A stretch of 64,000 nt of DNA from the NCBI GenBank assembly GCA_045546615.1, contig JAZQDD010000023.1, forward strand, positions 40,296 through 104,295, written 5' to 3'. The notes under the pieces are model-generated. The model saw nothing but the letters and a program-made list of their open reading frames with translations. It ran no database searches and was not told where the DNA came from. Source of the DNA: Eubacteriales bacterium. Lineage in GTDB: Bacteria > Bacillota > Clostridia > Oscillospirales > CAG-272. Below, piece after piece: positions 1-64,000 of this stretch. Each line of letters starts with the position of its first letter. The first letter of the stretch is position 1. A program made the translations under genes and the position numbers.

Positions 1-505
1 ACAGCTCGCATATCGCCTCATCGAGACCCGAAAGAGAAAAATGCTTCTTGATCTTTTCAAAGATACCCACGCCGTCATCCATTATGAGCACAGCGGTTTC
101 GAGATAGTTTTGAGTAACCGTGACCTGCATATTTTCGGCATCCGAATGATCTACAACGTTATTTGCCATTTCGGTAAACGCATAGAGCCAAATACGCTTA
201 ACGTTTTCCGCCAACGAGGCGATGTGTCGGCGCAGGCACGCATCGTAAGCATACGTATCGCTATCCAGCTCGCCCTTGCTTCTTTTAAGGGTATAGTCAA
301 ATTGTGTCGATACCAATTCGTACTGTCCGCGCTTGCCTTTCTTGATCACGCCGTCAAGTATAAGCTCATTTATATACGTGTGCACCGTATTCGTGCTTAT
401 ATCAAAAGCATCGGACACGACCTTTGAAACGCTTTTGGTATTAGCTGAAATCTTTTCCAAAAGGTATAAAATAATAGTTTGCTTCTTATCAGCATTGAAT
501 TTCAT
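1..505 (-). CDS. HTH + HATPase-like protein (DUF4325/STAS-like family), truncated by the window edge
   Basis: Not in the ORF track. Manual translation from ATG at 505 (RBS GTAAGGAG) gives MKFNADKKQTIILYLLEK...NTVHTYINEL...YAFTEMANNVVDHS...IMDDGVGIFEKI, i.e. an HTH followed by GHKL N-box and G1-box motifs. Confidence 0.75.
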   Translation of the reverse strand, partial: MKFNADKKQTIILYLLEKISANTKSVSKVVSDAFDISTNTVHTYINELILDGVIKKGKRGQYELVSTQFDYTLKRSKGELDSDTYAYDACLRRHIASLAENVKRIWLYAFTEMANNVVDHSDAENMQVTVTQNYLETAVLIMDDGVGIFEKIKKHFSLSGLDEAICEL

Positions 506-640
506 AGGAGCACTCCTTACCACTTAATCAATAATATTATACTGCCCATTTCGTTTTTTGTCAATACGTATTACTCAAAAAAGCCATTTTAATCATCATA
601 AACGAAAAGTTATTACTCTTAAATTATTTTATCAGTAATA

Positions 641-752
641 ACTCCGCAAGTATCTCTACCCAAAAGACCGCTTTTTCGTCCCAAAGGATGAAAAAGCGGT
701 CTTTCTTTACTTATTTTTGTATTTTCGTTCTGCGCCGAATTAGATAGTCCCG
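641..752 (-). mobile_element. Truncated copy of the ~220-bp MITE-like element
   Basis: Reverse complement (GGGACTATCTAATTCGGCGCAGAACGAAAATACAAAAATAAGTAAAGAAAGACCGC...) matches the left half of the copy at 59709-59928. Confidence 0.75.
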
Positions 753-817
753 TTTGGTTTATTACCGTGTAATTAGCCAATTCGTTTTCACACAGATCTT
801 TTTCATTTTACGGTGTT

Positions 818-1165
818 TCAGCCTATCAGCTCGATCTCAATTCCTATTACACCGTATGCGGCTTGCTCCTCTTTGGAGTAATAAAGCTCCATATCCGCGG
901 CAGAGGCTGCGGCTACGTTCTCGACCGTATATCCGCACTTAAGCAAAGGGAGAGTCTTATACAATTCCTCAAACGAAGCAAAGCGGTGTAGCGCGATAAC
1001 GCGGCAAAGCAAGGTGGCGGACGGGTCGGTGCGGTGGCAAAACTCTATCTCGTCGCCAACGGCGATAGCCTGACGCTTTTCGTCGTACAGACGCAGTTCT
1101 ATGGTCTTGCGCCCGCTTTTTATCATAGCGTACGGCGCATCGTTCAATTTCATCGTGTGCTTCAT
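818..1165 (-). CDS. ASCH domain protein
   Basis: IKSGRKTIELR (GxKxxExR) motif; RBS AAAGGAG before ATG 1165. Confidence 0.85.
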   Translation of the reverse strand: MKHTMKLNDAPYAMIKSGRKTIELRLYDEKRQAIAVGDEIEFCHRTDPSATLLCRVIALHRFASFEELYKTLPLLKCGYTVENVAAASAADMELYYSKEEQAAYGVIGIEIELIG

Positions 1166-1245
1166 TTTGATTTCTCCTTTAACGCTTACTGTGCCAAGGG
1201 ATCGACCTACGCCACGCCTTATATTTATGGTAGTAAGCAAAACGC

Positions 1246-1392
1246 GGCGAAGCTAATCATAACTTGCCGCAGGCAATCATAACTGATAACTCGTTTCGCA
1301 AGCGGAGAACGAGAAGTTATGGGTTTAGAGTTATGAATTTGGCTTCGCCAAATGTTATGATATGACCGTTTCTGCGAAACGATCATAGTTGA
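1246..1392. repeat. Motif-hairpin inverted array, family 1 (TCATAAC / GTTATGA), copy A
   Basis: TCATAAC units and inverted GTTATGA units are separated by short hairpins (TTGCC-GCA-GGCAA, ATTTGGC-TTC-GCCAAAT). 1246-1344 is about 95% identical to 4007-4104. Confidence 0.85.
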
Positions 1393-1504
1393 TTGAATGG
1401 CTAAAATATTGAAAGGAGGCACACGATAAGGTGTCGCCTTTCCTTGTGGCAGTCTTCGAATATATACCGCCAAAACCTTGCTTGAATTTTCATATCAAGC
1501 AATT

Positions 1505-1861
1505 TTAAGATAATTTGAAATTTTCCCCATTGACGATAATGTAATCTTTACCATACTCAAAGGATACAGATATAGCCGATTCTATGTCAACCGACAAAAC
1601 ACCGTCTTTGCACATATAGGCGTTTTCTCCACTCAAAAAATTGGTCAAGCGAAGATCCACGCCCATATCTTGGCGCAATTCCTCATTGAATTCGTCAAAG
1701 GATACATTTATAAACTGAATACTGTTTTCCGTGATGATAACCTGTTTTTCGGTATCATTTTCATTTTGATAAGTACCAAATGAAACCGTAGAATCACTAC
1801 ATCCACTTAAAACTAAAGACAACGCACAAATCAACATAACAATAGTTACTATTTTTTTCAT
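1505..1861 (-). CDS. Hypothetical lipoprotein
   Basis: MKK + hydrophobic stretch + LSGC lipobox. Confidence 0.75.
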   Translation of the reverse strand: MKKIVTIVMLICALSLVLSGCSDSTVSFGTYQNENDTEKQVIITENSIQFINVSFDEFNEELRQDMGVDLRLTNFLSGENAYMCKDGVLSVDIESAISVSFEYGKDYIIVNGENFKLS

Positions 1862-1964
1862 ATTCCGCCTCAAATTAATTTAGAAATCTATAATAGGCTA
1901 TACCTAATTAGGTATCACCTTTCCTTATGGTAGTCGTCGAATGATCGACGGCTTAATTTTTTGC

Positions 1965-2018
1965 CTAATCCGTTATTACGCTTATGCAACACATTATCAA
2001 AATAATAATATTTTTCAT
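1965..2018 (-). pseudogene. 17-aa signal-peptide-like ORF, probable deletion remnant
   Basis: Perfect AGGAGG RBS and an upstream promoter, but the ORF MKNIIILIMCCISVITD stops after 17 codons. Confidence 0.4.
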
Positions 2019-2193
2019 AACAAACCTCCTAATTTTAATTTGTTCTTTTATTTATTGTAAAGCGCATAAATATACTTTACATTTCCGAAATTAAACATGA
2101 CATTTATAATTTCTTGTATTATAGCATACTTTTGAGAAAAAATGTGAACCGATATAAATACTGAGTGAGTCGTGACATGCGACATGTTCTCAA

Positions 2194-2829
2194 TTATTCT
2201 GGCAATGTAAGATCGGGTAGTACCCCATCAATACCGTCTATTTTATAGCCTTCACTGTTCAAGCTGAAATATCCAAAATCAGATATATACATCATGACAT
2301 CGATCTCGTCACATTTTGAAACGAAATTGCTGTAATCAATTCTCACCTCATACTTGCCGGGAGTAGTCGGCATTTGGTCGGCTTTCTCGCCATTAACGTA
2401 AATGATCAAATCTGCGACGGTATTCGTTATCACTTCAGAATTGGGAGATTGCCAACCTCTGAAAGCGAACACCAGCGGATCGTTTGTTTTTTTATTAATA
2501 AACAGTGTAATAGATGTGTCGTCAAAGCCCTTGTGTGCAATAGATGCAATTTTGCTGTTGCATACATCTCCATCATAATAGAACGATGATGTAGCAGTGT
2601 ATCCAATGTATTCTGCTGATGGCGCATTGGGTGTTTGTTCCCCCTTAAAAAAGACTACGCTTACAACTAAAACAAGGCAGAAACAAGCTGCCGCCATCGA
2701 AGCCCATTTTATCCAAGTGCGTTTTTTCGGTTTCTTTTTCGATGCGAGATCTGCTTTCATATCGAAATAACGGTTAAGAATGTCCGAATCCAGATCGGTA
2801 ATAGCATCTATGAGTTTTTCTTGTGTCAT
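2194..2829 (-). CDS. Putative membrane anti-sigma factor
   Basis: Overlaps the stop of the ECF sigma gene. Short cytoplasmic N-terminus (LIDAITDLDSDIL), KWASMAAACFCLVL TM helix, then an extracytoplasmic domain. Confidence 0.75.
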   Translation of the reverse strand: MTQEKLIDAITDLDSDILNRYFDMKADLASKKKPKKRTWIKWASMAAACFCLVLVVSVVFFKGEQTPNAPSAEYIGYTATSSFYYDGDVCNSKIASIAHKGFDDTSITLFINKKTNDPLVFAFRGWQSPNSEVITNTVADLIIYVNGEKADQMPTTPGKYEVRIDYSNFVSKCDEIDVMMYISDFGYFSLNSEGYKIDGIDGVLPDLTLPE

Positions 2830-3416
2830 GGTAAGTATCCCTCACTTTCAAGATATTTTTTGAGTCCAATTTTGATTGATTCGATCTCTCGCTTGACGGT
2901 AGAAACGCTGCAGCCGAGTTCTTTGCCGATCGTCGGAATAGGATCAGCGATATAGTAACGGCTGACGAAAATATACATTTGTCTGTCGGGGAGAGCTCTG
3001 ACGAAATTACTTATGGTTTTGGCGAGTTCTTTTGCTTCGAGTTCAGCATTCATATCGCTGTCGTCTGCTATGAAATCTTCAAGTTCGGAAAGCGAAACGG
3101 TGAATTCCGATGCAATACGTTTTTGGCGATTGTTTTGTCTGAAACGATCTATTGCTGTTCTGCGCATGATTGTTCCAAGAAAAGATTGAAGCACCACGGG
3201 TCTTGCCGGAGGAATTGCATTCCAAGCACCGATATATGTATCGTTCAGGCATTCCTCGCTGTCGCACATATCGTGAACGATATTGATTGCAACCGAGAGT
3301 AAGAATTTCTTATACTTAATATCGGTTTCCTTGATCGCCTGCTCGTCACGCTGCCAATACAGCTCAACAATCTGCTCGTCACTTATTGTAGCCGCCCGAT
3401 TGGTTTGAAGTTCCAT
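2826..3416 (-). CDS. ECF-type RNA polymerase sigma-70 factor
   Basis: DEQIVELYWQRDEQAI, DSEECLNDTYIGAWN (region 2) and a C-terminal region 4 HTH. Confidence 0.9.
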   Translation of the reverse strand: MELQTNRAATISDEQIVELYWQRDEQAIKETDIKYKKFLLSVAINIVHDMCDSEECLNDTYIGAWNAIPPARPVVLQSFLGTIMRRTAIDRFRQNNRQKRIASEFTVSLSELEDFIADDSDMNAELEAKELAKTISNFVRALPDRQMYIFVSRYYIADPIPTIGKELGCSVSTVKREIESIKIGLKKYLESEGYLP

Positions 3417-3630
3417 AACACACCTCCTTCGCCGTTATTTGAAAGGCCCTTCATAAGTAATAGTCGATACTTTTTTCTAAATAGCTCACGTTTTTTGAAA
3501 GTTTTTGGATTTTTTATATTATAACATATTTTTGTGGAAAATGTGTGAACTGATATAAAAAATCATGGTGCCACCGAAGCGGCACCCTTGAAAGATAGCA
3601 ACATAAGAGGCTTTGCGCCCCTGCCGTAGT

Positions 3631-3981
3631 TTATTTGTTTTTTAATGTAGTAACAGAAGAAACTAACATTCTGCGAAGCTCAACACATCTTCTTTCAAAA
3701 TCGTCAAATTCTGCTTTGGTAATGCTACCTGTTTCACATAAAAGTTCAAGCCAATATTCACTCTCATTACATTCTTTAAGAGCTATTTCAAATTTTGAAA
3801 TGAAATCTTTTGTTTCCTGTGCATATTGAGCTTCGTGGATATTTGCTCCAACAGATGTACCGCAACGCAGAAGTTGATTGACCAAAGCACTTTCAACACC
3901 GTTTTGCTTCATTTTTCGGCAAAGAAAAACTATTCCCTTGGCGAACTCCTTGGATTTTGTTCTTAATACACTATCTGCCAT
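3631..3981 (-). CDS. Four-helix-bundle protein (TIGR02436 / 23S rRNA IVP / bAvd-like), paralog 1
   Basis: QLLRCGTSVGANIHEAQ...DFISKFEIALKECNESEYWL signature; ATG at 3981 with GAGGT RBS. Confidence 0.92.
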   Translation of the reverse strand: MADSVLRTKSKEFAKGIVFLCRKMKQNGVESALVNQLLRCGTSVGANIHEAQYAQETKDFISKFEIALKECNESEYWLELLCETGSITKAEFDDFERRCVELRRMLVSSVTTLKNK

Positions 3982-4006
3982 TCTACTTACCTCTAACTTC
4001 AAACTT

Positions 4007-4104
4007 GGCGAAGCCAATCATAACTTGCCGCAGGCAATCATAACTGATAACTCGTTTCGCAACGGGGGACGAGAAGTTATGAGTTTAGAGTTATGAATTT
4101 GGCT
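4007..4104. repeat. Motif-hairpin inverted array, family 1, copy B, directly upstream of the four-helix-bundle gene
   Basis: Same units as 1246-1344. Ends about 25 nt before the ATG at 3981. Confidence 0.85.
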
Positions 4105-4171
4105 CACACATTCCGCAATATTTTATTTATCGTTTAACGAAAACTTCACGCATGCGGTGCTCATAACTCGG

Positions 4172-4213
4172 AGGGGGTGAGTCAAATGCAAAAATGCATT
4201 TGACTCACCCCCT
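4172..4213. terminator. 19-bp perfect hairpin, likely terminator of the thioester-protein gene
   Basis: AGGGGGTGAGTCAAATGCA-AAAA-TGCATTTGACTCACCCCCT. Confidence 0.6.
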
Positions 4214-4232
4214 TGTCAGCTTTATTAAAAGC

Positions 4233-5069
4233 TTAAGACTGATGGCGTTTTTTTGTACGAACCGCCCACGTTGCGCCGCCAATGCTCAGCAGTAAAAGCG
4301 CAAGTTGGAAACAGGGTTCGAGATCATCGGACGTTTTCGGGGGCATTCCATCGGGGTCAACCGTATCACATTCGATACAAACGCCGCCTTGATATACGTG
4401 TTCTTCGCGATCCTTTTTATCTCCGCACTCGCATTCGTGCCAATGCTCGTTTTCGTCAAACGACCAATCCTTATCGTAATCGTGAACGTGGGAGGGTGTC
4501 TGACCAACGACGATCTTGTAGGCGAAAAAGTACTGCACCTCTGAGTTATCGGGAATCATGACAGTAAAATAAAATGTAATAATATCCCCGTTGTCCAGTT
4601 GTAGCGTGTAACCTTCGTCGGGGATCGCGGGGCCGGTATACGCCTTGACCAAATTTACCAATCTGGATTTCTCACCCGAAACCCACTGCCCATCCGTAAA
4701 ATGCCACACGATAGCCTGAATGGTATTTGTATCCTTGACCTGATATCCGCCGTTGCCGTCGGGTACAAACAGATCCTCAAAGCATTGCGTAAACAACACC
4801 TTCAAGTACTGAGAAATGTCGCTGTTGTCTTTGTTGCTGAGCGCGGCGGACGTGCCGCCGGCGGAAGCGAAAGTATCACCCGAATAAGCGCCATGCAAGA
4901 GGGGGTCCAGGCAGAAACCGTAATAGCCATTCGAAAACTCCACGTTACGATCTCCGGTAGAAAGCGCCGTTTCCTGAGCTGACGTTGCGAATGCGGTAAA
5001 CGTCGCCGCAAGAATAACGGTCAAAATGATTATAAATGATATTAAGTAACTGCGCCTTTTAATGTTCAT
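4233..5069 (-). CDS. Cys-Gln thioester-domain (TED) cell-surface protein with sortase-type anchor
   Basis: Signal peptide; YGFCLD; TQXA-like IQAIVWHFTD; VQYFF; His/Cys-rich linker; PKTSD + TM + basic tail. Confidence 0.75.
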   Translation of the reverse strand: MNIKRRSYLISFIIILTVILAATFTAFATSAQETALSTGDRNVEFSNGYYGFCLDPLLHGAYSGDTFASAGGTSAALSNKDNSDISQYLKVLFTQCFEDLFVPDGNGGYQVKDTNTIQAIVWHFTDGQWVSGEKSRLVNLVKAYTGPAIPDEGYTLQLDNGDIITFYFTVMIPDNSEVQYFFAYKIVVGQTPSHVHDYDKDWSFDENEHWHECECGDKKDREEHVYQGGVCIECDTVDPDGMPPKTSDDLEPCFQLALLLLSIGGATWAVRTKKRHQS

Positions 5070-5177
5070 ATTCTTTTTTCCTTTTCATGATGTATTACAT
5101 GGAACATACGAAACAACATCCATAATGATCGACAAAAAATTACGGCGCGCATTATGGATGTTGCTTTTTTCAAGCTA

Positions 5178-6473
5178 TTATTCCCACTCTATCGTAGAAA
5201 AAGGCTTCGGTGAGAGGTCGTAGAGAACGCGGTTGACGCCCTTTACCTCGTTTACGATTCTTTCGGTAACTCTCTGCAGGAATGCAAAATCAAGGGGTGC
5301 GGCGGTTGCGGTCATTGCGTCGACGGTGTTTACCGCGCGAATGACTACTGCCCACTCGGTCGAGCGCGCATGGTTGCGCACGCCAACGCTCTTCATATCG
5401 GGAATAGCGGTGAAATACTGCCATACCTTACCAACGAGTCCTTCCTTTGCAAACTCCTCGCGCAGAATTGCGTCGGAGTGGCGTACTGCCTCAAGTCTGT
5501 CGCGCGTGATCGCGCCAAGGCAACGCACGCCGAGACCGGGGCCGGGGAAGGGCTGGCGGTTTACCATATTGTCGGGAAGTCCGAGAGCCGCGCCGCAGGC
5601 GCGTACCTCGTCCTTAAAGAGCATCTTAAGAGGCTCGACAAGCTCGAACTTGAGATCCTCGGGAAGTCCGCCTACGTTGTGGTGGGACTTTACGTTCTTT
5701 GCGGTCTTTGTACCCGACTCGATAATGTCGGGATATATCGTACCCTGCGCAAGGAACTTCACGCCCTCGGAAGAAAGGCGGCGAGCCTCCTCCTCGAAAA
5801 TGCGGATAAATTCCTCACCTATTATCTTACGCTTGCGCTCGGGATCGGCAACGCCCGCGAGCTTATCAAGATATCTGTCGACTGCGTCAACGTAGATAAG
5901 GTCAGCGCCAAGCTCCTTGCCAAACACCTGAACGACCTCCTCGGGCTCGCCCTGACGGAGCAGACCGTGGTTTACGTGAACGCAGGTGAGACGGTCGCCT
6001 ATCGCGCGAATAAGTAACGCGGCAACGACGGACGAGTCAACTCCGCCCGAAAGCGCGAGAAGCACGCGACCGTCACCGACCTGACGGCGGATAAGCTCAA
6101 CCTGATCGGCAATAAAGTTTTCAATATTCCAGTTAGCGTCAGCACCGCAGGTGTCAAAGATAAAGGGCTTTAACATCTCGATGACCGCGTCGTCGTCCGC
6201 GCTCAACGCAGGTGCGCCGTCGCAGTCGATGGAAAGGGTGGGAACTCCTGCGGCAAGGATAGCTGCCGAGGGCTTGACCTCCACACCGTCAACTATGCGG
6301 TTTTCACCGCCGTTGAAGATGATTCCCTTGACGTTGGGAATTGCGGCAAGCGCCTTTTCGTCAAGGTCATGGGGGTGGATCTCGCTATATACGCCAACAC
6401 GGCGGATAAGGCGGGCAAGGCGAGCGTTTTCGGTGCTGCCCAGATCAATAATGAGGATCATGTCTTGTTGCAT
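5178..6473 (-). CDS. guaA: GMP synthase with a degenerate glutamine amidotransferase domain
   Basis: LSGGVDSSV PP-loop, KSHHNVGGLP, RQPFPGPGL and C-terminal TIEWE; short N-terminal domain. Confidence 0.93.
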   Translation of the reverse strand: MQQDMILIIDLGSTENARLARLIRRVGVYSEIHPHDLDEKALAAIPNVKGIIFNGGENRIVDGVEVKPSAAILAAGVPTLSIDCDGAPALSADDDAVIEMLKPFIFDTCGADANWNIENFIADQVELIRRQVGDGRVLLALSGGVDSSVVAALLIRAIGDRLTCVHVNHGLLRQGEPEEVVQVFGKELGADLIYVDAVDRYLDKLAGVADPERKRKIIGEEFIRIFEEEARRLSSEGVKFLAQGTIYPDIIESGTKTAKNVKSHHNVGGLPEDLKFELVEPLKMLFKDEVRACGAALGLPDNMVNRQPFPGPGLGVRCLGAITRDRLEAVRHSDAILREEFAKEGLVGKVWQYFTAIPDMKSVGVRNHARSTEWAVVIRAVNTVDAMTATAAPLDFAFLQRVTERIVNEVKGVNRVLYDLSPKPFSTIEWE

Positions 6474-6504
6474 TTTTTATACCTCCGAATCCATAAGGAT
6501 CAAA

Positions 6505-7881
6505 TTACTTGTTTTGATTTTTGCTTATATAGCGGGCAACGTATACACCACTTGCCGATGCGTGCGACAGCGAATGAGTAGTTCCGCCGCAGTCGCCGAT
6601 AACGAAAAGTCCCTTGTGGCAGGTCTCAAGATTGTTGTCCGTTTCGACCTCCATATTATAGAACTTGACCTCAACTCCGTAAAGGAGCGTGTCATCGTTC
6701 GCAGTACCGGGGGCTATCTTATCAAGGGCGTATATCATCTCGATTATTCCGTCAAGAATACGCTTGGGTATTACGAGGCTGAGGTCACCGGGAGTCGCGC
6801 TGAGCGTGGGAGTCATAAAGTTTTCCGCAATTCTGTCCGCGTTGCTTCTACGTCCTCTTATCAGGTCACCGAAGCGCTGTACCATAACGCCGCCGCCAAG
6901 CATATTGGAAAGCCTTGCAATGCTCTCGCCGTAGCCGTTGCTGTCACGGAACGGCTCGGAAAAATGCTTTGCTACAAGAAGCGCGAAATTGGTATTACCC
7001 GTCTGCTTTGCGGGATCCTCATAGCTGTGACCGTTAACGGTAACAATACCGTTTGTGTTCTCGTTTACAACAGCACCGCGCGGGTTCATGCAGAACGTAC
7101 GCACAAGGTCCTGAAACTTTTCGGTGCGGTAAACTATCTTACTCTCGTAAAGCTCGTCGGTAAGGTGGGCAAATATCTCATAGGGAAGCTCCACCCTGAC
7201 ACCGATATCCACGCGGTTAGACCTTGTCGGTATTTCAAGCTCTCGGCAGACCTTTTCCATCCACTTACTGCCCGAACGTCCGGCTGAAATAACGCAAATG
7301 TCCGCGTCATGCTCGCCGCCCGCCGTAACAAGGGTGTAGCCGCCGCCGTTCTTTTTAACGTCCGTGACCGCCGTGCGGAAGAAAAACTCCACCTTGTCCT
7401 TGAGTTCGTTGTAAAGATTTTGAAGAACGATATAGTTTATATCCGTTCCGAGGTGTCTTACCGAGGCATCAAGCAGGTGCAGACCGTTTTGCAAACAAAG
7501 CGTTTTTATCTTTGAGTTTGCGGTGGAATAGAGCTTTGTTCCCTCTCCGCCGTTTTCAACGTTTATCTTGTCAACATAGTGCATAAGCTCAAGCGCCTCT
7601 GCCTTGCCGACGTACTCGTGCAGCGTGCCGCCAAACTCGTTGGTTATATTATATTTTCCGTCCGAGAATGCGCCCGCGCCGCCAAAACCGTTCATGATAG
7701 CACAAGTCTTACAGCCTATACATGACTTTATCTTTTTGCCGTCTATGGGACATTTTCTTTCTTCCAGAGGAGCGCCCGTTTCAAAAACGGCTATCTTACC
7801 GTCAAAGCCGCGCTTAACAAGCTCGTACGCGGTAAATATACCGCCGGGGCCTGCTCCGATTATAGCAACATCATATTTCAT
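6505..7881 (-). CDS. Uncharacterized NAD(P)/FAD-dependent oxidoreductase
   Basis: IIGAGPGG dinucleotide fold; CxxCxxC; GGAGAFSDGK; RTFCMNP. Confidence 0.85.
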   Translation of the reverse strand: MKYDVAIIGAGPGGIFTAYELVKRGFDGKIAVFETGAPLEERKCPIDGKKIKSCIGCKTCAIMNGFGGAGAFSDGKYNITNEFGGTLHEYVGKAEALELMHYVDKINVENGGEGTKLYSTANSKIKTLCLQNGLHLLDASVRHLGTDINYIVLQNLYNELKDKVEFFFRTAVTDVKKNGGGYTLVTAGGEHDADICVISAGRSGSKWMEKVCRELEIPTRSNRVDIGVRVELPYEIFAHLTDELYESKIVYRTEKFQDLVRTFCMNPRGAVVNENTNGIVTVNGHSYEDPAKQTGNTNFALLVAKHFSEPFRDSNGYGESIARLSNMLGGGVMVQRFGDLIRGRRSNADRIAENFMTPTLSATPGDLSLVIPKRILDGIIEMIYALDKIAPGTANDDTLLYGVEVKFYNMEVETDNNLETCHKGLFVIGDCGGTTHSLSHASASGVYVARYISKNQNK

Positions 7882-7964
7882 AGATACTTCCCTTACGTTA
7901 ATTTCTTACACGCAATATAATAACACAAAACTCATACAAAATCAATTATTTTTTTGAAATTTCA

Positions 7965-7993
7965 TTGACGAAATAGAAAAAATACTATATAAT
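7965..7993 (+). promoter_or_regulatory. sigmaA promoter of the nadE operon
   Basis: TTGACG-17-TATAAT. Confidence 0.7.
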
Positions 7994-8064
7994 GATTTCA
8001 TAAATTTTGCACAAAAAGGCTTTTTTCAAAAATAGCGAGATAAGCCGTCCACCGAAGGAGAAAA

Positions 8065-8820
8065 ATGTATAATTTTAACGTTGAAAACGCCACCGCCGCT
8101 TGCATAGAGTGGATAAGAGAGTGGTTTGAGAAAAACGGAAAGGGCTGTAACGCAATAGTCGGCATTTCGGGGGGCAAGGATTCCTCGGTAGTTGCCGCGC
8201 TCTGTTGTGCCGCACTCGGCAAAGACAGAGTTTTCGGCGTGCTGATGCCCGCAGGCGAGCAATTTGACATTGATTGCTCATATCAGCTCGTCAAGCACCT
8301 CGGAATCGACTCGGTCACGATAAACGTTGGAAGCACCATAGATGCCCTGAAGGATGCCGTTGGCGCACAGCTCGGCTCTCTTACGCCCCAATCGGCGCAG
8401 AATATCCCGCCGAGAATAAGAATGGCAACGCTCTACGCCGTTTCACAATCCAAAAACGGCAGAGTGGCAAACACCTGCAATCTTTCCGAGGATTGGGTGG
8501 GCTACTCCACGCGCTACGGAGATGCGGCGGGTGATTTTTCGCCTATTTCCCACTTCACCGTAGCAGAGGTAAAGCAGATAGGCAGATACCTCGGCTTGCC
8601 CGATGAGCTTGTTGAAAAAGTACCCATTGACGGACTTTGCGGCAAGACCGACGAGGACAATCTCGGCTTTACCTACGCAGAGCTTGACGCATATATCCGC
8701 GAGGGCGTAGAGCCTGAACCGACAAAAAAAGAGCGCATCGACCGCCTACACAAGATCAACCTTTTCAAGCTGCGCTTTATGGACTGCTTTGAATACTCTG
8801 CGGAGGATGACAATGGCTGA
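8065..8820 (+). CDS. nadE: NAD(+) synthase, NH3-dependent single-domain form
   Basis: GISGGKDS, RIRMATLY, GYSTRYGD, TDEDNLG. Confidence 0.93.
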   Translation: MYNFNVENATAACIEWIREWFEKNGKGCNAIVGISGGKDSSVVAALCCAALGKDRVFGVLMPAGEQFDIDCSYQLVKHLGIDSVTINVGSTIDALKDAVGAQLGSLTPQSAQNIPPRIRMATLYAVSQSKNGRVANTCNLSEDWVGYSTRYGDAAGDFSPISHFTVAEVKQIGRYLGLPDELVEKVPIDGLCGKTDEDNLGFTYAELDAYIREGVEPEPTKKERIDRLHKINLFKLRFMDCFEYSAEDDNG

Positions 8821-9238
8821 CGCTATCAAGGCAAGCATAGACACTTCCGCCCTGCCGGACCTCGCCTCCCCCACCGCTTCAGCGCTTGCTTACCTCGGGG
8901 ACGCGGTGCTTGAGCTTCTCGTGCGCGAGATGCTCGTGGTGCGAGGTCTTTGTGCATCGGCAAGCCTTAACAGCGCCGCGCTTGGCTACGTCAAGGCATC
9001 GGCACAATCCGAAGCTGTGGAAAGACTTCTCCCACACCTTACCGAGCGCGAGGAAGCAATATACAAGCGCGGAAGAAACGCAGGCCACGGCAAAAATACG
9101 CCAAAGAGCGCAAGCGTTGCCGAATACCGTCGCGCAACGGGGCTTGAGTGCCTTTTCGGTCAGCTTTATCTTGACGGCAATTCCGAACGTATGCGAGAGC
9201 TTTTTGCGCTCGCCTATCCAAAAGAAAATAATTTATAA
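8813..9238 (+). CDS. mrnC: Mini-ribonuclease III
   Basis: LAYLGDAVLEL, KRGRNA, YRRATGLECLFG. Confidence 0.9.
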   Translation: MADAIKASIDTSALPDLASPTASALAYLGDAVLELLVREMLVVRGLCASASLNSAALGYVKASAQSEAVERLLPHLTEREEAIYKRGRNAGHGKNTPKSASVAEYRRATGLECLFGQLYLDGNSERMRELFALAYPKENNL

Positions 9239-9251
9239 AGAGGTAATAGAA

Positions 9252-9752
9252 ATGGCAAACCCAAAAATTGAGATCGTTGTAAAAAATTTCGGCACTATGA
9301 CCGCCGAGCTTTACCCCGAGCTTGCCCCCAAGACCGTTGAAAACTTCCTTTCCCTTATTGACAGGAACTTCTTTGACGGACTCATTTTCCACCGCATAAT
9401 AAAGGGCTTTATGATTCAGGGCGGCGGATACGACGAGAAATTTGACCACCGCGAGGCAGAGTCCATAAACGGCGAATTTGCCGCAAACGGCTTTATGCAG
9501 AACACATTAAAGCACACTCGCGGAGTGCTTTCCATGGCTCGTACGTCCGACCCCAATTCCGCATCCTCACAGTTCTTCGTAATGCATCAGGATGCTCCCC
9601 ATCTCGATGCTCAATACGCAGGCTTCGGTCTTGTAACCGACGGTCTTGACGTGCTTGACAAGATAGCAAGCGTAAAGACGGGAAGCATCGGCTTCTATAT
9701 GCAGGACGTTCCGCGCGAGGCAGTGGTTATAGAAACCATCCGCAGAGTTTGA
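9252..9752 (+). CDS. Cyclophilin-type peptidyl-prolyl isomerase
   Basis: APKTVENF, FHRIIKGFMIQGG, SMAR, ASSQFF. Confidence 0.93.
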   Translation: MANPKIEIVVKNFGTMTAELYPELAPKTVENFLSLIDRNFFDGLIFHRIIKGFMIQGGGYDEKFDHREAESINGEFAANGFMQNTLKHTRGVLSMARTSDPNSASSQFFVMHQDAPHLDAQYAGFGLVTDGLDVLDKIASVKTGSIGFYMQDVPREAVVIETIRRV

Positions 9753-9875
9753 CGGAGTTTTTGAAAAACAGAGAAGATTCAATGGATTTTCTCTGTTTTT
9801 TCTTTATTTTATATTGATTTATTAGTTGATTTATAGTATAATAATTTAAATATTTATTTTTCAAGGAGCTTTGTT

Positions 9876-10424
9876 ATGGCTGATTTCAATGCCCCATACG
9901 AATACGTCGTAGCGCAAAGATCGGAAGGAAAATGGCGCACCCGCCGTATCCTTCTTATAATGCTTTATATAATCTACCCCATTTTCGCCCTCGTCATAGG
10001 CTTTCTCACAAGACTCGGCGTGCCAATGCTATGCTTCATTCCTGTCAGCGAATGGATGCTAATTTTCTTTACTTGGAGATTCGTTAAGATAGAATACGAA
10101 TATTCCGTAGTGTCGGGCGTGCTGACGTTTTCCGTCATATACGGCGGACGCTCGCGCCGCGAAAAGCTCTCTTTCCCACTTCGCTCCGCTACGCTCATCG
10201 CGCCGCTGGGATACCGTATGCACGAGGACAAGCTCGAGCTTTTTGACCCCGAAATTACCTATTCCGCTATTGGAAGCTCCGACAGTCCCGACAAATATTT
10301 CGCCATTTTCACTAACGATGATGGCAAAAGATGCGCCTTTTACTTCGAGGCAACCGAACGCATGGTAAAGATATGCCGCTTCTACAACGCCGCGGCTACC
10401 GTAGTAACAAAGGTAAGATACTGA
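9876..10424 (+). CDS. Hypothetical membrane protein (DUF6106-like)
   Basis: Two N-terminal TM helices followed by IEYEY. Confidence 0.65.
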   Translation: MADFNAPYEYVVAQRSEGKWRTRRILLIMLYIIYPIFALVIGFLTRLGVPMLCFIPVSEWMLIFFTWRFVKIEYEYSVVSGVLTFSVIYGGRSRREKLSFPLRSATLIAPLGYRMHEDKLELFDPEITYSAIGSSDSPDKYFAIFTNDDGKRCAFYFEATERMVKICRFYNAAATVVTKVRY

Positions 10425-10906
10425 TGGAAAGAATAGCTTCATTTACCGTTGACCACGACCTTCTTTGCGAAGGAATATACGTCAGCCGCGTCGATGGCGA
10501 CATAGTGACGTACGACCTGCGTATGCGCCGTCCCAATGCGGGCGATTACATCTCCCCGCTTGCCGCACATTCTCTTGAGCATTTGCTTGCGACCTATATG
10601 CGCGCGGGGGAGGCAGGCGAGCGCGTAATATACGTCGGTCCCATGGGTTGCCGCACGGGCTTTTACCTCTTGATGAGGGGAAGTACGGATGACAACGAAA
10701 AAAATCTCTCCGCGCTGAAGGATGCGCTCAAAAAAATAACAAAGCACACGGGCGCTATGCCCGGAGCAAGGCGGCGCGAGTGCGGAAACTACCGCGCCCT
10801 CTCCGTAGCCGCCGCCAAGGCTGAAGCGGCACGTTACCTCGATGCGCTCAACTCCCGCGGGCAGACCTTTGCCTACTCGGGTGACGTGCTTGAGGGCGGA
10901 ATATAA
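10424..10906 (+). CDS. luxS: S-ribosylhomocysteine lyase
   Basis: SFTVDH, HSLEH, GPMGCRTGFY, CGNY. Confidence 0.95.
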   Translation: MERIASFTVDHDLLCEGIYVSRVDGDIVTYDLRMRRPNAGDYISPLAAHSLEHLLATYMRAGEAGERVIYVGPMGCRTGFYLLMRGSTDDNEKNLSALKDALKKITKHTGAMPGARRRECGNYRALSVAAAKAEAARYLDALNSRGQTFAYSGDVLEGGI

Positions 10907-10930
10907 AAAAGCAAGTTGGTTTGTATAATT

Positions 10931-11644
10931 ATGGAAAAAAAGTGTACAATAGGAATAATAGTTGCAATGCGCTCCGAGCTTGAAAAGCTCTCGTCTCTTA
11001 TCGAAGACTCAACAACAGAGAGGATAGGCGCGCACGAATTTATAAGCGGAAAGCTCGCGGGGCGTGACGTTGTTCTCGTCTGTTGCGGCGTCGGCAAGGT
11101 AAACGCCGCAGCCTCTGCCGCCGAGCTGATAATGCGCTACTCCCCCGACGCCGTGGTAAACACGGGCGTAGCGGGCGGTCTTGCCGCGGGGATGCGTGTT
11201 GGCGATATCGTCGTTGCCGACGGAGCTGTTGAGCATGACCTTGATTACGGCGAGCTCGGCGACGAGCGAGGAATGATATTCTTTCCCGACGGGCGCGAGG
11301 AAAAGCTCCTTGCCGCCGACGAAAAAACCGCCGATGCACTATATCGCGCCGCCGAAAAATCAGAACTGCGCGTGTGCCGCGGCATAGTTGCCTCGGGTGA
11401 CGTTTTTGTAAGCGACAGCAAGAAAAAACAAGATATAATTGACACCTTTGGTGCAGTTGCCTGCGAAATGGAAGGCGCGGCGATAGCGCACGTTTGCCGC
11501 CTTTTCGACGTTCCGTTCGGCATCTTGCGCTCTATTTCAGACTGCGCCAACGAGGACTCCCCCTTGGATTTTCCGACCTTTGTAAAGCTCGCCGCCGATA
11601 ACGCGGCAAACGTTATACTAAACTATCTCGACTGTCTGACCTGA
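10931..11644 (+). CDS. mtnN: MTA/SAH nucleosidase
   Basis: GVGKVNAA, NTGVAGG, CEMEGAAIAH, RSISD. Confidence 0.93.
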   Translation: MEKKCTIGIIVAMRSELEKLSSLIEDSTTERIGAHEFISGKLAGRDVVLVCCGVGKVNAAASAAELIMRYSPDAVVNTGVAGGLAAGMRVGDIVVADGAVEHDLDYGELGDERGMIFFPDGREEKLLAADEKTADALYRAAEKSELRVCRGIVASGDVFVSDSKKKQDIIDTFGAVACEMEGAAIAHVCRLFDVPFGILRSISDCANEDSPLDFPTFVKLAADNAANVILNYLDCLT

Positions 11645-11675
11645 TACAATTTTATCCGAAGAAAGGATACCTAAA

Positions 11676-13364
11676 ATGGGTAAGAAGCCAAAATACTACG
11701 ATTCCAAAAAATGTGATAATATTCGCTCCATGCTGCGTTCGTCCGAGCGTCTTTTCGGCTCACGCATAGCATTTATGCAAAAAAAGAGCGGAGTGTATGA
11801 AAACACGACGTATTCAGAATACCGCGATATGATAGAGGGGCTCGGCACGGAGCTTTATGCGCGCGGATATGCAGGCGGCCGCATCATCGTAATGGGTGAC
11901 AACTCCATAGAATGGGCTACCGTATATATGGCAACCGTTTGCGGTCTTGGTGTCATCGTTCCCGTTGACAAGGAGATACCCGCCGAGGAACTTCGCAACA
12001 TCGCAAAGATCAGCGAAGCGCGCGCAATATTCTGTTCCTCTTACCTAAAGGACAAAACCGAGGGGCTTGGTATAGATATCTTCACCTTCGATGAAATACA
12101 CCCGCTCATCGCATCGGGCGCAAAGCGTCTCAAACGCGGAGAGCGCGATTATCTGCGCCTGCCCATAAACAACGATGCCATGTCCATCCTTATTTTCACC
12201 TCGGGAACAACGGGAGTTTCAAAGGGTGTTATGCTTTCCCACAGAAATATCTGCTACACCCTGTCCGAGATCTCCACAATGATAGAGGCAGATTGCAATG
12301 ACAGAGTCCTCTCGATACTGCCAATGCACCACGTTTACGAGGCAACTTGCGGCTTCCTTTTCGTATTGAGCATCGGCGGCTCTATCGCCTTTGCCGAGGG
12401 ACTTCGCTATATTACCCGAAATATCCAAGAGGTCAAGCCCACTGCCCTTTTCTGCGTGCCGATACTGCTTGAAACCATATATCACAAAATATGGGCGAAC
12501 ATCAAGCGCAAGGGCATTGAGAAAAAAGTGCGCAACGCAATAAAGCTGACGGGTAAAAATATGCGTCTGAAACGCCGTATTTTTTCCGAAATACACGATT
12601 CCCTTGGCGGAAACCTCAGAATAATCATGTGCGGCGGCGCGGCGGCTGACCCAATCGTTATAAAGGGTATGCGCGACCTCGGATTCCTCACGCTTCAAGG
12701 CTACGGTCTTACCGAATGTGCGCCCATTGCCGCAGTAAACAAGGATGATTATTTCCGTGACGATTCCGCAGGTCTTGCAACACCGCACAGCGTGCTTGAT
12801 ATATACGACGTTCAAAACGATGGCACGGGAGAAATACGTGTCAAGGGAGACAACGTAATGCTCGGCTATTACGGCGACCCCGAGCTTACGGCAAAAACCG
12901 TACGCGACGGCTGGCTGTATACGGGCGACCTCGGATACATCGACGCCGACGGATTTTTGCATATAACAGGCAGAAAGAAGAACGTTATCGTTACTGCGGG
13001 CGGAAAGAATATCTTCCCCGAGGAGCTTGAGACCTACCTTTGCCGCAGTGAATTCGTTGACGACGCTATAGTTGTGGGCTACGTCAATGAATCCAAGGGA
13101 GACTACGACATAGTCGCAGTTCTCTACCCCAACGATGCCGCATTTACGGAAACGTACGGCAGGGGATATTCACAAGGACAGATAGAGGCTGAATTCTCCA
13201 AGGCTGTGGAGGATGCCAACGCTCTTGTTCAGGACTATAAGCGTATACACTTCTTCGTCACAAGACAGGAAAAATTCGACAAGAATTCTTCAAGAAAAAT
13301 ACGCCGTGCCGGCGTTGCCGAGGAGGCACAGGCGGAATATCTGCGTAAGCTTGCAAGAAGATGA
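11676..13364 (+). CDS. AMP-binding long-chain acyl-CoA synthetase
   Basis: FTSGTTGVSKG, GYGLTE, TGDLG. Confidence 0.88.
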   Translation: MGKKPKYYDSKKCDNIRSMLRSSERLFGSRIAFMQKKSGVYENTTYSEYRDMIEGLGTELYARGYAGGRIIVMGDNSIEWATVYMATVCGLGVIVPVDKEIPAEELRNIAKISEARAIFCSSYLKDKTEGLGIDIFTFDEIHPLIASGAKRLKRGERDYLRLPINNDAMSILIFTSGTTGVSKGVMLSHRNICYTLSEISTMIEADCNDRVLSILPMHHVYEATCGFLFVLSIGGSIAFAEGLRYITRNIQEVKPTALFCVPILLETIYHKIWANIKRKGIEKKVRNAIKLTGKNMRLKRRIFSEIHDSLGGNLRIIMCGGAAADPIVIKGMRDLGFLTLQGYGLTECAPIAAVNKDDYFRDDSAGLATPHSVLDIYDVQNDGTGEIRVKGDNVMLGYYGDPELTAKTVRDGWLYTGDLGYIDADGFLHITGRKKNVIVTAGGKNIFPEELETYLCRSEFVDDAIVVGYVNESKGDYDIVAVLYPNDAAFTETYGRGYSQGQIEAEFSKAVEDANALVQDYKRIHFFVTRQEKFDKNSSRKIRRAGVAEEAQAEYLRKLARR

Positions 13365-13393
13365 CATTTTGACATTAAGGAAGGGATAAGACA

Positions 13394-14005
13394 ATGCATA
13401 TTTCAATAACAGGACGGCTCGGCAGCGGTAAATCCACCGTGGCAAAGCTCCTTGCCGAAAGTGAGGGCTTTGAGATTTACAGCACGGGAGCTATACAGCG
13501 CAGGATAGCCGCAGAAATGGGGCTTACCACGCTCCAGATGAATCAGCTTATGAACAGCGACCACAAATATGACCACATGCTTGACGATACGGTTACAAAA
13601 ATATCTCTTGAGCGTGCGGCTGACACATTGCTTTTCGATTCACGAATGGCTTGGCATTTTGCTCGCGGCAGCTTCAAGGTCTATCTTTTCGTAGATACCG
13701 CAGTAGCGGCACGCCGCGTTATACGCGACTGCCGCGGCGACGTGGAATGCTATGCATCCGTTGATGATGCAATCGAACAGCTTAATGCGCGAATGCTTGT
13801 GGAAAACGCAAGATACCGCGAGCTTTACGGTGTTGACCACCTTGACCTCAATAATTTTGACCTCGTGGTAAACACCGAGAACATATCCCCCGAAAAAACT
13901 TGCGAAATAATCATGAGCGAGTTTAATGAATATTGTAAAGATCCCGATGCTTACGCGCGCCCACGTATGTTCTATATGGATGGCGCAAAAACTTCGGTAA
14001 AATAA
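13394..14005 (+). CDS. Cytidylate kinase-like protein (archaeal-type)
   Basis: ITGRLGSGKST P-loop; DSRMAW; RYRELYG. Confidence 0.75.
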   Translation: MHISITGRLGSGKSTVAKLLAESEGFEIYSTGAIQRRIAAEMGLTTLQMNQLMNSDHKYDHMLDDTVTKISLERAADTLLFDSRMAWHFARGSFKVYLFVDTAVAARRVIRDCRGDVECYASVDDAIEQLNARMLVENARYRELYGVDHLDLNNFDLVVNTENISPEKTCEIIMSEFNEYCKDPDAYARPRMFYMDGAKTSVK

Positions 14006-14023
14006 TAAAATGAGGTTCAAATA

Positions 14024-15457
14024 ATGTATGACGTTCTCATTGTCGGGTGTGGCGTAACAGGCGCTGCCACCGCCTACGCTCTTGCAAAATACGACCTCAA
14101 GGTTGGCATCATTGAGCGTTTCAACGATGTTGCCTGCGCTACGACAAAGGCCAACAGCGCAATAATGCACGCAGGATACGACCCCAAGCCCGAGTCACGC
14201 ATGGCTCCGCTTAACCGCCGCGGCATCGCTATGGCAAAGGAGATATGCGACAAACTGCACGTCGAGTACAAGCCCATGCAATCCCTTGTTATCGCCTTCA
14301 ACGAACACGATATGAAAGAGGTGCATGCTCTTTATGAGCGCGGACTTGCAAATGGCGTAAACGTCAAGGTTCTTGACCGCGACGAGCTGATAAAGGCAGA
14401 GCCTGCCATCAACCCCGATGCTATCGGTGCACTTTGGTCTGATGATTCAGCTATAATCAACCCCTGGGAATTTGCAACCGCTATGGCAGAGGTTGCCGTA
14501 CTCAACGGTGCGGAACTGATGCTTTCAACAAAGGTCGAAAATATAATAAAGGAAGAAAACTGTCTCACCGTAGTTACCGACAAGGGCGAGCTAAAAACCC
14601 GCTATATCGTGAACGCCGCAGGTACGCACTCCGCTGATATCTGCCGTATGGTAGGCGATGACAGACTGACGCAGACCAATGTTTCGGGACAGTACTTTGT
14701 ACTTGACAAGGCAGAAGGCGCAAAGGTCAATTCCGTAATTTTCCGTTGTCCCGACGAAAACGGCTTCAAGGGTATACTTGTCGCCCCCACCGTTCACGGC
14801 AACTTGATAGTAGGTCCTGATGCCACCCCCGCACGCGACGGAGACGACGTAAGAACAACCGCCGACATCCTTGCGATGCTCAAAGCACGCGGACTTGAAT
14901 CCGTACCGTCAATAAATTACCGCAATATTATCCGTCAGTACGCAGGCGTGCGCCCCACGACGCAGATAAAGGACTTCACCATCGACATCAGCCCCGCGTG
15001 CGAGCGAATGATAAACCTTGCGGGAATGTGTTCCCCCGGACTCTCCTCTGCTCCCGCAGTAGGCGAGGAAGCGGCAAAACTTCTTGCAGAGGCAGGACTT
15101 GAGCTTAACGCAAAGAGTGATTTCAAAAACGAACGTCCGCCCGTGGTGCATCTTGCAAGCATGAGCGCCGAGGAAAAGCGCGAGCTGATTGCCAAAAATC
15201 CCGCATACGGTAAAATAATCTGCCGTTGTGAGACCGTCACCGAAGGCGAGATAGTCGATGCTATCCACCGCCCCATCACACCTCGCTCCATCGATGCAGT
15301 AAAACGCCGTTGCCGCGCGGGCATGGGACGCTGTCAGGGCGGCTTCTGCTCCCCCAGAGTGCATGAGATACTCTCACGCGAGCTTGGTATCCCCATGGAG
15401 GAGATACCGCTTGACAAGGACGGCTCCTTTATTATCACGGGAAAAACCAAGGCGTGA
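14024..15457 (+). CDS. FAD-dependent oxidoreductase with BFD-like [2Fe-2S] domain (glycerol-3-phosphate dehydrogenase-like)
   Basis: IVGCGVTG, TTKANSAIMHAG, ICRCE...RAGMGRCQGGFC. Confidence 0.85.
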   Translation: MYDVLIVGCGVTGAATAYALAKYDLKVGIIERFNDVACATTKANSAIMHAGYDPKPESRMAPLNRRGIAMAKEICDKLHVEYKPMQSLVIAFNEHDMKEVHALYERGLANGVNVKVLDRDELIKAEPAINPDAIGALWSDDSAIINPWEFATAMAEVAVLNGAELMLSTKVENIIKEENCLTVVTDKGELKTRYIVNAAGTHSADICRMVGDDRLTQTNVSGQYFVLDKAEGAKVNSVIFRCPDENGFKGILVAPTVHGNLIVGPDATPARDGDDVRTTADILAMLKARGLESVPSINYRNIIRQYAGVRPTTQIKDFTIDISPACERMINLAGMCSPGLSSAPAVGEEAAKLLAEAGLELNAKSDFKNERPPVVHLASMSAEEKRELIAKNPAYGKIICRCETVTEGEIVDAIHRPITPRSIDAVKRRCRAGMGRCQGGFCSPRVHEILSRELGIPMEEIPLDKDGSFIITGKTKA

Positions 15458-15466
15458 GGTGCTGCT

Positions 15467-16735
15467 ATGGAAAGAAATTATGACGTAATTATAATCGGCG
15501 GAGGTCCCGCCGGTCTTGCCGCCGCTGTTTCCGCATACGAGAACGGAGCCAAAAAGCTCCTTGTTATCGAGCGTGACCGCGAAGTTGGCGGTATTCTGAA
15601 CCAATGCATACACAACGGTTTTGGACTTCACCATTTTGGTGAGGAGCTGACGGGCCCCGAATACGCAGGCCGCTTTGCCGCTATGGTGGCAAAGACGGAC
15701 GCGGAGGTTGTCACTGACACAATGGTGCTTGGTGTTTCCGACGAGGGCGAGTGCCGCAAGGTGTGCTGCATCAGCCCCGAGCGCGGATACTGTGAGTACA
15801 CCGCAGGCTCCGTGGTGCTTTGCATGGGCTGCCGTGAGCGCACAAGAGGCGCGATAGCTATCCCCGGCGACCGTCCCGCAGGTATCTTTTCCGCAGGCAC
15901 TGCGCAAAGATACGTCAATATGGAGGGCTATATGGTCGGCAAACGAGTAGTAATACTCGGCTCGGGCGATATCGGTCTTATCATGGCACGCCGTATGACT
16001 CTTGAGGGCGCAAAGGTGCTTGCTTGCGTTGAGCTTTGTCCCTACTCAAACGGACTTAACCGCAACATCGTCCAGTGCCTCGAGGACTACGGCATTCCGC
16101 TGTATCTCTCACACACCATCACGGACATCGTGGGTAATGGAAGAGTTGAAAAAGTCATCGTATCAAAGGTCGACGGCGGCAGACCTATCGCGGGAACGGA
16201 ATTTGAGATAGAATGCGACACGGTATTGCTATCCGTCGGACTCATCCCCGAGAATGAGCTTTCCCGCGGCGCAGGAATTGAGATTGATCCCCGTACGAAC
16301 GGACCCGTGGTATATGAAAATATGCAGACCATGACCAACGGTATATTTGCGTGCGGAAATGTTGTACACGTTCACGACCTCGTTGACTTTGTCAGCGCCG
16401 AGAGCATCCGCGCGGGAAAAGCCGCCTCTGAATTTGCTTCGGGCAAGCGCGTTGGCGGAGACGTCATTACCGTGAAAAACGGCGACGGAGTAAACTACAC
16501 CGTTCCGCAGAAAATACGTCCCGAAAACGTTGACAAGGGTGTCGAGATATTCTTCCGCACCAACCGCCCCCGTCATGACTCCATAATAAAAGTCCTCTCG
16601 GGCGATACCGAGATATGCAAGTTCTCACGAGAGCACATGGCTCCGGGTGAGATGGAAAAGATACGCATCCCTTCCGTTCTGCTCGCAAAGGCGCAGGGCG
16701 AAATAAAGGTGAGCGTTGAGGATAAGGAGGCGTAA
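15467..16735 (+). CDS. NAD(P)/FAD-dependent oxidoreductase, partner subunit
   Basis: IGGGPAG, GGILNQCIHNGFG, GSGDIGLIMARR. Confidence 0.85.
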   Translation: MERNYDVIIIGGGPAGLAAAVSAYENGAKKLLVIERDREVGGILNQCIHNGFGLHHFGEELTGPEYAGRFAAMVAKTDAEVVTDTMVLGVSDEGECRKVCCISPERGYCEYTAGSVVLCMGCRERTRGAIAIPGDRPAGIFSAGTAQRYVNMEGYMVGKRVVILGSGDIGLIMARRMTLEGAKVLACVELCPYSNGLNRNIVQCLEDYGIPLYLSHTITDIVGNGRVEKVIVSKVDGGRPIAGTEFEIECDTVLLSVGLIPENELSRGAGIEIDPRTNGPVVYENMQTMTNGIFACGNVVHVHDLVDFVSAESIRAGKAASEFASGKRVGGDVITVKNGDGVNYTVPQKIRPENVDKGVEIFFRTNRPRHDSIIKVLSGDTEICKFSREHMAPGEMEKIRIPSVLLAKAQGEIKVSVEDKEA

Positions 16736-16736
16736 A

Positions 16737-17081
16737 ATGAAGGAACTTATCTGTATAGTATGCCCCAAGGGCTGTCACCTTACCGTTGATGAGGAAAACG
16801 GCTACGCCGTAAGCGGAAACAACTGTCCGCGCGGCGAGGAATACGGTAAAAACGAAGTTATCGCACCAAAGCGCACTATCACATCTACGGTCAAGATAAA
16901 CGGCGGACTCTATCCCCGTATGCCTGTCAAGACAGACAAACCAATCCCCAAGGAATTAATATTTGAGGCTATGAAGTTGCTTGATGACGTCGAGCTTACA
17001 GCCCCCGTAAAAGTCGGAGACATCATTATAGAAAACGTTCTCGGCACGGGAGCAAACTTCGTTGCAGCGCGAAATATGTAA
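16737..17081 (+). CDS. DUF1667 Cys-rich protein
   Basis: CIVCPKGC...CPRG; the usual third gene of this trio. Confidence 0.85.
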   Translation: MKELICIVCPKGCHLTVDEENGYAVSGNNCPRGEEYGKNEVIAPKRTITSTVKINGGLYPRMPVKTDKPIPKELIFEAMKLLDDVELTAPVKVGDIIIENVLGTGANFVAARNM

Positions 17082-17120
17082 AAAAATACCGCAGAGAGCA
17101 AGCTCTCTGCGGTATTTTTT
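17081..17120. terminator. Bidirectional intrinsic terminator
   Basis: AAAAAATACCGCAGAGAGC-AA-GCTCTCTGCGGTATTTTTT between convergent genes. Confidence 0.85.
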
Positions 17121-17832
17121 ATTCTTCGGGATTCTGCTTTCTTGCCGCCTGAACAAAGGCATCAAAGATGGCGCGAGAAACTCTGTCCTCCTCATATAGC
17201 ATCTCGGGGTGCCACTGCACTCCGAGGGCAAAGCGCCCCATAGCGCGCTTTAGCTCTATTGCCTCTATCGTGCCGTCATCTGCACAGGCTGTGACCTTGT
17301 ACCACGGCGAGACTTCCTTTATCGCCTGATGATGGAAGCTGTTTATCCGGATGCGTTCATCTCCCGCAAGGCGCAAAAGCAGGCTGTCGGGCGCAAGATT
17401 TACGCTATGCGGACGGCAGTTTCTCGGTTCGGTCTGCCTGTGTCCCTCCATGTGCTGTATCAGCGAGCCGCCGCACGCCACGTTAAGCACCTGAATTCCG
17501 CGGCAAATTGCGAGAAGGGGCTTGGGACTTGCCTTGAGTTCCTCAAGCAGAGCAAGCTCAAACTCGTCTCTCGCGGCACATATCTCAACGTCATCTCCCG
17601 TGACATCCTCACCGTAATACTTCGGATCAATATCCACACCGCCCGCAAAGAGAAAACCGTCGAACTCGCTGTGTATCTCCTTTGCCTTATCAGCGCCGAG
17701 AGTGTACGGCAAAAACACGGGCATTCCGCCCGCTTCATAAACGGCTGTAAAATAATTCTGATTCATTTTTATAGTTCTATCCTCGACCATTGAGGAAGTT
17801 ATGCCTATAAGCGGCCTCGTTTTCTTTTTCAT
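17119..17832 (-). CDS. Peptidase C26 / gamma-glutamyl-GABA hydrolase family glutamine amidotransferase
   Basis: GGVDIDP, AICRGIQ, NSFHHQ, GVQWHPE. Confidence 0.9.
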   Translation of the reverse strand: MKKKTRPLIGITSSMVEDRTIKMNQNYFTAVYEAGGMPVFLPYTLGADKAKEIHSEFDGFLFAGGVDIDPKYYGEDVTGDDVEICAARDEFELALLEELKASPKPLLAICRGIQVLNVACGGSLIQHMEGHRQTEPRNCRPHSVNLAPDSLLLRLAGDERIRINSFHHQAIKEVSPWYKVTACADDGTIEAIELKRAMGRFALGVQWHPEMLYEEDRVSRAIFDAFVQAARKQNPEE

Positions 17833-17952
17833 ATTTACCTCTAAACATAAGCATGATGTTATTATTATACAACAAATATCTTCACGTTGCAACAAAAAAT
17901 ATTTTTATCTGCTTTTTTATTTTTTACAAGTCAATAACAAACCATATAAAAC

Positions 17953-17981
17953 TTGACAAATTTACTTTTTTGTGCTATGAT
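17953..17981 (+). promoter_or_regulatory. sigmaA promoter with extended -10
   Basis: TTGACA-17-TATGAT preceded by TG. Confidence 0.7.
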
Positions 17982-18057
17982 TTATGTTAAAATCAGCATG
18001 GGAAATCCCGTGTTTGCACGACAAAAGCTCGTTTGAGCAAAAGCAAAGGAGAGCATT

Positions 18058-18666
18058 ATGAAATCAGCACGCAAAAACCAAGAAATGATAAAAAGGCTTA
18101 CACTCGTAGCTATGTTTACAGCAATCGTTGCCATGCTTGCCTACATGGGCGGCTTTATTAAAATAGGAGCTACCGCTTCTATTTCCCTGACCTTGATCCC
18201 CATCGTGCTTGGCGGCGCTATCTGCGGCCCGCTCGTAGGCGCGTGGCTGGGCCTTGTCTCGGGCGCAATATTCTTCGCAACAGCGGACGCCGCTTATTGG
18301 CTCGGCTTGAGCGTGGGGGGGACTATCGTGACCGTTCTTCTCAAGGGGCTTTTCGCAGGTCTTTTGGCTGCACTCGTTTTCAAGCTTCTGGAAAAAGTCA
18401 ACCGCTATTTGGCAATACTCGTCAGCGCTATAGTAGCACCCGTCATTAACACCTCTCTCTTTATTCTGGGATGCTTCATCTTTTTCTTTGATAACACGGT
18501 CGCAGGTGCCGCAAGCGCGGGTCAATCACTGTTTGTTTTTATTATGGTAGGTTACATTGGCTTGAATTTCATATTGGAGCTGTTAGCCAATATTCTCATC
18601 AGCCCTGCACTCTTGCGTATCTTGAATATCAAGAACGGCAAGATCGGAAACAAAAACAACGCATAA
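18058..18666 (+). CDS. ECF transporter S component (PanT-like)
   Basis: Hydrophobic ~200 aa; AMFTA motif; IPIVLGGAICGP. Confidence 0.75.
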   Translation: MKSARKNQEMIKRLTLVAMFTAIVAMLAYMGGFIKIGATASISLTLIPIVLGGAICGPLVGAWLGLVSGAIFFATADAAYWLGLSVGGTIVTVLLKGLFAGLLAALVFKLLEKVNRYLAILVSAIVAPVINTSLFILGCFIFFFDNTVAGAASAGQSLFVFIMVGYIGLNFILELLANILISPALLRILNIKNGKIGNKNNA

Positions 18667-18687
18667 GCGTTTCCGCAAAAATCGCAA

Positions 18688-19719
18688 ATGAACAAAATCA
18701 GCTTTATTATAAAGCGAGTTGCGAATATGAACGTCGGTGCGATGTTCAAGACCGTCGGCAGAATGCACAAGAAATGCAAAAAAAGCCGCGTAGGACTCCT
18801 TTTTGACGTTATGAGGTGCGGCGCAAAATACGGCGCAGGTTATCTTGATTACGAATATTTCGAGTTTTACGACCTTGATGCCGAGCAAAGAGAATCGTAT
18901 ATCGTACGAACGACCAATAATCTTATAATCGCACATTGCAACAAACGCGAGTACTATCATTATCTTCACGATAAGATAGATTTCAATACGCGCTACAATG
19001 ACTTTTTGCATCGCGGCTGGATAGATTTCCGCACGGCAACAAAGGAAGATTTCCTTGAATTTGTCAAGGACAAAAAAGCGTTGATGGTGAAGATAGTCGA
19101 TGCATCGTGCGGTATAGGAATTGAAAAGATAAACGTCGCTGACTACGCGGACGGCGAGGCAGTATACGAAAAGCTCAAGACCATGCCGAATGCCCAGCTG
19201 ATAGAGGAATACGTCGTACAGCACGAAAAGATGTCCGAGCTTTATCCGCACTCGGTAAACACCTGCCGCATCACCACTCTGCTCGTTGGTGACGAGGTGC
19301 ATATCATAAACTCAAGCATCCGCATAGGAAACAACAACAGCGTTGTCGACAATATTTCAAGCGGCGGAATGTCCACTGTCGTGGATACCGCAAGCGGCAC
19401 TATCCTCTTCCCCGCGAGCGACGAGGACGGCAAAAAATATGAAAACCATCCGATGACGGGTACGCCCATAAAGGGCTTTACCGTGCCGCATTGGGATGCC
19501 GTGATCGATATGTGCAAGCGCGCGGCGAAGATAACCCCCGAACTTCGTTTTTGCGGCTGGGACGTTGCAATAACAGACGAAACTCCCCTGCTGATCGAGG
19601 GAAATCAGCTACCGGGATATTTCCTTTTCCAGCTTCCGCCGTCAATGCAAAACGGTAGAGCGCAGGGCATGAAGCCACGCTTCAAGGAACTTTTAAAGGA
19701 CGAATTCGAAGTAAAATGA
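18688..19719 (+). CDS. Sugar-transfer-associated ATP-grasp protein
   Basis: IEEYVVQH, SVNTCRI, DNISSGG, GWDVAIT, IEGN. Confidence 0.85.
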   Translation: MNKISFIIKRVANMNVGAMFKTVGRMHKKCKKSRVGLLFDVMRCGAKYGAGYLDYEYFEFYDLDAEQRESYIVRTTNNLIIAHCNKREYYHYLHDKIDFNTRYNDFLHRGWIDFRTATKEDFLEFVKDKKALMVKIVDASCGIGIEKINVADYADGEAVYEKLKTMPNAQLIEEYVVQHEKMSELYPHSVNTCRITTLLVGDEVHIINSSIRIGNNNSVVDNISSGGMSTVVDTASGTILFPASDEDGKKYENHPMTGTPIKGFTVPHWDAVIDMCKRAAKITPELRFCGWDVAITDETPLLIEGNQLPGYFLFQLPPSMQNGRAQGMKPRFKELLKDEFEVK

Positions 19720-19731
19720 TCCATTCAAAAC

Positions 19732-19759
19732 AAGGGCAACCGACATCGGTTGCCCTTTT
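19732..19759. terminator. Bidirectional terminator
   Basis: AAGGGCAACCGA-CA-TCGGTTGCCCTT. Confidence 0.8.
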
Positions 19760-19786
19760 GGTTTAGCTTTTTATCGAAAATCGAGC

Positions 19787-19981
19787 TTATTTAGCGCTTC
19801 CGCCCTTGATCTCGTTCTCGTACTTCTCAACCATCTTCTTAACCATCTGACCGCCGATGGAACCAGCCTGACGGGCGGTGATGTCACCGTTGTAACCCTG
19901 GTTAAGGTTTACGCCTACCTCATTTGCAGCCTGCATCTTGAACTGCTCGAGAGCCTTCTTGGTTTCGTTGTTCTTTGCCAT
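19787..19981 (-). CDS. alpha/beta-type small acid-soluble spore protein
   Basis: ALEQFKMQAANEVGV...NGDITARQAGSIGGQMVKKM; RBS AAGGAG. Confidence 0.93.
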   Translation of the reverse strand: MAKNNETKKALEQFKMQAANEVGVNLNQGYNGDITARQAGSIGGQMVKKMVEKYENEIKGGSAK

Positions 19982-20095
19982 TTTAAATCTCCTTGTGCTC
20001 GCTCGCGTGCGCGGGTGAGCGAATCTATATTGAATTGAGCCCACGCCGCGCCGCAAGTAGCTTTCGCTGTCGAAGCGTGTCGCGTTCTCTGCTAA

Positions 20096-20124
20096 TATTG
20101 TGCGCCGCCATTCTTTTTTTATGT
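20096..20124 (-). promoter_or_regulatory. Candidate forespore (sigmaG-type) promoter of the SASP gene
   Basis: ACATA-17-CACAATA on the minus strand resembles the sigmaG consensus. Confidence 0.45.
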
Positions 20125-20151
20125 TTGGCAATTTTTGAAATTAAAATCAAA

Positions 20152-20178
20152 GCCGAGCGCCCTTTGGGGCGCTCGGCA
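20152..20178 (-). terminator. feo operon terminator
   Basis: GCCGAGCGCCC stem followed by a T-run on the minus strand. Confidence 0.65.
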
Positions 20179-20231
20179 CGGAGGTTATTTTTTTGATTTG
20201 GCAGGAGGAACTGTTTCGCCAAATCCCTTAT

Positions 20232-20396
20232 TTACTTTTTATCTGCCTTTGACGAGCAACAGCAGCTCTTTGAGCCGCAACTCTTTGCGTACGGACAGCC
20301 GACGCATTTCTGACCGCTTTTTTTCGCGCGGTAGATATAAAACGCGGCAAGCCCTACGATAACGGCAACTATTGCAATTATAATATAATTTTCCAT
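20232..20396 (-). CDS. FeoB-associated Cys-rich membrane protein (54 aa)
   Basis: Manual translation MENYIIIAIVAVIVGLAAFYIYRAKKSGQKCVGCPYAKSCGSKSCCCSSKADKK; lies right after feoB. Confidence 0.85.
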   Translation of the reverse strand: MENYIIIAIVAVIVGLAAFYIYRAKKSGQKCVGCPYAKSCGSKSCCCSSKADKK

Positions 20397-20436
20397 TTTT
20401 TCAATAATTTTTACCGCTGACAGCTCTCAATCGGAT

Positions 20437-22473
20437 TTATTTTGCGCTGAGCGCGTATTCCTTTTTGAGCTTACTGTCCGAGCGGAGACAAAGTGCAACG
20501 ATAACGCCTACGAATGCGGCAACCGCAATTCCGCCAAGCACGGTGGGAAGAAGCGCGAGCGTTGCGGGAGCAGTAACGAGCGTACCAATAGTGTAAACGA
20601 GGTATCCGATGGTGTAGCCAACGCCGAGCTGGAAGCCGATTCCGCCCCAGAGCCATTTCGCGCTCTTCATTTCGGAGTTCATAGCACCGATGGCGGCAAA
20701 GCAAGGAGGACTAAAAAGATTGAACATAAGGTATGCAAGTGCGGCAACCTTCGTTATAGCAAATGCGGCGGCAACCTCCGCACCTGCACCTTCCATAAGC
20801 GCAAGCTCCTCGGTGTCGATGAGGTTTTCAAGTCCGACAAAGCAAACCGCTAGAGTTCCGACTACGTTTTCCTTTGCGATAAAGCCCGTAACTGCGGCAG
20901 CAGCCATCTGCCAGGAGAGAACGCCGACAACGGGAATGAGAAGGTATGCGAAGGGGCGTGCGATGGACGCGAGTATCGAGGTATCGGCGCTTGCCGCCTC
21001 GGCAAAGCTCCAATCAAACGTCTGCATTATCTGTACTGCGGTGTTGCACAGCAGTATTATCGTAGCCGCCTTAACTATGTACGCCCAGCCGCGCGAGCAC
21101 ATAGACTTGAACGCGCGCCAGAACGAGGGTGCTTTATATTCGGGAAGCTCGATGATGAAGAAGGACTTTCTTGCCTTGTAGCCCGTGATCTTGTTGATGA
21201 TAAGCGCGCCGAAGAATATGATAACGATGCCCGCAAAATACATAAGCGGACCTACCCATGAGGCGTCGGAGAAGAACGCGCCTGCGAAAAGGGCAATAAC
21301 GGGGAGCTTTGCTCCGCAGGGCATAAAGGGCGCAAGCATTGCGGTAGCGCGGCGCTCGCGCTCGTTACGAATGGTACGGCAAGCCATAACGCCGGGGATA
21401 GCACAGCCCGTGCCGATAACGAAGGGGATAACGGATTTGCCCGAAAGTCCGACCTTTTTGAAAATAGGGTCAAGAACTACGGAAACGCGTGCCATGTAGC
21501 CGCAATCCTCAAGCAGAGCGATGAGGAAGTACATTACCATAACGAGTGGCAAAAAGCCTACTACGGCAACGACACCGCCGATAACGCCGTCGATAAGCAG
21601 AGCGTAGAGCAAGGGGTTAGCTCCCTCAAGGAAGCCGCCTACCCAGCCCTGGAAGGACTCAAGCAGCGTTACAAGACCCGGGATAGTCTTGCCCGACTCG
21701 AACTCATAGCCCTCTGCGATCCAAACGCCGGGGCCTGCCTGCGAAATCCAGAACACCGCAAACATAATTACGGCAAAGATCGGAATACCAAGCCACTTGT
21801 TGGTAAGTACTGCGTCTATCTTATCACCGACGTTTTTGTCCTTCGTATAGACCTTGCGCACCTCAACGGCGGCTACTATCTTGTTGACGAAGGCAAATCT
21901 CTTTCTGTCTGCCACCTCGACTGCCTTTTTGTCGGTAAGGTCGATATCTCCCTGTGTATAGGGGGCGGCCTGCGCCTTGCCCACTGCGGCAACGGCAGCC
22001 TCGACGACCTTGGAAAGACCCTCGGCAGAGGTAGATACGGTGTCGATAACGGGGCATCCGAGCTTTTCGGAAAGCGCGGCGGTATCTATCTTGGTTTCCT
22101 TTTTCTTATTAACGTCCGCCTTGTTGAGCGCAACTACTACGGGAATACCAAGCTCAAGTATCTGCGTGGTGAAGAACAGGCTTCGGCTTAAGTTGGTAGC
22201 GTCCACGATGTTAATGATAACGTCGGGATTTTCATTTTTGATATAAGAGCTTGTTACGCTCTCCTCAGAAGTGAACGGCGACATCGAATATGCACCCGGA
22301 AGGTCAACGGCTATAAGCTCCGACTCTCCGCTGTAAAAGCTCCTTTTAATTGCGTGCTCCTTTTTTTCAACGGTAACGCCCGCCCAGTTGCCGACCTTTT
22401 CGTTTCTGCCCGTCAGCGCGTTGTACATCGTGGTCTTACCGCTATTGGGGTTACCCGTAAGCGCGATTCTCAT
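20437..22473 (-). CDS. feoB: Ferrous iron transporter FeoB
   Basis: GNPNSGKT, VGNWAGVTVE, DLPG, NKAD, then the membrane domain. Confidence 0.95.
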   Translation of the reverse strand: MRIALTGNPNSGKTTMYNALTGRNEKVGNWAGVTVEKKEHAIKRSFYSGESELIAVDLPGAYSMSPFTSEESVTSSYIKNENPDVIINIVDATNLSRSLFFTTQILELGIPVVVALNKADVNKKKETKIDTAALSEKLGCPVIDTVSTSAEGLSKVVEAAVAAVGKAQAAPYTQGDIDLTDKKAVEVADRKRFAFVNKIVAAVEVRKVYTKDKNVGDKIDAVLTNKWLGIPIFAVIMFAVFWISQAGPGVWIAEGYEFESGKTIPGLVTLLESFQGWVGGFLEGANPLLYALLIDGVIGGVVAVVGFLPLVMVMYFLIALLEDCGYMARVSVVLDPIFKKVGLSGKSVIPFVIGTGCAIPGVMACRTIRNERERRATAMLAPFMPCGAKLPVIALFAGAFFSDASWVGPLMYFAGIVIIFFGALIINKITGYKARKSFFIIELPEYKAPSFWRAFKSMCSRGWAYIVKAATIILLCNTAVQIMQTFDWSFAEAASADTSILASIARPFAYLLIPVVGVLSWQMAAAAVTGFIAKENVVGTLAVCFVGLENLIDTEELALMEGAGAEVAAAFAITKVAALAYLMFNLFSPPCFAAIGAMNSEMKSAKWLWGGIGFQLGVGYTIGYLVYTIGTLVTAPATLALLPTVLGGIAVAAFVGVIVALCLRSDSKLKKEYALSAK

Positions 22474-22520
22474 TGAATCCCCTCCTGAATATATAAATGA
22501 AATTTTTAACATTTTGGGGA

Positions 22521-22536
22521 GTTAGTCTTAACTAAC
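22521..22536. promoter_or_regulatory. Palindromic operator upstream of feoB (DtxR/MntR-like)
   Basis: GTTAGT-CTTA-ACTAAC; same arms as 22799-22814. Confidence 0.65.
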
Positions 22537-22571
22537 TCTCGGGGTTAAAAAAAGCAACCGCGGTTACTTTT

Positions 22572-22784
22572 TTATATTTCGATGACCTCGGCAAGCTGCT
22601 TGTCGATATTGTATCTTCCGTCCTTGATGGATACGACACAGCCGCCCCTAAGGTGCGACACCACCGTTATCGGCTCTCCGCTATAGCAGCCAAGAGAAAA
22701 CAGAAAAGCGTCAAGCTCCTCGTCATCGGTATTTATATTCTTTATGATATATTCCTTGCCTTCTTCGGCTTGTCTAAGATTCAT
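22572..22784 (-). CDS. feoA: FeoA
   Basis: FLFSLGCYSGE, SH3-like FeoA; adjacent to feoB. Confidence 0.9.
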   Translation of the reverse strand: MNLRQAEEGKEYIIKNINTDDEELDAFLFSLGCYSGEPITVVSHLRGGCVVSIKDGRYNIDKQLAEVIEI

Positions 22785-22798
22785 AGTGATCTCCTTCG

Positions 22799-22814
22799 GT
22801 TAGTTTCCACTAAC
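22799..22814. promoter_or_regulatory. Palindromic operator upstream of feoA (DtxR/MntR-like)
   Basis: GTTAGT-TTCC-ACTAAC between the -10 and the RBS. Confidence 0.65.
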
Positions 22815-22939
22815 TACAGTATATTATACACATTTAACCTCTTTTGTCAATACTTTTTTGAAATTTTTTCAAAAAATTTTTTATAAACCGACTTTTTTCG
22901 CAAAGAAAGCGCGAAATATTAAAAAAAACGCTAAAATGA

Positions 22940-22968
22940 TTGACATAATCCGTTTTTAAAGGTATAAT
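22940..22968 (+). promoter_or_regulatory. Consensus sigmaA promoter of tyrS
   Basis: TTGACA-17-TATAAT. Confidence 0.8.
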
Positions 22969-23001
22969 AAGCATAATATTAAAATAAGGAAGTTTTTGAA
23001 A

Positions 23002-24231
23002 ATGGCTATGACTATCTATGATGAACTGAAAGCCCGCGGTCTTATCGCACAGGTGACCGACGAGGCGCACATAAGCGATATGATAAATAACGGCAAGGCG
23101 GTATTCTATATCGGCTTTGACCCCACGGCTGACTCCCTTCACGTCGGTCACTTTATGGCTCTCTGCCTTATGAAAAGACTGCAGATGGCAGGCAACAAGC
23201 CCGTAGTCCTCATCGGAGGCGGAACTGCCATGATCGGCGATCCCTCGGGACGCACCGATATGCGTTCTATGATGACGCGCGAGACCATCGAGCATAACTG
23301 CGAGTGCTTCCGCCACCAGATGGAGCGCTTCATTGAGTTTGGCGAGGATAAGGCGATAATGGTAAATAACGCCGATTGGTTGCTCGACCTTAACTACATT
23401 GACGTTCTGCGCGAGGTTGGCGCGTGCTTCTCCGTAAACAATATGCTCCGCGCCGAGTGCTACAAGCAGAGAATGGAAAAGGGACTTTCTTTCCTTGAAT
23501 TCAACTATATGATAATGCAGTCCTACGACTTCTACTATCTGTACCAGAAGTACGGCTGTAATATGCAGTTCGGCGGCAACGATCAGTGGTCCAATATGCT
23601 TGGCGGTACGGAGCTCATCCGCCGCAAGCTCGGCAAGGACGCGCACGCCATGACCATCACTCTGCTTCTCAACTCCGAGGGCAAGAAGATGGGCAAGACC
23701 GCGTCGGGCGCAGTTTGGCTTGACCCCAAGAAGACCACTCCCTACGATTTCTATCAGTATTGGAGAAACGTTGACGATGCCGACGTTCTCAAGTGCATCA
23801 GAATGCTCACCTTCCTTCCCATCGAGCAGATCGAGCAGATGGATTCTTGGGAAGGCAGTCAGCTCAACACCGCAAAAGAGATACTTGCCTTTGAGCTTAC
23901 CAAGCTCGTTCACGGCGAGGATGAGGCTAACAAGGCGCAGGCAAGCGCAAAATCCCTCTTTGGCGCGGGCGCGGATGCAGATATTCCCTCTGCAGAGCTT
24001 GATGACAGCGACCTTAACGAAAACGGCGAGGCTGATATCATCACTATGCTTGTCAAATCGGGACTTACCCCCTCTCGCTCCGAGGCGCGCCGCGCCGTTG
24101 AGCAGGGCGGCGTTACCGTTGACGGAGAAAAGGTCGTAGACGTTAAGGCTACCTTCTCCGCCGATGTTCTCAAGAACGGCGTCCTCCTTCGCAGAGGCAA
24201 AAAGGCGTTCAAGAAGGTTGTAATTAAATAA
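23002..24231 (+). CDS. tyrS: Tyrosine--tRNA ligase
   Basis: GFDPTADSLHVGH, GGNDQW, KMGKT, C-terminal S4 domain. Confidence 0.97.
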   Translation: MAMTIYDELKARGLIAQVTDEAHISDMINNGKAVFYIGFDPTADSLHVGHFMALCLMKRLQMAGNKPVVLIGGGTAMIGDPSGRTDMRSMMTRETIEHNCECFRHQMERFIEFGEDKAIMVNNADWLLDLNYIDVLREVGACFSVNNMLRAECYKQRMEKGLSFLEFNYMIMQSYDFYYLYQKYGCNMQFGGNDQWSNMLGGTELIRRKLGKDAHAMTITLLLNSEGKKMGKTASGAVWLDPKKTTPYDFYQYWRNVDDADVLKCIRMLTFLPIEQIEQMDSWEGSQLNTAKEILAFELTKLVHGEDEANKAQASAKSLFGAGADADIPSAELDDSDLNENGEADIITMLVKSGLTPSRSEARRAVEQGGVTVDGEKVVDVKATFSADVLKNGVLLRRGKKAFKKVVIK

Positions 24232-24338
24232 AAAGAAAATAAAAAAATGCCCTCTCTTCTCTCCGTTCTTAGCGGAGAAAACACGAACACCACCAAGGAT
24301 TTTTCTTTGGTGGTGTTTTTCTATTGGCAGTAGCTTTC

Positions 24339-24480
24339 ACAAAGCCTCCCTCCGAGAGGGAGGGGGACCGCGATAGCGGTGGAAGGAGCCTGCGTGACTT
24401 TGGAGTTTTGATAAGCTTTATGTAACGCGCTCTCCCTCAGTCGCCTTCGGCGCCAGCTCCCTCCCGGAGGGAGCCTTTGT
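24339..24480. repeat. REP-like palindromic doublet (CTCCCTCNNGAGGGAG family)
   Basis: GCCTCCCTCCGAGAGGGAGG ... GCTCCCTCCCGGAGGGAGCC with internal hairpins; a solo copy is at 58610. Confidence 0.7.
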
Positions 24481-24717
24481 ATATCATTCCTCTGCGGATA
24501 GTGGGTTCGGGCTTCTGCCCGATGGTGCGCGGACTGCCACGCGCTATGCTTGCCCCAGACGCGAGCGTTGGGAAAGCAGAAAAGCTCGAAAGCGAAACGA
24601 TAGAAAAATACTACGATTAGTAGAATCTGGTCTATGTTGCGGTTATTGATTTATAATTCAAAACGCTGTATAATATACTCAGACGCGTCGGAACAACTTA
24701 ATTTGGAGGTTAATACT

Positions 24718-25503
24718 ATGGAATTAATGATTGGTGATAAGCTGAGGAAATTGCGCCGTAACAGAGATTTGACCCAAGAAGAGGTGGCAGCTCATATTGG
24801 CATTTCCTATCAAGCTATCAGCAAGTGGGAACGAGGTGACGGATATCCGGACATCACGATGCTCCCCACACTTGCAAATTATTTTGGTGTATCCGTTGAC
24901 GAGTTGATTGGCATGGATGAAATATCTTCCGCAAACAGGCTTGCTGAAATCAATCAGAAATGGCAAGCAAACAGAGCAAAGAGCGCCCACAAAGAAAACG
25001 TCGAACTCATGCGAAACGCATTGAAAACCTACCCCAATGATGCGTTGTTGCTGATGCAATTGTCGTGTTCACTCGAACGACTTGAGGGTACCGAAAAGGA
25101 GAAAAAGGAGTATTTAAAAGAATCAATTATGCTTCACGAGCAGATTCTAAAACACTGTGACGATTCGGAAATCAGAGGTGCCGCACTTTGTAATCTTTCT
25201 GATGCATATTACAGATACGGTAATTATGAGAAGGCGGTGGAATACGCTACCAAATTACCGAATTTGTACAAGACAAGAGAAACCGCGTTAGTTCGTATTT
25301 TAAAAGATGATGCCGAAAAAAACGAAGTTGCAAAATCCGCAATAGAACCGTTGGTATGGCTTTTGTCCTATCATTTGACTGCGCTTTCTGAAACCGAAAA
25401 CGATAGCAGTCATAAAGAAAAAATAATTAAAATATTGGACATTCTTTTCGAGGGAAATGAGAGCGACTTCATTTCCAGAATTCGTCGAAAAGCATCCAAG
25501 TAA
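24718..25503 (+). CDS. XRE-family HTH regulator with TPR-like C-terminus
   Basis: LTQEEVA...SYQAISKWERG..PDI, then helical repeats. Confidence 0.85.
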   Translation: MELMIGDKLRKLRRNRDLTQEEVAAHIGISYQAISKWERGDGYPDITMLPTLANYFGVSVDELIGMDEISSANRLAEINQKWQANRAKSAHKENVELMRNALKTYPNDALLLMQLSCSLERLEGTEKEKKEYLKESIMLHEQILKHCDDSEIRGAALCNLSDAYYRYGNYEKAVEYATKLPNLYKTRETALVRILKDDAEKNEVAKSAIEPLVWLLSYHLTALSETENDSSHKEKIIKILDILFEGNESDFISRIRRKASK

Positions 25504-25622
25504 TTACTCGCCCCGCCTCGCGGGGCTTTTCTTTGTTTCCTGCGTATGAAAAAAGCCAGCACGAAAAAACGTGGTGGCTCATTTCAATTTTACCGCTAAT
25601 TTTGCACGCCTTCGGGCATTTT

Positions 25623-26648
25623 TTATTTCTTTTTATACGCAAGCTCCACAAGCAGCTCACACAGCTCGTCGTAGCTGATGCCGACGGCGGCTGCCTCCTG
25701 CGGAAGCAGAGAGGTCGGTGTCATACCCGGAAGGGCGTTGACCTCAAGACAGTAAAACTCACCGTCCTCGCCGAGTATGAAATCGGCTCTGCCGTACATC
25801 TCCATGCGGAGCGCGGCAAACGCACGAAGCGCAAGCTCTCCAAGTCTTGCCGTTTCCTCCTCGGTGAGTGGCGCGGGGCAAAGCTCAAGCGTCATTCCGC
25901 TTTGATACTTGTTCTTATAATCGTAAAAGCCCGATTTCGGTATTATCTCAACGGGGGGAAGCGCACGTCCGTCAAGGACGGCGATCGTAAATTCCCTGCC
26001 CTTTATCAGCTTTTCTGCAAGGAGAAATCTCTCGTACTTTGCCGCCGCCGATATTGCGGCGGAAAGCTCCTCCTCGGAAAACACACGAGCCACGCCCACA
26101 CTTGAGCCGCAGGATGCGGGCTTGATTATGCAGGGGAAGCCTATCTTTTCTGCTATCTCGGCGCTGTTACCGGTTTGCGTGTCGAAATACACCCAATCGG
26201 CGTTTTTAACGCCCGCCTCGGACATGAGACGCTTTGAGATATCCTTATCCATCGACAAGAGCGCACCTATATATCCCGTGCCCGTATACGCCTTGATGCC
26301 GTGACAATCAAGCGTTGCTTGGAGCTGACCGTTTTCGCCTATCGCGCCGTGGAGCGCGAGGAAAACAACGTCAGCGGCGCGGCAAGCCTCAATAACGCGG
26401 GGGCCTATCGGCTCTTCCCTGCCGCCGCAAGCTGCCTTCACAGCCTCAAGATCGGGCTCGGTGCTGTCAACACGGTAGGTGTACTCCCCGCCTTTTTTAA
26501 ACTCGGGAGCGCAGTCAAGTCCGCGATAGAGGTCAACGAGCAAAACCTCGTGACCTGATTTTGAAAGTGATGTGGCGATCAGCGCGCCCGAGGTCAGCGA
26601 CACGTCGCGCTCGGGGGAAAGTCCCCCCGCAAGTACAGTTATCTTCAT
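25623..26648 (-). CDS. ddl: D-alanine--D-alanine ligase
   Basis: GGLSPERDVS, ALHG..GENG, GSSVG, YDYKNKY, EVNALPG. Confidence 0.93.
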   Translation of the reverse strand: MKITVLAGGLSPERDVSLTSGALIATSLSKSGHEVLLVDLYRGLDCAPEFKKGGEYTYRVDSTEPDLEAVKAACGGREEPIGPRVIEACRAADVVFLALHGAIGENGQLQATLDCHGIKAYTGTGYIGALLSMDKDISKRLMSEAGVKNADWVYFDTQTGNSAEIAEKIGFPCIIKPASCGSSVGVARVFSEEELSAAISAAAKYERFLLAEKLIKGREFTIAVLDGRALPPVEIIPKSGFYDYKNKYQSGMTLELCPAPLTEEETARLGELALRAFAALRMEMYGRADFILGEDGEFYCLEVNALPGMTPTSLLPQEAAAVGISYDELCELLVELAYKKK

Positions 26649-26660
26649 AAAAAACCTTCC

Positions 26661-28253
26661 TTATTCCGCCCTGCCGGGAAGCGTTCCCGACGTGCGAAGT
26701 ATGTAGTATTCAAATGCGTCAAGCAAAGCCTGCCAGCTTGCCTGAATAATATCGGTGGATGCGCCCATAGTGCGCCAGAGCCTCTCCCCGTCGCCCGACT
26801 CGACGAAAACGCGGACGATTGATGCCGATGCGGCACTGTCGTTTGAATCTATCCTTGATTTTATGTCGACCATCTTTATTTTGTCGATATAGGGGAAGAA
26901 GCGGCGGAGCGCGGCGTGCGCGGCAATATCAAGCGCGTTTACAGGGCCGTCACCCTCCGCAACGCGAAGCTCCTCTTCACCGTCAACAGCTATCTTTACG
27001 ATAGCGGACCAGTGATTGGGATTGTCCTCGTCAGCCTTTCCGCCAAGCAAGAGCTTGAAATCGCGCAACTCGTACGGCGGCTCTATAATGCCGAGCGTGC
27101 GGCAAATAAGTAAGAGGAGCGATGCCTCCGAATTTTCATATTGATAGCCCTTTTCCTCGGCGGCGCGGATAGCCTCAAGCACTGTGGTGAGACGCGCATC
27201 ATCCTTGTGAACGTCGATTCCAAAGCGGTCAAGTATCTCGGAAACGGCGGCACGCCCCGACAGACCGCTGATAACGAGGTTTCGGCTGTTGCCAACCGCG
27301 TCGGGCGAGATATGCTCAAACGAGCGCGGACGTTTTTTGACCGCATCTATGTGAAGCCCCGCCTTGTGCGTGAAAGCGTGACCGCCAACAAACGGCTCGC
27401 TGTCATCAAAGCCGAGGTTTGCCGTCTGACATATACCACGCGCTACGCCGGAGAGACGTGCCATATTCTCCTCGGGTATGCAATCGTAGCCAAGCTTTAA
27501 TTGCAGTACGGGAAGCACTGTGGAGAGGTTTGCGTTTCCGCAACGCTCACCAATTCCCGAAACCGTGCATTGCGCCTGAAGCGCACCCGCTTTAACGGCG
27601 GCAACGGTGCAGGCATCTGCCATACCGATGTCGTTGTGGCAATGCACACCCACGCGAGCGGCGGGAATTTCTGCAATAACAGCCGACACGACCTCGCTTA
27701 CCGTTTCGGGAAGCATTCCGCCGTTGGTATCACAAAGCGCAAGCGTGTGCGCCCCTGCCTCAAGCGCGGCGCGAAGAACATTCAGCGCATACTCGCTGTC
27801 CTCTGCGTAGCCGTCAAAAAAATGCTCTGCGTCAAATACCACGCGCTTGCCCGCCAAGGTAAGAAACGCTACGGTATCGCGTATCATCGAAAGATTTTCC
27901 TCGGGTGTCGTACCAAGCACCCTTGTGACGTGATAAAGCGAGGATTTGCCAACCACAGCCACCGTGCGATAATCCGACGCGGCAATACGGCAAAGATAGT
28001 CCTCGTCTGCGGCGTGTGAGTCAGCACGGCGCGTGGGGCAAAGCAAGGAAAGCTCCGCACTCCGAAGCTCTACTCGGCTCGGCAACGCCAAAAGCGAATC
28101 GTTACAGCCATGCCCGTAAAATCCCGTTTCAATACATGATATGCCAAGGGTGTCAAGCATGGATATTATCTTTTCCCTCTCGTAGTCGGAAAAGATAACG
28201 CCCGCGCCCTGCGCTCCCTCACGCAAGGTGGAGTCATATATTTCTATTTTCAT
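26661..28253 (-). CDS. cimA: Citramalate synthase
   Basis: DSTLREG, FDAEHFFDG, HCHND, GERCGNANL, HKAGLH, GPVNALD. Confidence 0.85.
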   Translation of the reverse strand: MKIEIYDSTLREGAQGAGVIFSDYEREKIISMLDTLGISCIETGFYGHGCNDSLLALPSRVELRSAELSLLCPTRRADSHAADEDYLCRIAASDYRTVAVVGKSSLYHVTRVLGTTPEENLSMIRDTVAFLTLAGKRVVFDAEHFFDGYAEDSEYALNVLRAALEAGAHTLALCDTNGGMLPETVSEVVSAVIAEIPAARVGVHCHNDIGMADACTVAAVKAGALQAQCTVSGIGERCGNANLSTVLPVLQLKLGYDCIPEENMARLSGVARGICQTANLGFDDSEPFVGGHAFTHKAGLHIDAVKKRPRSFEHISPDAVGNSRNLVISGLSGRAAVSEILDRFGIDVHKDDARLTTVLEAIRAAEEKGYQYENSEASLLLLICRTLGIIEPPYELRDFKLLLGGKADEDNPNHWSAIVKIAVDGEEELRVAEGDGPVNALDIAAHAALRRFFPYIDKIKMVDIKSRIDSNDSAASASIVRVFVESGDGERLWRTMGASTDIIQASWQALLDAFEYYILRTSGTLPGRAE

Positions 28254-28264
28254 AGTCAATTTCC

Positions 28265-29092
28265 TCACTTTTTAAGAAGTACCGCACGTTCTATACCCGA
28301 AAGGTCGGGGAAAATCTCGGCTGTATAACCAAGACCGCGTGAAAAATCGGCAACCGAGTGTGCCATGCCGATTCCGACCTCGTAAAGGATAAAACCACCG
28401 TCATTAAGCAGGGCATCGGCTCGGCGGGTAATCGCGCGATAAAAATCATAGCCGTCCTCACCGCCGTCAAGGGCGCGGCGCGGCTCAAAGGCAAGCTCGG
28501 GCGCAAGTGTGTCGACCTCTGCGGCGGCAATGTATGGGGGATTTGATATGATGGCATCAAAACGCTCGCCCATGAGAAGCTCGGGAGAAAGAGCATCGTC
28601 AACACGCGTGGTAAACCTGTCCGCCACACCGTTGGACTGTGCGTTTGCGGCGGCGGCGGCAAGCGCATGCTCGCTTATATCAACTCCGACGGCGGATACG
28701 TCGGGGCGGCTGTGCAAAACGGATACCGCGATAGCTCCGCTACCCGTGCCGATATCGCAAAACCGCGCACACGGCGGAAGCAGTTTTATTGCTTTCTCAA
28801 CTATCGTCTCCGTGTCGGGGCGAGGGATAAGTGTGTCGGCATTAAGAGAAAAAGGCAAGCCAAAAAACTCCCACTCACCGAGGATGTACTGGATAGGCTC
28901 TCGTGTCTCGCGGCGGCAAAGCGCCGCCTCAAGCTCGGGGGAGGAAAAATCCTTATCCCGAGAAAGCAAAAGGTCAGCAAAGGATATACCGCAAAAACGC
29001 TCAAAGAGCAGACGCACTTCAAATTCTGCATCCTCAATTCCCGCACAGGAAAGACGATAAACAGCATCCCGATAAGTCACAGACGCCTCCAT
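28265..29092 (-). CDS. prmC: Release factor glutamine methyltransferase
   Basis: LIPRPDTE, DIGTGSG, SNPPY. Confidence 0.93.
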   Translation of the reverse strand: MEASVTYRDAVYRLSCAGIEDAEFEVRLLFERFCGISFADLLLSRDKDFSSPELEAALCRRETREPIQYILGEWEFFGLPFSLNADTLIPRPDTETIVEKAIKLLPPCARFCDIGTGSGAIAVSVLHSRPDVSAVGVDISEHALAAAAANAQSNGVADRFTTRVDDALSPELLMGERFDAIISNPPYIAAAEVDTLAPELAFEPRRALDGGEDGYDFYRAITRRADALLNDGGFILYEVGIGMAHSVADFSRGLGYTAEIFPDLSGIERAVLLKK

Positions 29093-29261
29093 AAAAATAA
29101 ATATTCATCATATTTTATCATAAAAAAACCAAAAAATAAATAGTTTTTTATTATAAAATATAGGGAAACAAAAAAATTATTATTTTTTTATAATTTTAAT
29201 GTTGCAAAATGACAAAAATATGGTATACTGTAATTGATAAATAAAAACGGAGGTAACCGCC

Positions 29262-29501
29262 ATGTATGAAAGAAGATCCGAAAAGCCCAGCTATTTTAAG
29301 ATAGTTCTTATCGTAATTGCTGTTGTAGCGGCAATGGCAGCTATCGCAGGCATCATCTGTGCCATTGGCAAGAAGAAGAAGGCAGCCATCTGTGATTGCG
29401 ATTGCGACTGTGAATGCGATTGCGACGAGCTTTTCTTCGATGACGAGGATTTCTGCGACGATGTAGAAGTCGAGATCGAGGACGCTGTTGAGGCTGAATA
29501 A
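29262..29501 (+). CDS. Small membrane-anchored Cys/Asp-rich acidic protein
   Basis: GGAGG RBS, own promoter and terminator; TM helix followed by CDCDCDCECDCDE. Confidence 0.75.
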   Translation: MYERRSEKPSYFKIVLIVIAVVAAMAAIAGIICAIGKKKKAAICDCDCDCECDCDELFFDDEDFCDDVEVEIEDAVEAE

Positions 29502-29507
29502 TTAAGA

Positions 29508-29536
29508 AAAAAGCTGTGCCGTGGCACAGCTTTTTT
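29508..29536 (+). terminator. Intrinsic terminator
   Basis: AGCTGTGCC-GT-GGCACAGCTTTTTT. Confidence 0.8.
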
Positions 29537-29551
29537 ATGTGGACTGCGGAG

Positions 29552-29594
29552 TTTTCCCCACTTTCCACATAGTTTTCCACATTTTTTATCCACA
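29552..29594 (+). promoter_or_regulatory. Cluster of tandem DnaA boxes
   Basis: TTTTCCCCA (29552), CTTTCCACA (29561), TTTTCCACA (29573) and perfect TTATCCACA (29586). Confidence 0.6.
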
Positions 29595-29679
29595 AATTGC
29601 CAAAAATCCGCCTCAAAGCGCACTAAAGAGCCAAAAAATCAGAAAAAAAGAAAAAAAGAAGAAAAAATCAAAAAAACAC

Positions 29680-29708
29680 TTGATTTATCATAATTAATGT
29701 GATATAAT
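29680..29708 (+). promoter_or_regulatory. tRNA-Trp promoter
   Basis: TTGATT-17-TATAAT with TG and an A-rich upstream tract. Confidence 0.65.
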
Positions 29709-29721
29709 ACTCATGTTGTAC

Positions 29722-29797
29722 AGGGGTATAGCTCAGTTGGTAGAGTACTGGTCTCCAAAACCATGGGTCGTGGGTTCGAGTCCTTCTGCCCCTGCCA
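29722..29797 (+). tRNA. tRNA-Trp (CCA)
   Basis: AGGGGTA acceptor stem, D-arm GCTCAGTTGGTAGAGT, anticodon loop CT-CCA-AA, GGTTCGA T-loop, encoded CCA end. Confidence 0.95.
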
Positions 29798-29834
29798 AAA
29801 ATAACGGATAGCCATTCGGCTATCCGTTATTTTT
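29798..29834 (+). terminator. tRNA terminator
   Basis: AAAATAACGGATAGCC-ATTC-GGCTATCCGTTATTTT. Confidence 0.8.
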
Positions 29835-29858
29835 CGTAGTGAGCCAAAAGCGAAAAAC

Positions 29859-29964
29859 CCCTCCAAATTGCTTGCAATTTGGACATAGTTCGCGCTACCG
29901 CTCGTTTTGGCACACCGCCGCATTATGCGCGAACTGCGGGTTCTGAGTCCTTCTGCCCCTGCCA
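29859..29964 (+). repeat. 86-bp structured repeat (copy 1) fused to a duplicated tRNA-Trp 3' end
   Basis: 29859-29944 is identical to 32098-32183. 29938-29964 (GGGTTCTGAGTCCTTCTGCCCCTGCCA) repeats the tRNA 3' end with one substitution. Confidence 0.85.
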
Positions 29965-29966
29965 AG

Positions 29967-30000
29967 AAAAAAGCCATTCGCGTAAGCGGATGGCTTTTTT
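29967..30000 (+). terminator. Terminator immediately before array family 2
   Basis: AAAAAAGCCATTCGC-GTAA-GCGGATGGCTTTTT. Confidence 0.75.
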
Positions 30001-30002
30001 CA

Positions 30003-30257
30003 GTGAAATTCGCCTGCGGCGAGTGAAATACTCCTTCGGAGCGTGAAATATGCTTCGCATGTGAAATGCGCTTCGCGCGTGAGGAGGCGAATTTTATTTC
30101 ACATTGCGACGAAGGAGCAATATTTCACAATTTCCGCCAGGAAATTATTTCACATTTTGCCGTGAGGCAAAATATTTCACTAAAGATCAAAAATTCAGAG
30201 TATCACTTCAAATACGCAAAAAACTATTTCACATTCGGCGCACGCCGAATATTTCAC
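30003..30257. repeat. Motif-hairpin inverted array, family 2 (GTGAAAT x4 / ATTTCAC x6)
   Basis: GTGAAAT at 30003, 30023, 30043, 30061; ATTTCAC at 30096, 30122, 30147, 30174, 30226, 30251. Most spacers are hairpins. Confidence 0.9.
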
Positions 30258-30286
30258 TTGAAAAAATATCGGATTTATGATATAAT
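30258..30286 (+). promoter_or_regulatory. sigmaA promoter abutting the last array unit
   Basis: TTGAAA-17-(TG)TATAAT. Confidence 0.7.
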
Positions 30287-30309
30287 AACGGCGAAAAGGC
30301 GGTGCATAT

Positions 30310-30657
30310 ATGGCAGAATCAAAACTTCGGGAACTATCAACAGACTTTGCTGTTAAGGTAATTAAGCTGTGCGACAATGTAAAAGGTCACTATTCCCTCG
30401 TAAATCAGTTGGAGCGTTCATCTACCTCTATTGGCGCAAACATTCATGAAGCAAATTATGCTCATAGCAAAGCTGACTTTGTTGCCAAATTTCAGATTGC
30501 CCTGAAAGAGTGCTACGAAACGGAATATTGGATCGAAATTGCGCAAAAAGCTAATATCATTTCAGAAGAAATCGCCAAAAGCGTTTTGCACGATTGCGGT
30601 TCTATACGCAGGATGTTAATCGCCTCGATCAACACGGCGAAAGGAGATAAGCAATGA
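30310..30657 (+). CDS. Four-helix-bundle protein (TIGR02436 / bAvd-like), paralog 2
   Basis: QLERSSTSIGANIHEAN...DFVAKFQIALKECYETEYWI. Confidence 0.92.
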   Translation: MAESKLRELSTDFAVKVIKLCDNVKGHYSLVNQLERSSTSIGANIHEANYAHSKADFVAKFQIALKECYETEYWIEIAQKANIISEEIAKSVLHDCGSIRRMLIASINTAKGDKQ

Positions 30658-31034
30658 AACTTCCCAAATATGTAAGAATACAAGGGCGCGAAATCGCGTG
30701 GAAAACAAAAAAGCCCGTGGGAATATTTATTTTGAATTGGCGTAGAATACGTGACAATATTTATAGTTCCGAAGATGTTAAGCTTTATGATGAAACACAT
30801 CAATGGTTTCTTGATAATTTACCGCAACCACCATTTTATGGTGACAACAATGATAATCCACAAGGAGCTATTACATATTTCAAAACCGAAAATTCAGATG
30901 TGATGTTGGAAAAAATACAACCCTTGATAGATTTACTTGATAAATATGATATCCCTTACGATATCGTTTACACGAATTATGTTGGTAAAATTATTTATGA
31001 AGATGATTATCAAGTCGGTGTTATTGATACATAA
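30654..31034 (+). CDS. Hypothetical protein, translationally coupled to the four-helix-bundle gene
   Basis: ATGA overlap and AAGGAG RBS; ends in GKIIYEDDYQV. Confidence 0.75.
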   Translation: MKLPKYVRIQGREIAWKTKKPVGIFILNWRRIRDNIYSSEDVKLYDETHQWFLDNLPQPPFYGDNNDNPQGAITYFKTENSDVMLEKIQPLIDLLDKYDIPYDIVYTNYVGKIIYEDDYQVGVIDT

Positions 31035-31188
31035 GATTCGTTACAAGCATGGCACGAAAGCCCGACAGACCTCGGACAACTTTTTGCTCCCCTCATCGCC
31101 AAGGGATAAGTCTATCCGCTGACCTTGAAACACGGATCGATTTCGAAAAAACTTGCGGTATGGATTGATTTTGAAAGGGTATCACAGC

Positions 31189-31228
31189 AAAAAACGCACT
31201 TTTGTCTACCGACAAAGGTGCGTTTTTT
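31189..31228 (+). terminator. Terminator immediately before array family 3
   Basis: AAAAAACGCACTTTTGTC-TACC-GACAAAGGTGCGTTTTTT. Confidence 0.75.
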
Positions 31229-31229
31229 G

Positions 31230-31383
31230 AATGATGTTTGCCTTCGGCAAATGATGTTGGCTTGCGCCAATGATGACGGCTTCGCCACATTTTGGGGCAA
31301 ACATCGCATCATTGCGAGTGAAACGAGCAACATCATTTTGAGCGAAGCGAAAAACATCATATCGCCGCAAGGCGATGCATCAT
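31230..31383. repeat. Motif-hairpin inverted array, family 3 (ATGATG x3 / CATCAT x4)
   Basis: ATGATG at 31231, 31251, 31270; CATCAT at 31307, 31331, 31355, 31378; hairpin spacers. Confidence 0.85.
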
Positions 31384-31412
31384 TTGACATACAAGCGAAT
31401 TTATGCTATAAT
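31384..31412 (+). promoter_or_regulatory. Consensus sigmaA promoter abutting the last array unit
   Basis: TTGACA-17-(TG)TATAAT. Confidence 0.8.
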
Positions 31413-31436
31413 AAGACAAAGAAAGGCGGTGGAAAA

Positions 31437-31964
31437 ATGAAAACAGAGTCAAAAAACATATTAACGCGAGAAAACTGTAAAGCAGAGCTTAAGCGGTTAT
31501 CCAAATCAAGGCTAATGCAAGATTCGGTTGTGTTGGCAGTATTACTGTTGATATTTGTTCCACTTTTTCTTTTATCGATGTATTTAGCCAAATATATTTT
31601 AATTTTGGGAATTGGTTTTGCTTTGATATGTGCTATTTTCCCTGCTATGTTTGTTTATAGAATTATACGAGATGTGACGTTCTCAAAAATGATCGAGCAA
31701 AATGGCTTTTCAATTGTGAAGGATACTGTTTCTCGCATATCTCTCGATGAAATTCCCAAAAGTTATGCCGAAGGTCGTCGTACAGTGAACGTGATTTATT
31801 TTGCAAAGCACGGAAGATGCGTTGCGCCAAAAGTAAGAACTCCATTTGACTTTTCTGCCCCTGGCGATGAATTTTATCTTGTTGTCCTGCATAAAAAAGA
31901 GGAAATTGTCTTTGCCTATAATTCCACAATGTACAACTGTAACGAATTAGATGTAACCAAATGA
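31437..31964 (+). CDS. Hypothetical membrane protein (two TM helices)
   Basis: ATG at 31437 after AAAGGCGGTG; the longer ORF extension merely reads through the array. Confidence 0.7.
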   Translation: MKTESKNILTRENCKAELKRLSKSRLMQDSVVLAVLLLIFVPLFLLSMYLAKYILILGIGFALICAIFPAMFVYRIIRDVTFSKMIEQNGFSIVKDTVSRISLDEIPKSYAEGRRTVNVIYFAKHGRCVAPKVRTPFDFSAPGDEFYLVVLHKKEEIVFAYNSTMYNCNELDVTK

Positions 31965-32097
31965 ATAATCTTACGGGGCTTCAGACACCTTTTGTTCGTT
32001 TTTACCCTTGTTTAGACACCTTTTATCACGTTTAAAGCAAGAAGAAAAGAAGTCGGTGGCTTCTTTTCTTTTTATCAGCGGATAGTAAAACGAAGAA

Positions 32098-32191
32098 CCC
32101 TCCAAATTGCTTGCAATTTGGACATAGTTCGCGCTACCGCTCGTTTTGGCACACCGCCGCATTATGCGCGAACTGCGGGTTCTTTCTGCCA
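32098..32191 (+). repeat. 86-bp structured repeat (copy 2) with eroded tRNA 3' end
   Basis: Identical to 29859-29944, followed by TTCTGCCA. Confidence 0.85.
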
Positions 32192-32231
32192 AAATCTTAT
32201 ACAAAAGTACGAAATTTGTTTTTTATTTTAC

Positions 32232-32753
32232 TTATTTTTCTAAATCTTCAGGCTCGCCGAAAATATGTTTTTCCACGTATGCCATCATTCTGTTATTCAA
32301 AATAATATAATAAAATGCTAAAACCATGCCCGCGGTTCCCGATATAACTATCATATCAACATCCAAAAACTTCATAGATAAAATCAAGCTCAACCACATA
32401 ACACCGCAAAGAATAAATGTAAAAATATTTTTCCGACACCATCTTTTCTTCCAAAAGTCCTGTTTATCCTTTAACGTAAAAGCGCTTGCCTCCAGAGTTT
32501 CCTTAATGTTTGATTCCGCCATTTTCTTATATTCCGCGGCGTTTAATCTTCTGCCGCTTATAAGCTCGTTTATCGTCAGTCCGTAAATGTCACTAAGCTC
32601 TGATAGCATTTCCACGGGGGGCATATATGTTCCCGTTTCCCATCTTGAAATAGTTTTATTGGACACACCAAGTCTTTCTCCAAGCTCGGCTTGCGTAAGA
32701 CCATGTTCTTTACGAAGCTCCGCAAGAAAGCTTCCCATTTTTACCATATCCAT
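32232..32753 (-). CDS. XRE HTH regulator with C-terminal TM helices
   Basis: LTQAELGERLGVSNKTISRWETG plus two TM segments. Confidence 0.85.
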   Translation of the reverse strand: MDMVKMGSFLAELRKEHGLTQAELGERLGVSNKTISRWETGTYMPPVEMLSELSDIYGLTINELISGRRLNAAEYKKMAESNIKETLEASAFTLKDKQDFWKKRWCRKNIFTFILCGVMWLSLILSMKFLDVDMIVISGTAGMVLAFYYIILNNRMMAYVEKHIFGEPEDLEK

Positions 32754-33044
32754 TGTTTTCCCTCCTTATGATGATCAATACAACGTAATTGTATCACAAA
32801 ATCTTTTATTTGTCTTTACCATAAACAGAGAATTCACATATAAATCTCAAAATCATAAGTTTTTATCAATTTTCTTTTCCCATAGAAAAACAAGGACTGT
32901 TTTTATGGACGCGAAACGGTTGAATTTTCCGATTTTTTGTGATACAATAGTCGAAAGACGCAGGATATCTTAATAATAAATACTGCGAAAAACGTTCACG
33001 CTAAATAATACACATTTCATTTATAACAAAAAAGGAGAATTCCT

Positions 33045-33818
33045 ATGACAAAATTACAAGCACACAGAGGTGTAAGCTCCGACTATCCCGAAAACACGCT
33101 GATAGCCTTTCGCGCGGCGGTGAATGAGGGATACGCCATCATCGAGCTTGACCCCAAATACACCGCGGACGGCGAGTTCGTGATGCTACACGACCATTCC
33201 TTAAAGCGCACAGCAAGAGATAAGAACGGCAACGCGCCCGACGCATTGATACGCGACCTTACCTTGGCGCAGGCAAGAGAGTACGAATACGGCTCGTGGA
33301 TGAACGAGTCCTTCCGCGGCGAGACAATACCTACGCTGTCAGACGTGTTGGACTTTTCAGAGAAAAATCCCGCCGTTCCGCTGAAATTTGATAACGTTTG
33401 GACTACGTTCCCCGAGGAGCTTCGCGCGACATTTCTTGGGAAAATAGCGGAGCGAGGCGAACGCGTAAGCGTAGGTCTTACCTGCGGCACGCTTGAGTCA
33501 CTAAAGCAAGCCGCCGCCCTTCCCCGCGCCGCGCTCCACTACGACGGCGGTGATCTTAGCGAGGACACGCTGAACGCTGTATCGCGTATTGCCGAGGGGC
33601 ATGAGCTTATTATCTGGATCTGCCACGACAACCCGCGAACCTCTTGGTTCAAAGGCGAAAAAGCCACTCCGGAGCTTTGCGACAGAGTGCGCAAATATGC
33701 GAAGATCGGAATTTGGCTTATCAACAAGCCCGACGAGCTTGATGAAGCTATACGCGTGCTTCGGGCAGATTATGTCGAAACCAACGGCTGGATCAAGCCC
33801 TGCCAGATCAAGGGCTGA
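33045..33818 (+). CDS. Glycerophosphodiester phosphodiesterase family protein
   Basis: AHRG, PENTLIAF, IELD, HD, IPTL. Confidence 0.85.
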   Translation: MTKLQAHRGVSSDYPENTLIAFRAAVNEGYAIIELDPKYTADGEFVMLHDHSLKRTARDKNGNAPDALIRDLTLAQAREYEYGSWMNESFRGETIPTLSDVLDFSEKNPAVPLKFDNVWTTFPEELRATFLGKIAERGERVSVGLTCGTLESLKQAAALPRAALHYDGGDLSEDTLNAVSRIAEGHELIIWICHDNPRTSWFKGEKATPELCDRVRKYAKIGIWLINKPDELDEAIRVLRADYVETNGWIKPCQIKG

Positions 33819-33947
33819 CCTTTGATCTGGCATTGATTTATAGCTAAAAAGCACCTCGGGTAGTTTATCCTGCAACACACATTGAAAAGAGGCTACCCGT
33901 CTCCCGTCTCAACAAATTCTAAAATCCCAAAGTTAATGAGAGAGCAA

Positions 33948-34337
33948 ATGAAAAAGAAATTATATTATGCAATGCCCTTTATAGCAGTTCCCGCATTGAT
34001 GCTGCTATGTGAGCTGTTTGATACTTTGGGGCTGATTCAAATGTCGCCCTACATAATAGCAGTATGCTTACTGCTCGTGTCTGCCGCTTTCGGCTTTTTT
34101 TCCTCATCAGAGAATGTTTTTGATTATGTGATGACGGTTATCATGCCATTATCCATGTTTTGCTTTATGTTCATTATAGGATTTTTAAGCAAAAGCGATA
34201 TGGAAACTCGTTTTCACCTATATAAAGCCGTAGATGCGTCCTTTCAACCCTTTACTTTGTTGTTGTGTCTTTCTATGGCGATCGTTACCCTGCTGACCTC
34301 GCTTAAACGCTTTAGAAACCTCAAAAAACGCATCTAA
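33948..34337 (+). CDS. Hypothetical membrane protein
   Basis: Four hydrophobic segments. Confidence 0.65.
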   Translation: MKKKLYYAMPFIAVPALMLLCELFDTLGLIQMSPYIIAVCLLLVSAAFGFFSSSENVFDYVMTVIMPLSMFCFMFIIGFLSKSDMETRFHLYKAVDASFQPFTLLLCLSMAIVTLLTSLKRFRNLKKRI

Positions 34338-34350
34338 ACCGATAAATATA

Positions 34351-34379
34351 AAAACCCCGACATCCGCTGTCGGGGTTTT
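34351..34379. terminator. Bidirectional terminator
   Basis: AAAACCCCGACA-TCCGC-TGTCGGGGTTTT. Confidence 0.8.
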
Positions 34380-34408
34380 ATAATGCTTATGAGAGATGCA
34401 AAAAGCAT

Positions 34409-34867
34409 TCACGCTCCGAGGTACTCAAGCACCTCGGTGGGGTTCGTGTCGGGTTTTACCTTCGGCATTACCACCTCGACAATGCCGTTTTCGTCAATCA
34501 CAAAGGTCGTGCGCACTACGCCCATGCTGACCTTGCCGCACATCTTCTTTTCCTGCCATACGCCGTACGCCTCGATAGCGGAAAGCTCGGGGTCGGAAAG
34601 AAGCACGAAAGGAAGCTCGTACTTTGCGGCAAATTTTGCGTGCGAGGCAACGCTGTCGCGGCTGATGCCGATAACAACGGCATTCACCGTGCGAAAGCCC
34701 TCATACGCCGCCGCAAAGGCACACGCCTGACGGGTACAGCCGGGAGTATTATCCTTTGGATAAAAGTAAAGCACTACCTTCTTACCGCGAAAATCAGACA
34801 GCGACACCTCATTTCCATCCTTGTCAAGCAGGGTGAAATCGGGTGCTTTTTCTCCGATGCCTATCAT
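34409..34867 (-). CDS. bcp: Thioredoxin-dependent thiol peroxidase (BCP)
   Basis: YFYPKDNTPGCTRQAC. Confidence 0.92.
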   Translation of the reverse strand: MIGIGEKAPDFTLLDKDGNEVSLSDFRGKKVVLYFYPKDNTPGCTRQACAFAAAYEGFRTVNAVVIGISRDSVASHAKFAAKYELPFVLLSDPELSAIEAYGVWQEKKMCGKVSMGVVRTTFVIDENGIVEVVMPKVKPDTNPTEVLEYLGA

Positions 34868-34868
34868 T

Positions 34869-35243
34869 TTACGCTTTCCAAAGGCTGTGGAGGTTGCAGT
34901 ATGCGTAAACTGCCTCAACCTCGTCGCCATCGCAAACCGAGAAGCAAACAACAGGCTTTTCGCCGGGTGCAAGGGGCTTTCTCTGGTTGCCGTACTTGGT
35001 CTGCAACGATACCCACTCGATATAATGCTCCTCTGTCATGGGATGCTCTACCGCACCAACGGTAACGATTACCTTGTTGCCCTCTACCTTGTATACGGGA
35101 ACGTGCTTTTCAACCGACGCGTCGGTAGTGCCGGGGATGATCTCCTTCATTTTCTGACCGCAGCACATCATGGGGACACCCTTGTCCTTTACCATTGCTA
35201 CGATATTTCCGCAATGCTCACATCTTAAAAATCTCTGTTCCAT
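34869..35243 (-). CDS. dfx: Desulfoferrodoxin (superoxide reductase)
   Basis: CEHCGN..CCG, EKHVP, HPM..EHYI, CNLH. Confidence 0.93.
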   Translation of the reverse strand: MEQRFLRCEHCGNIVAMVKDKGVPMMCCGQKMKEIIPGTTDASVEKHVPVYKVEGNKVIVTVGAVEHPMTEEHYIEWVSLQTKYGNQRKPLAPGEKPVVCFSVCDGDEVEAVYAYCNLHSLWKA

Positions 35244-35270
35244 TTTTTTATCTCCTTTAAAATATTTATT

Positions 35271-36422
35271 TTATTTGCAAAGCTCTTGTGCAAGAGCGTC
35301 AAGCCGTGCCGTGCTTTCCTCGTTCAACGCCGAGGTTATCTTTACGCTGTTTTCAGCGTATGTAATATTTTTACTCTTTTCAAGCATACCCCTCATCACC
35401 TTGGCGGCAGTGGGTGCCCAGCTACCGTTTTCAATAAGAGCTACCGTGCGGTTAGCAAATCCGCGCTCGGTGAGGTGATCGATAAACTGACGCATAAAGG
35501 GGAAAATGTCCGTATTGTAGGTCGTTGTGGCAAGAACAAGTCTGTCATATCTGAACGCATCGGCAACTGCGAGCGCCATATCGCTTCTGGCAAGGTCATA
35601 GACCTTAACGGTCTCGCCGCGCGCCGTCAGAGCGTCCGCCAGATGAAGCACCGCCTTTTTCGTGTTTCCGTAAACAGAGGTGTAGGCGATAACGATTCCC
35701 TCCTCCTCTGCCTTGTAGCTCGACCAAGTATTGTAAAGGTCAATGTAGTAACCGAGATCTTCCGAAAGCACGGGGCCGTGCAGGGGGCAAATAATGGCTA
35801 TATCAAGAGCCGCCGCCTTTTTTAGCAAAGTCTGAACAGGCGCGCCGTACTTGCCGACGATGCCTATATAGTAGCGTCTCGCCTCGTCTGCCCACGGCTC
35901 GTCAGTATCGGGCGTGCCGAATTTGCCAAAGCCGTCAGCCGAGAACAGCACCTTATCCGCGCTGTCATAGGTAACGATGACCTCGGGCCAATGCACCATG
36001 GGGGCAGTAACAAAGGTAAGAGTATGGTTGCCGAGAGAAAGCGTTGAGCCTTCACCGACTACTATCTGTCTGTCGGGAAAATCTGTGCCGTAAAAATTCT
36101 TCATCATTGCGAATGCCTTGGCAGACGAAACGATGGCGGCATCGGGAAATTCCGCCGCAAAGCGGGCAATACTTGAGGAGTGATCGGGCTCCATGTGCTG
36201 TACCACGAGGTAATCGGGACATCTGCCGTCCGTTGCCTTGCGGATATTGGCAAACCACTCGTCGGCAAAATTCGCCTCCACACTGTCCATGACAGCTATT
36301 TTTTCATCAATTATGACGTAAGAATTATATGAGATACCGTTGGGAATAACATACTGTCCCTCGAAAAGGTCGGTAGTTCGGTCATTAACGCCGACATATT
36401 TAATGTCATTTGTAATTTTCAT
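35271..36422 (-). CDS. fprA: Flavodiiron protein (A-type flavoprotein)
   Basis: HMEPDH, HWPE, SADGFG, HG, plus flavodoxin domain SVYGNT. Confidence 0.92.
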   Translation of the reverse strand: MKITNDIKYVGVNDRTTDLFEGQYVIPNGISYNSYVIIDEKIAVMDSVEANFADEWFANIRKATDGRCPDYLVVQHMEPDHSSSIARFAAEFPDAAIVSSAKAFAMMKNFYGTDFPDRQIVVGEGSTLSLGNHTLTFVTAPMVHWPEVIVTYDSADKVLFSADGFGKFGTPDTDEPWADEARRYYIGIVGKYGAPVQTLLKKAAALDIAIICPLHGPVLSEDLGYYIDLYNTWSSYKAEEEGIVIAYTSVYGNTKKAVLHLADALTARGETVKVYDLARSDMALAVADAFRYDRLVLATTTYNTDIFPFMRQFIDHLTERGFANRTVALIENGSWAPTAAKVMRGMLEKSKNITYAENSVKITSALNEESTARLDALAQELCK

Positions 36423-36510
36423 TATTTACAGCTCTCCTTGAAGTTTATAACCTATTATAACATAAAATTCGTCCCAAATTGCGAATTTTTTTTGAACAAA
36501 TTTAAAAAAA

Positions 36511-37059
36511 TTAAGAATCATTCCTAATTTTCGGCTTATCACTTGAAAATCGCTCAATCGCTATCACAAGAACGGGAATCAGCACTATCTGCGCAATTAT
36601 GCCGGGGATCGCCTTCGTAAACGCACCTGCAACGAACGCCGTCCAGCCAAACTCCGACTGACCGAGACCGTAAAGGACCGTACGCGCGCCGGCCCACACG
36701 AGCCGCCCCGCAAGCATTGCCGCAAGCAACGATACGTAGACAAAAACGCGCCTATTCGGAAGCCGCCTGTACAACAGCCCCGCCACAGCACCGTACGCAG
36801 CCAGCTCAAAGCACATAGCTACAGCATCGGGAACGAGGTGCGGCACACCGAAAAGGAATGAGCGAAGCAACGGGGCGCACAGACCGACCAACGCGCCGAA
36901 CCACTGCCCGCAGAAAAAGCCGCAAAGCAGTACGGGAAAATGCATGGGGCATAGCATCTTGCCCACCTGCGGTATCTGACCCGTGAAAAACGGCAGAACA
37001 AGCGCAAGGGCGAGAAACATTGCCGCCGTTGCAGTTTTATGAATATTGACTCTATCCAT
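36511..37059 (-). CDS. ECF transporter S component
   Basis: AMFLA motif; PMHFPVLLCGFFCG. Confidence 0.8.
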   Translation of the reverse strand: MDRVNIHKTATAAMFLALALVLPFFTGQIPQVGKMLCPMHFPVLLCGFFCGQWFGALVGLCAPLLRSFLFGVPHLVPDAVAMCFELAAYGAVAGLLYRRLPNRRVFVYVSLLAAMLAGRLVWAGARTVLYGLGQSEFGWTAFVAGAFTKAIPGIIAQIVLIPVLVIAIERFSSDKPKIRNDS

Positions 37060-37185
37060 TTACGCCGCCTCCGTGCAACCAATTTTATTACATTATATCA
37101 TAAAGGCAAAGCATATTCAATATAAATTTATCAAAATTATCATTCATAGCTTGGCTTTATCTGCTTAATCGGAATGAAAGCAAAT

Positions 37186-37407
37186 GGGGCTGATTCATTC
37201 AGCGCAGAACAAAAACACACAAATAATTTAACAAAGAAAAGACCGCTTTTTCCGTCTGATATGATGGAGAAAGCGGTTTTTAAGGTAGAAATCCTCGCGG
37301 ATTTCGATTTTTATTTGTGTTTTTTAGCTGCGCTTTGGCTCTCTACCGTATATCTATACGCCGACGAGAACCAAAGCGCGACTTCTGCATCTTAATGACT
37401 CAGCCCC
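37186..37407. mobile_element. ~222-bp MITE-like element with terminal inverted repeats
   Basis: GGGGCTGATTCA...TGACTCAGCCCC; collinear with 59709-59928. Confidence 0.8.
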
Positions 37408-37416
37408 ATTGATATT

Positions 37417-38904
37417 TTACGCGCGGTGAGTGGATGTCGCGATCTCTGCGATCTTCTCCTTTATATTACGGCGCTTGTAATTCTTTTTCATTCTCCATTG
37501 CCAGTTGCCCTCGGCAAGTGAGGGGGTATTCATCCTCGCCTCGGCATTTTCAAGCTCGAGGTAGTCCTGCATGGGAACAACGGCAAGATTGGCTCTGCTG
37601 CGCATTGCCGACTCAATAACGGCGCACGTGCCGCTTTGACCGACTCTGCGGTGAGTGTATTTGTCAAATCTCTTTTTGTACACGCCCTCAAGGTTCTTGT
37701 ACCACGTTGCGGTACAATCGGAGTCGTGAGAACCGGGATATACCACGCAGTTGTCGGTGGTGTACATACGGGGGAGATATTCGCTATTCTCCTCCAAGTA
37801 TGCAAACTGCAGTATCTTCATTCCGGGGAATCCCGTAAACGCGAGAAGCTCGCGCACGTCATCGGTAATAAATCCGAGATCCTCGGCAATTATCTTTGAC
37901 TTGGGGTGAGCGGTGCGGATAGCCGTAAACAGCTCCTTACCGGGGGCGCTTACCCAACCGCCTCTATGCGCTGTCGCGTCGCCATAAGGAATAGAATAGA
38001 AGGAAGCAAAGCCCCTGAAATGGTCAATGCGGAGTATGTCATAAAGCTCAAACGCCATACCGACTCTCTCACACCACCATGCAAAATTCTCCGCCTTCAT
38101 CAGCTCCCAATTGTATATCGGGTTGCCCCAGAGCTGACCGTCGGGCGAGAATGCGTCGGGCGGACAACCCGCAACAACGGTGGGATTGAAGTTCTCGTCA
38201 AGCAAAAACTGCTTGGTATTGCGCCAAACGTCCATACTGTCGTGGGCAACGTATATCGGCATATCACCGATCACAAGGATCTTTTTGGAATGAGCGTATT
38301 TAAGAAGCGACTTCCACTGAGTCATAAAGGCATACTGTACCCATTTCCAAAAGCCAATGTCTTCGGCAAAATCTGCCACCCATTTCTTTGCTCTTTCATA
38401 ATCGCGGTGCTCCGCGCCCCATTCAGTCCACGCACGGTGGTTGTAGTAACCCTTGAGCGCCATAAAGAGCGCGTAATCGTCAAGCCATGCGGCGTTTTTA
38501 GCGCAAAATCTATCGTATTTTTTGCCGCCCTTAAAGCGAGAATACGCCTTGCGCAGTACGGCATATCTCGTGTTAAACAGCCAGCCGTAGTCAACACGCT
38601 CCGTGTCATGCTCCGCCTCGGCAAGCTCGTCAGCGGTGAGAAGTCCCTCGCCGTAAAGCGTAGGAAGGTCGATAAAATAGGGATTGCCCGCTACCGACGC
38701 AGGAGACTGATACGGGCTGTCCCCGTAGGAAGTAGGATTGAGGGGAAGTACCTGCCAGCATTTCTGATGCGTGTCAGCCAGAAAATCCACAAACTCATAG
38801 GCTTCCTTGCCGAAAGAGCCGATACCGTATTTAGATGGCAAACTGCTTATGGGAAGAAGAATGCCGCACTTATGTGAAAATCCAAAATTTTTATTATCCT
38901 TCAT
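37417..38904 (-). CDS. malQ: 4-alpha-glucanotransferase (GH77)
   Basis: WQVLPL, SPYQS, GQLWGNP, RIDHFRG, AEDLG. Confidence 0.95.
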   Translation of the reverse strand: MKDNKNFGFSHKCGILLPISSLPSKYGIGSFGKEAYEFVDFLADTHQKCWQVLPLNPTSYGDSPYQSPASVAGNPYFIDLPTLYGEGLLTADELAEAEHDTERVDYGWLFNTRYAVLRKAYSRFKGGKKYDRFCAKNAAWLDDYALFMALKGYYNHRAWTEWGAEHRDYERAKKWVADFAEDIGFWKWVQYAFMTQWKSLLKYAHSKKILVIGDMPIYVAHDSMDVWRNTKQFLLDENFNPTVVAGCPPDAFSPDGQLWGNPIYNWELMKAENFAWWCERVGMAFELYDILRIDHFRGFASFYSIPYGDATAHRGGWVSAPGKELFTAIRTAHPKSKIIAEDLGFITDDVRELLAFTGFPGMKILQFAYLEENSEYLPRMYTTDNCVVYPGSHDSDCTATWYKNLEGVYKKRFDKYTHRRVGQSGTCAVIESAMRSRANLAVVPMQDYLELENAEARMNTPSLAEGNWQWRMKKNYKRRNIKEKIAEIATSTHRA

Positions 38905-39032
38905 TTCGATCTCCTAAAATCAATACTCTTGCGCAAAAATTGCCCACACGGCTTACCGTTCGAGCTTTTTTACATATATATTTTATCATTAAAACACAAA
39001 AATGTCAAGCCTTAAAGGGCTTTTAGGGGGAG

Positions 39033-39611
39033 CTACGCAAGCTCAAAAAACACCGACACGCATATTCCAAGTGCCGCCGATATAATGATGAGCGCGATAG
39101 ATGGTATTTTCTTTTTAAATATTGTCCGCGAACCGATGCAGATCACCGCCAAAAGCGCAAAAATCGTTATGGAAACTCTGCTCGGTGAGAACGCAAGCGG
39201 ATATGAATATCCTGCACTTTTAGCCGCCAGCACAGCTCCCGCAGAGAGTATGAGCGCAACGATAACGGGTTTTACCCCCGAAAGAAATCCGCGAAAATGC
39301 TTGTTATCCGTAAGCCCTTTGAGCAAGGATGCAACGAGCAAAATGATAATAAAAGACGGCATTACAACGCCAAGAGTTGCCGCGATGCTTCCAAGCATAC
39401 CGCCCTGCGACGAGCCGATGTACGTCGCCATATTGACCGCAATAGGTCCGGGCGTTGACTCACAAACGCCGAGAAAAGCGTAAAACTCGCTCTCGCCAAG
39501 CCAGCCGTAGCTCGTTACCGTTTCCTCGATAAGCGGTATCATTCCGAATGCGCCGCCGAAGCAGAAAAGCCCTATCTTGAAAAATTCAAGGAAAAGAGTG
39601 AGATATATCAT
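39033..39611 (-). CDS. Chromate transporter family, short-chain subunit
   Basis: FGGAFG, ESTPGPIAVN. Confidence 0.88.
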   Translation of the reverse strand: MIYLTLFLEFFKIGLFCFGGAFGMIPLIEETVTSYGWLGESEFYAFLGVCESTPGPIAVNMATYIGSSQGGMLGSIAATLGVVMPSFIIILLVASLLKGLTDNKHFRGFLSGVKPVIVALILSAGAVLAAKSAGYSYPLAFSPSRVSITIFALLAVICIGSRTIFKKKIPSIALIIISAALGICVSVFFELA

Positions 39612-40180
39612 TTTCCACCCCCGCCTCTTGCAAGCGATGAGGCTATCACGCCAACTACACCGCCCGCAAGTATTAAAAATACGGAGCTGAAGCTCGCCCC
39701 CGTAAGCTCAAGCACTATCATGAGGGCGAAAACTGCAACAAAACATATCAGATTCAGCGGAGTTTTTTTCATTTTACGAAGCATTTCCGCGCCCGCCGAA
39801 AGAATAAGAAAAGCGACGGCGCATTTTATGCCCACGAAGGCGTACGCAACGTATTTATTAGCCATAAAGGCATCAAGAAAAAGTGAAATGCAATATATGA
39901 CGATGAGCGACGGTAACACCACACCCACCGTTGCCGCGAGGCTTCCTAAAAAGCCCCTTCTCTTGTAGCCCACATACGTTGCAAGGTTTATGGCAATAGG
40001 TCCGGGAGTCGACTCGGCAATAGCGATGACCTCAAGAAGTCCATCCTCGTCAAGCCATTTCTTTTTTTCGACTACTACCTCACGGATATTGGATATCATA
40101 GCGTATCCGCCGCCAAAGGTGAAAAGCCCTATTTTTAAAAAGGTAAGAAAAAGTGATAAAAGCATATCTACCTCTGTCAA
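39608..40180 (-). CDS. Chromate transporter family, short-chain subunit
   Basis: FTFGGGYA, ESTPGPIAIN. Confidence 0.88.
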   Translation of the reverse strand: MTEVDMLLSLFLTFLKIGLFTFGGGYAMISNIREVVVEKKKWLDEDGLLEVIAIAESTPGPIAINLATYVGYKRRGFLGSLAATVGVVLPSLIVIYCISLFLDAFMANKYVAYAFVGIKCAVAFLILSAGAEMLRKMKKTPLNLICFVAVFALMIVLELTGASFSSVFLILAGGVVGVIASSLARGGGGK

Positions 40181-40225
40181 AAATCAAGTAAGTTCATTAT
40201 ATCACAAATGAAAAACACTTTCAAC

Positions 40226-40263
40226 AAAAAACTGCCCAACCGAGACAGGTTGAGCAGTTTTTT
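40226..40263 (-). terminator. atp operon terminator
   Basis: AAAAACTGCCCAAC...GTTGAGCAGTTTTT. Confidence 0.65.
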
Positions 40264-40667
40264 CATTTTCTTCGCTCCGCAACGCTGATGCGTGTAAGCG
40301 CGCGGGCAAGCCTTATCCTTGCGGCATCGACGGCGGCGCGGTCCTTTTTCTCCGCTATCGCCCGTTCTGCCCTTTCTTTAGCTTTTTTGGCTCTTTCAAC
40401 GTCAATTTCGTCAGGGAACTCAAGACAAACGGCGGCGATGCTGACCTTTCCGCCCTTTACGGACAAAAATCCACCCGCGCAAGCGGCACTGCGCTCGCCA
40501 TCAACAAGGGATATTTTGACCTCACCGATATCGAGCGGAGCAAAAAGGTCGGTATGTCCCGCAAGAATGCCTATCCTCCCCTCGGTCGTCACCACGCTGA
40601 TCATAGTGGCGTTGCCGTCAAACTTTTTGCCCTCGGGGGTAACTATTTCAAGGTGAAATTCCTTCAT
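40263..40667 (-). CDS. atpC: ATP synthase F1 epsilon
   Basis: LEIVTP, GILAGH, GGF; position in operon. Confidence 0.95.
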   Translation of the reverse strand: MKEFHLEIVTPEGKKFDGNATMISVVTTEGRIGILAGHTDLFAPLDIGEVKISLVDGERSAACAGGFLSVKGGKVSIAAVCLEFPDEIDVERAKKAKERAERAIAEKKDRAAVDAARIRLARALTRISVAERRK

Positions 40668-40668
40668 T

Positions 40669-42081
<1,413 letters not shown>

Positions 42082-42915
42082 TTAAAGCGCTTCCGCGCCC
42101 GAAACGATTTCTGTTATCTCCTGCGTTATTACGGATTGGCGCGCTCTGTTGAAGTTCAGCGTAAGTGCCTCTATCATTTCCTCGGCGTTTTTGTTAGCCG
42201 CATCCATAGCCGTCCTGCGCGCGGCTGATTCAGCCGCCACAGACTGACATACGGCAAAATATAGCAAACCGCCGATGTAGTTGGGAACAGATGCGTCAAG
42301 CATCTCTTCCACATTTCCCTCAAGAAGAACGTCAGCGCCGCCCTCGCTTGCGGCAATGGGCAGAAGCGTGCGCCGCTTTACGCTTTGGGTAAGCATTGAA
42401 ACAAACTCGGTATAAACAAGCTCCACGCGGCGAAATCTTCCGTTTCCAAAATCACGGCAGACGGCGTGCGCCGCACTGAAGCAATCACCTATGCCAAGCT
42501 CTGCGGCGATCTCACAACCGCGCGAAAATATCTCACAGCCGCGATGAGAAAAATACTCAAGAGCCTTTTTTCCCATCGGAAGAAAGACCGCATTTTCATC
42601 GTCTGCTCTGAATTGCTTAAGCACGTTGGAGTTATATCCTCCCGCAAGCCCGCGGTCACCGGCGATAACGATATACAATACGTCCTCGCTCGCGCCCTCC
42701 TCAAACCAAAGTGCGTTTTCACGCGCATCGGGAGAGGCGATAAGGGGTGCGAGAACCTCGTCAAGCACGCGGCAGTATTCCGCCGCATTCTCGGCGTTCT
42801 GACGCGCACGGCGAAGCTTTGAAGTCGCCACAAGCTCCATTGCCTTTGTTATCTGCATGGTGCTTTTGACGCTCTTCATCCTCGCCTTTATTTCATTCAT
42901 TGATGCGCCCGACAT
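42082..42915 (-). CDS. atpG: ATP synthase F1 gamma
   Basis: ITKAMELVA, DRGLAGGYN, RARQSVITQE. Confidence 0.96.
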   Translation of the reverse strand: MSGASMNEIKARMKSVKSTMQITKAMELVATSKLRRARQNAENAAEYCRVLDEVLAPLIASPDARENALWFEEGASEDVLYIVIAGDRGLAGGYNSNVLKQFRADDENAVFLPMGKKALEYFSHRGCEIFSRGCEIAAELGIGDCFSAAHAVCRDFGNGRFRRVELVYTEFVSMLTQSVKRRTLLPIAASEGGADVLLEGNVEEMLDASVPNYIGGLLYFAVCQSVAAESAARRTAMDAANKNAEEMIEALTLNFNRARQSVITQEITEIVSGAEAL

Positions 42916-42926
42916 TGCCTGCTCCT

Positions 42927-44447
42927 TTACAGATTATTCTCTGCCAAAAACTTTGTCTTGCAGGCGGAGATGGCTTCCTTCAAAGCCGCCTCGCTGTCGG
43001 CTGACAGCTCACCGCTTTCTCTTATCGCGGCGAGAAGCTCTGCGCGTGTCGCAACGAGATATTCAAAAAGATACGTTTCCATTTCCCCGATTTTTCCCAC
43101 GGGGACGTCGGAAAGCATATTGTTTACCACGGCGTAAATGATAGCTACTTGAAGCTCAACGGCAACGGGAGTGTTTCTGCCCTGCTTTAGAACCTCAACT
43201 ATTCTTGCGCCCTGCTCAAGCCGCGCCTTGGTGTCGGCATCAAGGTCTGAACCGAACTGCGCAAAGCTCTGAAGCTCGCGGTACTGCGAGTAAAGGAGCT
43301 TTAGCTGTCCCGCAACCTTCTTCATCGCCTTTATCTGCGCGTTTCCGCCGACACGGGACACCGAGATACCCGGATTTACCGCGGGGCGAACGCCCGAGTG
43401 GAACAGCTCACCCTCAAGGAATATCTGTCCGTCGGTAATGGAGATAACGTTCGTCGGAATGTACGCCGAAACGTCGCCCGCCTGCGTTTCGATAATGGGA
43501 AGCGCCGTCATTGAGCCGCCGCCGCACTCGGGCGAAAGCCTTGCCGCACGCTCAAGAAGTCTTGAGTGCAGATAGAAAACGTCGCCGGGATATGCCTCGC
43601 GTCCCGGAGGACGTCTGATGAGCAACGACAGTGCGCGGTAAGCCACCGCGTGCTTTGAAAGGTCGTCGTATATAATGAGAACGTCCTTGCCCTTATCCAT
43701 AAAATACTCGCCCATAGCACAGCCCGAGTAGGGTGCTATATACTGAAGCGGCGAGGGGTCGGATGCTGTTGCAGATACAACTATGGTATAATCCATAGCT
43801 CCGCCGCGGCGCAGAGTTTCCACAACGCCCGTGACCGTAGACTGCTTTTGTCCTATGGCAACGTAGATACAAATAACGTCCTTTCCGCGCTGATTTATAA
43901 TAGTATCAGTCGCGATAACGGTCTTACCCGTTTGTCTGTCACCGATAATAAGCTCACGCTGACCTCTTCCGATTGGAACCATCGAGTCGATAGCCTTAAT
44001 ACCCGTTTGAAGCGGAACGGAGACCGATTTTCTCTCTATGATGCCGTAAGCCTTTCGCTCAATGGGGCTGTAAGTTTCAGTCTCAATAGGGCCCATAGCA
44101 TCTATGGGCTGACCGAGAGCGTCAACTACTCTGCCCACAAGCGCCTCGCCCACGGGAACGGACACGACTCTGCCCGTACGCTTTACTATACTGCCCTCGC
44201 TGATGCCCACGTCCTGTCCGAGAAGAACAACGCTGACGGAATTTTCCTCCAGATTGAGTGCCATTCCGTACGTACCGTTGCAGAACTCAAGCAGCTCTCC
44301 CGAGCAGCATTTTTCAAGTCCGTACACCTTGGATATACCGTCACCAACCGATATAACGTAGCCCGTTTCATCCTGCACTATACGGCTTGAATAATTCTTT
44401 ATCTGTTCTTTTATGATCTTGCTGATGTCATCTGTTTTTGACCGCAT
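42927..44447 (-). CDS. atpA: ATP synthase F1 alpha
   Basis: [20 protein letters not shown]. Confidence 0.98.
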
Positions 44448-44465
44448 CTTATCACCAACTTTACC

Positions 44466-45008
44466 TTAAATAACTGTTTTTTCAAGACTCTTTGCCAAGT
44501 CGTCAAGTCTGCGCTTTATCGTGCCGTCAAGCTGAACGCCCGAGTAACGCAGGGCAACACCGCCAAGCACCGAGGCATCCACCGTGTTCGTAATGACAGC
44601 GCATTTGCCCGTCGTTTTGTCTATCTTTTCCTTCATCGCCGCAAGCTGTGCCTCCGTCATCGGACGTGCCGTTACAGCCTCCACGCGCTCGATATTGTGG
44701 TATTCATCGTATAAAAGCGAGAATTCCTCCACCGCCTCGTGAAGCGAGAAAAAGATACATTTGTCACACAAAAGCTTCAAAAAATTAACGCAATATCCGT
44801 CAAGAGCCGAAAATGCCTCGTCTATCAGAGCGTGCTTTTCCCCTCTTGATACGGCAGGGGTATCAAGCAGCTTAACGTAGTCGGGGTTTTCCCTGACCGC
44901 CGCCTGCGCCGCCTTGATATCAAGGCTTATCTCCTCTACTCTGCCCGCCTCCTCGGCGGCAAGAAAGAGAGCCCGTCCGTACTCGCCGTAGCCCCTCATA
45001 TCACTCAC
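44466..45008 (-). CDS. atpH: ATP synthase F1 delta
   Basis: YGRALF, VDASVLGG, DGTIK. Confidence 0.92.
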   Translation of the reverse strand: MSDMRGYGEYGRALFLAAEEAGRVEEISLDIKAAQAAVRENPDYVKLLDTPAVSRGEKHALIDEAFSALDGYCVNFLKLLCDKCIFFSLHEAVEEFSLLYDEYHNIERVEAVTARPMTEAQLAAMKEKIDKTTGKCAVITNTVDASVLGGVALRYSGVQLDGTIKRRLDDLAKSLEKTVI

Positions 45009-45501
45009 CCATTCCCGAGATGAAGCTGTCTATAAGGTCGGCGTGCTCCGCCTCGTTAATATCTCTTTCGATAACGGCGGCGGCAATATCTATTGCCATT
45101 CCCGAAACCTCGTCCTTAACCTCGTTTATAGCGCGCTTTTTCTCAAGCTCTATCTGCTCCTCGGCACGCTTTAGCGTACGCTCCGCCCTGTCGCTTGCTT
45201 CCTTGAGGATCTCCTCCTCTTTTTTGTGCGCGAGCTTTACGGTGTTTTTCAGATATTCCTCGCCTTCAGCCTTGACTTGATCGAGCTTCCACTCGTATTC
45301 AGCCTTGGTCTTTGCGGCGTCGGTGCGATATCCCTCTGCCTCGCTGTAAATGTCGTCTATCTCCTTCTGCCTTGACTCTATCATATTCATAATAGGAGCA
45401 AAAAGCAGCTTGCGGAGTATAAAGTAAAGGATAAGCAGATTACACCAGGCGAATATCATAGTCCAGAAATTGACGCCTATAAACTGTTCAAATCCTTCCA
45501 T
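45001..45501 (-). CDS. atpF: ATP synthase Fo b
   Basis: N-terminal TM helix plus long coiled coil. Confidence 0.93.
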   Translation of the reverse strand: MEGFEQFIGVNFWTMIFAWCNLLILYFILRKLLFAPIMNMIESRQKEIDDIYSEAEGYRTDAAKTKAEYEWKLDQVKAEGEEYLKNTVKLAHKKEEEILKEASDRAERTLKRAEEQIELEKKRAINEVKDEVSGMAIDIAAAVIERDINEAEHADLIDSFISGMGE

Positions 45502-45519
45502 AGATCTCCTCCGAAGCTA

Positions 45520-45765
45520 TTAGCTGATCTTGAAGAAAATCAGAAGAAGCGAAACTACCAAGGAGTAAATACCCGTAGTCTCGGTAACGGCGCATCCGAG
45601 TATCATATTTGTACGCAGATTGCCTGCCGCCTCGGGCTGACGAGCCATACCCTCAAGCGCCGCGCTTACAGCGCGTCCCTCTCCGATTGCGGGGCCGATA
45701 GCGCCGATACCCATGCAAAGTCCTGCACCAAGTGCTCTTGCTGCTGCAATAATTGCTGTTTCCAT
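45520..45765 (-). CDS. atpE: ATP synthase Fo c
   Basis: GxGxGxGxG-like helix, ARQPE loop, ETTGIY. Confidence 0.96.
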   Translation of the reverse strand: METAIIAAARALGAGLCMGIGAIGPAIGEGRAVSAALEGMARQPEAAGNLRTNMILGCAVTETTGIYSLVVSLLLIFFKIS

Positions 45766-45786
45766 AATTGTTATCCTCCAAAATTT

Positions 45787-46551
45787 TTATTTATTTTTTG
45801 ATATCTCTTCCCTCGGCGGATTAGCCATGCCGATGTACACCATCGACAAGAGAGAAAAGACAAGTGCCTGAACGAATCCCGAGAACAGGTCGAAGTATAT
45901 CGACAGCACCGCGGGAATACCTACCTGAAAGACGGGCGGAACAAACTCGAGCACCGCCTCGGGAAGCCAGCCGAATACCACCGACGAAAGTGCCGCGAGC
46001 GCACCGTAGACGATAGTCATAAGCACTCCGCCGCCCGCTACGTTGCCGAAATGACGGAACGCCATTGAGATGGGGGTGGCAAACTCGCTGATGACGTTCA
46101 TCGGAGTCAGAAGCGGTATCGGCTCGGTAAAGCCCTTGAGCCAAGTAAGAAGCCCGAAATTTTTAATATTTCCGTACCACACCACGATTATAGTGGCTAT
46201 CGCCCACGCCGCCGTCGTGGAAAGGTCGGCGGTGGTGGAACGGAATATCTGTGTCATTCCGATAAGAGAGCCGAATATCGAGGAAACGAAAAGCGTTCCG
46301 ATAAAGGGAACAAATCTCTTGTTATGCGCGCCCATCGTTTCAACGACCATATCCGAAAGCATTCCGACGAGCTTTTCGGCTATTACCTGCTTGCCGCACG
46401 GGCGCTTTTCGATCTTGCGCGTGAGTATAAAGGCTATCGTCACAACGAGTATTGTCACCGCAAGAAGTGACACCATAGTTTGCGTTATGTTGATGCCGCC
46501 GAGAATGGGTATCGTGTAATATATTTTAGGGCCTGTAATATTTATATCCAT
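45787..46551 (-). CDS. atpB: ATP synthase Fo a
   Basis: TADL, PISMAFRHFGN, QALVFSLL. Confidence 0.95.
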   Translation of the reverse strand: MDINITGPKIYYTIPILGGINITQTMVSLLAVTILVVTIAFILTRKIEKRPCGKQVIAEKLVGMLSDMVVETMGAHNKRFVPFIGTLFVSSIFGSLIGMTQIFRSTTADLSTTAAWAIATIIVVWYGNIKNFGLLTWLKGFTEPIPLLTPMNVISEFATPISMAFRHFGNVAGGGVLMTIVYGALAALSSVVFGWLPEAVLEFVPPVFQVGIPAVLSIYFDLFSGFVQALVFSLLSMVYIGMANPPREEISKNK

Positions 46552-46586
46552 CGCACGTCACTCCTTTCTTTGCAATTTTACCGTTA

Positions 46587-47033
46587 TCATTTATTTTTAT
46601 TGCACACAAGCGCCGCCACGTTAAGCAACGGGCGGAAGGAAAGCAGGGGGATTATCGTGGCGATCACGTCAAAATAATCTGTCACCAGCGCAAGTATCAG
46701 CACGACCATCATAGCAAGCGTCCTTGCCGTCTGCGAAAGCTGTATCTTTTTATGAAGCTCTGCCCTATGCTTTTCAGCGAAAGCCGCCGCCGCCTCGTCA
46801 TCCATGGGCGCATCTCCGCGCTCTGCCATAATTGCGTCAACGGCGCGGTTTACCGTAAGTGATAGAAAAAGAAAATTAAACAACACCGCGGCACAGCCGA
46901 GCGCAAGTCCCGTAAACACGCGGTAGTTCAAGCGGTCAAGCAGAAAAAACACAAGCACGGTGATCGCGGACACCGCTATCTCGCCCAAAAGCATAAGTGT
47001 CATTTCCGCCATGGGCATACCCTTTTTATTCAT
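46587..47033 (-). CDS. atpI: ATP synthase subunit I-like membrane protein
   Basis: Hydrophobic; immediately upstream of atpB. Confidence 0.7.
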   Translation of the reverse strand: MNKKGMPMAEMTLMLLGEIAVSAITVLVFFLLDRLNYRVFTGLALGCAAVLFNFLFLSLTVNRAVDAIMAERGDAPMDDEAAAAFAEKHRAELHKKIQLSQTARTLAMMVVLILALVTDYFDVIATIIPLLSFRPLLNVAALVCNKNK

Positions 47034-47304
47034 CGGACTTGTCCCTCCAATCTCCTTTTTTATTCTGCTCTTTTTCTATTTTTTCAAAAACGCCAAGGGT
47101 ATATATGAGAAATCTCACCATGGAAAACAATCCCAAAAAAACCCCAACAAGCATCAAAGGGACGTATATCCATTGGGGCATGGAAAACTTCCATATCAAA
47201 AAATACCCAAGACCAAAGGCAAGCGCCGCAGGAAAGATAAGGTTGAAAAAAGACTGAAATATGACGTTCATCAAAAAGAACGCATTATATATCTTTCTAT
47301 GCAC
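47026..47304 (-). CDS. AtpZ/AtpI family protein
   Basis: Two TM helices; first gene of the atp operon. Confidence 0.65.
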   Translation of the reverse strand: MHRKIYNAFFLMNVIFQSFFNLIFPAALAFGLGYFLIWKFSMPQWIYVPLMLVGVFLGLFSMVRFLIYTLGVFEKIEKEQNKKGDWRDKSDE

Positions 47305-47329
47305 AGCCTCACCCCGCTTTATTGTGATA

Positions 47330-48742
47330 TCAGATATCGTCTATCTTGATAAGATTGGTCTTGCCCGTAGCTCCCGTTTGGTCGCTGCCCGTAATAACTA
47401 TCTTGTCACCTTCGCAAAGCGAGAGGCTTTCGGTAGCCATCTTCTTTGCATAGTAGAAAAGAACGTCGGTGGACGTGAACTTTTCACACAGCTTGGGAGT
47501 AACGCCCCAGGAAAGCGAGAGCTTTCGCCACGTCACCTCATCGGTGGTAAGACCGATAATGTCAACGGGGGAACGGAAACGCGAGACCATACGCGCCGTC
47601 ATGCCGGAGATAGTGCAGGCAACGATAGCCTTGGCGTTGATATCCATCGCCATAGCGCACGTAGCGTGAGAAACTGCGTCGGAAGAGTTCTTTATCTTGA
47701 ACTCGGTGGAGTAGAATTTCGACTTGTAATCTATGCTCCTCTCCGCAGTTTCGGCGATCTTTGACATAATGGACACAGCCTCAATGGGGAAAGCTCCGGC
47801 CGCCGTCTCGCCCGAGAGCATAATAGCGCTCGTGCCGTCGTATACTGCGTTGGCAACGTCCGATATCTCCGCTCGCGTGGGACGCGGCTTGGTTATCATG
47901 GACTCTAACATCTCCGTTGCGGTTATAACACGCTTACCGAGCATACGGCACTTGGTAATGAGCTTTTTCTGTATTGCGGGGAGCTGCTCGAAGGGGACTT
48001 CAACGCCCATATCGCCGCGAGCCACCATCGTGCCGTCGCAGTACCGGCATATCTCCTCGATATTATCAATACCCGCCTGATTTTCTATCTTTGCGATAAG
48101 CTCTATGCCCGAAGCGCCGAGAGACGCAAGATGCTCTTGCACGTCAATGAGATTTTGCTTGTTTGAAACAAACGAGCAAGCAATGTAATCAATGCCGTTT
48201 TCAACGCCGAAGGCAATATCCTTTTTATCTTGCTCTGAAAGATACGGACGGCTAAGTACCTTGCCGGGGAAGCTCATGCTCTTGCGGCTGGACAGCTCTC
48301 CGCCGTGGCGAACAGTGCAGTTTATGCGCTTGCCGTTCACATTATTGACAACAAACGACAAAAGTCCGTTGTTGAGCAGTATGATATCGCCCGCTGAAAG
48401 CTCATTGTGCAGATTTTCGTAATTTACGGACACCTCGCGCTGATTGCCAAGCACGTCCTCGGACGTAAAGGTAAACTCATCCCCATCGTCAAGAGTTATC
48501 TTGCCGTTCTCGAACATACCTATCCTGTATTCGGGGCCTTTGGTATCAAGCATTATCGCAATGGGCAATGACAGCTCCTTGCGCACCTTTTTGATACGGT
48601 TGATAACGATTCCGTGTTCCTCGTGAGTTCCGTGTGAGAAATTGAGCCTTGCAACGTTCATTCCCGCAAGGCAAAGCCCGCGAAGCATCTCTTCACTGCT
48701 GCTCGCAGGTCCTATTGTACATACTATTTTTGTCTTACGCAT
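47330..48742 (-). CDS. pyk: Pyruvate kinase
   Basis: RKTKIVCTIGP, RLNFSHG, DTKGPE, VARGD, MLSGETA. Confidence 0.97.
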   Translation of the reverse strand: MRKTKIVCTIGPASSSEEMLRGLCLAGMNVARLNFSHGTHEEHGIVINRIKKVRKELSLPIAIMLDTKGPEYRIGMFENGKITLDDGDEFTFTSEDVLGNQREVSVNYENLHNELSAGDIILLNNGLLSFVVNNVNGKRINCTVRHGGELSSRKSMSFPGKVLSRPYLSEQDKKDIAFGVENGIDYIACSFVSNKQNLIDVQEHLASLGASGIELIAKIENQAGIDNIEEICRYCDGTMVARGDMGVEVPFEQLPAIQKKLITKCRMLGKRVITATEMLESMITKPRPTRAEISDVANAVYDGTSAIMLSGETAAGAFPIEAVSIMSKIAETAERSIDYKSKFYSTEFKIKNSSDAVSHATCAMAMDINAKAIVACTISGMTARMVSRFRSPVDIIGLTTDEVTWRKLSLSWGVTPKLCEKFTSTDVLFYYAKKMATESLSLCEGDKIVITGSDQTGATGKTNLIKIDDI

Positions 48743-48807
48743 TTTTCATACCCCTGCGTTTTATGTCTTTCTATATAGTATAACACATATAAAATAATAA
48801 TTCAATA

Positions 48808-48835
48808 AAAAAAGCGTACAAAAGTACGCTTTTTT
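48808..48835 (-). terminator. Terminator
   Basis: AAAAAAGCGTAC-AAAA-GTACGCTTTTTT. Confidence 0.7.
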
Positions 48836-48836
48836 A

Positions 48837-50801
48837 TCATTTTTTTGTAATTTCTGACCCTATTATCTCGTCCACAGCTCCCATAAAGCATGGGGATTCT
48901 GCCGCTTCTGCGTAGCGATGGCGGTCTCCCACCGCAACCTTGCCGTTTTTCACGGGATAAAACGAGTATAGCGCACAAGCCTCGTAATCAAGCGATATCG
49001 GGAGCGAGTCGCCCGCGCCAAAAAGAAAATATCTGTCGGCAAAATAATCGTGGCCGAGGTATTTTTCAGCCGTCGCAACACCCGAGGGGAGCTGTGACAG
49101 CTCAAACACGCCCAAAACAGTCTTTCCCTTTGAAAAGCCGTACGCGGCGAGTGCAAAATTCTCCCCCGCCGACGAAAACACCTTCAGCGGAACGCCCGCC
49201 GTGGCGCAATCGGTATAAAAGCAATCAAGCGTCGGTACGGCGGCTGTGTCAAACCGCCCCACGCCGCCGTTGGGAGAGGAAAGCCGAGAAAGAATTTCCG
49301 CACTCGTTCTGCCGAGCCTGTCGCTCGTGTAGACGGGGCCGCCGCTGATGGCACACGTCAGGGCGTTTGCATGCGCCCAGCCGTGGTCGGAATAAAACAT
49401 ATCGTAGTCGCACACGTGAAAGCGCGAGAGCATAGCCGCGCAATACACACTCTGCGTTATGTGATACGCAAGATGGTCGGGCTTTTCGGGCATATAATCA
49501 CCCGAGCAACGCACGAAAACGGAGTTTTCGCGCACCATAGCCTGCTCAAGCGACGCGCCCATGCAGTTGATAAGCGCACCGTCAAAGTGCTTTTTCGCCG
49601 CCGCTTCAAGCCCCTTATGTATCACGTCGCACGCAAGTGAGCCGCGCAAGTTTCCGTCATAATACTGCGGCACATTGCCTTGGTTATCGACCTTTACAAA
49701 ATCCACGCCTTCGCCGCGCAGATACGAGAACCACTCGTCCCAGAAGCGATATACGGCATCGGCGTTATCACCAAGTAAAAGTGCACCGTTGTAGGCGGTA
49801 TAAAGCTCCTCGCGGTATTTTTTAGCGTACTCATGCTCCTCGTCAAGTCCGCCCCAATGACCGTTCATGGCGCACCAAACACCCACGTGCTCCACTCCGT
49901 ATTCCTCGCGCATACGCTTTACAAGCGCACCGAGACCGTCGGGAAATTTCTTTCTGTCAGCACTAAAGGCAAGGAGTCTGTTTTCACGGTAAGTAGCCCA
50001 GCCGTCGTCTATCAGTACCCACTTCGGCACTCTGCCCGCCGCGGCGTATTCGTCGAGCTTTTCAAGTATCTTTTCGGCAGATACGGACGGGCCAAAGCTC
50101 TCCCAAGTACACCAGCCCAGACCGCCGAGACGATCGGAAAAAGCAGGCTTTTGACGCTCCGCCCCTTTCTCGCGCAACGCCGCACCGACGGCGGCATCCA
50201 TAGCGGCGTAAGGATCGTCGGCGCAGGATATGACGGCAAAAGCCGTCCTCACCTCGCGTGCTCCGAAAACGCGCGTGTGCAAAGCAAACGCGCCCCTCTC
50301 CAGCCTTGCCGCCGCAGAATGACTGCTGATGGGAAGCAGACAAACGTGCTTATCCCCGATCTTTGCCGAAAGACTTTCGGTATTCTGGTGCAACGCCGTC
50401 GTATCGGTGGAAAAATCGGGGTAGAGCCAGCATAGGTCGCGCTGATAGAGTGAGACCGCCCCCTCGGCGTTGAGCAGCGAAAAATCAACATTCACCGCCC
50501 CCGACGGTGAGAAAATATAGCGTGCAAGCGACACCGAGACGGATACCGTAAGCACTCCGCCGACTTCGGTAAATATAAGCTCCGCATCCTTTGATTCTGT
50601 ATACGGGGAGCTTTGAGCGCGGCAAAAACGCACCCTAACACTATCGCCCTCGCAGATAAGCTCATGCGGAATATATTTGATTCCCGAAAGTCTCACAACG
50701 CAAAGCCGCATAATCAAACTGTCGATAACGGGTACGCCGTCGGCAAAAATGCAAAGTCCGCGCTCGTTTATTTCGATAGAAAATCTTCTCATAGCTTGCA
50801 C
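48837..50801 (-). CDS. Sip1/raffinose synthase-type alpha-galactosidase (GH36-related)
   Basis: GWCTWE, LIDDGW, FVKVDNQ, DYDMF, ISGGPVYTSD. Confidence 0.85.
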   Translation of the reverse strand: MQAMRRFSIEINERGLCIFADGVPVIDSLIMRLCVVRLSGIKYIPHELICEGDSVRVRFCRAQSSPYTESKDAELIFTEVGGVLTVSVSVSLARYIFSPSGAVNVDFSLLNAEGAVSLYQRDLCWLYPDFSTDTTALHQNTESLSAKIGDKHVCLLPISSHSAAARLERGAFALHTRVFGAREVRTAFAVISCADDPYAAMDAAVGAALREKGAERQKPAFSDRLGGLGWCTWESFGPSVSAEKILEKLDEYAAAGRVPKWVLIDDGWATYRENRLLAFSADRKKFPDGLGALVKRMREEYGVEHVGVWCAMNGHWGGLDEEHEYAKKYREELYTAYNGALLLGDNADAVYRFWDEWFSYLRGEGVDFVKVDNQGNVPQYYDGNLRGSLACDVIHKGLEAAAKKHFDGALINCMGASLEQAMVRENSVFVRCSGDYMPEKPDHLAYHITQSVYCAAMLSRFHVCDYDMFYSDHGWAHANALTCAISGGPVYTSDRLGRTSAEILSRLSSPNGGVGRFDTAAVPTLDCFYTDCATAGVPLKVFSSAGENFALAAYGFSKGKTVLGVFELSQLPSGVATAEKYLGHDYFADRYFLFGAGDSLPISLDYEACALYSFYPVKNGKVAVGDRHRYAEAAESPCFMGAVDEIIGSEITKK

Positions 50802-50882
50802 CTTCCTTTGCTTGGATTATAACTTATTCCAAAACAAAAGTCAAGCATTCAAGAAAACACGCCGCAGACGCGCGGCGTTTTT

Positions 50883-51326
50883 TCAAAGCAGTCCCGATAT
50901 CCACAAAACGAATCCGTAAATTGTTCCCGCAAGCGTGCCGTAAAGCAACACAGGTCCCGCAACGGTGAATATCTTCGCTCCGAGCCCAAGCACAAAGCCT
51001 TCATCCTTGCTGTCGATGGCGGCAGACGCTACCGAATTGGCAAATCCCGTGATGGGAACGAGAGTCCCCGCGCCCGCAAATTTTGCCACGTCGTCAAAAT
51101 AACCGAACGCGGTAAGCAAAACAGCCGCCGCCACAAGAACGAGCGAGGTGACAAGCCCCGCATCCTCCTTTGCCAATCCAAGCACCTCGGAAAGCTGACG
51201 TATACCCTCCCCCGCGGCGCATATCAGTCCGCCAACCAAAAAGGCATGAAAGCAATCTCCCAAAAGCGACGAAGCGGGCGCGTGCGCCTCGACGTATTTT
51301 TTATATTCTGCACGAGTCATTTTCAT
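50883..51326 (-). CDS. spoVAC: Stage V sporulation protein AC
   Basis: AFLVGGLIC, AGAGTLVPITGFANS, IFTVAGPV. Confidence 0.9.
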   Translation of the reverse strand: MKMTRAEYKKYVEAHAPASSLLGDCFHAFLVGGLICAAGEGIRQLSEVLGLAKEDAGLVTSLVLVAAAVLLTAFGYFDDVAKFAGAGTLVPITGFANSVASAAIDSKDEGFVLGLGAKIFTVAGPVLLYGTLAGTIYGFVLWISGLL

Positions 51327-51597
51327 TTTTTAGACCTCCATTTTCCATTTTCATTCTTCCCCGAAAAGTGCGCAATTATAACAAAAATCCGAGGCGATGC
51401 GAGAGCACGGAACAAAGTTTGATTTTTTGCGCTTGAGGGACGAAAAAAATCGCAAAATCTGCTTGATTTATGTCTTTATTTGAGTTATAATTATATGGAT
51501 TATACTCGAATAGTTTACCTATTCGGAAGAAAAAGCCAAAAATGGCTCGCATTCACGGATAAAATCTCCATACATAATGCCGAAAGGAAATAAAAAT

Positions 51598-52089
51598 ATG
51601 CTTGAAAGGATATCCAAGGAAAATTACTATCTTGACATCGCCCAGACCGTTTCCGAGCGAAGCACCTGCCTTCGCCGCCGCTTTGGCGCGGTAATAGTCA
51701 AGAACGATTCCATCATCTCCACGGGCTACAACGGCGCGCCGCGCGGCCGCGCCAACTGCAACGAGCTTGGCTCGTGCTACCGCGACACCCTCGGAATTCC
51801 CCGCGGGGAAAGATACGAGCTTTGCCGTTCCGTTCACGCCGAGGCTAACGCCATCATCGCCGCTCCGCGTGAGCAGATGCTCGGCGCGACCGTATATATG
51901 TGCTGTACCTCCCCATCCGACGGCTCGGTTATGGCGGGAACTACAAGCTGTATGATGTGCAAGCGCCTTATTATAAATGCAGGCATTGAACGCCTCGTCG
52001 TCCGCGACGATGCGCAAAACTTCCGCGTTATCAATGTCAGCGATTGGATAGAAGACGATGATTCTCTCGGCGGAAAGCTGGGATATTGA
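51598..52089 (+). CDS. Deoxycytidylate deaminase family protein
   Basis: RSTC, TGYNG, HAEANA, CMMCKRLI. Confidence 0.88.
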   Translation: MLERISKENYYLDIAQTVSERSTCLRRRFGAVIVKNDSIISTGYNGAPRGRANCNELGSCYRDTLGIPRGERYELCRSVHAEANAIIAAPREQMLGATVYMCCTSPSDGSVMAGTTSCMMCKRLIINAGIERLVVRDDAQNFRVINVSDWIEDDDSLGGKLGY

Positions 52090-52098
52090 GGTGAAATA

Positions 52099-52722
52099 AT
52101 GAAAACGTTTCAAAAAATTGCATCATTTCTTTTAATTCTTGTCATGCTTGCGACAACAGTCTCCTGCAGTTCGGGACTCGTTTTTGATAAAGGCAAAATT
52201 CTCGATTCCAAGACGGGGATCTACTACGACTACGCACCGAACACATACGAGGCGATAGCTATCTCCAACGCTATATACTCCGTATGGGAGCAAAACGACG
52301 TTGAGGTGGCTTACCACGCTATCGAGGGACTCTCCACCAAGGAATATCTCGTGGATGAGTACGGTTACATCATCTGCGCAGAGGACATGGAGTTGCCCGA
52401 CCTTAACGGCTTTGCCCCCTCGTCCGCCCTTATCTGTACCAACACCGAGGTCGCCGTTTCCATAGGCGAGATAAATGAAAAAGCCAAGGTATTCGCCCTC
52501 GTTGAATTATACATGAACGGCGAAAGCGTGAATTTTGAAAATACCGCTATCGACACTTTGGAAGTAAAATTTATTTCCGAAAAATATCCCAACCTTTACT
52601 TCAACCTTTCCGTTATGATCGAGGAAGATAACAGCGTTTATCTATGGAACCGCGATAACGGAAAATATATAAACGTCGGCGATATGCTTGACGAATACAT
52701 CGAATCTTATCTTTCTAATTGA
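52099..52722 (+). CDS. Hypothetical lipoprotein
   Basis: Signal peptide with TVSC lipobox. Confidence 0.7.
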   Translation: MKTFQKIASFLLILVMLATTVSCSSGLVFDKGKILDSKTGIYYDYAPNTYEAIAISNAIYSVWEQNDVEVAYHAIEGLSTKEYLVDEYGYIICAEDMELPDLNGFAPSSALICTNTEVAVSIGEINEKAKVFALVELYMNGESVNFENTAIDTLEVKFISEKYPNLYFNLSVMIEEDNSVYLWNRDNGKYINVGDMLDEYIESYLSN

Positions 52723-52740
52723 TCCCACAAGGAATACGCT

Positions 52741-53196
52741 ATGAACAATAAATTTAACACCGTGGCATTTAGTGCCGCACACATCTCCGAAGCCGCCGAG
52801 ATCGAAAGACTCTGCTTTTCAGAGCCATGGTCCGAGGAGGCACTCGGCTATATGTACTCCTCTCCGCACGCGTACGCGGTTGCTTGCGTTGACAGCGAAA
52901 GCGGACGTGTTGCCGCATACGGCGGACTTGAATACGTGCTTGATGAGGCAGAGCTTACCAACATTGCCACCCACCCAGATTTTCGCCGTCAGGGCTGCGC
53001 AAATGCGGTGACTGACGCCCTTGAACGCTTCGTTAAGCTGCACGGCGTAAAACGTATATGGCTTGACGTACGCGTCTCAAACGAGCCCGCCATCGCTCTT
53101 TACCGCAAGCTCGGATTTGAGGATGCGGGCGTGCGCAGACATTTCTACCGCTTCCCCACCGAGGACGCACTTCTAATGGTAAAGGAGCTGAAATAA
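52741..53196 (+). CDS. rimI: RimI-family N-acetyltransferase
   Basis: FSEPWS, NIATHPDFRRQG, LDVRVSN. Confidence 0.88.
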   Translation: MNNKFNTVAFSAAHISEAAEIERLCFSEPWSEEALGYMYSSPHAYAVACVDSESGRVAAYGGLEYVLDEAELTNIATHPDFRRQGCANAVTDALERFVKLHGVKRIWLDVRVSNEPAIALYRKLGFEDAGVRRHFYRFPTEDALLMVKELK

Positions 53197-54212
53197 TGCT
53201 TATTCTCGGAATTGAGACCTCCTGCGACGAGACCTCTGCGGCTGTCGTATCGGGCGAGGGCGGCACTATCCGCGTGCTTTCCAACGTCGTAGCATCACAG
53301 ATAGAAACACACCGTCTCTACGGCGGAGTAGTGCCCGAAATAGCGGGACGCGCACATATCGAGGCAATTTCCTCGGTCGTGGACGAGGCGCTCACTACCG
53401 CAGGCGTTACACCGCGCGAGCTTGATGCTGTTGCCGTAACGTCTCACCCGGGTCTTATCGGCGCATTGCTCGTAGGAGTTAATTTTGCCAAGGCGTTCGC
53501 CTATGCAAATTCCCTGCCCATAATCCCTATAAATCACATACACGCACACACGGCGGCAGCGTATATATCCGCCCCCGACCTCAAACCGCCGTTTCTTTCG
53601 CTCGTCGTGTCGGGCGGTCACACGTCCTTTTATCACGTCACGGACTACACGCACTACACCGAGATAGGAGCTACGCGCGACGATGCCGCAGGCGAGGCTT
53701 TTGACAAAGTTGGGCGCGTTATCGGTCTGCCGTATCCGGGCGGCGCGGCACTTGATGCGCTGGCACACGAGGGCGATGCCACAGCCGCCGCCAAGAGTAT
53801 CGACCTGCCATCTCCCGCGCTTTCGGGGGATAATCTTGATTTTTCCTTTAGCGGTCTTAAAACCGCCGCACTGAACTACCTCAACGGTATGCGCCAGCGC
53901 GGTGAGGAGATAGACCGCGCCGCATTCGCCTCGGCATTCACCGCCGCGGTGGTAGGAGCGATAACGAAAAAAGTCCCCTCGGCGCTTAAAGCATCGGGCT
54001 GTGACACGCTCGTTCTTGCCGGCGGAGTTGCCGCAAACTCGCATCTGCGTGCGGCTCTTGAGGCTACTTGTCACAAGGCGGGGGCGCGGCTGATACTGCC
54101 AGATCGCAAGCTCTGCGGCGATAACGCCGCTATGGTCGCCGCACAGGGTGTTTTTGAATTTATCGCGGGGAATTTTTCCGACACATACCTTAATGCCTCC
54201 GCCTGTGATTGA
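53196..54212 (+). CDS. tsaD: tRNA t6A synthesis protein TsaD
   Basis: GIETSCDET, VSGGHT, DDAAGEAFDK, DNAAM. Confidence 0.96.
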   Translation: MLILGIETSCDETSAAVVSGEGGTIRVLSNVVASQIETHRLYGGVVPEIAGRAHIEAISSVVDEALTTAGVTPRELDAVAVTSHPGLIGALLVGVNFAKAFAYANSLPIIPINHIHAHTAAAYISAPDLKPPFLSLVVSGGHTSFYHVTDYTHYTEIGATRDDAAGEAFDKVGRVIGLPYPGGAALDALAHEGDATAAAKSIDLPSPALSGDNLDFSFSGLKTAALNYLNGMRQRGEEIDRAAFASAFTAAVVGAITKKVPSALKASGCDTLVLAGGVAANSHLRAALEATCHKAGARLILPDRKLCGDNAAMVAAQGVFEFIAGNFSDTYLNASACD

Positions 54213-54241
54213 GGCTCTACTTAAAAATTTGGAGTATTATT

Positions 54242-54928
54242 ATGAACGGTCAAAAAAATACCGAAAAATACGTATCCTCCGCAACCATAAAACGACTGCC
54301 GAGATATTACAGATATCTGCGCGATCTTCTTGACAGGGGCATTACCAAGATAAGCTCCGCCGCGCTGGCACGGCTGATGGACATCACCGCCTCGCAGATA
54401 CGCCAAGACCTCAACTGCTTTGGTGATTTTGGTCAGCAGGGCTACGGCTACAACGTGGAGTATCTTTATAATGAGATAAGCGACCTTCTCGGCGTAAACG
54501 AGTCCTATAACGCCGTCATCATCGGCGCGGGAAACCTCGGACGTGCGCTCGTGCGCTCGCCAATGTTTTCACGCAGAGGCGTAAAGCCCATTGCGATGTT
54601 TGACGTGGAATGGAGCATAATCGGCTCTAATATATCGGGAATACCCGTACTTCACACCTCGTCCCTCGCTAATTTCTGCCGAGAGCGCGATGTTCATATA
54701 GGAGTGCTTACGCTCCCGAAGCAGTACGCCGACGATGCCATGAAGAGCCTCATCGATGCGGGCGTCAAGGGCATTTGGAATTTTACAAGCATCGAGCCGG
54801 GTGAGGTGAAAAACCATGCCATCGTGGAAAACGTCCACCTTGGCGACTCCCTGATGACTCTTTGTTACCGTATGCGCGACGCGCAAAACGAAGAAAACGC
54901 AAACGACGGAGACGAAAGTGAAAGCTGA
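54242..54928 (+). CDS. rex: Redox-sensing repressor Rex
   Basis: RLPRYYRYL, QIRQDL, GYGY, GAGNLG. Confidence 0.95.
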   Translation: MNGQKNTEKYVSSATIKRLPRYYRYLRDLLDRGITKISSAALARLMDITASQIRQDLNCFGDFGQQGYGYNVEYLYNEISDLLGVNESYNAVIIGAGNLGRALVRSPMFSRRGVKPIAMFDVEWSIIGSNISGIPVLHTSSLANFCRERDVHIGVLTLPKQYADDAMKSLIDAGVKGIWNFTSIEPGEVKNHAIVENVHLGDSLMTLCYRMRDAQNEENANDGDESES

Positions 54929-55928
54929 AAATAAAAGGTTTATTATAAACTACGGCTCGGACGTCACCGTAGTACCCGATGCCGCCGCCGCGCGCTTCAA
55001 GGACGCATCAAAGCGTGACATTCTCGTGCTTATGGCACTTCTCGCCGCTCCCGATGCCTCAAGTGCGGATTTGGCGCAAGCCGCCGTATGCACCGAGGAA
55101 CAGGTGCAAGCCTCCCTCGCCTTTTGGCAGGGTGCGCGGGTAATAATCACGCTTGACGGCGACACGGCAACCGAGCATGATAAAAAAGCACAGAAAAAAG
55201 CAAAAACGTACGGAAGCGAGCCGCCCGTATACTCTATGGACGAGATAAGCGAGATAATCGAGAGCAACTCGGGCGTTTCGACGATGATAGACGAATGCCA
55301 GAGCTTACTCGGCAAAATACTGCGTACATCCGAGACAGCAAGGCTCATTTCCCTGATGGAGCATCTCGGTGTCGACAGCGAATACGTGCTGTGCCTTTGC
55401 GCTCATTGCAGTCGTATAGGCAGGACGTCCATGAGATACGTCGAAACGACCATGGTTGAGCTTTTTGACAGGGGAATAACCGATGCGCACACGCTTGACG
55501 GATATTTTCGCACCGCAGAGGCGGCGTACGCCGTGGAGGGCAAGATACGCAAGCTGTTCGGAATAAAGCCCGAGCGCACCCTTTCCGCCAAGGAGAAAAA
55601 ATTCATTGAAACGTGGACGGGAAAATTCGGCTACGGTGTTGACACAGTAAAGATAGCATACGAGATAACAGTCGACAAAACGGGCGAGCCGTCGCTCCCA
55701 TACGCAAACGCGATACTGCAAAATTGGTACGATGCGGGACTCAAGACCGCCGAGCAGGTAGAAGAGCACATTGAGGAGACGGCAAAAGCCGCCGAGGACA
55801 CGGCGAAGATGGGCAAGAGCTTTGACTCCGAGGATTTCTTTGCCGCGGCTCTTAACAGAAGCTACGAGGGCGCACAAACGCCCGACCTTCCCGCCGCAGG
55901 AAACGCAACTGCGAAAAAGCGCAAATAA
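54918..55928 (+). CDS. DnaD domain protein
   Basis: Two DnaD repeats; YANAILQNW. Confidence 0.85.
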   Translation: MKAENKRFIINYGSDVTVVPDAAAARFKDASKRDILVLMALLAAPDASSADLAQAAVCTEEQVQASLAFWQGARVIITLDGDTATEHDKKAQKKAKTYGSEPPVYSMDEISEIIESNSGVSTMIDECQSLLGKILRTSETARLISLMEHLGVDSEYVLCLCAHCSRIGRTSMRYVETTMVELFDRGITDAHTLDGYFRTAEAAYAVEGKIRKLFGIKPERTLSAKEKKFIETWTGKFGYGVDTVKIAYEITVDKTGEPSLPYANAILQNWYDAGLKTAEQVEEHIEETAKAAEDTAKMGKSFDSEDFFAAALNRSYEGAQTPDLPAAGNATAKKRK

Positions 55929-55938
55929 GGAGAAGCAA

Positions 55939-56910
55939 ATGGCTTTTAATAAGGATAACACCGTCAGGATACGGGAAAAATACAACACCAAGCACCTTGA
56001 CGCGGAAAACGCGGCAGATATGCGCCGCGGCGAGCTGTGGATAAGAATCCCCGACCTGCGTGAAATAGACCGACGCCTGTCAGCTACAGGGCCGCGCCTT
56101 ATGGCTATATCGCTTAAAAAGAGCAACGAAACGGTGGCGGACGTGAGAGCCGACGTCGAGGAGCTGATGCGCCGCCGCGCCGCGCTCCTTGAGGAAAACG
56201 GCTATCCGGCGGACTACACAGACCCGCGCTACGAGTGCGAAAAATGCTCTGACAGCGGCTATGTTGACGGCAAAATGTGCGAATGTATGCGCCGCGAGCT
56301 GATACTTGCAGGCTACGAATCCTCGGGCATCGCAAGACTGATGGGCACACAGCGCTTTGACAATTTCAACCTCGATTTTTACCGCGACACGCCCCGTACA
56401 TATCAAAACATGAGCTACGTTTTTGAAACGATGCGCTCATACGCGCAGGGCTTTGACCCCGACGTTTCCCCCAACCTCATCCTTTTTGGCGGAACCGGAC
56501 TTGGAAAAACACACCTTTCCACCGCCGTGGCAAAGACCGTAATCGACCGTGGCTACGACGTAGTGTACACGGGTGCTATCGGAATGCTTGCCGACTTTGA
56601 GCGCGCACGCTTCGGCAACGCGTCGGGCGCGGAGAGCGGAAACGGCACGGAGCGTTATTTCGACTGCGACCTGCTCATTATCGACGACCTCGGAAGCGAG
56701 GTGTCAAATCAGTTCACCGTGAGCTGTATATACAATGTGATAAACAACCGCATAAGCCTTGGCAATCCTACCATTATAAGCACCAATCTCAATCAGAATG
56801 AGATAGTCGAAAGATATTGGGACAGAATAACAAGCCGCCTTTTCGGTGAATATCTCCCCCTCGTCTTTTCGGGCACGGATGTCAGAAAGCAAAAAATATC
56901 GAGAAAATAA
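55939..56910 (+). CDS. DnaC/DnaI-type helicase loader ATPase
   Basis: CEKCSDSG...CEC zinc motif; GGTGLGKT; IIDDLG. Confidence 0.88.
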   Translation: MAFNKDNTVRIREKYNTKHLDAENAADMRRGELWIRIPDLREIDRRLSATGPRLMAISLKKSNETVADVRADVEELMRRRAALLEENGYPADYTDPRYECEKCSDSGYVDGKMCECMRRELILAGYESSGIARLMGTQRFDNFNLDFYRDTPRTYQNMSYVFETMRSYAQGFDPDVSPNLILFGGTGLGKTHLSTAVAKTVIDRGYDVVYTGAIGMLADFERARFGNASGAESGNGTERYFDCDLLIIDDLGSEVSNQFTVSCIYNVINNRISLGNPTIISTNLNQNEIVERYWDRITSRLFGEYLPLVFSGTDVRKQKISRK

Positions 56911-56913
56911 GTA

Positions 56914-56943
56914 AAAAGCCTTCTCCGCGGAGAAGGCTTTTTT
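56914..56943. terminator. Bidirectional terminator
   Basis: AAAAAGCCTTCTCC-GC-GGAGAAGGCTTTTT. Confidence 0.85.
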
Positions 56944-56961
56944 AATTAAAATGCCCGCAGA

Positions 56962-58017
56962 TCAAAGAGCTGCAAGGCGCTCCTTGATAGCTTTGTAACG
57001 GCGATCGTCCTTTATTGAAGCAAATACGCCGTCATTATTGTTGAGATATCGCAAATAAGAGTGAGCAAGCGTTTCCGCGCTGCTTCTTGAAACGTTCCTC
57101 TGCCCGATCTTTATCCTATTGACGAGCAAGGACGAATGCTCGATTTCTGTGAAATTATTGGCTTTTTCGCAGTATTGCACCACATTTTCAAGCTCGGATA
57201 TCGCTCTTTCAAATTCTCCCGCCCTGCCGCTTTCAAGCGCCATAAAAAAGCTTATCCTTGCCAGACGGTCATTGAAAAATCCGAAATCACCGTCTGCAAA
57301 AACTATGTGGAACATATCGTAAAGCGAGCGCAACATCGTGTGCTTTTCCTCATGAGTGTATCCCGCTTCCTTGCAATCAAGCAGATATTTCATATAGAGA
57401 TACGCGCGGTCGCAGAGCTTCCAAAAATAATTCTGACAATGCTCTGCAAGCTCATCTCCTTCAAGCACGTGCAAATAGAGATCTTCCGCGGGCGGCATCA
57501 TATCCGCATACTGTAATGCTTTGCTTCTATCGCCCTTATGCAAATAGGTAAAGCATAGACCGCGAATAGCCCCCATCTTATACTCCATATTTGTAGATTC
57601 CATAAGCTGTTCGCCCAGCATAACTATCTCGTCAAAGCCTTCATCGATATATCCGTTTTGCAATACTCTCATTAGGTAATAACGCACGGTCTCATCGTTC
57701 GGATATTTTTTCTGCATGGCGCGGGAGAGCGCAAGTCTCTCCGCGGTCTTTCCTTGGCTGTGAAGCTCTGCGTACTTGTCTGTAAATTCTTTGATCTCGG
57801 CTTGTTTTTTGCTTCTTGAAATGTCGATTTCAAGAAGCACGTCCGCGCTGACTTCAAAAACGTTTGCAAGAAGCGGCAGATTTGAAATATCGGGGGCGGT
57901 CTTGTCGCACTCCCATTGAGAAACGGCGTTTATAGAAACGCCAAGCAATTCCGCGAGCTGTTCTTGCGTGATATTCCTCTCGCGGCGAAGTTTTTTGATA
58001 GTAGTTCCGATAGACAT
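56962..58017 (-). CDS. XRE-family HTH regulator with TPR-like C-terminus
   Basis: ITQEQLAELLGVSINAVSQWE..PDI plus long helical region. Confidence 0.85.
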   Translation of the reverse strand: MSIGTTIKKLRRERNITQEQLAELLGVSINAVSQWECDKTAPDISNLPLLANVFEVSADVLLEIDISRSKKQAEIKEFTDKYAELHSQGKTAERLALSRAMQKKYPNDETVRYYLMRVLQNGYIDEGFDEIVMLGEQLMESTNMEYKMGAIRGLCFTYLHKGDRSKALQYADMMPPAEDLYLHVLEGDELAEHCQNYFWKLCDRAYLYMKYLLDCKEAGYTHEEKHTMLRSLYDMFHIVFADGDFGFFNDRLARISFFMALESGRAGEFERAISELENVVQYCEKANNFTEIEHSSLLVNRIKIGQRNVSRSSAETLAHSYLRYLNNNDGVFASIKDDRRYKAIKERLAAL

Positions 58018-58220
58018 ATTTTTTCTCCTTTACGGTAATTCAAAAGCGCTTTTGTACCTTAATTATACACGGCTTTTTGCAAATTTTACACCAAGCATTT
58101 TACAAGCGCAGTTCAATTTTCGCTTTAATTTTTACAGTAATAGTTTAATGCAAAGGCTCTTGCTAAATAACTGCAAGTGCCTTTTAAAATTTAAAATATA
58201 TTAACGGAGATAGAATAAAA

Positions 58221-58542
58221 AGTTTGGTGCGAACATAGGGCGCAAAAATACTGCGGTATTTTTGCGAGATCCACTTGTCGCGTCGCAGAACAATGCGCCG
58301 CGCCTGCGGGATGACGCAGGTGTGTGCGCTATCCTCGCTCTATTTGAAGCGTCTGCGACGGTGCTAAAAAGCAAAAAGTTACTATGAAAAACGATAAAAT
58401 TTGTTATTACCCGATTATTAAGGAAACGAGATCGGCGCACATTCTCGCGTCATTCCGAAGCCATTACGAGCTGCTTCGAGTAATGGCGAGCGAATCTCGC
58501 CGTTTTTCCGCAGAAAAACGGCGCCCTATGTTAGCACTAACT
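58221..58542. repeat. Nested inverted-repeat (REP-doublet-like) element
   Basis: GTGCGAACATAGGGCGC/GCGCCCTATGTTAGCAC; GCGAGATCC/GAATCTCGC; GGGATGACGC/GCGTCATTCC. Confidence 0.7.
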
Positions 58543-58609
58543 GCTTTGCAAAACGATAAAAGCCAAAGCACACGGCTATGTATTTATTCGCAGATAACGC
58601 ATATATAAT

Positions 58610-58629
58610 GCTCCCTCTCGGAGGGAGCC
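58610..58629. repeat. Solo REP-like palindrome
   Basis: GCTCCCTCTCGGAGGGAGCC; same family as 24339-24480. Confidence 0.65.
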
Positions 58630-58719
58630 TTTTCGTGTGCTCCGAAAGTGATTATACCGCCACATACTGTTTGCACAGTAGCAAGCAAAGCCCCGCGCAA
58701 GGCGGGGCGAAAATAACTT

Positions 58720-59148
58720 TTATTCTACATTATTTGTGTTTTTTTCACCAAGCTTTTGATTGATCAATTTCAAATTATGTTCTACGATCTTATCTGCAAC
58801 GTAACATGAAAAGACCATAGCAATAATAACCCCCAATGATACTATACCATAGACGGTCAAACTGTCAAATTCAAAGCGAAGAGTGCCGACAGCATATCCA
58901 ACTGCATACAAGGTAAATATGTCAAAGGCCATAATGATTGCACGTCTTATCCAAATTCGTTTGGAGAAGAGTTTAAGCCGCATTGTAAAAAAGGAAAATA
59001 AATGCGTGGGAATAATAACATATACCATATGATAAAGATGATTAATTCTAATGCTTTCGGGGAAAACAAGTGAGAATATTATGAAAATGATTGCTGCAAG
59101 TCCCATCTGGTACACCAAAGAACTCCAATAATTTCTAAACATATTCAC
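58720..59148 (-). CDS. DUF3021-like membrane protein, LytTR partner
   Basis: Four TM helices; C-terminal INQKL; overlaps the LytTR gene stop. Confidence 0.7.
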   Translation of the reverse strand: MNMFRNYWSSLVYQMGLAAIIFIIFSLVFPESIRINHLYHMVYVIIPTHLFSFFTMRLKLFSKRIWIRRAIIMAFDIFTLYAVGYAVGTLRFEFDSLTVYGIVSLGVIIAMVFSCYVADKIVEHNLKLINQKLGEKNTNNVE

Positions 59149-59582
59149 ACCCCCAATTTTTTCTTGATCTGCGGCACGTACTGTCTTGAAACAACAAGCT
59201 TTTCTTTGTTTATAAGAGTTGCCACAAGACGGCTGTTTTCTGTTTTTTTGATACTCAACATTTTGTCTAAATTTGCGATAACGGTTTTGGATATTCGCGC
59301 GAACTGTAAGTTTTTCAATTCCTCTTCGATCTTATAGAGCTTCGCCGTGGCTTCATAGGTTTCGTTTTCCGTATAGAAAAATATATTACCGTCAACCGAT
59401 TCAAAATAAAATATCTCTTTTATCGGTATCAAAAATGTTTCTCCCTCTTTTTCCCCCGTTAAAGTCAATCCAACAGCTGATATCTTTGAAACGATATCAT
59501 GTATCTCGCTTGTCATTTTGGAGCAAACGATAGATATTTCGGTTTCATTTATATTTGGGTCTTCAATAATCGTAACCTTCAA
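59145..59582 (-). CDS. Stand-alone LytTR DNA-binding protein
   Basis: IFYFESVD, LYKIEEEL, FARISKTVIAN, VSRQY; TTG start after AAAGGAG. Confidence 0.9.
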   Translation of the reverse strand: MKVTIIEDPNINETEISIVCSKMTSEIHDIVSKISAVGLTLTGEKEGETFLIPIKEIFYFESVDGNIFFYTENETYEATAKLYKIEEELKNLQFARISKTVIANLDKMLSIKKTENSRLVATLINKEKLVVSRQYVPQIKKKLGV

Positions 59583-59708
59583 GAAAATCTCTCCTTTCCT
59601 CTGCTGTAGCTTCATTATACAAAGCTATAAAGAAAAAATCAAGCGACTTTTCCTTTCTTGCAAAATTACAATACCAAGATGCAGTTTAAGAGCTTTTATT
59701 GTAAAAAT

Positions 59709-59928
59709 GGGGCTGTCTCATTTAGCGCAGAACAAAAATACAAAAATAAGTAAAGAAAAAAGACCGTTTTTTCGTCCAAAAGGATGAAGAAAGCGGTCTT
59801 TTTAGGTAGAAATCCTCACGGATTTCGATTTTTATACGTATTTTTTAGCCGGGATTTTGCCCTCTGGCGTACCCTCGTACGCCGACGACGGCAAAATCGC
59901 GACTTCTGCATCTAACTGAGACAGCCCC
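59709..59928. mobile_element. ~220-bp MITE-like element with 12-bp perfect terminal inverted repeats
   Basis: GGGGCTGTCTCA...TGAGACAGCCCC. Confidence 0.82.
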
Positions 59929-59936
59929 TAATATTT

Positions 59937-61865
59937 TTATTCAAGCTCGAATGCGCCCGTGTAGAGCTTATAGTAAGTTCCGCGCTCGGCAATGAGCTTT
60001 TCGTGGTTGCCGCGCTCGATTATCCTGCCGTGGTCAAGCACCATTATAACGTCGGAGTTTCGCACGGTGGACAGACGGTGCGCGATAACGAACACGGTCC
60101 TGCCCTCCATCAGCTTATCCATTCCGCGCTGAACGATAGCCTCGGTGCGCGTATCGATAGATGACGTTGCCTCGTCAAGTATCATAACGGGCGGGTCGGC
60201 AACCGCGGCGCGCGCGATAGCGATGAGCTGGCGCTGTCCCTGCGAGAGATTTGCGCCGTTGTTTGCAAGCTCCGTATCGTAGCCGCCGGGGAGTCGGGTA
60301 ATAAAATCGTCAGCCCCCGCAAGGCGTGCCGCGGCGATGCATTCCTCGTCCGTAGCGTCAAGTCTGCCGTAGCGGATATTGTCCATTACCGTTCCCGTAA
60401 AGAGATTGGTCTCCTGCAAAACTATGCCGAGCGAGCGGCGCAGGTCAGCCTTCTTTATCTTATTTACGTTGATGCCGTCATAGCGTATCTTGCCGTCGGC
60501 AATATCGTAAAAGCGGTTGATAAGATTAGTTATCGTGGTCTTGCCCGCGCCCGTCGCGCCGACGAACGCCACCTTTTGCCCGGGCTCTGCGTAAACGCTG
60601 ACGTTGTGAAGCACCGTTTTGCCCTCGACGTAGGCAAAATCCACCTCGGTCAGGCGCACGTCACCGCGCAAAAGCGTGTAGGTCAGGCTTCCGTCTCCGT
60701 GGGGATGCTTCCAAGCCCACTTGCCCGTGCGCTTGGCGGTCTCGGTGATGTTACCCTCGGCATCGACCTCGGCATTAACGAGCGTAACGTAGCCTTCGTC
60801 ATCCTCGGGTGCTTGATCCATAAGGTCAAATATACGCCTTGCTCCCGCAATACCCATAACAATAGCGTTCATCTGCTGGGAGAGCGTGTTTACGTTGCCC
60901 GTAAACTGCTTTGTCATATTAAGGAAAGGCACTACTATGCCGAGCGTGAACACCGCCTGCCCCGTGAATATTCCGCGAAGCGAAAGATTGTACACTCCCG
61001 ATATCAGGAAAAGTCCGCCCACCGTTGCCATTACCGCGTAAATGATATTACCGATATTGCCGATGATGGGTCCCATGCAGTTGGCGTATGCGTGGGCGCG
61101 CGTGCTGTCCTCACAAAGCGCGCCGTTTATCTTGTCAAAATCCTCGATGGCTTCTTTTTCGTGGCAGAAGGACTTGATGACCTTCTGACCGTTCATCATT
61201 TCCTGCGCAAAGCCCTCTGCTCTGCCCATTGCCTGCTGTTGGCGGATAAAGTATTTTGCCGAGCCGCCGCCGACCTTTTTTACTACGAACACCATGGCAA
61301 CAACACCGCACAAAAGCACAAGTGTCATCCAGATGCTATTGTAGAGCATTATAAAAAATACGGTAGTAAGGATAGCCGTTGCCTGAATGAGCGATGGGAA
61401 AGCCTGCGATACGAGCTGACGGAGAGTATCAATGTCATTCGTATAATAGCTCATTATATCGCCGTGCTTGTTGCGGTCAAAATAGCTTATCGGCAGGCTT
61501 TGCATAGTGTCGAACATACTGCGGCGCATCTTGCAAAGGAAGCCCTGCGTCATATACGCCATAAGCTGTGTGTAGACCGTGATGGATATCATTGAAAGCA
61601 CGTAGAAGCACGCAAGCAATACGACCTTTGGGATTACCTCTCCCGACGCCGTCGCCCAATCCTTGGAGAGCTGGTATTTTTCAATTGCGTTTATCACCTG
61701 CTGTAAAAAGAGCGAGGGGATAGCGGAGGTCACGGCGGAGAACAGAATACAGAATACCGTTAGCGGAGCAAGTACGGGATAGTAGGAAAAGAGCAATTTA
61801 AGCACTCTTTTGAGAATGCCGAAATCCATCGGCGGGCGTCCGCCCTTTTTTGCGTTGTTATTCAT
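59937..61865 (-). CDS. ABC exporter, permease + ATPase (heterodimer subunit)
   Basis: GATGAGKT, LSQGQRQ, ILDEAT, IAHRL. Confidence 0.93.
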   Translation of the reverse strand: MNNNAKKGGRPPMDFGILKRVLKLLFSYYPVLAPLTVFCILFSAVTSAIPSLFLQQVINAIEKYQLSKDWATASGEVIPKVVLLACFYVLSMISITVYTQLMAYMTQGFLCKMRRSMFDTMQSLPISYFDRNKHGDIMSYYTNDIDTLRQLVSQAFPSLIQATAILTTVFFIMLYNSIWMTLVLLCGVVAMVFVVKKVGGGSAKYFIRQQQAMGRAEGFAQEMMNGQKVIKSFCHEKEAIEDFDKINGALCEDSTRAHAYANCMGPIIGNIGNIIYAVMATVGGLFLISGVYNLSLRGIFTGQAVFTLGIVVPFLNMTKQFTGNVNTLSQQMNAIVMGIAGARRIFDLMDQAPEDDEGYVTLVNAEVDAEGNITETAKRTGKWAWKHPHGDGSLTYTLLRGDVRLTEVDFAYVEGKTVLHNVSVYAEPGQKVAFVGATGAGKTTITNLINRFYDIADGKIRYDGINVNKIKKADLRRSLGIVLQETNLFTGTVMDNIRYGRLDATDEECIAAARLAGADDFITRLPGGYDTELANNGANLSQGQRQLIAIARAAVADPPVMILDEATSSIDTRTEAIVQRGMDKLMEGRTVFVIAHRLSTVRNSDVIMVLDHGRIIERGNHEKLIAERGTYYKLYTGAFELE

Positions 61866-63619
61866 TACGCCTCCTCCTTTCCGTCGGTGTCACTGCCCTT
61901 GACTTGCTGTTCGTATACCTCGCGGTAAATTTCCGAGGAAGCAAGAAGCTCGCTGTGAGTTCCCACGGCGGATATCGCGCCGTTTTCCATGACCACTATC
62001 ATATCCGCATCCTGCACCGAGGAGATGCGCTGTGCGATAATTATCTTCGTGGTGGCGGGGATATATTGCTTAAATCCCTCTCTGATAAGGGCATCGGTTC
62101 TTGTATCAACGGCGCTTGTGGAGTCGTCAAGAATGAGTATCTTCGGTTTTTTGAGAAGCGCGCGGGCAATACAAAGCCTTTGCTTTTGTCCGCCCGAAAC
62201 GTTAGTTCCGCCCTGCTCTATCTTCGTTTCGTAGCCTTCGGGGAACGCCGTCACGAAATCATGTGCCTGCGCAAGCTTGCACGCCTCGACAAGCTCTTCA
62301 TCGGTGGCATTGGGATTACCCCAGCGCAGATTTTGTGCGATAGTACCCGAAAACAGCAAGTTTTTCTGAAGCACCATTGAAACGGCACTGCGCAGAGATT
62401 CGATATCGTATTTTCTAACGTCAACACCGCCGACCTTAACAACACCCTCTGTGGTATCGTAAAGTCTCGGTATAAGCTGAACGAGAGTTGATTTGCTCGA
62501 ACCCGTACCGCCGATGATACCGACGGTCATGCCCGACTTAATGTGCAAGTCCATGCCCGACAGCGCGTTCTTTTTTGCCTTTTGCGAATACTTGAAGCTG
62601 ACTCCCTCAAAATCCACCGAGCCGTCAGCGATATCGAATATCGGGTTTTCGGGGTTTTCGAGTGCGCTCTGCTCGTCAAGCACCTGACAAATTCTCTTGA
62701 ACGACTCTGCCGACATGGTAAGGATGACGTATATCATCGACAGCATCATAAGGGACATGAGTATCTGCATACCGTAGGTAAGCATTGCGGATATCTGTCC
62801 CACGTCGATGGTCGCTCCGCCGCTGGTTATGGCAAGGCGCGAGCCGACAGTCAGAACGAATATCATATTGAAATACAGACAGAACTGCATTATCGGGGTA
62901 TTGAGCGCCACTATGCGCTCCGCGCGGGTGAAATCACCCATAATGTCCTCGGATGCCGCGCCGAACTTTTCTTTTTCGTAATTTTCGCGCGAAAATCCCT
63001 TTACAACGCGCATTCCGCGGACGTTTTCCTCGATAGCTTCATTAAGGCGGTCGTATTTCTTGAAAACACGGCGGAAAGCAGGCATCGCGTGCTTTGCGAC
63101 AAGCAAAAGTCCGCAGATAAGGACGGGAACGACAACTACGAAGGTGGTTGCAAGCGCTCCTCCCATGACGTATGCCATGACAATAGCGAAAAGGAACATA
63201 AGAGGCGCACGTATAGCCGTGCGTATTACCATCATGTACGACATCTGCGCGTTGCCGACGTCCGTGGTAAGACGTGTAACGAGGGATGCCGAGGAAAATT
63301 TGTCAATATTCTCAAATGAATAGGTCTGGATCTTTCTGAAAAGATCTCCGCGCAGGTTCTTTGCGAATCCCGCAGACGCTTTAGCGCAGGTGTATCCCGC
63401 TATCGCGCCGCACGCAAGGGAGCAGATTGCCATCAGTATTAAAAGTCCGCCCTGCAACATGACCGTGCTCATCTGTGCACCGTTCTTTATCTGATTAACA
63501 AGGTCGGCGGCAATAAACGGAATAAAAACCTCTATTATTACCTCGGCGATGATGAAGAACAGCGTAAGTATCGTGGGGCGTTTATATTCTCTGATACACC
63601 CCGCAAGTCTTTTTATCAT
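61865..63619 (-). CDS. ABC exporter, permease + ATPase (degenerate-site subunit)
   Basis: GGTGSSKS, VSGGQKQ, ILDD, IAQR. Confidence 0.93.
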   Translation of the reverse strand: MIKRLAGCIREYKRPTILTLFFIIAEVIIEVFIPFIAADLVNQIKNGAQMSTVMLQGGLLILMAICSLACGAIAGYTCAKASAGFAKNLRGDLFRKIQTYSFENIDKFSSASLVTRLTTDVGNAQMSYMMVIRTAIRAPLMFLFAIVMAYVMGGALATTFVVVVPVLICGLLLVAKHAMPAFRRVFKKYDRLNEAIEENVRGMRVVKGFSRENYEKEKFGAASEDIMGDFTRAERIVALNTPIMQFCLYFNMIFVLTVGSRLAITSGGATIDVGQISAMLTYGMQILMSLMMLSMIYVILTMSAESFKRICQVLDEQSALENPENPIFDIADGSVDFEGVSFKYSQKAKKNALSGMDLHIKSGMTVGIIGGTGSSKSTLVQLIPRLYDTTEGVVKVGGVDVRKYDIESLRSAVSMVLQKNLLFSGTIAQNLRWGNPNATDEELVEACKLAQAHDFVTAFPEGYETKIEQGGTNVSGGQKQRLCIARALLKKPKILILDDSTSAVDTRTDALIREGFKQYIPATTKIIIAQRISSVQDADMIVVMENGAISAVGTHSELLASSEIYREVYEQQVKGSDTDGKEEA

Positions 63620-63835
63620 TCTTTCTACCTTTCTTTTAGGATATCTATGCATTGTTAATTATACTAAAATATGGTATTTATGTCAATACCTAAATCTTTA
63701 CTAAAATAAACCTCTTGGCATAATATCTTTTAGAGAAAATATTGTAATTTATTAAATAAATCATTTATTTTTATGCTTGACATCGTAGTGCTTTTAATTT
63801 ATAATTAAATCACAGCTATCGCAAGGAGTAAATAT

Positions 63836-64000
63836 ATGGCAATTATAACCATCGTAGGCGCAGGAATGATGGGGTCAGCCCTCGCATTTCCCGCACGAGA
63901 GAATGGCAACGAGGTGCGCCTTGTAGGTACACACCTTGACAGAGAGATCATCTCGGAGTCACAAAAAACGGGCAAACACCCCAAATTTGACACGCCCTTC
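63836..64000 (+). CDS. NAD(P)H-dependent glycerol-3-phosphate dehydrogenase-like protein, truncated by the window edge
   Basis: Manual translation MAIITIVGAGMMGSALAFPARENGNEVRLVGTHLD; AAGGAG RBS. Confidence 0.7.
   Translation, partial: MAIITIVGAGMMGSALAFPARENGNEVRLVGTHLDREIISESQKTGKHPKFDTPF

Follow-up and report, generated by a model that had tools for sequence, protein, structure and literature searches.

Two stacked cassettes behind a tRNA-Trp gene

The window, the whole 64,000-nt stretch of Oscillospirales DNA analysed here, carries two small cassettes stacked behind a tRNA-Trp gene with a CCA anticodon (29722-29797, + strand; ARAGORN, with 59.6 bits to the Rfam tRNA model), which anchors them. 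This gene has its own promoter (29680-29708) and is followed immediately at its 3' end by a terminator hairpin, T0 (29798-29836, +), an inverted repeat with 22-nt arms that are 91% complementary. Beyond T0 lies R1 (29854-29944, +), a 91-nt repeat module found after tRNA genes, with more genomic copies behind tRNA-Ser, tRNA-Pro, and tRNA-Ala; it is 98% identical to a second copy, R2 (32093-32183, +), which closes the stack. Next comes t' (29945-29966, +), a duplicate of the tRNA-Trp 3' end (GAGTCC...CTGCCA) with 93% identity to 29778-29804, which restores a junction of "...CCA then terminator". The sister species G013 is arranged likewise and has its R2 counterpart directly after X and T0'.

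Head 1 opens with the terminator hairpin T1 (29966-30001, +; 16-nt arms, 94% complementary, with a T run) and continues into array 1. The left half of the array (30001-30072, +) has four GTGAAAT linkers, starting at 30003, and private mini-hairpins, and the right half (30091-30257, -) reads ATTTCAC six times on the + strand. The last linker ends at 30257 and adjoins the -35 box of P1 (30258-30286, +), a promoter-like TTGAAA-17-TGaTATAAT with 11 of 12 matches and a TG. An extended Shine-Dalgarno sequence, AAAGGCGGTG (30295-30304, +), repeated directly in the second cassette, forms the right end of the head, and at 30310 begins an Avd-like four-helix-bundle gene (PF05635/TIGR02436; 30310-30657, +). 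Its 3' end carries a Shine-Dalgarno sequence and an ATGA overlap that couple translation to ORF2 (30654-31034, +), a 126-aa cargo with an orthologue in G013 and no family match in Pfam or NCBIfam. A conserved module, X (31035-31186, +), lies at the cassette end; relatives hold 22 distinct copies, 12 of them with a GCCA ending, and in most a terminator then follows.

Cassette 2 repeats the plan. Its terminator, T2 (31188-31229, +; 19 pairs, conserved apex TTTGTCTACCGACAAA), has a 100% identical copy at C51 and a 97.6% identical one at C31, the latter after tRNA-Met. Array 2 (31230-31383, no strand assigned), with three ATGATG and then four CATCAT linkers between private mini-hairpins, recurs at C51 (92% identical) and at C23:130403 (80% identical), where it precedes a four-helix-bundle gene. 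P2 (31384-31412, +; TTGACA-17-TGcTATAAT, 12 of 12 matches, with TG) and the second AAAGGCGGTG (31422-31431, +) lead directly into the cargo, a 175-aa protein with hydrophobic segments (31437-31964, +) that is single copy in the genome and matches no Pfam family, its NCBIfam match being sub-threshold only. Thus cassette 2, like the C51 copy, has a head without a four-helix-bundle gene. A Y module with two AGACACCTTTT direct repeats and then a terminator-like hairpin (31965-32092, +; the hairpin, at 32042-32070, is called on the - strand) completes the unit; six copies of this module occur in the genome, at cassette ends. The two units measure only 0.9-1.3 kb each. The initial annotation had described an order of terminator, array, promoter, AAAGGCGGTG, and gene, and every element of both cassettes was recovered in that position. 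It had also remarked on the lack of an integrase here, and indeed no recombinase-like ORF lies in 27000-35000.

Several other candidates were tested for this region. No Rfam family matched R, X, or Y at E <= 1, and X was rejected as a structured RNA, its sequence being conserved with almost no covariation. A replication origin at a DnaA-box cluster was rejected, as there is no GC-skew switch. A phage or plasmid vehicle was likewise set aside, 29967-31190 having no blastn match in phage and plasmid collections; two IMG/VR contigs do carry the tRNA-array-four-helix-bundle arrangement, at contig ends, and so may be mere host flanks.

Gut-1-type arrays and their copies in the genome

The left half of array 1 is a member of the Rfam family Gut-1 (RF01706; 68.9 bits against a gathering score of 50, E 7e-13), with which it shares GUGAAAU linkers, three hairpins, and a host among gut-associated Clostridia. 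The right half, matched on the - strand, scores just under the gathering score at 30091-30182 (49.5 bits, E 6e-8), with a further 17.9 bits at 30221-30279. Array 2 has the Gut-1 design with a different linker word (AUGAUG replaces GUGAAAU) and, at a weak 25.2 bits, is a Gut-1 variant and a non-member by the score test. The two array motifs had been taken to be unrelated, a claim that does not hold, as both fit a single linker consensus, RTGAWRT, and a single Gut-1-type architecture. In the passages on Gut-1 in Weinberg et al. 2010 (PMC2864571), the family is a likely non-coding RNA, from human gut data only, and is given no function. Here, in contrast, the Gut-1 sequence is half of an inverted doublet set between a terminator and a promoter, at least six linker words are in use, the motif is linked to tRNA flanks and a four-helix-bundle gene, and G·U pairs are near absent.

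Linker words are homogeneous within an array and conserved, whereas the hairpins are private. Watson-Crick pairs make up 1454 of the 1476 stem pairs, the remainder including 2 G·T and 8 A·C, and all four predicted pairs show cases in which both sides have changed (24 genomic copies). Single-strand folding gives z = -7.3 and -4.65; a MAFFT-based consensus fold of 24 arrays recovered one hairpin only, which reflects an alignment that is not structure-aware. The two halves mirror each other in their loops, which are of the UUCG/UNCG kind on the sense strand, and left and right linkers are complementary in all types seen: GTGAAAT/ATTTCAC, ATGAAAT/ATTTCAT, GTGAAGT/ACTTCAC, ATGATG/CATCAT, GTGATAT/ATATCAC, and ATGATAT/ATATCAT. 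A tally of majority left and right linker letters gives G-c 36, A-t 37, G-t 3, and A-c 0, although the independent-contrast test of this covariation has only 2-3 independent pairs and is therefore underpowered.

Across the genome there are 55 Gut-1 matches, 20 of them over the cut-off, and 69 linker-plus-hairpin half-arrays, compared with 2 in a reversed-sequence control. Inverted doublets number 13, against 0, 0, and 0 in three shuffled genomes, which served as the control here because reversal preserves inverted doublets. The initial annotation implied that other arrays, too, would sit between a terminator and a -35 box. This is borne out in part: a terminator adjoins 12 of the 13 doublets and a promoter 8 of them, but many single half-arrays are placed otherwise. 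Upstream neighbours of the arrays are on the same strand in 31 cases and on the opposite strand in 16, counts that use crude ORFs, with 15 of the 69 arrays inside such ORFs. Many single half-arrays follow stop codons directly in the sense direction, beginning about 20 nt past the stop, and half-arrays are dispersed at gene ends, for instance between the housekeeping genes def and fmt. The number of units differs between array copies, and the terminator-plus-array unit is common to loci with different flanks on both sides.

That the arrays act as RNA, as structured 3'-UTR or 5'-UTR elements or as small RNAs whose linker words are bound by protein or protect a transcript, seems to us improbable. 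Gut-1 is rated a likely RNA by Rfam and in the passages of Weinberg et al. cited above, its hairpins are preserved through compensatory changes, UUCG/UNCG loops are good RNA loops too, and half-arrays in sense direction behind stop codons suit a 3'-UTR role. Pieces of arrays also occur in contigs from public RNA libraries, which is weak support given possible DNA carry-over; in these Logan contigs the strand, ends, and level of the RNA are unreadable, and contig depth over the modules derives mostly from copies in other organisms. The cassette arrays, however, sit between a terminator and a promoter, their right half is antisense to all neighbours, and their halves mirror each other down to the loops. 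Moreover, 16 of 47 arrays face away from a gene start instead of trailing a gene, and G·T pairs are fewer than A·C pairs, though RNA helices tolerate G·U. The scarcity of G·T favours folded DNA over RNA. The suggestion in the initial annotation that the array works as DNA and not as a transcript is thus favoured by the strict Watson-Crick stems and strand symmetry, and we infer from these sequence features that the array probably functions as folded DNA.

The four-helix-bundle gene and its tie to the arrays

The product of the first gene in cassette 1 matches Pfam PF05635 (E 3e-26; 92.1 bits, cut-off 33.8), NCBIfam TIGR02436 (E 1.8e-29; 102.1 bits, cut-off 24), and PDB 2rld (E 6e-21), an entry with five chains. 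Eight PF05635 genes were found in the genome, and six of the seven that can be assessed carry the terminator-doublet-promoter head. Among 80 related loci, a convergent linker pair is present in 76, the AAAGGCGGTG word in 22, and a tRNA gene, of 12 kinds in all, upstream in 60 of the 70 that are informative; in 51 of 77, the -35 box starts no more than 1 nt from the end of the last linker. When mapped on the tree of the four-helix-bundle gene, the kind of tRNA changes 36 times, compared to a mean of 40 after shuffling. Among 151 sampled genomes of the order, Gut-1 is present in 61 and PF05635 in 71; 53 genomes have both, 8 have Gut-1 alone, 18 have PF05635 alone, and 72 have neither. Of the 8 Gut-1-positive genomes in which PF05635 was not found, one is 75% complete and has 23 arrays and another is 96% complete. 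At the level of individual words, the gene tree needs just 2-3 events to account for the switch between G/c and A/t linkers, and co-inheritance would suffice to explain why linker word and four-helix-bundle gene go together.

PF05635 proteins include the 23S rRNA intervening-sequence (IVS) proteins (PF05635/cd16375), which are also located within stable-RNA operons. To our knowledge, no role has been established for most members outside DGRs. The family resembles Avd of the DGRs, according to the relevant part of PMC10053308, and there is a further likeness in that DGR targets, as described in the pertinent section of PMC3240598, require a DNA hairpin with no constraint on the sequence of its stem. 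A DGR context was nevertheless rejected here, as the genome has no reverse transcriptase (0 matches to PF00078), and a repeat search over 29500-32400 showed no TR/VR-like pair among the repeat families listed. Unlike Avd and the IVS proteins, the gene in cassette 1 is the translationally coupled leader of an exchangeable cargo and lies behind tRNA genes.

These ties bear on an explanation that we regard as unlikely, namely, that the arrays are nothing more than intergenic repeats, selfish or structural, comparable to REP/BIME/REPIN or MITE elements, the common layout having arisen when one spacer was duplicated and recombined, with no specific connection to the four-helix-bundle protein. Like REP elements, the arrays are modular, fast-evolving, multicopy extragenic palindromes scattered at gene ends, def and fmt included, they form REPIN-like inverted doublets, their unit number varies between copies, and turnover is quick, since the array of G013 does not align to that of the window beside a gene with 87% identity. 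Mobilisation by RAYT/IS200 was rejected, however, as no Y1 transposase was found (0 matches to PF01797) in a genome that is 94.9% complete. In these arrays of four to five units, it is the linker that is conserved and not the palindrome, each array keeps to a single linker word, whose copies in the two halves are complementary, and the whole is joined to a promoter and to genes of one particular family. Also speaking against such repeats are the close positional coupling of the arrays to terminator, -35 box, and four-helix-bundle gene, seen in 51 of 77 related loci, and the co-occurrence over 151 genomes.

Exchange of cassettes and a model for the head

Comparison of the tRNA-Trp locus among relatives, as proposed in the initial annotation, shows differences in both the number of cassettes and their cargo. 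In G013, only cassette 1 is present and 31183-32086 is missing, whereas the sister species G022 has at least four other cassettes followed by the same GDPD/Bcp flank. Cassette 2 is bordered by the end of X on one side and by the resident terminator on the other, and the boundaries of the insertion or deletion relative to G013, the one comparison in which they were mapped, lie at the start of the terminator and past Y, outside the array. A further MAG, L066, is 100% identical to the window from the tRNA gene to 31431 save for two patches, and identity stops right behind AAAGGCGGTG, so that the head of cassette 2 is kept with a different cargo. One low-identity RNA-library contig joins R to sequence past R2, which hints at a variant free of cassettes. 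It is established that cassettes are gained and lost and that cargo is swapped with joints at the Shine-Dalgarno sequence, as are the anatomy, the multicopy nature of the family, and its links to tRNA and to the four-helix-bundle gene. With 12 kinds of tRNA involved, the description of the units as portable expression cassettes behind a tRNA is upheld.

The cargo is diverse. At related loci, 62 cargo genes fall into 51 clusters, only 19 of 61 have any Pfam match, and the kinds seen include GNAT, WapI-like immunity, methyltransferase, NUDIX, and metallo-beta-lactamase-fold proteins with many unknowns; the cargo junctions lie at ATGA, behind a conserved AAAGGAGAA. Such a set resembles that of chromosomal integrons, and the initial annotation had called the cassettes integron-like. 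As an analogy this stands: both systems stack small cassettes whose content varies between relatives, and both have palindromic punctuation sites with structure conserved more than sequence. Taken literally, it would mean a site-specific system in which the arrays are folded attC analogues and a recombinase encoded elsewhere excises cassettes as circles and inserts them behind the tRNA, and this we consider very unlikely. Imperfect palindromes with conserved structure and complementary 7-nt boxes left and right are attC-like, units are separated by copies of the tRNA 3' end, and the genome has nine tyrosine-recombinase genes. However, all nine PF00589 matches are on other contigs, with none near the cassettes, and no recombinase gene occurs at this locus or among the listed ORFs of the G022 stack. 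The linkers GTGAAAT/ATTTCAC and ATGATG/CATCAT do not match RYYYAAC/GTTRRRY cores, the arrays lie 5' of genes, and each cassette brings a terminator, a promoter, and a Shine-Dalgarno sequence of its own. The mapped insertion runs from the terminator to past Y without involving the array interior, cargo joints fall behind the Shine-Dalgarno sequence or at the ATGA overlap, the terminator-plus-array unit occurs at loci with both flanks different, and the anchor is a tRNA gene instead of attI.

Genomic islands at tRNA genes and mobile insertion cassettes (MICs) are also comparable, in that accessory genes likewise pile up at tRNA 3' ends and these ends are duplicated between units. The cassettes described here differ in their small size, in the lack of an integrase, a transposase, and the terminal inverted repeats of known IS, and in their fixed expression head.

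On balance, we lean toward the view that both units are neighbours within a widespread, recombining family of accessory-gene cassettes in tRNA flanks of uncultured Clostridia from gut and rumen (Oscillospirales-type MAGs). Each head is built from an intrinsic terminator, an inverted Gut-1-type doublet, a near-consensus sigma-70-type promoter whose -35 box adjoins the last linker, and an extended Shine-Dalgarno sequence. In the doublet, a 7-nt linker word alternates with private mini-hairpins that are perfectly paired and number about four in each half, and the right half is a mirror image of the left. By halting incoming transcription and then restarting it, the head would make cargo expression independent of context. 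In its canonical form it would drive the Avd-like gene, with an exchangeable second gene coupled through the Shine-Dalgarno sequence and ATGA, as in cassette 1; cassette 2 is a head joined directly to cargo. Stacking could follow from the terminal module of each unit (t', X, or R), which re-creates a junction like that of a tRNA 3' end, "...CCA then terminator". Exchange would proceed by recombination anchored in conserved modules (tRNA, head, and four-helix-bundle gene), without an integron-type integrase, and cargo joints would form at microhomology in the ribosome-binding site. The array itself would be a binding platform for the cognate four-helix-bundle protein, which may also insulate or regulate the adjacent promoter.

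A bolder version, which we put forward as rather unlikely, is a system of cassette capture and expression in gut Clostridia without a dedicated integrase. In it, the Avd-like protein would read word-coded, extruded DNA mini-hairpins and thereby control or insulate the promoter, and tRNA-borne heads would capture cargo through ribosome-binding-site microhomology. The protein would probably be pentameric, facing about five copies of the 7-nt word per half, and at least six orthogonal pairs of word and protein would coexist within a 1.8-Mb genome. If true, this would provide the first function for Gut-1 and for PF05635 proteins outside DGRs.

A literature search, with most subscription journals outside its coverage, found no paper describing the system. 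Gut-1, an orphan since 2010, and PF05635 belong to one module. It stands at the front of small accessory-gene cassettes that are located behind tRNA genes and are very readily exchanged, and it occurs widely across an order of Clostridia from gut and rumen. The head amounts to a compact "terminator-insulator-promoter-RBS" part of natural origin, with several versions that appear to be orthogonal. The protein and its array form a testable pair of partners, and the cassettes are a possible route of gene flow among uncultured gut bacteria.

The two cassettes behind tRNA-Trp

The initial annotation described two tandem cassettes of the same layout, and a sequence, repeat and promoter search bears this out, with every element found where it had been placed. 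Behind tRNA-Trp (29722-29797) lie a terminator hairpin (inverted repeat, 29798-29836), the 91-nt direct repeat R (29854-29944) and a 22-nt direct repeat, t', that duplicates the tRNA 3' end (29945-29966). Cassette 1 opens with a terminator-like hairpin (inverted repeat, 29966-30001) and an array of four GTGAAAT and then six ATTTCAC linkers, with a short hairpin between neighboring linkers. Its last linker ends at 30257, and the promoter TTGAAA-17-TATAAT with TG (30258-30286; 11/12 matches) precedes the extended Shine-Dalgarno sequence AAAGGCGGTG (30295-30304) and an ATG at 30310. Cassette 2 has a terminator of 19 pairs (31188-31229), three ATGATG and then four CATCAT linkers, the last ending at 31383, the promoter TTGACA-17-TATAAT with TG (31384-31412; 12/12 matches), AAAGGCGGTG (31422-31431) and an ATG at 31437. 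Single-strand folding of the two arrays gives z = -7.3 and -4.65, with 0/200 shuffles as good, and the GC content of the cassette region is 0.41-0.43 versus ~0.50 in the surroundings.

Farther upstream, a DnaA-box-like cluster (29556-29600; TTATCCACA plus two TTTTCCACA-like words) is flanked by a small Cys-rich ORF and the tRNA-Trp promoter and is kept in two sister-species genomes, G013 and G022. As the GC-skew switch is absent there, the cluster is probably not oriC. A small ORF at 29262-29501 has a hydrophobic N-terminus and the tail CDCDCDCECDCDE; its match to the FeoB-associated Cys-rich membrane protein family is weak and sub-threshold.

The left half of array 1 covers the full Rfam Gut-1 model (RF01706) and scores 68.9 bits (gathering score, 50), its right half scores 49.5 bits on the opposite strand, and array 2 is a weak match (25.2 bits). 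Gut-1 was described by Weinberg et al. (2010; PMC2864571) as a probable non-coding RNA, from human-gut data only and with no function given. The genome containing the window (1.84 Mb, 66 contigs, 94.9% complete, 48% GC) has 55 Gut-1 matches at E <= 1, 20 of them over the cut-off, and a motif-plus-hairpin scan finds 69 half-arrays versus 2 in a reversed-sequence control. The linker word is constant inside one array and different between arrays (GTGAAAT, GTGAAG(T/C), (A/G)TGATAT, ATGATG(T), ATGAAAT and ATGAAGC), whereas the hairpins are private to each unit and kept by compensatory changes. As all linker words fit the consensus RTGAWRT, array 2 is a word-variant of the array 1 design, and the claim that the two array motifs are unrelated fails. 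The arrays belong to the known, unexplained Gut-1 family, as members or as variants.

An inverted doublet, defined as a word present at least three times followed by its reverse complement at least three times, occurs 13 times in this genome and 0, 0 and 0 times in three shuffled genomes. Inspection by eye of the printed flanks places a terminator-like hairpin against 12 of the 13, and 8 are directly followed by a consensus-like promoter (7 by pattern, 1 by eye). The cassette 2 terminator, T2, has a 100% identical copy on contig C51 and a 97.6% identical one directly after tRNA-Met on contig C31, and its apex TTTGTCTACCGACAAA is common to several other terminators with differing stems. The terminator is part of the element. 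The whole T2-array-2 unit recurs on C51 with another promoter and gene, and an 80% identical version precedes a four-helix-bundle gene at C23:130403, on the contig holding the window.

A four-helix-bundle gene as the array's neighbor

The first gene of cassette 1 encodes a PF05635 (E = 3e-26)/TIGR02436 (E = 1.8e-29) four-helix-bundle protein, whose nearest homologue of known structure is 2rld, a five-chain entry. PF05635 is described as resembling the DGR protein Avd (PMC10053308). No reverse transcriptase was found in the genome, and DGR Avd identity is thus ruled out for its eight four-helix-bundle genes. Among the seven that could be assessed, six have a terminator and doublet directly upstream, five of them with the promoter too, and five lie directly behind a tRNA. 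The second gene differs each time, often with an ATGA overlap; examples labeled from reading the sequences, the profile scan having covered the window's own proteins only, are cytidine-deaminase-like, DUF218-like and membrane proteins. The 3' end of the four-helix-bundle gene forms a built-in ribosome-binding site, ...GCAAAGGAGAA-N6-aaATGA, and identity between loci stops at that ATGA.

Within 3661-4300 on the minus strand, the window holds a second four-helix-bundle gene (C23:43956-44255) with an upstream array on another word, TCATAACT then AGTTATGA. The paralogue at C31:1994-2287 is truncated by an in-frame TGA relative to its closest paralogue and is probably a decaying copy.

To look beyond this genome, the cassette 1 protein was used as a query against species-representative genomes, yielding 80 loci with proteins 70-86% identical, in metagenome-assembled genomes (MAGs) labeled Eubacteriales, Clostridia, Oscillospiraceae, Acutalibacteraceae, etc., mostly from ruminant guts. 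A convergent linker pair lies upstream in 76 of the 80, and three of the remaining four had <=153 nt of upstream sequence. With a 16- to 18-nt spacer and a -10 box required, a -35-like hexamer begins at -1, 0 or +1 from the last linker end in 51 of the 77 loci with >=200 nt upstream. Left and right linkers are complementary in all word types seen; their majority letters in the 76 loci are G-c in 36, A-t in 37, G-t in 3 and A-c in 0. This switch requires only 2-3 changes on the four-helix-bundle gene tree, indicating concerted change and co-inheritance rather than many independent events.

Of 151 sampled genomes of the order, 61 have Gut-1 (E <= 1e-6) and 71 have PF05635: 53 have both, 8 Gut-1 alone, 18 PF05635 alone and 72 neither, counts that are descriptive, since related genomes are not independent and the Gut-1 model sees one word only. 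The adjacency of array and gene is fixed, linker word types follow protein clade, and each half-array has ~5 linkers beside a protein whose homologue was crystallized with five chains. There is also a precedent in DGRs, an Avd-family system, reported to need a DNA hairpin whose stem sequence is free (PMC3240598). Together, these features make the four-helix-bundle protein the natural candidate partner of the array.

Variation and joints of the stacked units

The initial annotation proposed portable expression cassettes stacked behind a tRNA, which comparison supports, as cassette number and cargo differ between relatives at the tRNA-Trp locus. Judged by PrmC (78-79% identity), the two closest relatives carry tRNA-Trp at the corresponding position. 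In G013, it is followed by terminator T0, R, t', a terminator, an array with ATGAAAT/ATTTCAT linkers and hairpins entirely different from the window's, a promoter, the orthologous four-helix-bundle gene and second gene (86.6% nucleotide identity), a module X, a second T0-R copy directly after it and an HTH gene. Cassette 2 (904 nt, 31183-32086) is absent. In G022, the contig that shares the downstream flank (GDPD and Bcp genes) has at least four different units, with X modules and arrays built on other words between them; the ORFs are of 186, 197 and 284 aa, and a four-helix-bundle gene is paired with an HTH gene. Another MAG, L066, matches the window at 100% identity from the tRNA as far as 31431 outside two divergent patches, in the 3' part of the four-helix-bundle gene and in the left half of array 2, where unit number differs. 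Identity ends right after the AAAGGCGGTG of cassette 2, followed by different cargo and different chromosomal flanks.

Among the 80 loci, a co-directional tRNA lies <=700 nt upstream in 60, with none in 10 and too little sequence in 10; these tRNAs are of 12 kinds, Trp in 17. The gene tree shows 36 changes of tRNA kind, near the shuffled-label mean of 40 (minimum, 35), indicating that closely related heads (terminator, doublet, promoter and Shine-Dalgarno) stand behind different tRNAs. The second genes are nearly all different, 62 proteins forming 51 clusters, and only 19 of 61 have a Pfam match (E <= 1e-4): GNAT (three), WapI-like (three), methyltransferases (four), NUDIX, SASA esterase, metallo-beta-lactamase fold, metallophosphoesterase, AAA_18, ASCH, DMP19-like and two DUFs. 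Separately, two predicted viral contigs from IMG/VR carry an array-four-helix-bundle head ~4 kb or less from the contig end, in L146 behind two tRNA-Ser genes and in L147 with two array doublets in tandem and no tRNA in the examined stretch. These heads may be host flanks of prophages.

Each unit closes with a module resembling a tRNA gene end plus a terminator. The t' module reproduces the 3' end of tRNA-Trp itself. The 22 distinct X copies end in GCCA (12), CACA (7), ACCA (1) or other letters (2), and a terminator follows, often with an array. X (31035-31186), ~100 nt of highly conserved sequence with two GGATCGATTT direct repeats, marks cassette ends in several genomes. Because X shows almost no covariation, a role as a protein-binding or recombination site is more probable than one as a structured RNA. 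R (29854-29944 and 32093-32183; C12:12-100, C18:6362-6450 and C22:12260-12950) is always behind a tRNA terminator, after tRNA-Trp, -Ser, -Pro or -Ala, and after it comes a copy of the local tRNA's 3' end that carries an additional T in the T-loop (GGTTCTGARTCC). At tRNA-Ala, terminator, R and tRNA end form four to five tandem repeats. R may be what is left of an attachment site, or a small tRNA-targeting element.

Another module found repeatedly at cassette ends is Y (31965-32040; C16:3766-3827), which contains AGACACCTTTT twice in direct orientation, ~32 nt apart. On one short contig, a copy of Y and a tyrosine-recombinase gene (C16:4048-4707) are separated by ~220 nt. Behind tRNA-Gln, C46:32644-33640 is a one-gene cassette in which terminator, doublet and promoter precede a membrane-protein gene, followed by Y and another terminator; at its far end, 14 nt of the tRNA-Gln 3' end recur in inverted orientation.

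The one mapped insertion, cassette 2 relative to G013, runs from the first nucleotide of T2 to a point just beyond Y and the terminator that follows it, which places the joints outside the array. The likeness to integrons drawn in the initial annotation does not extend to membership, which fails on defining features. There is no recombinase gene at the locus, the nine tyrosine-recombinase matches in the genome all lie elsewhere, on different contigs, and a search of the genome for a Y1 transposase found none. Exchange would instead occur via recombination, with the conserved sequences of tRNA, head and four-helix-bundle gene as anchors, and the cargo side would be joined at ribosome-binding-site microhomology.

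DNA or RNA, and what the arrays belong to

Several features point to the array acting as DNA. Cassette arrays sit between a terminator and a promoter, the right half is antisense to all neighbors, and loop sequences in one half are the reverse complement of those in the other (TTC, TGC and TTT versus GAA, GCA and AAA). The 1,476 stem pairs of 257 distinct hairpins comprise 1,454 Watson-Crick, 2 G·T, 8 A·C and 12 other pairs; the near-absence of G·T counts for DNA, as RNA helices would tolerate G·U. The common GCTTCGC hairpin has as its complement GCGAAGC, a DNA mini-hairpin of unusual stability. In favor of RNA, single half-arrays often lie in sense orientation, starting ~20 nt past a stop codon, and sense loops are UUCG-like. 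For 54 arrays outside crude ORFs, the upstream neighbor is on the same strand in 31 and on the opposite strand in 16, with a contig end in 7. The discoverers also rated Gut-1 an RNA (PMC2864571).

In the literature on Gut-1 and PF05635/four-helix-bundle proteins, we found no published description of these cassettes. New here are the variation at the orthologous tRNA-Trp locus, the cargo joint at the Shine-Dalgarno sequence, and the counts of G·T versus A·C pairs and of mirrored loops. In these sequence comparisons, the Gut-1 array is recognized as half of the doublet-bearing head of terminator, doublet and promoter, which is linked to Avd-like genes and to exchangeable cargo.

What the first reader, a model, noticed from the sequence alone, without database searches (positions are those of the whole stretch)
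30003..30657. Candidate new system: four-helix-bundle (bAvd/IVP-like) genes each paired with their own motif + mini-hairpin inverted array
Seen: both four-helix-bundle paralogs (3631-3981 and 30310-30657) have an array immediately upstream. In each array a 6-7 nt motif repeats about every 20-27 nt, most spacers are different short hairpins, and the motif flips orientation midway. Paralog 2 uses GTGAAAT x4 then ATTTCAC x4 (+2). Paralog 1 uses TCATAAC/GTTATGA. Motif sequences differ while the architecture is conserved. If single-stranded, the two halves pair through the motifs and leave side hairpins, giving a ladder of multi-way junctions. Established: this family includes the Leptospira 23S rRNA intervening-sequence proteins and is homologous to bAvd, the pentameric nucleic-acid-binding accessory protein of diversity-generating retroelements; the function of stand-alone members is unknown. 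Inference: each protein binds its cognate structured RNA/ssDNA array, either for autoregulation or as the protein part of a small mobile element, with protein and motif co-evolving.
Basis: partly seen in the sequence, partly recalled or inferred. Interest (0 to 1): 0.88.

Follow-up and report, generated by a model that had tools for sequence, protein, structure and literature searches.

The report
Hairpin-repeat arrays paired with four-helix-bundle genes
Each small four-helix-bundle gene of unknown function in this gut bacterium sits behind its own array of a short motif alternating with tiny hairpins, one form of which is the orphan 'Gut-1' RNA motif, and arrays and genes occur together across many related genomes, which suggests that the protein binds the repeats.

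Summary
GTGAAAT occurs four times forward and six times inverted in 30003-30257 (10 of the 18 window matches). Paralog 1 has a smaller GTTATGA array.

The left arm is Rfam RF01706, Gut-1 RNA (68.9 bits, cut-off 50). The right arm is the same model on the other strand (49.5 bits). Gut-1 has no published function.

All 7 of the genome's 8 PF05635/TIGR02436 genes that have upstream sequence carry such an array, each with its own motif. So do 84 of 102 relatives' genes. Spacers covary as hairpins: 159 double changes keep pairing, 2 break it.

In 151 genomes of the order, gene and Gut-1 co-occur: 57 both, 16 gene only, 6 Gut-1 only, 72 neither. Most arrays are orphans scattered in intergenic sites. 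Across the phylum the gene is preceded by contiguous short tandem repeats, also inside 23S rRNA.

Best reading (about 0.5): the pentameric protein binds its cognate repeats, as its homologue Avd binds an RNA stem-loop, and so controls its own operon. Binding, ligand type and outcome are untested.

The parts
29722..29797 (+). tRNA-Trp (CCA). IVP cassettes often lie just downstream of a tRNA gene.
   Evidence: ARAGORN and Rfam tRNA. The same tRNA context is seen in 4 of 7 own loci and in many relatives.
29966..30001 (+). A-run / stem / T-run hairpin (bidirectional terminator shape) that opens the element.
   Evidence: Inverted repeat I3: 16-nt arms, 94% complementary. An equivalent hairpin precedes every array. 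Its stem covaries between two homologous copies.
30003..30085 (+). Left arm: GTGAAAT x4 plus a degenerate fifth copy, separated by four mini-hairpins. This arm is Rfam Gut-1.
   Evidence: Motif positions. RF01706 match at 30001-30072, 68.9 bits against a gathering score of 50, E 5e-13.
30096..30257 (+). Right arm: ATTTCAC x6 (the inverted motif) with hairpin spacers. It is Gut-1 on the minus strand.
   Evidence: Motif positions. RF01706 match at 30091-30182 on the minus strand, 49.5 bits, 0.5 below the gathering score.
30258..30286 (+). Sigma-70-type promoter TTGAAA-17-TATAAT (11 of 12, with TG). Its -35 hexamer abuts the last motif.
   Evidence: Promoter scan. In 25 of the 34 related arrays with a promoter of 10 of 12 or better, the -35 starts within -1 to +2 nt of the motif end.
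30310..30657 (+). Four-helix-bundle gene, paralog 2 (IVP / Avd-like).
   Evidence: PF05635 at 3e-26. TIGR02436 at 1.8e-29. PDB 2rld at 1e-38 with the profile of the 8 own paralogs.
30654..31034 (+). 126-aa cargo ORF whose start overlaps the IVP stop by 4 nt. No family match.
   Evidence: ORF list. No hit in Pfam, NCBIfam or PADLOC.
31188..31229 (+). Terminator-shaped hairpin that opens the third array.
   Evidence: Terminator scan: 19 pairs followed by a T-run.
31231..31383 (+). Third array, an orphan: ATGATG x3 then CATCAT x4 with hairpin spacers. It is nearly the same as the array of IVP paralog C23:130627.
   Evidence: L111 coordinates plus 28824. Weak Gut-1 match at 31192-31262, 25 bits.
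31384..31412 (+). Consensus promoter TTGACA-17-TATAAT (12 of 12) that abuts the third array.
   Evidence: Promoter scan.
31437..31964 (+). 175-aa ORF driven by the third array and its promoter. It is not an IVP and has no family match.
   Evidence: Sequence read. No hit in Pfam, NCBIfam or PADLOC.
3631..3981 (-). Four-helix-bundle gene, paralog 1.
   Evidence: PF05635 at 3.4e-25. TIGR02436 at 1.3e-28.
4018..4167 (-). Small array of paralog 1. On the gene strand: TCATAAC x2, GTTATCA, GTTATGA x2, with two hairpin spacers and one further GTTATGA after a terminator hairpin.
1257..1360 (-). Orphan array of the same GTTATGA class. It is a near-copy of the paralog 1 array and lies upstream of a minus-strand non-IVP ORF.

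Best explanation
The array at 30003-30257 is one copy of a modular repeat family. A terminator-shaped hairpin is followed by 3-6 units of a 6-8-nt motif plus a mini-hairpin, usually in two inverted arms. The GTGAAAT form of this family is Rfam Gut-1.

I propose that the PF05635/TIGR02436 protein (IVP, Avd-like) is the sequence-specific binding protein of these repeats. Its two solved relatives were each deposited with five chains (pentamer recalled). Each protomer, or each crevice between protomers, would read one motif that is exposed as a short single-stranded linker between folded hairpins. Its homologue Avd reads flipped-out bases of an RNA stem-loop with all five protomers in this way.

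The copy that abuts the gene's own promoter or ribosome-binding site would give feedback control of the IVP-plus-cargo operon. Copies with the same motif elsewhere, some with a promoter for another gene and many inside operons or after stop codons, would be further targets.

Shown here: the anatomy, the hairpin covariation, the gene-array linkage, the genome-level co-occurrence and the motif classes. Inferred: binding itself, whether the ligand is RNA, single-stranded DNA or extruded DNA, and the regulatory outcome.
For: 1. Linkage. All 7 of the 8 own paralogs that have upstream sequence carry an array, with motifs GTGAAAT (two genes, 78-81% identical), GTTATGA, ATGATG, TGATAT, GTGAAGT and GTGATATA. 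Among relatives, 84 of 102 genes pass a strict exact-6-mer rule.

2. Enrichment. Three or more same-orientation 6-mer copies lie within 200 nt upstream of 97 of 103, 32 of 37 and 18 of 27 IVP genes in three samples, against 104 of 1503 control ORFs.

3. Co-occurrence.
- In 151 genomes of the order: 57 have both, 16 IVP only, 6 Gut-1 only, 72 neither. Odds ratio 43, Spearman of counts 0.80, with no phylogenetic correction.
- By the family labels of those two calls (my tally), 76 of 91 genomes in 11 polymorphic families are concordant. Families f19 and f20 are fully concordant.
- In 21 close relatives, the 8 genomes without IVP have 0, 0, 0, 0, 0, 0, 3 and 6 Gut-1 matches. The 13 with IVP have 2 to 61.

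4. Shared motifs. By my reading, 33 of 36 orphan arms in this genome use a motif core that an IVP-linked array of the same genome also uses.

5. Structure under selection.
- Paired positions with both sides changed: 159 keep pairing, 2 break it. There are also 255 loop changes.
- Two unlinked copies are near-identical only from the opening hairpin to the last motif, with compensated stems.

6. Equivalence of forms. Other subfamilies have contiguous heptads instead of motif plus hairpin. The two forms become alike only if the hairpins fold, which points to a single-stranded ligand.

7. Transcribed copies.
- Single arms lie between an upstream stop codon and the IVP ribosome-binding site (L116, L123, L125, L127).
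- One arm is inserted into the def-fmt junction, where three relatives have an overlapping ATGA.
- Some IVP genes with heptads lie inside 23S rRNA and RNase P RNA genes.

8. Precedent. The Avd pentamer contacts an 11-bp RNA stem-loop with all five protomers, and flipped-out bases sit in the crevices between protomers (preprint 10.1101/2023.10.23.563531, passages read). The closest solved relative, 2rld (E 1e-38), was deposited with 5 chains.

9. Copy number. Arms hold mostly 4 motif copies, range 2-6, often with a degenerate extra copy.
Against: 1. No binding data exist.

2. At paralog 2 an 11-of-12 promoter lies between the array and the ribosome-binding site. The array is therefore not in that mRNA. 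Feedback here would need binding to DNA or to read-through RNA.

3. Only 34 of 84 related arrays have a promoter of 10 of 12 or better. Contexts differ even inside one clade.

4. The functional strand is unresolved.
- Loops read as GNA and GNRA on the ATTTCAC strand, and internal G.T wobbles are 12 on that strand against 3 on the other.
- The Rfam structure, in contrast, uses A-U and U.G closing pairs on the GUGAAAU strand.
- Arms occur in both orientations inside one operon, C50 def-fmt-rsmB.

5. Specificity is partial.
- G004 (no IVP found, 85% complete) and G019 have GTGAAG arms without a GTGAAG-linked IVP.
- G005, G007 and G014 have ATGATG arms without an ATGATG-linked IVP.
- Six genomes have Gut-1 but no IVP.

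6. That motif follows protein may only reflect that gene and array are inherited together.

7. Avd was reported to bind nucleic acid without sequence specificity (recalled, not checked here).

8. Four copies per arm is the mode, not five.
Confidence: 0.5

Rival explanations
1. Selfish repeat family with a helper protein, like REPIN-RAYT. In this view the arrays are non-autonomous mobile elements and array plus IVP is the autonomous form. The protein binds the repeats to spread or maintain them, not to regulate genes.
For: - The genome has about 46 arms but only 8 IVP genes.
- Copies within a class are very similar to each other.
- Homology between two unlinked copies ends exactly at the outer motif copies, which lie in inverted orientation like terminal inverted repeats.
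- The def-fmt junction is empty in three relatives, holds an arm in G000, and holds heptads plus an IVP gene in G001, G003 and G009.
- tRNA-Trp is followed by array plus IVP in G000 and G002 but only by a terminator in G008.
- IVP genes sit in insertions within 23S rRNA and RNase P RNA genes.
- Genomes have both partners or neither.
Against: - The protein is a 115-aa helical bundle with no known catalytic motif.
- No Y1 transposase and no reverse transcriptase was found in this 95%-complete genome.
- I did not look systematically for target-site duplications, and saw none.
- No recent transposition event was documented.
Confidence: 0.2
2. The arrays work without the protein. They would be structured RNA or terminator-insulator modules (Gut-1 as a noncoding RNA, or 3' and 5' UTR hairpin stacks that stabilise transcripts or block read-through). 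IVP genes would merely share their insertion sites or travel on the same cassettes.
For: - Weinberg et al. 2010 rated Gut-1 'RNA? Y' and not cis-regulatory (Table 1 of PMC2864571, seen through the find mode).
- Every arm opens with a terminator-shaped hairpin, and composite arrays flank a central terminator.
- 13 arms start 0-33 nt after a co-directional stop codon in the GUGAAAU orientation (crude ORF calls).
- Contigs from RNA libraries cover parts of both arrays.
Against: - This view does not explain why each IVP gene has an array with its own motif.
- It does not explain why unrelated heptad repeats precede IVP genes across the phylum, even inside rRNA.
- It does not explain why arrays are missing from genomes without IVP genes.
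- It does not explain why the 7-nt motif is conserved while the hairpin sequences are free.
Confidence: 0.15
3. A double-stranded DNA operator or iteron array read by the IVP or by another DNA-binding protein. This would resemble the heptad operators of omega/ParG-type repressors or plasmid iterons. The palindromic spacers would be incidental.
For: - The two inverted arms and the roughly 20-27-bp spacing suit a DNA-binding oligomer.
- The last motif abuts the -35 hexamer in 25 of the 34 arrays that have a strong promoter.
- Orphan arrays with promoters drive other genes.
Against: - The spacers are under strong selection for self-pairing, not for sequence, which duplex DNA does not need.
- Contiguous 7-nt repeats and 20-nt-spaced repeats cannot present the same geometry on duplex DNA.
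- Many copies lie inside operons or rRNA, with no promoter nearby.
- No replication or partition gene was noted in the ORF listings beside the arrays; only eight cargo ORFs were scanned against Pfam.
Confidence: 0.08

Closest known systems
Gut-1 RNA motif (Rfam RF01706; Weinberg et al. 2010, Genome Biol 11:R31)
   Same: The left arm matches the model end to end at 68.9 bits. It has three hairpins separated by GUGAAAU. The right arm matches on the other strand at 49.5 bits. Like the original, it comes from gut bacteria.
   Different: - Gut-1 was described as a stand-alone noncoding RNA of unknown function, known from human gut metagenomes only.
- Here it is one motif class of a wider family that also uses ATGATG, GTGAAG, TGATAT, GTTATGA and other motifs.
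- It is usually two-armed, it is tied to PF05635 genes, and it comes from animal-gut genomes.
- The 2010 supplement, which may list neighbouring genes, could not be seen.
bAvd, the accessory protein of diversity-generating retroelements
   Same: It is a homologous four-helix-bundle family (PMC10053308, passages read). Avd is a pentamer that holds an RNA stem-loop with all five protomers.
   Different: No reverse transcriptase was found in this genome, and I did not look for a template or variable repeat pair. Here the candidate ligand is a tandem array with a paralog-specific motif.
23S rRNA intervening-sequence proteins (PF05635, Leptospira type)
   Same: They belong to the same Pfam family. 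In the phylum sample, IVP genes inside 23S rRNA genes also have short tandem repeats just before the ribosome-binding site.
   Different: The window's genes are not in rRNA. They follow a tRNA gene or a protein gene, have their own promoter, and carry cargo ORFs.
REP / REPIN elements with their RAYT transposase
   Same: - Short extragenic palindromes with a conserved flanking motif, arranged singly or in inverted clusters.
- Many copies per genome.
- Each protein gene is flanked by its own repeat class.
- Genomes have both partners or neither.
The REP features are recalled, not checked.
   Different: No Y1/HUH transposase was found. The hairpin sequences are free and only the motif is fixed. 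The protein is a small helical bundle.
TRAP, the trp RNA-binding attenuation protein (ring protein reading tandem triplets)
   Same: By analogy only: a ring-shaped oligomer in which each subunit reads one copy of a short repeat in single-stranded RNA, next to a terminator or ribosome-binding site. This is recalled.
   Different: The fold is unrelated. No binding is shown here. The repeats are 6-8 nt long and are often spaced by hairpins.

Membership tests
Rfam RF01706 Gut-1 | Covariance-model score at or above the gathering score of 50 bits | tested here: met
   Left arm 30001-30072 on the + strand: 68.9 bits, E 5e-13. Right arm 30091-30182 on the - strand: 49.5 bits, just below. Third array: 25 bits.
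Rfam RF01706 Gut-1 | Expressed as an RNA in the modelled orientation | tested here: inconclusive
   Contigs of four metatranscriptome runs cover parts of the arrays. Contigs carry no strand or level information, and DNA carry-over or other organisms are possible. Strand clues conflict.
PF05635 / TIGR02436 four-helix-bundle protein | HMM score above the curated cut-off | tested here: met
   92.1 and 88.8 bits against a cut-off of 33.8. 102.1 and 99.4 bits against a cut-off of 24.
PF05635 / TIGR02436 four-helix-bundle protein | Pentameric barrel | not tested
   Indirect only. PDB 2rld (E 1e-38) and 2gsc were each deposited with 5 chains. No model was built here.
Diversity-generating retroelement | Reverse transcriptase together with a template/variable repeat pair | tested here: not met
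   No RVT_1 match in the own genome, which is 94.9% complete. Template and variable repeats were not searched.
23S rRNA intervening sequence | Insertion inside a 23S rRNA gene | tested here: not met
   The Rfam scan of 29600-32400 finds only the tRNA and Gut-1. The feature is met for L159, L160, L167 and L172 in other genomes.
REP / RAYT system | Y1 (HUH) transposase gene flanked by the repeats | tested here: not met
   No PF01797 match in the own genome.
CRISPR array | Direct repeats of about 21-48 nt with unique spacers of similar length | tested here: not met
   The repeat is 7 nt, the spacers are 11-20-nt palindromes, and the orientation flips midway. cas genes were not searched.

The most novel reading that the evidence does not exclude
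PF05635 proteins are ring-shaped readers of tandem short repeats in single-stranded nucleic acid. Each protomer would read one 6-8-nt unit, and specificity would be re-set from paralog to paralog. Together with their arrays (Gut-1 and its sister classes, heptads in rRNA insertions) they would form a new pair of autonomous and non-autonomous elements. These elements colonise transcribed junctions such as tRNA tails, operon joints, 23S rRNA and RNase P RNA without a transposase or a reverse transcriptase of their own.
Probability: 0.2. Interest if true: 0.92.

Novelty: new variant of a known kind. Interest (0 to 1): 0.78.

Why it matters
Two long-standing orphans would explain each other.

PF05635/TIGR02436 is a very common small protein family. 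It includes the 23S rRNA intervening-sequence proteins and stand-alone Avd-like proteins. A 2024 paper still calls it functionally uncharacterized.

Gut-1 has been in Rfam since 2010 with no function. My searches for 'Gut-1 RNA', 'Gut-1 motif' and RF01706 found only the 2010 paper and a 2026 structure-prediction benchmark.

The pairing gives each a concrete, cheap test: protein against cognate or swapped array. It also supplies a natural panel of protein-motif pairs for working out a recognition code. If the arrays are mobile, it would also show how small structured insertions settle in essential operons and in rRNA.

I found no paper that links the two. The 2010 supplement was not seen.

Tried and rejected
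- RNAalifold on a MAFFT alignment of 11 left arms gave a meaningless consensus (-0.8 kcal/mol). The hairpins differ in length and do not align by position. I replaced it with per-spacer statistics.
- A strict two-arm detector missed the small array of paralog 1 and all single arms. An arm detector gave 56 hits against 0 in a shuffled genome. About 10 of the 56 are coding tandem repeats, which I set aside by eye.
- Expression. Only Logan contigs of four RNA libraries were available. They cover parts of the arrays but cannot show strand, ends or level. The parts without cover mean nothing.
- Reverse-transcriptase partner idea (Avd-like protein plus RT): no RVT_1 in the genome.
- REP/RAYT idea: no Y1_Tnp in the genome.
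- Defence system idea: no PADLOC match for either IVP or for the two neighbouring ORFs.
- Phage origin: only 2 of 50,697 phage records encode a relative, both unannotated metagenomic records.
- 'Five motifs for five protomers': the mode is 4 per arm. I keep this only as a loose fit.
- Specificity residues. Four alignment columns separate the GTGAAAT and GATGAAATC classes, but this is confounded by descent and is a lead only.
- Stable GCGAAGC-type DNA mini-hairpins, which I recalled from the literature, fit the GAA loops. I tested nothing on this.
- I ran no structure prediction, fold search, complex prediction, protein-database search or atlas search. The solved relative 2rld made them unnecessary for the question.
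Additional file 1 of Weinberg 2010 may describe Gut-1 neighbourhoods.
Full report
WHAT IS THERE

The region reads, left to right:
- tRNA-Trp at 29722-29797.
- A 167-nt insert.
- A hairpin with an A-run and a T-run at 29966-30001.
- GTGAAAT four times, at 30003, 30023, 30043 and 30061, each followed by a different 11-13-nt palindrome.
- A degenerate fifth copy and a short centre.
- ATTTCAC six times, at 30096 to 30251, again with palindromic spacers.
- A promoter TTGAAA-17-TATAAT at 30258-30286, directly after the last motif.
- A ribosome-binding site and the 115-aa ORF at 30310-30657.

Ten of the 18 GTGAAAT matches in the 64-kb window lie in these 255 nt. The ORF and its paralog at 3631-3981 are PF05635 and TIGR02436 proteins. 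The profile of the 8 own paralogs matches PDB 2rld at E 1e-38, an entry deposited with five chains.

Paralog 1 has a smaller array of the same design with GTTATGA.

- The promoter that lies between the array and paralog 2.
- A third array at 31231-31383 (ATGATG three times, CATCAT four times). It abuts a perfect consensus promoter at 31384-31412 and drives a 175-aa ORF that is not an IVP.
- A fourth array at 1257-1360, a near-copy of paralog 1's.

IT IS PARTLY A KNOWN MOTIF

Rfam's Gut-1 model (RF01706) matches the left arm end to end at 68.9 bits (gathering score 50). It matches the right arm on the opposite strand at 49.5 bits. The Gut-1 consensus is exactly three hairpins separated by GUGAAAU.

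Weinberg et al. 2010 listed Gut-1 as a likely noncoding RNA from human gut metagenomes with no function (Table 1 and one paragraph seen). The only other paper my searches found uses it as a folding benchmark.

LINKAGE TO THE GENE

- tblastn finds eight PF05635 paralogs in this 1.84-Mb, 66-contig genome.
- Seven have upstream sequence. All seven show the same order: terminator-shaped hairpin, direct arm, inverted arm, then promoter or ribosome-binding site, then the gene.
- The motifs are GTGAAAT (two genes that are 78-81% identical), GTTATGA, ATGATG, TGATAT, GTGAAGT and GTGATATA.
- Six of the eight genes are followed by a variable ORF whose start overlaps the IVP stop or lies inside its last codons (exact 4-nt overlaps in four). 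These include a cytidine-deaminase-like protein, a DUF218 protein, a GNAT acetyltransferase and unknowns.
- Of 102 IVP genes from 80 public gut MAG loci, own loci and relatives with at least 250 nt upstream, 84 pass a strict two-arm rule.

With a looser, orientation-blind measure (three or more same-strand copies of a 6-mer within 200 nt upstream), the fractions are:
- 97 of 103 close relatives.
- 32 of 37 IVP genes in 13 related genomes.
- 18 of 27 in a phylum-wide sample.
- 104 of 1503 for all crude ORFs of this genome.

THE HAIRPINS ARE SELECTED AS HAIRPINS

- Of 350 distinct spacers, 218 can form four or more contiguous Watson-Crick pairs. Shuffled spacers average 26.5.
- Among 221 pairs of near-identical spacers, stem positions changed on both sides keep pairing 159 times and lose it twice. 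There are 255 loop changes. The pairs are not independent.
- Two unlinked copies in this genome, C2 (IVP-linked) and C20 (orphan), are near-identical from the T-run of the opening hairpin to the last ATTTCAC. Several stems are compensated, including the opening hairpin. They are unrelated from the next base on.

MOST ARRAYS ARE ORPHANS

An arm detector gives 56 hits in this genome and none in a shuffled copy. About 46 are real arms, and 10 of those are IVP-linked. Infernal finds 48 Gut-1 matches at E 0.01 or better.

Many are single arms: a small opening hairpin, four GTGAAAT-hairpin units, a variant unit and a closing hairpin. They lie directly after stop codons or directly before a ribosome-binding site on the other strand. 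Arms of different motifs are joined in tandem or flank a central terminator.

By my reading, 33 of 36 orphan arms use a motif core that an IVP-linked array of the same genome also uses.

One arm sits between def and fmt. These two genes overlap by ATGA in three relatives. The insert brings its own ribosome-binding site. In three other relatives the same junction holds heptad repeats plus an IVP gene.

GENOME-LEVEL CO-OCCURRENCE

In 21 close genomes, the eight without an IVP gene have 0, 0, 0, 0, 0, 0, 3 and 6 Gut-1 matches. The thirteen with one have 2 to 61.

In 151 genomes of the order, all at least 90% complete:
- 57 have both, 16 only IVP, 6 only Gut-1, and 72 neither.
- The odds ratio is 43 and the Spearman correlation of counts is 0.80.
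- These figures are not corrected for descent.

The pattern repeats inside families. By the family labels of the two calls, 76 of 91 genomes in 11 polymorphic families agree. Several of the 'IVP only' genomes carry the canonical subfamily, which uses contiguous heptads that the Gut-1 model cannot see.

A FAMILY-WIDE RULE

In other subfamilies the hairpins are absent and the motif is repeated head to tail, for example four to nine copies of a 7-mer just before the ribosome-binding site. This holds for IVP genes inside 23S rRNA genes (L159, L160, L167, L172) and for one inside an RNase P RNA gene (L169). The motif-plus-hairpin array is therefore a local variant of a general feature: tandem short repeats in front of PF05635 genes.

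HOW IT MOST LIKELY WORKS

The two forms, contiguous heptads and heptads spaced by hairpins, look alike only if the hairpins fold and bring the motifs together. That points to a single-stranded ligand.

The homologue Avd is a pentamer. It grips an 11-bp RNA stem-loop with all five protomers, and flipped-out bases sit in the crevices between protomers (preprint 10.1101/2023.10.23.563531, passages read).

I therefore propose that the IVP pentamer binds its cognate array, one motif per protomer or crevice. The copy next to its own promoter or ribosome-binding site would give feedback control. Other copies would be further targets.

What is shown is anatomy, covariation and association. Binding, the nucleic acid involved and the outcome are inferred.

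WHAT SPEAKS AGAINST THIS

- At paralog 2 the array is upstream of a strong promoter and so is not in that mRNA.
- Only 34 of 84 arrays have such a promoter. In others the last motif abuts the ribosome-binding site or an extended -10 element.
- Strand clues conflict. GNA and GNRA loops and internal wobbles favour the ATTTCAC strand. The closing A-U and U.G pairs of the Rfam structure favour the GUGAAAU strand.
- Arms occur in both orientations within one operon.
- Motif specificity across genomes is partial.

RIVALS

- A REPIN-RAYT-like selfish pair fits the copy numbers, the sharp borders and the insertion polymorphism. It lacks any catalytic candidate: no Y1 transposase and no reverse transcriptase was found.
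- A protein-independent RNA or terminator module fits the terminator-shaped ends. It does not explain paralog-specific motifs or the co-occurrence.
- A duplex-DNA operator fits the two arms and the contact with the -35 element. It does not explain the hairpin selection or the heptad form.

VERDICT

The finding is real, it is much larger than the two loci reported, and part of it already has a name (Gut-1). The link between Gut-1-type arrays and PF05635 genes appears to be unreported in the papers I could search. It turns two orphans into a testable pair.

Noticed in passing
window 29798-29971 and 32093-32183: A 167-nt insert lies directly after tRNA-Trp. It carries a 91-nt repeat whose second copy, 98% identical, lies 2.2 kb downstream; blastn finds 5 copies in the genome. 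The insert ends in a duplicate of the tRNA 3' end (29778-29804 equals 29945-29971), which looks like an att-type duplication. The two 91-nt copies bracket the array, the IVP gene, the cargo ORF, the third array and its ORF. One RNA-library contig joins 29902 to 32215, and another joins 29777 to 29945.
   Followed up: partly
L169 (G210:C1:402344-405661), 1229-2003: An IVP gene sits inside an RNase P RNA gene. The RF00010 match spans 775 nt for a 367-nt model. Short tandem repeats lie just before its ribosome-binding site. L173 shows the same upstream sequence in another genome.
   Followed up: partly
L159, L160, L167, L172; G313:C1 (four places): IVP genes lie inside 23S rRNA genes (classical intervening sequences), each preceded by 2-4 copies of a 6-7-mer. 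One complete genome, G313, has four IVP matches with identical scores.
   Followed up: partly
L004 (G000:C31) 2006-2311, minus strand: The GTGAAGT-class paralog has an in-frame TGA about 15 codons before the usual end. It is either truncated or a pseudogene. Its array and promoter are intact.
   Followed up: no
L107 / L141 (G002:C7:73418-74608): tRNA-Trp is followed by three tandem copies of a whole two-armed array, with a 250-nt period, and then an IVP gene.
   Followed up: no
G000 C53:91-300 and C43:3494-3860 (L134, L135): These are composite arrays. One has six ATGATG units joined to four GTGAAAT units in the same orientation. The other has arms of two different motif classes on either side of a shared central terminator hairpin.
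   Followed up: partly
window 30654-31034 and cargo ORFs in L001-L006: Six of the eight IVP genes are followed by a different small ORF whose start overlaps the IVP stop or lies inside its last codons. These include a cytidine-deaminase-like protein, a DUF218 protein and a GNAT acetyltransferase; four have no Pfam match. The arrangement looks like a portable promoter-and-leader-gene cassette.
   Followed up: partly
L131 (G000:C50:18300-19400) and C9:13649, C28:72909: Contiguous ATTCATT-type heptads follow some Gut-1 arms. The same kind of heptad precedes IVP genes in relatives (L105, L117). Hairpin arms and plain heptads therefore combine in one element.
   Followed up: no
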